Below are positions 1 to 23,092 of a stretch of DNA of 23,092 bases, in pieces. Location of the stretch: assembly GCA_030668825.1 (NCBI GenBank), contig DAOVET010000036.1:1-23092 (forward strand). Reading direction: 5' to 3'. Position 1 is the first letter of the stretch, and the number at the start of each line of letters is the position of its first letter. The position numbers and the translations under genes were made by a program. The notes below the pieces were generated by a model that searched no databases, was not told the DNA's origin, and saw nothing but the letters and a program-made list of their open reading frames with translations. This DNA is from Candidatus Heimdallarchaeota archaeon. Lineage in GTDB: Archaea; Asgardarchaeota; Heimdallarchaeia; Heimdallarchaeales; Heimdallarchaeaceae.

Positions 1-569
1 CCAGAAAGTTTAATGAAATTAGCAAGAATGCCTTCTAGTTGTGCAAGATGGATAGAATCGCTTAAATCAACACTGAAATCGGTTATACCTGAAGAATAAA
101 CAACTATGGTACCATAAGACAAGTCTATTTTATGAGGAGCTAAAGTGGCAGGGTTTAGTGCATGAAAAAGAGAAGGAGAAAAGAGAGCTGTAAGATGAAC
201 CCTATCAACTTCAAGACCATAGCGAGAAAGGTCAGAAATGGTTAGATGGTCAGAGGGGGATGCCCCATAACCATTTTCTGTTTCTAAATTAGTTTTTTGG
301 GTTTTTAAACCTTCTACAAGCAGTTTTCTAAAGTGTGTTATGATTTTATTAAGGTTATCTTCTCGTGAATGGTCATTTAGATGCTGAGATAGAATCTTAT
401 GAGCTTCTTTACATTCTTTAAATGTTTCAAAAGCTTTGAGTATTCTTTTTTTAGTTATCTCAAATGTGCACCTACAATAAACACATTTCTTTCTAATACG
501 TTGCTTAGCTGATACATGCTCGTAAGCATGGAGAGACTTACATTTAGGACAGAGAAGGAGATAAAACAA
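1..569 (-). CDS. Zn-ribbon (DUF1922-like N-terminus) hypothetical protein, 3'-truncated by the window edge; missing from the ORF track
   Basis: Manual translation from TTG at 569 gives MFYLLLCPKCKSLHAYEHVSAKQRIRKKCVYCRCTFEITKKRILKAFETFKECKEAHKIL... and stays open to position 1. It has two CxxC pairs and an SD-like GAGGGGG just upstream. The start directly abuts the TAA of the upstream ORF. Confidence 0.75.
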   Translation of the reverse strand, partial: MFYLLLCPKCKSLHAYEHVSAKQRIRKKCVYCRCTFEITKKRILKAFETFKECKEAHKILSQHLNDHSREDNLNKIITHFRKLLVEGLKTQKTNLETENGYGASPSDHLTISDLSRYGLEVDRVHLTALFSPSLFHALNPATLAPHKIDLSYGTIVVYSSGITDFSVDLSDSIHLAQLEGILANFIKLS

Positions 570-1109
570 TTAGATAACCCCCTCTAAAAGCTTAATCATT
601 TTATCAACAGGAATGGCCACATTGTTTAATTGAACTTCTTTTCTTAATCCTTCTTTCTTGTTATAAGCTGCTAAAAGAAGATTTTGAAAAGCTTGAACAC
701 TAACATAATTAGCTCCTATTATTCTTTGGAAATCTATATCCTGATTTAAATTAAAATTGATTAACTGTATTTTGTCATGACTGCAGCTGATTTCTTTCAA
801 TTGTAAAACTGTATCAATAACAGCTATCAAAGCATTGAATTGAGAATAGTCTAAAGCTTTCTTCCAACCACTACATTTGAGATCTATCCTGATACTTCGA
901 GTATTTTTGTAAAAAGTGAATCTAATAGGATTTGAAAGATTCAAGAAAGGTACTTCTAGCTTTTCATCTTTCTTAATTAGTATGTCCCTGATCATAATCA
1001 GTATTCGATGAATGGATAAATGCTTATCAGGATTGAAAAAGGAATCTAGCTCATAAGGAATCGGTTCTTTTTGTTCAGCTGGGTTTTTAATTTTAGTCAA
1101 GAAAACCAA
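570..1109 (-). CDS. Hypothetical protein, possibly a Rep_trans-like (rolling-circle initiator-like) protein
   Basis: 179-aa ORF with the motif order H(RILI)...FNLNQD...AYNK..GLRKE, reminiscent of the D...YxK...RxE layout of Rep_trans proteins. An AGGAG SD suggests the true start may be the TTG a few codons downstream (MTKIK). The function is speculative. Confidence 0.55.
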   Translation of the reverse strand: MVFLTKIKNPAEQKEPIPYELDSFFNPDKHLSIHRILIMIRDILIKKDEKLEVPFLNLSNPIRFTFYKNTRSIRIDLKCSGWKKALDYSQFNALIAVIDTVLQLKEISCSHDKIQLINFNLNQDIDFQRIIGANYVSVQAFQNLLLAAYNKKEGLRKEVQLNNVAIPVDKMIKLLEGVI

Positions 1110-1416
1110 CTCCTACAAATTGGGGATTAATCCTAAATAGCTGTGTGAGCAAGTTGCACATGCAGATAATTACTTCCTTTTGATAAGACCTCTTCTTGTA
1201 AGGGAGTTTGGTCTTTTTTTTCTGAACAGCTTCTAGTAAGGTAGGTATGGTTGTTTCACTAGATATAGCTTTAAACAACTCTCTTAGAAGTAAAGAAAAG
1301 CGATAATCAAATTTATTGTTTAGAGGTATCTGGTTAGTGATTTTTGTAGAGTTTTCTTTATGCTGTAAATGGGGTACCCTTCTTGTAAGCTCCACCTTTT
1401 TAGAAGAGTATAGCAC
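1093..1416 (-). CDS. Small basic hypothetical protein
   Basis: 107-aa Lys-rich ORF overlapping the start of 570..1109 (operon-like coupling). No recognisable motif and the start is uncertain. Confidence 0.45.
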   Translation of the reverse strand: MLYSSKKVELTRRVPHLQHKENSTKITNQIPLNNKFDYRFSLLLRELFKAISSETTIPTLLEAVQKKKTKLPYKKRSYQKEVIICMCNLLTQLFRINPQFVGVGFLD

Positions 1417-1560
1417 CTACTCTTTAGTAGTCTAGATACATTACCCCACCTTATTAGAAAACCCCTTCTCACATAATATTCCCAGCTTACGTTAATAATA
1501 CACTCAAACTTTATTGCTTGAAAAAACAATTTTATAGCTCTACGAGTAAAATAGTAAATA

Positions 1561-1956
1561 ATGATAAAAATAGTTATCCTAGTTGGAAGCATTATTACAC
1601 TTGGATTTGCTGTCTGGCATTTTCTAGTTCCTTGGAAGTATAAGTGGTTCAGTCACATGCCTAATATCTCTAAGGATTTAGAAAATTCAATTAAAGCTAC
1701 AAATTTCTTTTTCGCTCTTTCATTATTACTATTAGGAAGTTTGTCCTTAATAGTTACAAGCTGGTTATGGGAAAATACTTTGATTGTAAGAATCGTATTA
1801 GTAATGATGTCTATACTTTGGACGGCTAGAGTTGTTTACCAAATCATTAAACCACAAGGAAAAATGATTCAGCACGTTTCCACAATAATGTTAGGAACTT
1901 ATATCATAACAGATTTGTTGTTCGTTATCCCAATGTTCATTGTATTCTTCAAATAA
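1561..1956 (+). CDS. Small membrane protein (~4 TM)
   Basis: 131 aa with four hydrophobic stretches (GFAVWHFLVPW...WTARVVYQ). Confidence 0.8.
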   Translation: MIKIVILVGSIITLGFAVWHFLVPWKYKWFSHMPNISKDLENSIKATNFFFALSLLLLGSLSLIVTSWLWENTLIVRIVLVMMSILWTARVVYQIIKPQGKMIQHVSTIMLGTYIITDLLFVIPMFIVFFK

Positions 1957-2009
1957 TTTAGAAATATTAATATAGAAAGCAAGGTGTTAGAAATAATAGA
2001 GATGATATT

Positions 2010-2390
2010 ATGCCTCGTCCAGCAGCTTTCTTAGGCGGAGCTTTAACAGCTATAGGTATTTTTGGTGTGATTATTTCGATAGTCCAGTTAACTGATAAGT
2101 ATTGGTGGCTACTGTTTTATCTTGGTATAGGGATAATTGGTGGTTTCTCCCTTGGATCAGTTTCAGCATCTTTCAAGGAACAAGAAAAGAATGCTTATTT
2201 GACACTAACCGGATTTATGCTAGCAGCATTAATTTTGCTAACTGTTTTTCTAGGGATATGGCAAAACAGTAATCCTGCTTTAAACACTGTTTTAGGCGGT
2301 ATTTGGGTAATTATCATTGCTGCAGCTTCAGGTTTAATCACATTTATTGGAACGACTTTAATGTCAGTTGGCGAAGGTTTCAAAAGGTAA
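2010..2390 (+). CDS. Small Gly-rich membrane protein (~4 TM)
   Basis: 126 aa with four hydrophobic segments; GAGATGA SD-like sequence upstream. Confidence 0.8.
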   Translation: MPRPAAFLGGALTAIGIFGVIISIVQLTDKYWWLLFYLGIGIIGGFSLGSVSASFKEQEKNAYLTLTGFMLAALILLTVFLGIWQNSNPALNTVLGGIWVIIIAAASGLITFIGTTLMSVGEGFKR

Positions 2391-2478
2391 TTTTCTCGTT
2401 AACACTTCCACAATCTTTTTTTTCCCATAAGACTTAATATCTTCTAAGTAGCTATAATATTAAAAAAAAAAGAGAACG

Positions 2479-3633
2479 ATGTTTATGAAAAATATAAAAT
2501 TCTTTCATCTTGGACAATTTTTCGGTAAAAGAGCCTTTATTGCGACACTTCTCGGTGCTGGACTTGCCGTTGTAACAGAATACGTTCTTCCAAAGTTCGG
2601 AATTCTTGCTATACCCGCTATTCAATCCTGGATTACCCCCGCAACCATAACATTCACTCTTGCAGTAATAATCATATTTAGTGCAATTGCGAAAAACTTA
2701 GTAGCATCCATTTTTATAGGAACAGCAGCAATTCTTTCGTTTTATAGTCCTTATACAGCAGGAATTTACGATTATGGCTTTTGGTCAATTGTAATAATTT
2801 ACCTAGTCACCGCATTTTTCTCAGGATTATTTGCAGCAATAGAGATGTCTGGAAGAACAGCTTTGTTAGTTGTTGGAATTGTATATGGGATACAAGGATT
2901 CATTGGTGCAGGAACTAGCATGTTCCTTGGTTTAACTAATATGCATTTACCGTTTCACGATAATTATCTTGGAATTGCATATGGTGAGATGATTGGTTCA
3001 TTCCCATTGTATGATGTGATAGTAGGAGGATTTTCATTTCTCTTCATGTTAGTTTTCATCATTCTTTCTCGTAGAAGATATTCAATTGATGTTGATAACA
3101 AAAAGCGTGAAATAATTGGTCAAATCATAATATTTCTTGCAATAGTTGGGGCAATAGTTTTCATAGTATTGTCAAACGTTATGTTTGATCAGACTTCTGC
3201 AGAGTTAATTTTTGGTGATAAAAATACTAAATTTATGAATCTTCTTTTTGCTAAGAATCTTACAGGCGGATTTATGGCGATTAGATTGCTTAATGTATTC
3301 TATATTCTACCCATTGTAGGTTTTGCTATTGGAATTGGAATGCTTTTCATTATACATGGAAGAGCAGAAGGTACAACCGGTCACTTTAGAATGAATTTTG
3401 AAGGACCTTTATTACTCCTCAATGTTGTCCCATTCTTAATAATTGCATTCTACAGTTATCCTGTTCAAAGATTCTTTGCAGGAGATGCTCCAGTAACACA
3501 TTTCTACCTTGAGATGCCTGCTTGGTTTACACTATTCACCGAATATACAAGTCTATTACTCATAAATCTCTTAGTTGCATACATAATTTTCAAAATAATT
3601 TCTTTAATTAGAAATTTGATTCAGAAGAGATGA
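2479..3633 (+). CDS. Polytopic membrane protein (~10 TM), function unknown
   Basis: 384 aa, mostly hydrophobic helices. No transporter signature recognised. Confidence 0.8.
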   Translation: MFMKNIKFFHLGQFFGKRAFIATLLGAGLAVVTEYVLPKFGILAIPAIQSWITPATITFTLAVIIIFSAIAKNLVASIFIGTAAILSFYSPYTAGIYDYGFWSIVIIYLVTAFFSGLFAAIEMSGRTALLVVGIVYGIQGFIGAGTSMFLGLTNMHLPFHDNYLGIAYGEMIGSFPLYDVIVGGFSFLFMLVFIILSRRRYSIDVDNKKREIIGQIIIFLAIVGAIVFIVLSNVMFDQTSAELIFGDKNTKFMNLLFAKNLTGGFMAIRLLNVFYILPIVGFAIGIGMLFIIHGRAEGTTGHFRMNFEGPLLLLNVVPFLIIAFYSYPVQRFFAGDAPVTHFYLEMPAWFTLFTEYTSLLLINLLVAYIIFKIISLIRNLIQKR

Positions 3634-3660
3634 CCAATTCATTTCTTTCCTTTCTCTTTT

Positions 3661-4908
3661 TCAAGTAACGATAAACTCATGACCATCATATGAAGCTGTT
3701 TGGTCTCCGCTATTTCTCTGTATTAATCTTTCTTTCATTTTGGGATTGAGACCAAATAAGTAAGATCTTCCTTTTTGACCTTTTAGAACGACTATGTTTT
3801 TCTCTTTTAGTCGTTTAAGAAAGCTCTTAGTTCCCATATATTTACTTCGGTATTCTGAGGAAGGTAATTCTCCATAAAGATAAAGAGTTATTTCCTTTGC
3901 AGAAGCATCTTTATGAATAAGATACTCACACACTTGTCTTTCTCTATGTGGCAAGTTATTCAAGACTTGTTGGTATAAAAATTTCTCATGGTCATCCAAA
4001 CCATCTTGCACGGTAGAACGGGAGAAAAGATTTATTACATTAACAACATCTTCAAAGCTTACACTTTTCGAACCTTTTTTCTGGGAATACGAGTAAGCGT
4101 CAGATAGAATAGAAATTAAAATCCATGGATTTCCTTTTGATTTGTTCCATGCTTCCTCTATTGCCAACTCTGAAAAGACTTCCGTCACTCTAAAGGAAGA
4201 TTGATTTAATGCATAACACATCCGAGAATGAATTAATTCTTTCGCTTCCTGAAGTGACATTTCAGAAACTCTAATCGAATATGTAAAATGATCCCATCCA
4301 CCTTTTCTTAAGCCGTTTAAACTTATTGGCATATCACCGAGATTGAAAGATATAACACAAGAAAAGTTTTCTCTTAGTAATTTTAGTATTTTAGCTGAAT
4401 ATTGGGAGATAGCAAAAAGATTGTCTCCTGCAAAATTATCAAGCAAAACTACAAGTAGTGAGTTTGTACTCATAACATATTTTTTTAACTCTACTATTAT
4501 TTGCTCTTTTGTGGAGTAATATTTTCCAAGTACTTGATCGGCAATATTTTGAAGAAAATTAGTGAGAGTATATTCTTTGAACTCATCGGAAGTGAAGTTC
4601 ACAATGAATATTTTATCAAAATCTGCATACTTCCAAAGAGATTCTTTTAACCCATCTTTTAACAAATTCATCAGATAAGATTTTCCTGATTTAATATCCC
4701 CAATTATAGAACAAACAGATTTACCATTTTTTATTATTTGTACTAGACGTGCAACTTGAATGTTGAGTTTTTCTGATGATATATACAACTCTGGAAGAGG
4801 GTCCATTGTCCAAGGATCACGTCTAAACTCCTGATCCTGAACATTGAAATTCTCATCTGTTATATATTGTGAAATTTTGAACACTCTATCTAGCAGGTTT
4901 TCTAACAA
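3661..4908 (-). CDS. AAA+ family ATPase (ExeA/GspA- or archaeal ATPase-like) with C-terminal winged-helix domain
   Basis: N-terminal FRRDPWTMDP (like the ExeA FxxxPF motif), Walker A GDIKSGKS, Walker B-like VVLLDN, SKGNPW motif, and C-terminal wHTH-like LPHRERQVCEYL...SAKEI...FLKRLKEKNIV...GRSYLFGL. Confidence 0.75.
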   Translation of the reverse strand: MLENLLDRVFKISQYITDENFNVQDQEFRRDPWTMDPLPELYISSEKLNIQVARLVQIIKNGKSVCSIIGDIKSGKSYLMNLLKDGLKESLWKYADFDKIFIVNFTSDEFKEYTLTNFLQNIADQVLGKYYSTKEQIIVELKKYVMSTNSLLVVLLDNFAGDNLFAISQYSAKILKLLRENFSCVISFNLGDMPISLNGLRKGGWDHFTYSIRVSEMSLQEAKELIHSRMCYALNQSSFRVTEVFSELAIEEAWNKSKGNPWILISILSDAYSYSQKKGSKSVSFEDVVNVINLFSRSTVQDGLDDHEKFLYQQVLNNLPHRERQVCEYLIHKDASAKEITLYLYGELPSSEYRSKYMGTKSFLKRLKEKNIVVLKGQKGRSYLFGLNPKMKERLIQRNSGDQTASYDGHEFIVT

Positions 4909-4987
4909 TGTATCCCCATTGAGTATTCACGAATTTTCTATATATACTTTATTAATAAGGAAATGGGGAAAACACTAGTTTAAACCC

Positions 4988-6118
4988 GTGGATTTAATCG
5001 GAAAAGATATTAAGCTAGTTATTGATTTATCACGAAAATCAATGTACTTTTCATCAGCACCTGCTAGAATTTGCTTGTTTGGAGAACATCAAGATTACTT
5101 GGAATTGAAAGTTATTCCCGTTGCTATTAATTTACGCCTTCAAATAACTTCACAAAAAGTAAGCGGAAATGTAATTGAGGCACACAGTCAAGATTTGAGT
5201 GAAACAACCCAAATTAGAATGAATATCAAATATTTAGAAGCAGAAAAAGGTTCTCTAGCTTCATATCTAGAAGCTGGAATCCTTGCTCTGAAAAAGCTCA
5301 AACAAGATATTGTCATTCCTCCATTAAATGTAGAAGTAAGAAGTCAAATTCCTATTGCAAGCGGTCTTTCGAGTTCAGCAGCTCTTCTAGTTGGATGGAT
5401 AAAACATTTGGCTGGGATATTAGAGTTAAATTTGGATGAAAGAACAATCGCTGAGTTAGCTTATAATGCGGAACATAATTTCTTAAAAATCCCATGTGGA
5501 AGAATGGATCAATATGCTTCATCATTTGGGGGAATCTTTAGCTTAGCATGTAAAGAAAAACCTACCTTAAACAGATTAAAGTATCCAAATCTAGGTCTGA
5601 TTGTAGTAAATAGTCAAATCCCCAAATTAACTAGCAATGTTCATGGGGAAAAAGTTGCAAAGATTAAGCAAGTTGTTGATAATTTCAAAAAAATGTGTAA
5701 TAAGAAACTAGAAGACATTACTACAGATTTTCTTCAAGAATCAAAAGAAAAAATAAAATCAAATGAGTTCAAAATACTGAAGGGTGTTGTTTCAATAAAA
5801 GAGAATACTTCAATAGCAGAAAAAGAATTATCGAAACCAACTCCTGATTTAGAGCTACTTGGTCAGCTTCTAACTACACAACATAAGTTTCTGAAAAACA
5901 ATATACAGGTTTCTCTACCATTATTAGATAAAATCGTTGAAAAGGGAATAAAAAATGGTGCTTTGGGAGGAAAATTAACTGGAGCAGGATTAGGAGGAAG
6001 TGTAGTTCTTCTCACTGAGGAAGCAAATGAAAAAATTGTTGAAAAGATTAGAAATAATTTGAAACTTCCCGCATATTCAGTGAGAATAGATAAGGGAGCT
6101 ATTTTTGAAGTAGTTTAA
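4988..6118 (+). CDS. galK: GHMP kinase, galactokinase family (probable start at ATG 5042)
   Basis: SAPARICLFGEHQDY (GalK signature), PIASGLSSSAA (ATP-binding), GRMDQ and GKLTGAGLGG motifs. The exact sugar substrate is not determinable. Confidence 0.75.
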   Translation: MDLIGKDIKLVIDLSRKSMYFSSAPARICLFGEHQDYLELKVIPVAINLRLQITSQKVSGNVIEAHSQDLSETTQIRMNIKYLEAEKGSLASYLEAGILALKKLKQDIVIPPLNVEVRSQIPIASGLSSSAALLVGWIKHLAGILELNLDERTIAELAYNAEHNFLKIPCGRMDQYASSFGGIFSLACKEKPTLNRLKYPNLGLIVVNSQIPKLTSNVHGEKVAKIKQVVDNFKKMCNKKLEDITTDFLQESKEKIKSNEFKILKGVVSIKENTSIAEKELSKPTPDLELLGQLLTTQHKFLKNNIQVSLPLLDKIVEKGIKNGALGGKLTGAGLGGSVVLLTEEANEKIVEKIRNNLKLPAYSVRIDKGAIFEVV

Positions 6119-6129
6119 TAAAAAGAATC

Positions 6130-6987
6130 TTAGATTTCATAGTGCAGAATGGTTTGTGCTACTTTAACAGCTTCCAACGTAGGCTTTACATCGTGAGTTC
6201 TAATGATGTGTGCGCCATTTACAAGAGCGATTATAGTTGCACCCAACGTCCCAAAAAGCCTTTGATCAGGAGGTGCATCATTTAGTACTTTGCCAATTGA
6301 TGTTTTTCTACTTATACCAACATAAACAGGTTTGTTTAGTATCCTGAATTCTTCTAAATTCTTAATAATTACATAATCATGCTGGTAATCTCTAGCTTCC
6401 CAGCTACCTATACCAGGATCAATTGCGATTTTTGTCTCATCAATACCGTATTTATTACCTATTGCAATACTTTTTCTTAGTTCAGCGATGATATCATTAA
6501 TTAGATATACATCTCCTGGCTCATTTCTAGCTGCCATAACAACAGCTGTTCCATCAAAATCAGCTATACATTTAGCTATTTTTTCTTCTTTCTTAAAACC
6601 AGAAATATCGTTTATGATGTTAACTCCCTTATTCAATGAATGTTCAGCAACTGCTGAACGTTGAGTATCAACTGAAATTTCAATATTCTTGTAACTACTA
6701 AGAACATCCAGTGTTATTTCCAATGTTTCCTTTATAATTTGAAGTTCTGTTATTTCATCTACTCTACCTTCACCACCATAGATCTGAATAGGTCTAGTAG
6801 ATTGAGCGCCTAAATCGATGCCATGCACACCTTCGTTTATCATGTTGGTAACCATTTTTTCTAAATCATCTGATGAAGAAACTATCGATCCTAAATAGAA
6901 TGATGCCTCTGATAGATTAACTACCCCAACAATTTTTGCAGGATGTTTATCTCCAACTAATAATTTACCCAAAAATCCTTCAATCAT
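6130..6987 (-). CDS. folP: Dihydropteroate synthase
   Basis: GVVNLSEASFY, DLGAQSTRP, ISVDT, IINDISG, DPGIG, GISRK and IIRTHDV: the full DHPS motif set. Confidence 0.92.
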   Translation of the reverse strand: MIEGFLGKLLVGDKHPAKIVGVVNLSEASFYLGSIVSSSDDLEKMVTNMINEGVHGIDLGAQSTRPIQIYGGEGRVDEITELQIIKETLEITLDVLSSYKNIEISVDTQRSAVAEHSLNKGVNIINDISGFKKEEKIAKCIADFDGTAVVMAARNEPGDVYLINDIIAELRKSIAIGNKYGIDETKIAIDPGIGSWEARDYQHDYVIIKNLEEFRILNKPVYVGISRKTSIGKVLNDAPPDQRLFGTLGATIIALVNGAHIIRTHDVKPTLEAVKVAQTILHYEI

Positions 6988-6999
6988 AGCAACATCTCT

Positions 7000-7788
7000 T
7001 TATTCATTTATTTTGTTAACATAAGGTCCGATAAACATACATTCTTCAGGAGAGATAAGAGTGTTGAGATCCGTTTCTTCATCTTTGGATATTCTTATCA
7101 TCGGAAAACCTCTGATAATTGCAAAAGGGATCATTTCATCTGTTTCTCCCATTACAATTTCTGCAGCTGTTGCTAGTTGATCAGCTATTGCTCTAACTGT
7201 AATATGCATGGGTCTTCCAAAGAGATCATTTTTTCCTCTCTCATCAAGAATTGATAAAAAACCATAAGTAGCTAATGCGCAACCCACTGTCCCTAATCTC
7301 AAAGGTGTAGTTCTTGAATCAGCTATGATAATCCCAACATACTTTTTCATTTTTTCAAAAATTCGTTTGTGAATATTCTCTGCTGATTTCTTACAATTTC
7401 TTGGCAAAAGGATTATCTTCTCTTTTCCAGAATTAGATTGATCTGCTCCAGCATTTGCTAACAGACCATACTTATTAAATGTAGTAATTGCTCCAGGAAC
7501 AACCCCTGAATAATTACTATTAGATTCATCTAAGATAACTTGAGCAAATTCCGGTTCCATATGGGCATTCTTAGCAAGTTCAATCGCTTCTCTAGATGGT
7601 TCAATAGATGAGTATGACACGATACAAGCTTCGACAACTGCAACTACTTTACTTGCAATGACAAGAATATCATCATCTTTGAATTCTATTTCACTTACTC
7701 CAAGTGACTCCTCAAGAATAGAAAGTAAATCATCACTTTCTTCCACTAATTTGTAGGAGGGTATAGGTATAATCTCCATATTTGGCAT
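7000..7788 (-). CDS. cofE: CofE-family gamma-glutamyl ligase (F420-0:L-glutamate ligase or FolC2-type folate glutamylase)
   Basis: DDILVIASKVVA, ANAGADQSN, GIIIADS, PLRLGTVG, DERGKNDLFGR, ADQLA, GETDEMIP. It lies 12 bp upstream of folP. Confidence 0.85.
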   Translation of the reverse strand: MPNMEIIPIPSYKLVEESDDLLSILEESLGVSEIEFKDDDILVIASKVVAVVEACIVSYSSIEPSREAIELAKNAHMEPEFAQVILDESNSNYSGVVPGAITTFNKYGLLANAGADQSNSGKEKIILLPRNCKKSAENIHKRIFEKMKKYVGIIIADSRTTPLRLGTVGCALATYGFLSILDERGKNDLFGRPMHITVRAIADQLATAAEIVMGETDEMIPFAIIRGFPMIRISKDEETDLNTLISPEECMFIGPYVNKINE

Positions 7789-7859
7789 TATGTTACTATG
7801 AATTATATCCTTAAAAAAATTCTTCGGCTGATGTTAGTTTTTAATTAAGATTCTGGAAT

Positions 7860-8699
7860 TTAAGCCAGAAAAGCTACTAGTAACCACGAGATTGCTATGA
7901 TAATTACAGCAACCACATTCAGAACAGCATATAGATTGGATGTTTCTTCATTGTAAATGTGATTAACATCTCTTACTATTTCATTCAGCTTTGAATCAAT
8001 AGATTCGAGAATGTCTTTACCTTCTCCTCCTTCAGTAAACTGTTCAGTTGATGTGCTTAAAACATCAATGAATCCATGTAACATTTTTTTGTCAACCTCA
8101 AGCATAGTAGGTGATGTAATTGTGTGTAGTTTTTCGTGTAGACGTTTAACTTCTTCTAAAGATAACTGTGGTATTTCCCATTTTATGTCAAATTCAACTA
8201 AATTTGCAAGATGAGTTGTTAAATCATCATAATATATTCCAAAAGGTATAGCTTTGTAATCTAATTCATTAACCAATCTAAAGAATTTAATCTCCAAGTC
8301 CTCTTGTTTAGATGAGTTATAATATTTTGAAGGGTCAACAACCAAAGCTACAGCTTGAGAGAATAGGTTTTGATAGGTTCTTTGAGTCCCTTTATCTGTT
8401 CCTGAGAGGAAGCAACCATATGAAGGATGTGTATGAGCCCAGCCAACGATGGTTTCATCCTTATCCCTTTTATGCAAATCTTCAACAATTTGAACCAGAG
8501 CTTCATCACTAAGAACTACATATGTTGATGTTTGTTCTTGTCTTCCAGTATCAAAATCAGTTATTACTAATGTTCCCTCATCATTAACATAACCTAACAA
8601 TAAACCCGCTGATTCTTTTGATTTATCTAACGAATCAACGGCTAGCATCTTAGCTAAAACATATGCAGAAATTAGAATCTCCTTTTTTGAGTGAGTCAT
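7860..8699 (-). CDS. JAMM/MPN+ (Rpn11/CSN5-like) metalloprotease with C-terminal coiled segment and single terminal TM helix
   Basis: ESAGLLLG...IVGWAHTHPSYGCFLSGTD...ALVVDP gives an intact E-x(n)-HxH-x7-S-x2-D motif. The protein ends in NLYAVLNVVAVIIIAISWLLVAFLA. Confidence 0.88.
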   Translation of the reverse strand: MTHSKKEILISAYVLAKMLAVDSLDKSKESAGLLLGYVNDEGTLVITDFDTGRQEQTSTYVVLSDEALVQIVEDLHKRDKDETIVGWAHTHPSYGCFLSGTDKGTQRTYQNLFSQAVALVVDPSKYYNSSKQEDLEIKFFRLVNELDYKAIPFGIYYDDLTTHLANLVEFDIKWEIPQLSLEEVKRLHEKLHTITSPTMLEVDKKMLHGFIDVLSTSTEQFTEGGEGKDILESIDSKLNEIVRDVNHIYNEETSNLYAVLNVVAVIIIAISWLLVAFLA

Positions 8700-8747
8700 C
8701 TCTCAAATATCCAATTTTTTCGTCTATAAAATATTTACCCTTCCCTT

Positions 8748-9794
8748 TCATATAAAACTATTGATTTCCTTTCCTATAGGTTGCTCAGTCAGGAAATAGT
8801 AAGCGAAATCTTTGAGAAGTTCAATATTTGGATTGTCAGCAGGTATATTTTGGACTGTGGTTTTATCCAAAATATCCATTAATGCCCAGATTGCCAAGAA
8901 TAGATCTAGAGGAAATCCTTTTGGATAGAGTGTTTCCAATGGTTGAGAGTTTATTTCTCTCAAGTGTACACTGTATCCCAGAATGAACTGTTTGATGTCT
9001 TCTACAGTGGCAGGGATTCCTTGAGATCCTCTATATTCAAGAAATGCTTGTCTCCCGAAAAATGTACCAATATCTTCAAACCTATCAAATGCCCCTTGCA
9101 TCCAAAAGGTTGGATCTATGAGAGCTATGTTTAACACTTCATTCTGAGGAGAAGTTCTAATCATAAGATTACTCTGATGAAAATCTCCAAAAGCATCACT
9201 TCCACCTTGTGATGAGGATATCATTTCCAGTAAGATTCTTGATTTATCCATTATCTCGTGTTCATTTGTATTGCCACCAAAAACTGCTAGAACAAGCCTT
9301 CGATATAGTTCTTCATAAATGTCTATCATTACAGGACGAGGTTTTCCTTCATGAATTATAGATAAAACATATCCACCCCAGAAACTCTTATCTTTTACAT
9401 CATGAGCATCCTCATAATTAATACCTGTGACTCCTTCATAAGCAATGAAAGTTGGAGATTTTAAATTCACATAGATGTATCGTGGGATTTTAACAACTGA
9501 TCTAGTTGAAAATTTTTTCTCCAAAAAAGAAGAATTCCTGATTTCAGTAATAACTTCTGTAGGACTTTCCATGAATTTTATTGCTAGTTTAGTTTTATGG
9601 TTTCCTAATTCAGAACTATAAAAAACATCAATAACATAAACATCACCAAACCTTCCACCAGCCTTATGATATTCAATATCATTTATTTTAACTTCTAAAA
9701 TATCTTTTCCAAATTCTCTGCGTGCTTCATCGATTAAATAATATGAAAAGGAACTGACAAGCTGTATTAATAGGGGTTTGAGTGATTCACTCAT
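8748..9794 (-). CDS. Protein-kinase-like fold phosphotransferase (APH/choline-kinase-like)
   Basis: Gly-rich AGGRFG, LAIKF (VAIK-like), following Glu helix, GDFHQSNLM (Brenner motif), LIDP (DFG-equivalent) and EDIG. Confidence 0.7.
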   Translation of the reverse strand: MSESLKPLLIQLVSSFSYYLIDEARREFGKDILEVKINDIEYHKAGGRFGDVYVIDVFYSSELGNHKTKLAIKFMESPTEVITEIRNSSFLEKKFSTRSVVKIPRYIYVNLKSPTFIAYEGVTGINYEDAHDVKDKSFWGGYVLSIIHEGKPRPVMIDIYEELYRRLVLAVFGGNTNEHEIMDKSRILLEMISSSQGGSDAFGDFHQSNLMIRTSPQNEVLNIALIDPTFWMQGAFDRFEDIGTFFGRQAFLEYRGSQGIPATVEDIKQFILGYSVHLREINSQPLETLYPKGFPLDLFLAIWALMDILDKTTVQNIPADNPNIELLKDFAYYFLTEQPIGKEINSFI

Positions 9795-9854
9795 GAGAGA
9801 ACAATTACATTTTGGGTTATTAAATTTTAGTTTAGAAGTAGTTAGTTAAGTCAA

Positions 9855-9951
9855 AAGAACGTTCTTATTATTTCTTCAAAATTAGATTTAAATTTAGCTT
9901 ATTAACCTACCAAAAATTAAGCGAAACGGATACTTAAGAAAAGTTAATAAG
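9855..9951. promoter_or_regulatory. Divergent promoter region with symmetric elements
   Basis: 12-bp palindrome AAGAACGTTCTT (9855-9866) and inverted TATA-like pair CTTATTAAC (9898-9906) / GTTAATAAG (9943-9951) between divergent genes. Confidence 0.4.
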
Positions 9952-10008
9952 ATATGAAAGGTAGTATGGCTTGAGATTCTCGCTCACTCCTCAACAAGTG
10001 GTTACTGT

Positions 10009-11010
10009 ATGAATAACGAAAAAGATTCAAATGAAATGCTAGATTGGGACAAAAAGAATGTTACAAAGTTTGCTCTATTTTTGTATGATTTAGCTAAAGA
10101 AAGAGTTCAAACAGATAGAGATGCCACAGAATCTACAGAGGAGGATGAATTTGTTGAAGATTTGATTCTATTAAATGAATCTTTAGAAAAGGAGTTACTT
10201 TATGAGCCTCTAGACACACAAAAAGTTGAGGAAGAGATTTTTGAAGAAGAAGATCTAGAAGTTGAAGGTGATTTAGAGCAAGAATTAGAGGAAGTAACAA
10301 TTGGGTTAGCTAAAGCTGTTTCTGGAGAAGATGTTGGAGAAATTGATGTTAGTGATGAAGAAGAGATAAAGGAAATAATAAAGAAAGAGCAAATACCCAT
10401 TCCTTCTGAGAATATTACAATTTCTACTGAAGTTACATTACAAGAAGAATCACTTGAGACGCAAACAAGTATTGAACTAGCCCAGGAATTCGAAGTTGAT
10501 CAACAGATTGAAGAACTAGAATCTGTTGATCTCTCGCAACCCATTGTTACTGATCCAGTTATCAATGAGGAAGTTTTTGTACAACCCGAAAACATACCTA
10601 TAGATATTCATAATTTAGTTTTTGTTGAAGAAGCTACAAGTACCCCAATTACTAAAGATGAAATTATAATTACAGATAGTGCCCAAGAGGTAGAAATTGT
10701 TCAAGAGGTAGAAATTGTCCAAGAGACAGAAATTGTCCAAGAGGCAGAGGTAGTTCAGGAATTAATTGCCAAAACTGATTTAGAGATTGAAGCTTCCAGA
10801 CGAAGACAAAAAATAATTGATAGCATGTTAGCAGAAACTAAGAAACGAGAAGATAAAGAAGGTTTCAAAGTAAGAGAACTAGGTGAAACTGAGGGTCGAG
10901 CTTATTCTGCTGTTGTCTTTGGAAATGAATCTACTAAGAACATCAAAAAATGGAAAAGATGGGAAAGAAGAAGATTAAAAGAAGAAAAGAAGAAACGGAG
11001 AAGAAAATAG
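10009..11010 (+). CDS. Highly acidic low-complexity protein with strongly basic C-terminal tail
   Basis: 333 aa with an E/D/V/I-rich core, QEVEIV repeats and a terminal KKWKRWERRRLKEEKKKRRRK. Confidence 0.8.
   Translation: MNNEKDSNEMLDWDKKNVTKFALFLYDLAKERVQTDRDATESTEEDEFVEDLILLNESLEKELLYEPLDTQKVEEEIFEEEDLEVEGDLEQELEEVTIGLAKAVSGEDVGEIDVSDEEEIKEIIKKEQIPIPSENITISTEVTLQEESLETQTSIELAQEFEVDQQIEELESVDLSQPIVTDPVINEEVFVQPENIPIDIHNLVFVEEATSTPITKDEIIITDSAQEVEIVQEVEIVQETEIVQEAEVVQELIAKTDLEIEASRRRQKIIDSMLAETKKREDKEGFKVRELGETEGRAYSAVVFGNESTKNIKKWKRWERRRLKEEKKKRRRK
10684..10755 (+). repeat. In-frame 18-bp tandem repeat x4 (QEVEIV/QEVEIV/QETEIV/QEAEVV)
   Basis: caagaggtagaaattgtt caagaggtagaaattgtc caagagacagaaattgtc caagaggcagaggtagtt. 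Confidence 0.9.
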
Positions 11011-11112
11011 AATAACTGATGTTTTTCACACAGTAAGATATTAAATAAAGTAAATAATTAAAAATAATGTGAGAATAGGATAAACAACTCACACTCAAAG
11101 TGAGGATTTAAG

Positions 11113-12150
11113 ATGAGTGACTTTGAATTACCATGGAACACGTTTGTAGGATTTAGTCTTTTTACTTTAGAAGAAGATATGATATTTGATAAAGTTATTA
11201 ATACAAAAACTGCATTTTCCACGGTTTATCAAGTCATAGATACAAGTACAAAAACAAGAGAAGAATTAAAAAAATCTCAAACAATAACTCTAGTTAATGA
11301 AGTATTTAGAGTTGATTATCATTTATTCTTCAATATAGTTTTAGCCTGCATGTTTGAACCTGAAACTGATGAAAATGTAGCTTTAGAAATGATACAGATT
11401 ATCAAGAACAAGCTTATTGAACAGCTTCAAGATTATGGAACAATTGAAAAAATGGAACCAAAAACCCAAACTGCATTAATTAAACGTTTGGGGAATTTAA
11501 TTTCTGAAAGAGCCGCAAGTCAGGTAAAGTATGATTATTTCCCAACTAAAAAACCACAAGAAATAGTATCAGAACCAGTGGAACAACCCAGAGTTGTAGA
11601 GGAGAAACCAGATTACTCACAACCAACAACACCAACACAAACCTCTACACCTGTAACACAAGCACAAGGAACTGGTCAAGTAGAAGATTTACTTGAATAT
11701 ATAGGGCAAAAAACTGAACCATTATCTCAAGGTGCTTCTGATGATAAGAAAGTTGAACTTGCTCAAGAATTATTGGAACAAGCAAAGAAAGATTCAATTG
11801 TAAAAGTAATATCTTCAATTGTTAAGGGTTTATCAACAAAAACAGGTGTTTGTTTTGTTTTTACTGGAGATAAAGGTGCTTTAGAAACAATAACTTATGG
11901 TATGTCAGAAAAACATGCAGAATTTGTTCTAGGGATTCTATCTAAATATCCAGAAGTTGTTAAACAAACCATAGAATCACCAAGTGAAGAAAAAACGCTA
12001 GATGCCGGAGATGGTGTGGTGATACTTGAAGAAACAGAAAGTGGTATGCTAGTGAGTATCACTAAAAATCGAGAGGAGATTAGCATAATCTCCAAAAGAA
12101 TGAAACTCGTAACAACTCTTATTTCTGAGTTCCTAAAACCATCCTTTTAA
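11113..12150 (+). CDS. Longin-like N-domain + Pro/Thr/Gln linker + roadblock-like C-domain protein (paralogue A)
   Basis: N-terminal pattern GFSLFTL...FRVDYHLFFNIVLACMF...ALEMIQIIKNKL, a low-complexity linker QPTTPTQTSTPVTQ, and a C-domain shared with 12887..13492 and 13657..14622. The fold names are inferred. Confidence 0.65.
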   Translation: MSDFELPWNTFVGFSLFTLEEDMIFDKVINTKTAFSTVYQVIDTSTKTREELKKSQTITLVNEVFRVDYHLFFNIVLACMFEPETDENVALEMIQIIKNKLIEQLQDYGTIEKMEPKTQTALIKRLGNLISERAASQVKYDYFPTKKPQEIVSEPVEQPRVVEEKPDYSQPTTPTQTSTPVTQAQGTGQVEDLLEYIGQKTEPLSQGASDDKKVELAQELLEQAKKDSIVKVISSIVKGLSTKTGVCFVFTGDKGALETITYGMSEKHAEFVLGILSKYPEVVKQTIESPSEEKTLDAGDGVVILEETESGMLVSITKNREEISIISKRMKLVTTLISEFLKPSF

Positions 12151-12214
12151 ATTTCAAATCAAGATTATTTTTTATAATGCTGTCTCAATATTATTAGGAG
12201 AGTGATTAATTCTG

Positions 12215-12862
12215 ATGAAAGGAAATCAGTCCAAAGAGATATTCGTTTCAGAAGTAATACGTAGTAATGCAAAGGAAATATTATCCTTTTTCAAATATAT
12301 TGAAAAAAACCTACAAAAAGAGAAATTGCATTTAAAAGAAGTTAGTCAAAAACGCATATTATTAAGTAAAAAAATCTCTGGAAAATCGGTCTATTTTGAG
12401 TTTCAAGATACTGAAAATGAAAATTTCTTTCTATTAGAAGTCTTTTCCTATAAATTTGTTCTAAATACCATCTTACCCAAATGGGTTCAATGGAATTTTT
12501 TGGGTCTAAAATTAGGAATTTGGTTGCTTCTTATTTTAATTGGTGGATTATTAATCCCCCTAATCATATATCTTGGATTTAGAGAAAATCTTCCTGAAGA
12601 ATTTCAACGTATTCTTTTAATTGTTGGGATTATTTTAATGTGTAGTGGTATAATAGCTTCAGGAGTATTGTTTATTGTAAATCGTATCAAAAGGAACAGA
12701 AAGTTTCGAAGAAAATCTGAGGTAGAGAAATTATCATTTGAAATTTCCAAGTTAGTTATGGAATACACAGAAAGCACATCAGATAAAATGATTTGTTGGA
12801 AATGCTTCAAAGAGATAAGTGTAGGATTGAAAAAATGTCCTGAATGTGGTACAAATATATAG
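12215..12862 (+). CDS. 2-TM membrane protein with C-terminal zinc ribbon
   Basis: Two hydrophobic helices, a basic juxtamembrane stretch, then CWKC-x10-CPECG. Confidence 0.8.
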   Translation: MKGNQSKEIFVSEVIRSNAKEILSFFKYIEKNLQKEKLHLKEVSQKRILLSKKISGKSVYFEFQDTENENFFLLEVFSYKFVLNTILPKWVQWNFLGLKLGIWLLLILIGGLLIPLIIYLGFRENLPEEFQRILLIVGIILMCSGIIASGVLFIVNRIKRNRKFRRKSEVEKLSFEISKLVMEYTESTSDKMICWKCFKEISVGLKKCPECGTNI

Positions 12863-12886
12863 ATATGTTAAGTAAATCAAGAAAAG

Positions 12887-13492
12887 CTAAATATCTTCTA
12901 ATAATAAAGTATTTTCAATAACTACATTTTGCACATGTCTCAGCTTTCTAGAGAGTTCATCCACGTCTTTTTGTTTTTGAACAATCCCAATCAGATAGTT
13001 ATCTTTTTGGCAATTTTCTAGAACTACAAAGCCGATTCCAGTATCAAGAACTTTGACTTCTTCATCTGATCCCAATAAATCATTGACAACGGGTGGATAT
13101 TTTCTGAAAATTTCCAATATTTTCTTCACTATATCTCTTTCGAGAGGTCCTCTAACTATGACTCTTACATCTGAACTTTCTGGATGTGGTACAAGTGCTG
13201 CAGCAGAGAGAGATTTAAAATCTGAAGAAATGCTATCAAGTAAGGCATCAATAGTGACACGTATGGCTTCCTTAACATCGTCACTTGTAGAAGTTTGTGT
13301 TAGAAAATCACGTAAATACTGACCTGACTTGAGTTTCTTTGCTGAAATGTTTAAGGCTTCATATGCTACTTCTTCCATTTCTACGAAAACATTCTTTATA
13401 GCAGGTTTTCTTTTTCGTGAAGAAATCCTTGAGGAAGGAGAATCACTAGAATCTTTTTGCCTTGTCATTATTTTACCACAAAGATAAGTCAT
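12887..13492 (-). CDS. Roadblock-like domain protein with Ser/Arg/Lys-rich N-terminus (paralogue B)
   Basis: C-domain ILEIFRKYPPVV...EEVKVLDTGIGFVVLE...YLIGIV aligns by eye with paralogues A and C. An alternative start is ATG 13468. Confidence 0.65.
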   Translation of the reverse strand: MTYLCGKIMTRQKDSSDSPSSRISSRKRKPAIKNVFVEMEEVAYEALNISAKKLKSGQYLRDFLTQTSTSDDVKEAIRVTIDALLDSISSDFKSLSAAALVPHPESSDVRVIVRGPLERDIVKKILEIFRKYPPVVNDLLGSDEEVKVLDTGIGFVVLENCQKDNYLIGIVQKQKDVDELSRKLRHVQNVVIENTLLLEDI

Positions 13493-13656
13493 CTTAAAAC
13501 TCTAAAAAGATTTCCTTATTCTTAATAGCTGTAAAAAATAAGAAAATAAAGGTGGGAGAAGTGTTTTTCATAAATTTTCACAATTCATTAGCTAATTAGA
13601 CACTTGGGATATATTTATTAGCCAACAATAAGATAATAATATCTAGTTGAGGTCTT

Positions 13657-14622
13657 ATGCCTTTTCGTAGAAGTGAAATCAATCCATTAGTAGCTGTTAT
13701 TATCTATGATTTGATAGGAAACAATATCTTTGAGATTGAAAATACAGAGGATGAAATTGAAAAATCAGAAATTCATAGTTATTTCATTCATCCAATTGAA
13801 TTTTACCATTGGGTTAGAAGATATAATGAAATAACAATTTTTCGAGGAAAGTTTAGAGCCACTTATATTACGTTTATTGATTTAACTTTATTATTCGTAT
13901 CACGTGTAGAGAATATCGCTGCTGAGGTTCGTCCTACAATATTAAAATATGTTCAAAAGTTTGGTGAAGATGTAATCAGGTATCTTATTACAGAAGAAAA
14001 TGTTGATCTTCTAATCAAAACTTGTGGTTCAGATTTTAATAAAAACAAAGAGAGTATCAGGATTCACATTGATAAAATATTCTCACGACTTGGAATTGAA
14101 AAAAGCGAAATTGAACCCATTAAACCTATTGAAGTAAAAATTGTTCCAGAAACAGCAATTACTCAGACTAAAGCTGAGGTGTTTGAAGAAATTCGTCCTT
14201 TTGAAACTGTTCCAAAGATTCCAGTCAGTAAGATGACGCAAGAAATACTTGATGAAGCAAATAAAAGAGCAATAACTTCCTTGCTTTTTTCATCCATCAG
14301 AGGGTGTAATTTTCCTTCAGCTGCAGCTTATATTTTCCCAAAAGATGATGGATCAATGGGAGAACTATATGCAGGAAATCTAGAGGAGAAGAAGATTGTA
14401 TATGTTTTAGAAACCATTACAAGATTTCCAAGAGTCATTTACGAGATGGTAAATTCAGAGGATGAAATCAAAGCTTTAAATGCAGGAGTTGTTCAGATTA
14501 TTGTAGAAGACTGTTCTGAAGGTAAAATACTGGTTGGAATGACAACTAATGTACACGATGTTATGAATGTAGGATACAAATTTAAGATTATCAAACACAT
14601 TCTAAAAAGCATGGGCTTTTAG
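13657..14622 (+). CDS. Longin-like N-domain + roadblock-like C-domain protein (paralogue C)
   Basis: N-terminal LVAVIIYDLIGNNIF...FRATYITFIDLTLLFVS...helix, and C-domain VLETITRFPRVI...DEIKALNAGVVQIIVE...ILVGM. GAGGT SD upstream. Confidence 0.65.
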   Translation: MPFRRSEINPLVAVIIYDLIGNNIFEIENTEDEIEKSEIHSYFIHPIEFYHWVRRYNEITIFRGKFRATYITFIDLTLLFVSRVENIAAEVRPTILKYVQKFGEDVIRYLITEENVDLLIKTCGSDFNKNKESIRIHIDKIFSRLGIEKSEIEPIKPIEVKIVPETAITQTKAEVFEEIRPFETVPKIPVSKMTQEILDEANKRAITSLLFSSIRGCNFPSAAAYIFPKDDGSMGELYAGNLEEKKIVYVLETITRFPRVIYEMVNSEDEIKALNAGVVQIIVEDCSEGKILVGMTTNVHDVMNVGYKFKIIKHILKSMGF

Positions 14623-14637
14623 TAGAAGTATAAATTA

Positions 14638-14655
14638 TTTTCTTTTTTTCTCTCC
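14638..14655 (+). terminator. Putative archaeal oligo-T terminator
   Basis: Pyrimidine tract ttttctttttttctctcc shortly after the stop of 13657..14622. Confidence 0.35.
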
Positions 14656-14695
14656 TTCAAAAAACTTTTAGGAATTGTAGATTCTAGTAATATTA

Positions 14696-15742
14696 ATGGA
14701 AGAAGGTAAGCTAGAGATTTCTCTTTTAAGAGAGATACTAAAACTAAAGGGTTCTGAAAATAAAGGAATAGTAACTTCAGGACACATAGGTGGGGATTCA
14801 GCAATTATAGATGTATCTGAAGCTCAAATAAAAGCTCAGAAATTCTATAACAATAATTCGAACCCTCTCCTTGTTGTGAAATCTGATCCAATAACATTTC
14901 CTACAGCTGAACCAGGACGATATGCAGTAATTGTAAATGCAAATGATATAGCATGTGCTGGAGCATTGCCTTTTGGATTTCTTTCTTCCATCATTGTTCC
15001 AATTAACACATCATTCGATGAAATCAAACGCATTCAAGAGCAAATACATCAACAAAGTATTGAACTTGGTATAAGTATTTTAGGAGGACATACTGAGATT
15101 TCCCAATCAGTCAAAACACCCCTTGTATCAGGTCACATGTTAGGGTTTGTCCCTCAAGACTTTGTTGTACCCAATAAGCTGACTGAAGAAGAGATCATTT
15201 TAGCAATTGGTTTTACAGGGGCAGAGGGTACAGGAATAATTATTTCAGAGTCTGGGGACTTAATACACTCTACTCTCAATAATGATGAAATAGAAGAAGG
15301 AAAAAGGATAGGGGCGCAACTAAGAATTGTAGATTTGGCTTTGGATTTGAATAGAGAGTTTCAACCTTCCTTAATTCACGATGCAACTGAAGGAGGAGTT
15401 TATGGTGCGTTATATGAACTTATAGCATTCAGTGAACTAAGTATTGAACTCAATAATCAACCGAGAATATCCAATGTTACGGAAAAATTAGCATCATGGC
15501 TTCAGTTTAATCCCTTTAGACTCATCTCTTCTGGAATGCTCATTGTTTCAGCACCGGAGGAAAAAGCTCTACATATTTTAGATCATCTAAAGAAAGAACA
15601 AATACCTTGTGAAAAAATTGGAAAAGTAGGAACTGATAAAGGAATCTTGACTCTCAATAATCAGGTGCTTGATAAACCAAAAGGTGATGAAATTTCAACT
15701 GCTCTGAAAAATCTTGCAAAAATCAGAAAAGGAAAAAAGTGA
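14696..15742 (+). CDS. AIR synthase (PurM/HypE/ThiL superfamily) related protein
   Basis: GKL...GGDSA, KSDPITF, ANDIACAGA, ILGGHTE, HDATEGG and LISSG motifs. Confidence 0.85.
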   Translation: MEEGKLEISLLREILKLKGSENKGIVTSGHIGGDSAIIDVSEAQIKAQKFYNNNSNPLLVVKSDPITFPTAEPGRYAVIVNANDIACAGALPFGFLSSIIVPINTSFDEIKRIQEQIHQQSIELGISILGGHTEISQSVKTPLVSGHMLGFVPQDFVVPNKLTEEEIILAIGFTGAEGTGIIISESGDLIHSTLNNDEIEEGKRIGAQLRIVDLALDLNREFQPSLIHDATEGGVYGALYELIAFSELSIELNNQPRISNVTEKLASWLQFNPFRLISSGMLIVSAPEEKALHILDHLKKEQIPCEKIGKVGTDKGILTLNNQVLDKPKGDEISTALKNLAKIRKGKK

Positions 15743-16421
15743 AGGGCTGATAAATTTGTTAAATAAAGAGAATATATGGGGTGCAGAAGCAGTTCTTCTC
15801 GAGGATGAGTGGCTAGGATTTCAGGTATTGAAAAAAATTCGTTTACCGAAGTCATATAGAATCAAGCAGATTGATGATGAATTAAGGAATAGTAGAACAA
15901 TCTCCGAATCAAAACTAATCATGGCCTCAAGAGATGTGGGAGTAAAAACACCATATATCTTTGATATTGATTTAGATTCATCGGCAATAACAATGGAATT
16001 TATTGAGGGAAAACTAGTTAAAGATGTTTTGAACAGTGAAGACACTTTAGAAGAGAAATTACATTATGTTGAATCGATGGGAGAACAAGTAGGAAAATTG
16101 CACAATAGTGACATCATACATGGAGACTTAACAACCAGTAACATTCTAATAAAAAATCGAGAACTTGTCTTCATAGACTTTGGTCTTGGCAAATTTTCAC
16201 AGGCAATAGAAGACAAAGCTGTTGACATCTTATTAATTAAGAAATGTTTTACAAGCACGCATACTGAATTTGAAAAAGACTATTTTACCACATTTCAAAA
16301 AGGTTATATGAGTACTATGAGCAAGGCTAAAAGCATTTTTCGTCGTGCAATAAAAGTAGAGGCTAGAGCAAGACATTTGAAAGAAAATCAAATTATTAGT
16401 GACTATCTTCTCTCTGAATAG
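15714..16421 (+). CDS. bud32: KEOPS complex kinase/ATPase Bud32 (probable start at TTG 15756)
   Basis: WGAEA, KIRLPKSYR..IDDELR.SRT..E, GVKTP, MEFIEG, HGDLTTSN, IDFGL, EDKAVD and C-terminal EARARH. Confidence 0.92.
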   Translation: MQKSEKEKSEGLINLLNKENIWGAEAVLLEDEWLGFQVLKKIRLPKSYRIKQIDDELRNSRTISESKLIMASRDVGVKTPYIFDIDLDSSAITMEFIEGKLVKDVLNSEDTLEEKLHYVESMGEQVGKLHNSDIIHGDLTTSNILIKNRELVFIDFGLGKFSQAIEDKAVDILLIKKCFTSTHTEFEKDYFTTFQKGYMSTMSKAKSIFRRAIKVEARARHLKENQIISDYLLSE

Positions 16422-17721
16422 GGGCTATGTTAGCAATTCGCTGATTGAGTTTCCAAGCATCCAGTGCATACCGTTCTTGGTGTGTCCAATTTCCTTCAAT
16501 TTTGCCTTGAGAACTTAATTTTCCAAGAATCTTCTTTATTTGAGGATAGACTGGTTTGAACTTTGCACCTTCTAGGTTAGTTCCTGGTAAAGGCATGAAA
16601 ACATGTGCTCTTATTATCGAGTTTCTTCTTATTAGATCCTTTATAACCTTGATTGTTTCCATTTCATCAACCTTAGTAGCAGTTGGTAATCCTATTATTA
16701 TATCAACTACTGGTGTAAATCCCGTATCATTGAGAATCTCAATTGCTTTAATCCCTTCTTCAACCGTATGTCCTCTTCGAATTTCTTTGAGAACTCTATC
16801 ACTACCTGATTGAAGACCTATAGATATTCGGGAATTTGAAATAATTGGCTTAATATCCTCCATCAAACTAGAGGATACAGTTTCAGGACGTACTTCTCCA
16901 GGAAATGTACCAAAATAAACATTATCAATTCCAGGGGTTGATTTAATTGATGATAAAAGATGGAGAATCGCTTCTTTATTTACTTCTTTAGGTTTTGAAG
17001 ACAAATAACCAAAGGAATTTGGTGTGATAAAACGGATATCGTTTAGCCTTTGAGTTCCCATCCATTTTATTACATCTAGAATTATTTCAGGAGATCTATG
17101 CCTTGTTCTATGTTTGAAAATGTTCGGAACTTGACAAAATGTACACCCAAAAGAACACCCCCTGCTTATCTCCAATGGTGGATAAAGCCTCCTTTTCGGG
17201 GATAGGAAGGGATATTCATCCAGAACTATAGGGTCAGGTCTATTAGTTAAACACAATGAATTATCTTCCAAAAACCCAATACCAGGAGTTCCAAATAAGT
17301 CTTCATTGTCCTTAAATCGTCTAACAAACTCAGTAAATGAGTATTCTGCTTCCCCAATAAAAACAAAGTCAAAACCAGATTTTAATGTTGTAAGAGGACT
17401 ACCAGTAGGATGACTTCCACCAGAGATGAAGGTTACTCTATCTAATTCTGATTTATTTAGTGAAGAATAAATTGTCTTCATCCGGGCATAAATATCTTCA
17501 AATTGAGCAGTTCTAAATGAAAAACCTACAATGAGTTTTTCATATTTTTCTAAGAGCTTTCGGATTTTTAATGAATTAAGATCTTTTTCAAGTAAGAAAT
17601 CTAAATTTCGAAAATCAGTATTAGCATCTATGGTAGCAACTAAAGGTGTAAGACTGTAGAAGTTCTTTTTAGTAAAATCAAATACAATTGCAGATGTCAT
17701 ATAATCACAATTTATCTCCAA
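16396..17721 (-). CDS. B12-binding domain radical SAM protein (TIGR04013/MJ1487-like)
   Basis: GFSF, GGSHPTG, FIGEAE, EISRGCSFGCTFCQVP (CxxxCxxC), RHRS, RFITPNSFGY, FGTFPGEVRPE, GLQSGS and HVFMPLPGT. It overlaps the kae1 stop. Confidence 0.85.
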   Translation of the reverse strand: MEINCDYMTSAIVFDFTKKNFYSLTPLVATIDANTDFRNLDFLLEKDLNSLKIRKLLEKYEKLIVGFSFRTAQFEDIYARMKTIYSSLNKSELDRVTFISGGSHPTGSPLTTLKSGFDFVFIGEAEYSFTEFVRRFKDNEDLFGTPGIGFLEDNSLCLTNRPDPIVLDEYPFLSPKRRLYPPLEISRGCSFGCTFCQVPNIFKHRTRHRSPEIILDVIKWMGTQRLNDIRFITPNSFGYLSSKPKEVNKEAILHLLSSIKSTPGIDNVYFGTFPGEVRPETVSSSLMEDIKPIISNSRISIGLQSGSDRVLKEIRRGHTVEEGIKAIEILNDTGFTPVVDIIIGLPTATKVDEMETIKVIKDLIRRNSIIRAHVFMPLPGTNLEGAKFKPVYPQIKKILGKLSSQGKIEGNWTHQERYALDAWKLNQRIANIAPIQREDSH

Positions 17722-18725
17722 GTAACTTCCACATCTTCAGGTCTGAAATGTTGGTCCACTATTGTGTCCTCAAATTCAGTCGTCACACCCGATTGCTTCA
17801 TTAAAATTCCTAACCATGCTATCATTACACCATTATCTAGAGCAAGATCAGCATTAAGACCTCTAAAAGAAGCATCATGGGAACTGGACATTTCTTCAAG
17901 CATTTCTTTTAGTCGCGAATTAGCTGCTACACCACCACATACTAAAACTTCCTCTTTTTTTGTATGAGCTAAAGCTCTTTCTGTAACTTCAACTAACATA
18001 GAAAAAACTGTTTCTTGGAGACTAAATGCGATATCTTCAAGTGGGTGTTTCTTACTATTTAATAATCGGGTAGCATGAGTCAGAATACCTGAAAAGGAAA
18101 CGTCCATTCCTTTTATCACGTAGGGGATGGAAACATAGGTTGAACTTTTCAATGCTTCTAGCTCAATCATTCTCCCCATTGGATTCTCTTTATCACTTAA
18201 ACCAGCATTTCTTCCAAAAACATCTAAACAATTTCCTACTGGTATATCTATTGTTTCACCAAATACCCTGTATCTTCTTTCAGAGAAAGCAATGACTTGT
18301 GTATTTCCTCCAGATACATACAGAACAACAGGATCATCAAGCTTCCCAACTAATCTTCCAATTTCAACATGTGCTATTGGATGGTTCACTGCCATTAGTG
18401 GCTTACCCAAGGACAAAGAAAGAGTTCTTGCAGTAACTGCACCTATTCTTAAGCAAGGTCCCAGTCCTGGTCCTTTTGTAAAAGAAATCAAATCAATTTC
18501 CTTAGGTTTGATACCTGATTCATGGAAAGCATCTTCTATCGCTTTGGGTATTGTGGAGGAATGAAATTCTGAAGCTTCTCTAGGATGAATCCCACTTCCA
18601 TAGGGGGGTTTGTAGGTTCTTCGAATATTAGATAACACATTTCCTTTGTCATCTATAATACCAACACCCAATTTATCAGCAGAACTTTCTATTCCCAGAG
18701 AAATCATTGATATCACTCTGACCAC
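17712..18725 (-). CDS. kae1: tRNA N6-adenosine threonylcarbamoyltransferase Kae1 (probable start at ATG 18707)
   Basis: LGIESSA, GIHPRE, GPGLGPCL, VNHPIAHVE, LYVSGGNTQ, GETID, VIKGMDVSFSG, SLQET, TERALAH, GGVAAN, DNGVMIAW and terminal VEVTWR. Confidence 0.96.
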   Translation of the reverse strand: MVRVISMISLGIESSADKLGVGIIDDKGNVLSNIRRTYKPPYGSGIHPREASEFHSSTIPKAIEDAFHESGIKPKEIDLISFTKGPGLGPCLRIGAVTARTLSLSLGKPLMAVNHPIAHVEIGRLVGKLDDPVVLYVSGGNTQVIAFSERRYRVFGETIDIPVGNCLDVFGRNAGLSDKENPMGRMIELEALKSSTYVSIPYVIKGMDVSFSGILTHATRLLNSKKHPLEDIAFSLQETVFSMLVEVTERALAHTKKEEVLVCGGVAANSRLKEMLEEMSSSHDASFRGLNADLALDNGVMIAWLGILMKQSGVTTEFEDTIVDQHFRPEDVEVTWR

Positions 18726-18770
18726 GTTAGTTTAAAGGTTTCTTTTTGAAACTATTTAGTAATCTTTAAT

Positions 18771-19727
18771 ATGTTTGAATTACAGTTCTTTATGATGCCC
18801 CCCATAATTGAAGCTGTTTTTCCCTGGGAAAAACAAAAAAAAGCTGTTATGAAAAAAAATCAAGAATTGGGTAATCTATTTAAGATTAATTTTGTATTCA
18901 CGTATTTCCTACTCTTTGTTTTCACAGTTTTAGGGAAAATCTATCCTTTACTCAGAAACTTCGATATGAATTTATTAGGGTACAAAAGTTGGTTAGTAGA
19001 ATCCTTAGGATATCTAGTTTATAACTGGTGGATTAGTATAATTTTGTTCTTTAGCTCTTTAATAATTTCTATTTTTCTTTCACTGTTAATAACAAAAACA
19101 AGTATAGGGGCATTTAGAAGTTACTTGGAATATTTAAAAATTGACTTCAAAGATAAGCAACGAGGTTTAATTGTTAAAACAGTTATCAAAGATAGCGCAA
19201 TTATAGCAGGTTTTTCTCTTATAGTTTTTCTAATTCTAGAATTCATAACGTTTGCAATTAGCTCTCTAATAGCATCGTTTGTTCTTCCAATTGTTTATAA
19301 TTTAAATGAAACTTCTCTTGCTAATGTTTTTCTCTCTATATTATTATCTCATATCATCTTCTTTCCTTTATTTGTCTTTATTTACCAAAGAATGATAAAC
19401 AAAAAACTAGTCCCAACTGATACATTCAATTTTAAAGAATTTATGAAGGAAGATGGGGAGGTTGATATGGAAAAGTGGAGATCAAGAACTTGGGGGAAAA
19501 AACCATATACGTTTAATTGGAAGGAAGAAGAGGTATTTCCAATTACATGTTTTTCATGTGGTTCTATTATATCAAGCGATTTAACTGTCTGTCCAATATG
19601 TGATGCGGATTTAGTCAAGGAAATTGAGGAAATTGATACTGAATATTCAACTGAAAATACTGAAGAAGAAAATAATCTAGACATTGTTAATGATAATAAT
19701 TATGACGAAGAAAAAAATAATTCTTAA
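18771..19727 (+). CDS. Multi-pass (~4 TM) membrane protein with C-terminal zinc ribbon and acidic tail
   Basis: Hydrophobic helices, then CFSC-x10-CPIC and an E/N/D-rich tail. Confidence 0.8.
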   Translation: MFELQFFMMPPIIEAVFPWEKQKKAVMKKNQELGNLFKINFVFTYFLLFVFTVLGKIYPLLRNFDMNLLGYKSWLVESLGYLVYNWWISIILFFSSLIISIFLSLLITKTSIGAFRSYLEYLKIDFKDKQRGLIVKTVIKDSAIIAGFSLIVFLILEFITFAISSLIASFVLPIVYNLNETSLANVFLSILLSHIIFFPLFVFIYQRMINKKLVPTDTFNFKEFMKEDGEVDMEKWRSRTWGKKPYTFNWKEEEVFPITCFSCGSIISSDLTVCPICDADLVKEIEEIDTEYSTENTEEENNLDIVNDNNYDEEKNNS

Positions 19728-19746
19728 ATTTAACCAGATAATTACT

Positions 19747-20034
19747 TCATCTACTAACCCCGAATATAATGCCTGCAGCAATCATACCCAGAATTAAAAT
19801 TAATAAGAATCCAGGGAAGAAACCATTACGTATCCTTGTCTTTCTCAAGCAACTAGGGCACAAAATTATTTCTTCTTGCTGGTGTGTTTGTGATTGAAAC
19901 ATCGCTAATAATGCATTTGTTTGCCAGTAAGTTTTAGAGCATTCATCACAAATAGGAAGCTTACACCTATTACATTCATTGACCGCAGTATATTTCGTAT
20001 GAATATAACATGTATTTTTTGACATTTTAATCAC
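19747..20034 (-). CDS. B-box-like zinc finger protein with C-terminal TM anchor
   Basis: CYIH-x4-AVNECNRCKLPICDEC...LCPSC followed by FFPGFLLILILGMIAAGIIFGV. Probable start at MSK (ATG 20025). Confidence 0.78.
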   Translation of the reverse strand: MIKMSKNTCYIHTKYTAVNECNRCKLPICDECSKTYWQTNALLAMFQSQTHQQEEIILCPSCLRKTRIRNGFFPGFLLILILGMIAAGIIFGVSR

Positions 20035-20038
20035 TTTA

Positions 20039-20097
20039 TTGCCTCAGCCAAAAGTCGATCATCAATGATCAGGTCGTTGCAACTACATCATTGGCAA
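20039..20097 (-). ncRNA. Archaeal box C/D guide sRNA
   Basis: The minus strand reads TTGCC-A-ATGATGT(C)-AGTTGCAACGAC-CTGA(D')-TCA-TTGATGA(C')-TCGACTTTTGG-CTGA(D)-GGCAA. All four boxes are in order, with 12- and 11-nt guides and a 5-bp terminal stem, wholly intergenic. Confidence 0.88.
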
Positions 20098-20129
20098 ATA
20101 AGGATTATTTTGTGAATTTTAAAGAATTC

Positions 20130-21023
20130 CTATTGCGATGAAACTAGTGAAACAATTTTATCCACTACAAGTTCTCGAAGTTTTTTTATTGTATTTTCAC
20201 CTTTGATTGTTTCAATTAAAGGCAATTTGCGTATTTTAGTTTCGTTAATAAGGAGCTCATGAATCTTTCTGATATTCTCGAAATGATTGAGCAAGTCTTC
20301 CTTTTCTTGAGTATATTGAGAACTTAGGTTTTCTCTATGCATCTCAGGATCTGGAACAGCTATTGTGATGTAAAGCACATTTGGCTTATTTAGAATAATT
20401 TCATCAAAGAATGCTGGTAGTAAATGTTCTCCTTCTACAACAATCGATACTGACTCTTTTTCAGCCCTCGATAAAACTGCATCAACACCTATGTTAACTA
20501 GTTTTGAGTGATTCTCAAATCCTAGAAGTACTTCATCAAAACGGCTGCTGTAAATTGGTCGAAGAGTCTGATAAGCCCTATAGGATGAAGAATGAAGCTC
20601 AGGCATCACATCTGCTGAAAGAACCTTTCTTAAAATATCGCGAACTACTTGAGTTCCTATAACATGTTGAATACCCAAGTCTCCAGCTATTTGTCTGGAA
20701 AGAGTGCTTTTTCCAGCACCAATTGCACCAGATATAAAAATCCACAGAGGAATATTAGAAGCTCTCCACTTTTCGATCATCAAATATTTGTTGCCAACAC
20801 TAACATCTTGTGAGTTAGTTAAATGAGAAGAAACAATTTCATCTAGTTTCTGTTTACTAATAGTTTCTTTTTGGAGATCTGTTAAATCATTATAAATCTG
20901 AATCGAGAATTCATAACCTTCTGAGAGTGAAAAACCAATCATTCTTAGTTTTTGAGCTAGAATCCCTCTAGAAAATAACTGCTTTGTTTTTCCTTGAATA
21001 TAGATTTGAGGTCCTTTCTCCAT
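20130..21023 (-). CDS. 2-phosphoglycerate kinase family protein (ATP-cone + P-loop), divergent copy
   Basis: FSRGIL (ATP-cone), ISGAIGAGKST, IGTQVVRDILR, PELHSSSY and IVVEGEHL. Confidence 0.82.
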   Translation of the reverse strand: MEKGPQIYIQGKTKQLFSRGILAQKLRMIGFSLSEGYEFSIQIYNDLTDLQKETISKQKLDEIVSSHLTNSQDVSVGNKYLMIEKWRASNIPLWIFISGAIGAGKSTLSRQIAGDLGIQHVIGTQVVRDILRKVLSADVMPELHSSSYRAYQTLRPIYSSRFDEVLLGFENHSKLVNIGVDAVLSRAEKESVSIVVEGEHLLPAFFDEIILNKPNVLYITIAVPDPEMHRENLSSQYTQEKEDLLNHFENIRKIHELLINETKIRKLPLIETIKGENTIKKLRELVVDKIVSLVSSQ

Positions 21024-21071
21024 TTTCTTATCACGGTAAATTAACTTTAAAGAAAAGTATAATTAAACTGT

Positions 21072-21089
21072 TAAAAAGTTAACTTTTTA
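21072..21089. promoter_or_regulatory. Perfect 18-bp palindrome (putative operator) between divergent 2-PGK paralogues
   Basis: TAAAAAGTTAACTTTTTA, with a related partial copy AAATTAACTTT at 21038-21048. Confidence 0.55.
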
Positions 21090-21096
21090 GATAAGA

Positions 21097-22032
21097 TTGT
21101 TATTATTATGCTTAATGACTAGTAATAATTCCGACAATTTTCTTAGAATTAAAACGAAGAAAGACAAGTATGAGTACTTCTCAAAAGGTATATTGTCTTC
21201 ATCATTGTATTCTATTGGAATTAGTGCTAATCTTGCTTTAGAGGTAGCAGATCAAGTTGAAAAAGAAATTAGTTCAGCTTCCGAAACACCCTCTAAGAAA
21301 AAACTGATTAAGATTATAACATCAGCAATTGAAAAAATAGACAACCGTTTAGCTGAAAGATATATAGTTTTTGAAGGAGAGGAGAAATACAAACCTATCA
21401 TTATTTTGTTAGCTGGAGTCCCCGGAATTGGTAAAAGCACCCTATCTGTAGATCTTTCAAAGAGACTTGAAATAACAAACATAATTGGGACAGATATGGT
21501 TAGAGAGATTCTTAGACAGACAATTTCATCGAAACTAATACCTGAATTACATAGTAGTAGCTATGAAGCTTACAAGTACTTGAAGCCTACGATAAATCCA
21601 ATCTTACGACAATCAATAGTGGGATATGAAGAACAATGCAGGCATGTGATTGTTGGTGTGGAAGCTGCTATTCAATCAGCTTTGTACTCTAGAGAAAACA
21701 CAATTATTGAAGGGGTTCATCTCGCACCCAATATTCTAAATCGATCTATTCTTGAAGAATCACATGTCATTTTGATACTTTTTTATCTAGAAAATGAAGA
21801 AGAACATCTGAGAAGAATTAAATCAAGAGGTTCAGAAGTCAAACAGAGAGGCGCAGACAGATATCTGAGCTCTTTTCAGGAGATAAGAAATATCCAAACT
21901 TATCTTGTCGAGGAAGCAAATAAACTCAATATCCCTATCATAGAGACTTCAGATGGTGCAAGTGCTATTGAAAAAATGATGGACATTGTCTGGGAGAGAA
22001 TTTTATTTCTTGAAAATAAGGTAAAGGAGTAA
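21097..22032 (+). CDS. pgk2: 2-phosphoglycerate kinase (ATP-cone + P-loop), probable start at ATG 21115
   Basis: FSKGILSSSL, LAGVPGIGKST, IGTDMVREILR, PELHSSSYEAY, IIEGVHL and IRNIQTYL. Confidence 0.82.
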   Translation: MLLLCLMTSNNSDNFLRIKTKKDKYEYFSKGILSSSLYSIGISANLALEVADQVEKEISSASETPSKKKLIKIITSAIEKIDNRLAERYIVFEGEEKYKPIIILLAGVPGIGKSTLSVDLSKRLEITNIIGTDMVREILRQTISSKLIPELHSSSYEAYKYLKPTINPILRQSIVGYEEQCRHVIVGVEAAIQSALYSRENTIIEGVHLAPNILNRSILEESHVILILFYLENEEEHLRRIKSRGSEVKQRGADRYLSSFQEIRNIQTYLVEEANKLNIPIIETSDGASAIEKMMDIVWERILFLENKVKE

Positions 22033-22041
22033 AAAACAATT

Positions 22042-23092
22042 TTAGTCTGTGCTTTTTACTTTACATTTCAAACTAGGAATAAGTGGTAATTCTATTTCAA
22101 AACCGACTACAGGCACCCAAATCTGATTATTCTCAAGTATACTTGGATGAATTTCTCCTATAATTCCACATTCTTTGTTCTCTATTATAATCTGCCCACA
22201 TCTTCCTTCAGTAAATGAAGGATGATTGACTTGTTTTATTTCATAGTCAGTATTTAATAAAGATAAAAGTTGATTCAATCTTTTATGGACATCTTCAAAG
22301 CTAGCATCAGCGTCAGCACAGAGAAAAGCGGTATTACTTTGTGTGATAACCTTTTTGTCTATTAATTTTACAATTTCTCCTACTTCAAAAAGCATCTGTG
22401 GGTAAGTTTCATGTGTATTCTTAGAAAGAACATTAATCAAAAGTGGATAGATCATTTTACGCATAACACTATAGGTGGATGTAACAGGATTCTCAATTTT
22501 CACATAATCTTGCTTGTCAATATTTACTCTAGTAGTTAAAATTTCAGGGTCAGTAAGAATGTTTGTAAGTACCTCAGTTCCTCCAGCACCTACAAGTATA
22601 TTTCGTACCAAATTCTCGCTTTCAGTTTCAGGTAAAAGCCCCCCAGAAGTTAGAACCTTCCATTTTGTTGGACCAATTTTGTTATAGTCTAAAGCAATTG
22701 CTAATTCTTCAGCTATATCGATTCAGTGGAGAATATCTTTTCTGTAAGGAGGAATTTCAATGGTTAAAATATTGCCATCAATTGAATTGCAATTGAATCT
22801 TCTTTTTGCAACTAACTTTGCGGCATCTTTTGGTTTTATTTTTGTTCCAAGATATTTGTTTACTACATCTAGATTAATCTCAATCTCCTCTTTTTCAAAA
22901 AGGGGAGTTATCACACTCCTTGTGTAAATATTTGGAGGGTATTCTATTTTAACACTATAAATTTCAGCACCATGAGTTACCAAAACCTGACATAATATGT
23001 TCAAAACCAAATTAACTGTTTCAAAATTGGTTCCAGTTACTTCTATTAAACTGCCAGTAGTTTCTTCTGTAATTTTACCTACGTCATTGCTG
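22042..23092 (-). CDS. pheT: Phenylalanine--tRNA ligase beta subunit, 5'-truncated by the window edge, with an in-frame TGA at 22723-22725
   Basis: One frame runs from the window end: SNDVGKITEETTGSLIEVTGT...IPPYRKDILH*IDIAEELAIALDYN...EVLTNILT...IENPVTSTYSVMR...FEVG...HPSFTEGRC...GIIGEIHP. The two track ORFs (22723..23010 and 22042..22611) are in the same frame. Confidence 0.92.

Follow-up and report, generated by a model that had tools for sequence, protein, structure and literature searches.

A predicted tail-anchored, Rpn11-like JAMM isopeptidase in Heimdall-group Asgard archaea

Introduction

The nearest solved relative of the protein described here is CsRpn11 from Candidatus Caldiarchaeum subterraneum (structures 6FJU, 6FJV, 6FNN and 6FNO). 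CsRpn11 is described as carrying Ins-1 but neither Ins-2 nor the N-terminal helix, and its gene is placed within a ubiquitin operon (PMC6043591). The words "membrane" and "transmembrane" do not occur in the main text of that paper. The eukaryotic relatives Rpn11 (PSMD14) and CSN5 share with the protein described here the MPN+ fold, the HxHx7SxxD motif, and C-terminal helices after the core.

Other eukaryotic deubiquitinases act at membranes. AMSH and Doa4 remove ubiquitin before scission by ESCRT-III and Vps4. AMSH is recruited through partner-binding domains, and Ins-2 of AMSH-type enzymes reads Lys63 chains. USP19 is a tail-anchored deubiquitinase of the endoplasmic reticulum that faces the cytosol and is held by a C-terminal membrane helix.

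Asgard archaea carry genes for ubiquitin, for E1, E2 and E3 enzymes, and for ESCRT-I, -II and -III. Little attention has been paid to the step that removes ubiquitin in these organisms. Mentions of deubiquitinases in the Asgard ubiquitin-ESCRT literature searched are limited to an InterPro code in a methods section, an abbreviation in a figure legend and a single sentence about a gene cluster of Borrarchaeia. An anchored archaeal JAMM protein was not found in the titles or the beginnings of abstracts of the papers that literature searches listed, and the supplements of Asgard papers could list such proteins. Here we describe a JAMM gene from a Heimdall-group Asgard archaeon whose genome is 90.6% complete. 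The window analyzed is the whole stretch of 23,092 nucleotides in which the gene lies.

Results

The gene and its neighbors

The JAMM gene occupies positions 7860..8699 of the reverse strand, from an ATG start to a TAA stop (7860-7862), and encodes 279 amino acids. Full-length homologs make up 44 of the 48 found in databases (277-294 amino acids, coverage at least 94%, identity 49-96%), which indicates that the ORF is not a chance one. Source databases label these homologs "proteasome lid subunit RPN8/RPN11" or "26S proteasome regulatory subunit N11".

An A/T-rich box, taaatattttata (8725..8737, reverse strand), lies 26-38 nt 5' of the ATG, within the 48 nt that separate the JAMM gene from the kinase gene upstream, and may be the JAMM gene's own promoter element. 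A run of seven T residues (7813..7819, reverse strand) is found 41 nt past the stop codon, ahead of cofE. Oligo-T terminators are found in archaea, and by analogy this run is a possible transcription end for the JAMM gene. Seven short contigs were obtained for positions 6900-10000 (two presumed RNA runs, one marked "probably DNA"), and none spanned a gene junction.

The upstream gene (8748..9794, reverse strand) encodes a 348-residue kinase with the fold shared by aminoglycoside/macrolide phosphotransferases and choline kinases. Its AlphaFold2 (AF2) model has a pLDDT of 89.7 and a pTM of 0.86. Foldseek matched the model to MphB (5uxa, E 1.7e-9) and also to PsiK, APH(9), APH(2''), MTR kinase and NahK. 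No match was found in sequence searches of Pfam, NCBIfam or PDB, so the placement is by fold search only. K73, D204, H206, N209 and D227 are invariant in the alignment. The kinase gene adjoins the JAMM gene in 27 of the 31 genomes of the host's family, and lies directly 5' of it in two families only. It was considered as an obligate partner and rejected: it is missing from all 12 genomes of family f7, in which the anchored JAMM is present, and in families f2 and f3 it is on other contigs. The kinase gene is a lineage-restricted partner gene of the JAMM gene.

The catalytic domain

The original prediction was of an intact Rpn11-like JAMM domain followed by a single C-terminal transmembrane helix, and both parts are borne out by the analyses in this section and the next. 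The MPN/JAB domain comprises residues 1-157 (8229..8699, reverse strand). Residues 5-112 match Pfam JAB (PF01398) at an E value of 1.3e-15, scoring 57.6 bits where the cut-off is 22.5. The JAMM site, E...HxHx7SxxD, is intact. Its zinc-binding part, HTHPSYGCFLSGTD (8394..8435, reverse strand; H89, H91, S99 and D102), lies within residues 85-102, which read VGWAHTHPSYGCFLSGTD. The codon of Glu29 is at 8613..8615 (reverse strand). Two alignments, of 18 and 44 sequences, show no variation at E29, H89, H91, S99 or D102. By analogy with the JAMM enzymes treated in PMC6043591, Glu29 is probably the general base.

The AF2 model shows an MPN fold, with pLDDT above 90 over residues 11-150, and the N-terminus belongs to the folded core. 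Both by sequence and by fold, CsRpn11 is the best match. Foldseek aligned the model to the CsRpn11:ubiquitin complex (6fno_B, E 1.6e-16, TM 0.87, 38% identity) and to yeast Rpn11 (5u4p_B, TM 0.88); TM values to CsRpn11 and yeast Rpn11 range from 0.85 to 0.88. Among PDB sequences, the matches were to CsRpn11 (6fju/6fjv, E 4e-24), yeast Rpn11 (5e-18), CSN5 (1e-14) and AMSH (1e-10). The JAMM site is the same as that of CsRpn11, the core is equal in length and without an extra insertion, and helices follow the core in both proteins. Over residues 10-155 the alignment of the two contains a single one-residue gap. A haloarchaeal desampylase model of NCBIfam gave a sub-threshold match (E 0.0039), with 17 bits where the cut-off is 130.

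The domain nevertheless differs from Rpn11 proper and CSN5. Ins-2 and the extra N-terminal helix are absent, with the domain beginning at residue 5 (CsRpn11 alignment, Pfam). No gene for an inactive, Rpn8-like MPN partner was found among the two JAB-family matches in the 90.6%-complete genome; both carry the HxH...SxxD active-site motif, and therefore neither is such a partner. The JAMM domains of AMSH/STAMBP and yeast Sst2 are more distant than those of Rpn11 and CSN5 (E 1e-10 to 5e-6). AMSH-type features were not found: Pfam detected no MIT or other recruiting domain, and there is no insertion relative to CsRpn11.

The linker, stalk and membrane anchor

CsRpn11 is soluble, whereas the JAMM protein has 77 more residues and a terminal membrane helix. 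The catalytic domain is followed by a linker, residues 158-225 (8025..8228, reverse strand), modeled as three short helices (159-167, 181-193 and 201-216; pLDDT 54-80). W174, P177, L179 and L187 of the linker are nearly invariant within the family. The linker has no Pfam family match and no Atlas match. A membrane-proximal stalk helix, residues 226-255 (7935..8024, reverse strand), runs on into the membrane helix, so that AF2 predicts a single helix over residues 226-278, with a pLDDT of about 65 in the stalk and about 88 in the membrane part. Residues 228-247 of the stalk read ILESIDSKLNEIVRDVNHIY.

The anchor comprises residues 256-279 (7863..7934, reverse strand), LYAVLNVVAVIIIAISWLLVAFLA, and its last residue is the end of the protein. 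Within the family its residues Y257, N261 and W272 hardly vary. Tail hydrophobicity was scored with the Kyte-Doolittle hydropathy scale only. The 19-residue mean (KD19) peaks at 2.81 over residues 259-277, and in windows taken every 10 residues it does not exceed 0.78 before residue 251, so the protein has no other hydrophobic segment. As judged from the sequence, a single hydrophobic helix within about 30 residues of the C-terminus, with neither a signal peptide nor another membrane segment, fits the pattern of tail-anchored proteins. The predicted anchor stands where Rpn11 and CSN5 carry the helices of the lid bundle. PGF-CTERM is a C-terminal sorting signal of secreted archaeal proteins; a signal of this type was considered and rejected, as the protein has no N-terminal signal peptide, no such motif and no basic tail.

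Conservation and phylogeny of the anchored forms

Homologs keep the tail. It is present in 15 of 15 orthologous loci of the same family (L003-L014, the host's own copy and 11 relatives; and L032-L034) and in 26 of the 35 loci hand-picked from other genomes to cover 18 Asgard families. Between families the tail keeps its hydrophobicity and not its sequence, and is not alignable. Anchored forms in other families can be shorter (219-244 amino acids), with the stalk missing or unalignable. The best JAB match is anchored in 13 of the 18 sampled families and lacks the anchor in five (f5, f6, f17, f19 and f20). In addition, the sole JAB protein of genome G114 has no anchor, although a family-mate has one. 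The anchor is thus dispensable. Among the 150 best library representatives 40 have an anchored tail, and 34 of these 40 rank in the top 43.

Anchored forms are a separate Asgard group in MPN-domain trees. All 25 Asgard anchored rows fall inside one 27-row group (UFBoot 82, SH-aLRT 90), and the 12 anchored rows from the host's order form a starred clade (98/90). The soluble JAB paralog of the host falls in a separate starred clade of soluble Asgard forms (98/86). The eukaryote-like MPN clade lies apart from the anchored group, with support of only 44/91 for the deep split. When the anchored and eukaryote-like clades were forced to be sisters the cost was 26.3 lnL units (p-AU 0.116), and the sister relation is not rejected.

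Ubiquitin and ESCRT genes

The search for ubiquitin and ESCRT genes, to which the original prediction pointed, found ubiquitin, E1, E2 and ESCRT genes in the genome. One cluster encodes a 78-residue ubiquitin, E1, a UEV-Vps23-Vps28 fusion, EAP30, Vps25, Vps4 and two Snf7 proteins; no JAB gene was found in this cluster. Its ubiquitin ends ...RTKGGL, one Leu past Gly-Gly. A second ubiquitin operon (contig C96) encodes a soluble JAB protein and a RING-like protein whose hydropathy profile shows six peaks. The second ubiquitin-like protein of the genome ends ...STAG, with no extension. Four ThiF-type E1 genes are present in the genome, two of them (255 amino acids) outside the ubiquitin clusters.

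The soluble JAB paralog (239 amino acids) is encoded between the E2 gene and the membrane RING gene. This form, which also occurs in Loki-type genomes, resembles the anchored JAMM protein in its JAB domain, whose motif is intact (HSHPSYTPFLSGDD), but carries an N-terminal coiled extension and lacks a membrane helix. Against solved Rpn11 it scores less well (1e-9 to 5e-11). Since it is encoded in ubiquitin operons, both in the host and in genome G116, the soluble paralog is the more obvious ubiquitin protease of the host genome.

The CsRpn11 gene is in a ubiquitin operon, whereas the anchored JAMM gene is unlinked to ubiquitin genes. No ubiquitin gene is near it in any of five genomes with an anchored form that were checked for this. 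Ubiquitin is on another contig in the host (G000) and in G099, and at distances of about 830 kb in G303, 59 kb in G116 and 46 kb in G007. Ubiquitin is present in all five other genomes checked, and in two of them, G303 and G099, no JAB-family protein other than the anchored form was matched.

Discussion

These features suggest that the protein is a cytoplasm-facing, tail-anchored, Rpn11-like JAMM/MPN+ zinc isopeptidase that acts at the membrane on ubiquitin or a ubiquitin-like protein, a reading that we hold with somewhat better than even confidence. We infer its insertion, orientation, activity and substrate as follows. The protein would first be synthesized in the cytoplasm, and its C-terminal helix would then enter the cell membrane post-translationally, probably by way of a Get3/ArsA homolog. 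A match to PF02374 is present (G000:C115:6146-7087, E 1.4e-80), and is permissive and not specific, because a match is likewise found in 14 of 14 control genomes. Helices totaling about 100 residues would space the catalytic domain a few nanometers off the membrane surface. By analogy with the soluble CsRpn11, the cut would most likely fall after the C-terminal Gly-Gly of the host's ubiquitin. One candidate act is to trim the ubiquitin precursor by its single extra residue. Alternatively, the enzyme may deubiquitinate proteins at the membrane, for example targets of the membrane RING ligase or proteins that travel as ubiquitin-ESCRT cargo.

The membrane beside the ESCRT machinery, where the JAMM protein is proposed to act, is also the site of AMSH and Sst2; AMSH is brought there by partner-binding domains, whereas the JAMM protein would be held by a direct anchor. 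The logic is parallel to that of USP19, but USP19 belongs to the USP family of cysteine proteases, whose fold is unrelated, and is no homolog. The proteasome-lid labels attached to the homologs in databases misdescribe what is predicted to be a membrane-anchored, stand-alone enzyme.

Several alternatives were weighed. The protein could be mainly a maturation protease for the C-terminal extension of the ubiquitin precursor, with an anchor that concentrates or regulates the enzyme and does not define its substrate. The ...RTKGGL end of the ESCRT-cluster ubiquitin offers a suitable extension, and CsRpn11 processes the CsUb precursor (PMC6043591). Moreover, any JAMM-dependent processing in G303 and G099 would fall to the anchored form, because no other JAB gene was found there. 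Yet a soluble substrate gives no cause for an anchor kept across 13 sampled families, the second, soluble JAB protein of the host could process the precursor, and the ubiquitin-like protein ending in ...STAG has nothing to remove. We therefore consider this account unlikely, though deserving of some weight.

It is improbable that the target is something other than ubiquitin, such as a SAMP-, MoaD- or ThiS-type carrier or another peptide bond at the membrane, and that the likeness to Rpn11 reflects descent only. The ThiF-type E1 genes outside the ubiquitin clusters, the weak sub-threshold desampylase match and the lack of linkage to ubiquitin genes would all be compatible with such a target. 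Against them, sequence and fold resemble the ubiquitin-cleaving Rpn11, CsRpn11 and CSN5 far more than they do the desampylase model, the ubiquitin-binding core aligns to that of CsRpn11 with its one single-residue gap, and ubiquitin is present in all five other genomes checked.

Rpn11 and CSN5 assemble through their C-terminal helices (PMC6043591), and the hydrophobic end might likewise be a helix that packs in an assembly like the lid helical bundle, and not an anchor. Foldseek does align the whole model, C-terminal helices included, to full-length Rpn11 and CSN5 (260-300 columns), but over alignments of this length the rmsd is 9-15 A. The 24 consecutive residues of the segment, with a KD19 of 2.8, stop exactly at the C-terminus, and hydrophobicity but not sequence is kept between families. 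With the active-site motif in both JAB genes, the genome also offers no inactive MPN partner. Packing is thus a very doubtful explanation of the tail.

The "SNARE-like coil+TM tail" of the original prediction, and with it a role in membrane fusion, can be given almost no credence: a helix does pass straight into the C-terminal membrane segment in the AF2 model, and hydrophobic residues with 3-4 spacing are read from the sequence (L229, I232, L236, I239, V243 and I246), but they cover about 18 of the stalk's about 30 residues, a SNARE motif has about 53, no SNARE or synaptobrevin family matched at E values up to 1, an Atlas search with residues 158-279 gave no usable match and hence no look-alike, and the stalk is missing or unalignable in the shorter anchored forms.

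A membrane-anchored isopeptidase for ubiquitin thus remains the preferred reading, and because the anchored design is common to many Asgard lineages, ubiquitin is probably trimmed partly at the membrane in Asgard archaea. In a broader and speculative version, which we think unlikely to hold in full, the anchored JAMM would be the ancestral Asgard deubiquitinase and the ubiquitin-removing step of the ubiquitin-ESCRT pathway, stripping membrane proteins before scission by ESCRT-III and Vps4, and would be switched by the upstream APH-fold kinase in Heimdall-group families. If so, membrane ubiquitin editing would predate eukaryotes, and the soluble, complex-embedded type of Rpn11 and CSN5 would be a separate branch. 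A conserved, membrane-fixed, Rpn11-like protease would be a concrete, testable candidate for ubiquitin removal in Asgard archaea. If the proposed function is correct, the placement of deubiquitinases at membranes would have arisen before eukaryotes.

A predicted JAMM protease with a C-terminal hydrophobic helix

The window is the entire contig C14 (23,092 bases) of a 2.76 Mb genome, G000, which comprises 138 contigs and is 90.6% complete. The GC content is 29-36%. The JAMM gene (7860-8699, minus strand) begins with ATG and encodes 279 amino acids, among which all of the strings quoted in the original prediction are present. Homologous proteins are labeled Candidatus Heimdallarchaeota or Heimdallarchaeaceae in their sources. 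Residues 5-112 match the JAB/MPN family (PF01398; E 1.3e-15; 57.6 bits, cut-off 22.5), with a weaker match to Prok-JAB. The motif is intact, as predicted: the catalytic set E29, H89, H91, S99, and D102 (HTHPSYGCFLSGTD) is complete and is invariant in alignments of 18 and of 44 sequences. Beyond the Heimdall group, the motif of many anchored forms is one residue longer, HxHx8SxxD. A run of seven T after the stop codon may end transcription, and an A/T-rich box upstream of the start may be a promoter element.

The mean Kyte-Doolittle hydropathy over 19 residues (KD19) peaks at 2.81 at residues 259-277, and the protein ends at residue 279. All windows before residue 251, sampled every 10 residues, are at or below 0.78. 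Because this is the only peak, the protein has a single hydrophobic helix, placed by this scale at the extreme C-terminus as had been claimed, and the same scan indicates no signal peptide. This layout is that of a predicted tail-anchored protein whose N-terminal domain would be cytoplasmic. An AlphaFold2 model built from 44 sequences (mean pLDDT 82.1, pTM 0.58) has an MPN core to about residue 157 (pLDDT above 90), three short helices at 159-167, 181-193, and 201-216 (pLDDT 54-80), and an unbroken helix at 226-278 whose final 20 residues are the hydrophobic segment (pLDDT about 88).

Relationship to solved Rpn11 proteins

The enzyme class is already known, and much work exists on its soluble members from archaea and eukaryotes. 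By sequence, the best match among solved structures is the Rpn11 homolog of Caldiarchaeum subterraneum, CsRpn11 (6fju/6fjv, E 4e-24), followed by yeast and human Rpn11 (E 5e-18 to 1e-16), CSN5 (E 1e-14 to 1e-12), and AMSH/Sst2 (E 1e-10 to 5e-6). By fold, the model matches the CsRpn11:ubiquitin complex (6fno_B, E 1.6e-16, target TM 0.87, 38% identity) and yeast Rpn11 (5u4p_B, TM 0.88). Residues 10-155 align with CsRpn11 with one gap of one residue.

As described in its report, CsRpn11 carries an Ins-1 loop, which sets the position of the ubiquitin tail, but neither Ins-2 nor the additional N-terminal helix found in proteasomal Rpn11. It cleaves both a ubiquitin precursor and conjugates, and does not depend on its C-terminal helices for catalysis (PMC6043591). 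The words "membrane" and "transmembrane" are absent from the main text of that paper. According to the same text, all sequence outside the JAMM core was trimmed off for the bioinformatics, so an anchor would have escaped that analysis.

A search of the literature found no published description of an anchored archaeal JAMM protein. Papers on Asgard ubiquitin and ESCRT systems were covered by term searches within their main texts. In the text searched, deubiquitinases appear only as an InterPro code in the methods of PMC9192718, only as a legend abbreviation in PMC10936438, and only once in 10.1101/2023.07.25.550441, where a single sentence mentions a Jab1/MPN gene of a gene cluster from Borrarchaeia.

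Conservation of the anchor in Asgard archaea

A word-indexed search yielded 48 homologs, 44 of them full length (277-294 amino acids, 49-96% identity). The tail alignment took in 17 of these: the hydrophobic end is kept in all 16 full-length proteins, as the membrane-tail proposal anticipated, and is missing in the 179-residue P0048. JAB matches at E ≤1e-5 are present in 294 of 400 genomes of the phylum. Within the family of the window (f1), 28 of 31 genomes have a full-length match, another has a fragment at a contig start, and the two with no match are 89% and 81% complete.

Tails were surveyed in 35 loci from 34 genomes, which we chose to span 18 families; the top-scoring hit of each genome was used. 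A hydrophobic helix at the C-terminus (KD19 2.2-3.05) is found in 26 loci from 13 families (f1, f2, f3, f4, f7, f11, f12, f13, f14, f15, f26, f27, and f33) and is missing in nine loci of f5, f6, f17, f19, and f20. None of the 15 JAB proteins from five genomes of f5, f6, and f19 has it. Distribution also varies within f13, where G112 has the anchor and the sole JAB protein of G114 lacks it. When 1.84 billion representatives were searched with a profile, 9,716 matched at E ≤0.001; a hydrophobic C-terminal helix is present in 40 of the best 150, and in 34 of the first 43. Across families the hydrophobicity of the tail is kept and its sequence is not. Within the family of the window, Y257, N261, and W272 are nearly invariant, which hints that the membrane helix may do more than anchor.

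A separate class (P0149, P0153, P0161, P0162, P0165, P0176, and others) comprises proteins of 400-760 residues that begin with a JAB domain, have one hydrophobic helix at about residues 170-195, and continue in a long C-terminal part. The source of one member calls it "PKD repeat protein/proteasome lid subunit". In the trees, the class is separate from the group of Asgard anchored forms.

Phylogeny of the MPN core

MPN-core trees were calculated with FastTree (182 rows) and with a quick and a careful IQ-TREE run on the same 68 rows (LG+C20+F+G4 for the latter); rows were dropped to save time, by no criterion linked to the outcome. All three trees share the same broad outline. The careful tree unites the 12 anchored rows from the order of the window in a starred clade (98/90), and all 25 Asgard anchored rows fall within a group of 27 (82/90, not starred). 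The other two rows, L039 (f17) and the long-branched P0146, lack the anchor; one anchor-less relative nested in the anchored group is labeled Helarchaeota. By the source labels of cluster members, anchored forms occur in Baldrarchaeia/Baldrarchaeota and Odinarchaeota. In these trees, the anchored proteins are a distinct Asgard lineage.

The eukaryote-like clade (100/97) was labeled by the GCWLS motif, as in the yeast Rpn11 alignment line and in CSN5. The clade stands apart from the anchored group and shares its side of the tree with a starred clade of soluble Asgard forms (98/86) that includes the second JAB protein of G000. Support for the deep split is no higher than 44/91. A tree constrained to join the eukaryote-like rows to the anchored ones loses 26.3 log-likelihood units and is not rejected (p-AU 0.116). 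Pairwise scores point the opposite way, with solved Rpn11 matching the anchored protein at 5e-18 and the soluble paralog at 1.4e-9. The trees and the scores thus disagree on which of the Asgard forms is the nearer one to eukaryotic Rpn11/CSN5.

The adjacent kinase and other neighbors

An ORF of 348 amino acids (8748-9794, minus strand) lies 48 nt upstream of the JAMM gene. It has no match in Pfam, NCBIfam, or PDB sequences. Its model (pLDDT 89.7, pTM 0.86) matches the folds of macrolide and aminoglycoside phosphotransferases, PsiK, methylthioribose kinase, and N-acetylhexosamine kinase (E 1.7e-9 and weaker, TM 0.4-0.56). K73, D204, H206, N209, and D227 are invariant in the alignment and correspond to the lysine, the catalytic loop, and the metal-binding residues of that fold, so the kinase looks active.

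Adjacency was scored by comparing the coordinates of both gene searches by hand. The two genes adjoin in 27 of 31 f1 genomes, the other four being contig-edge or incomplete cases. They are adjacent in 6 of 12 f4 genomes and within about 2.3 kb in five more. They lie on separate contigs in all three f2 and f3 genomes in which both were placed, and the kinase is missing from all 12 f7 genomes, where the anchored JAMM is present. The pairing is therefore lineage-restricted, and the f2, f3, and f7 distribution rules out an obligatory partnership.

Every f1 genome also has a kinase paralog (C34:3024-4061 in G000); in 11 f1 genomes its match is interrupted by one or two in-frame stop codons (TAA, TAG, or TGA), and the G000 copy has none. 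Downstream of the JAMM gene are genes for a CofE-type F420 ligase and a pterin-binding DHPS-like protein, linked to it only within f1. ORFs at 10009-14622, divergent from the pair on the plus strand, encode an acidic repeat-rich protein of 333 residues and proteins of 345, 215, and 321 residues; a 201-residue ORF (12887-13492, minus strand) lies among them. Neither Pfam nor NCBIfam gives a significant match for any of these ORFs. The PheRS beta-chain gene (22042-23091, minus strand) has one in-frame TGA (22723-22725, minus strand). A 96% identical relative has Trp at that position, so its codon there must be TGG. The stop is confined to G000 among the 31 family genomes; its likeliest cause is an error in sequencing or assembly, or else a mutation of this strain, not recoding. 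DNA nearly identical to 6900-10000 (at least half of sampled words) occurs in 15 public runs labeled as cold-seep, marine-sediment, or sediment metagenomes, three of which may be the source of the window DNA.

Ubiquitin, ESCRT, and putative insertion genes

Ubiquitin and ESCRT genes, whose presence the proposal called for, occur together in a compact cluster on contig C2 (G000:C2:11755-23900; locus L062, 5755-17900). Their order is two Snf7 genes, Vps4 (MIT, AAA, and Vps4_C), Vps25, an EAP30 protein, a 482-residue fusion of UEV/E2-like, Vps23-core, and Vps28 parts, a ThiF-type E1, and ubiquitin (78 residues; PF00240, E 1.7e-14; ending RTKGGL), with a Ras-family GTPase further on. This cluster has no protease of its own, a JAB gene being absent from these 18 kb. 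A second ubiquitin operon (G000:C96:30000-36600; loci L002 and L063) encodes a 119-residue ubiquitin-like protein with an acidic head and the end STAG, a 416-residue E1, a 367-residue RING candidate with six hydropathy peaks and a weak C-terminal zf-RING_2 match (E 0.0024), a soluble JAB protein of 239 residues, and an E2 (UQ_con, E 2.7e-26). A gelsolin-repeat protein is encoded nearby. G000 also has a Get3/ArsA homolog (E 1.4e-80), of a family matched in 14 of 14 control genomes. By this inventory, the requirements of a membrane deubiquitinase are present in G000: ubiquitin, a candidate membrane-embedded ligase, and ESCRT machinery.

No ubiquitin gene lies near the anchored JAMM gene in any of five genomes checked, which counts against a dedicated link. 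A soluble JAB gene is within the ubiquitin operon in G000 and in G116. G303 and G099 have ubiquitin and no JAB match other than the anchored form.

Proposed mechanism

Added to the observed domain, motif, conserved tail, and genomic inventory, we infer the following insertion, orientation, activity, and substrate. The protein would leave the ribosome, be captured via its hydrophobic end, and be inserted with its catalytic domain toward the cytoplasm. Linker and stalk would hold the active site close to, but clear of, the membrane surface. Loop 50-62, which aligns with the corresponding CsRpn11 region and in which T51, G52, Q54, Q56, T57, and T59 are nearly invariant in the family, would fold onto the extended C-terminal tail of ubiquitin as in CsRpn11. 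E29 would activate the water bound to zinc for the cut after Gly-Gly. Since the enzyme would be confined to the plane of the membrane, membrane-bound conjugates would be favored as substrates.
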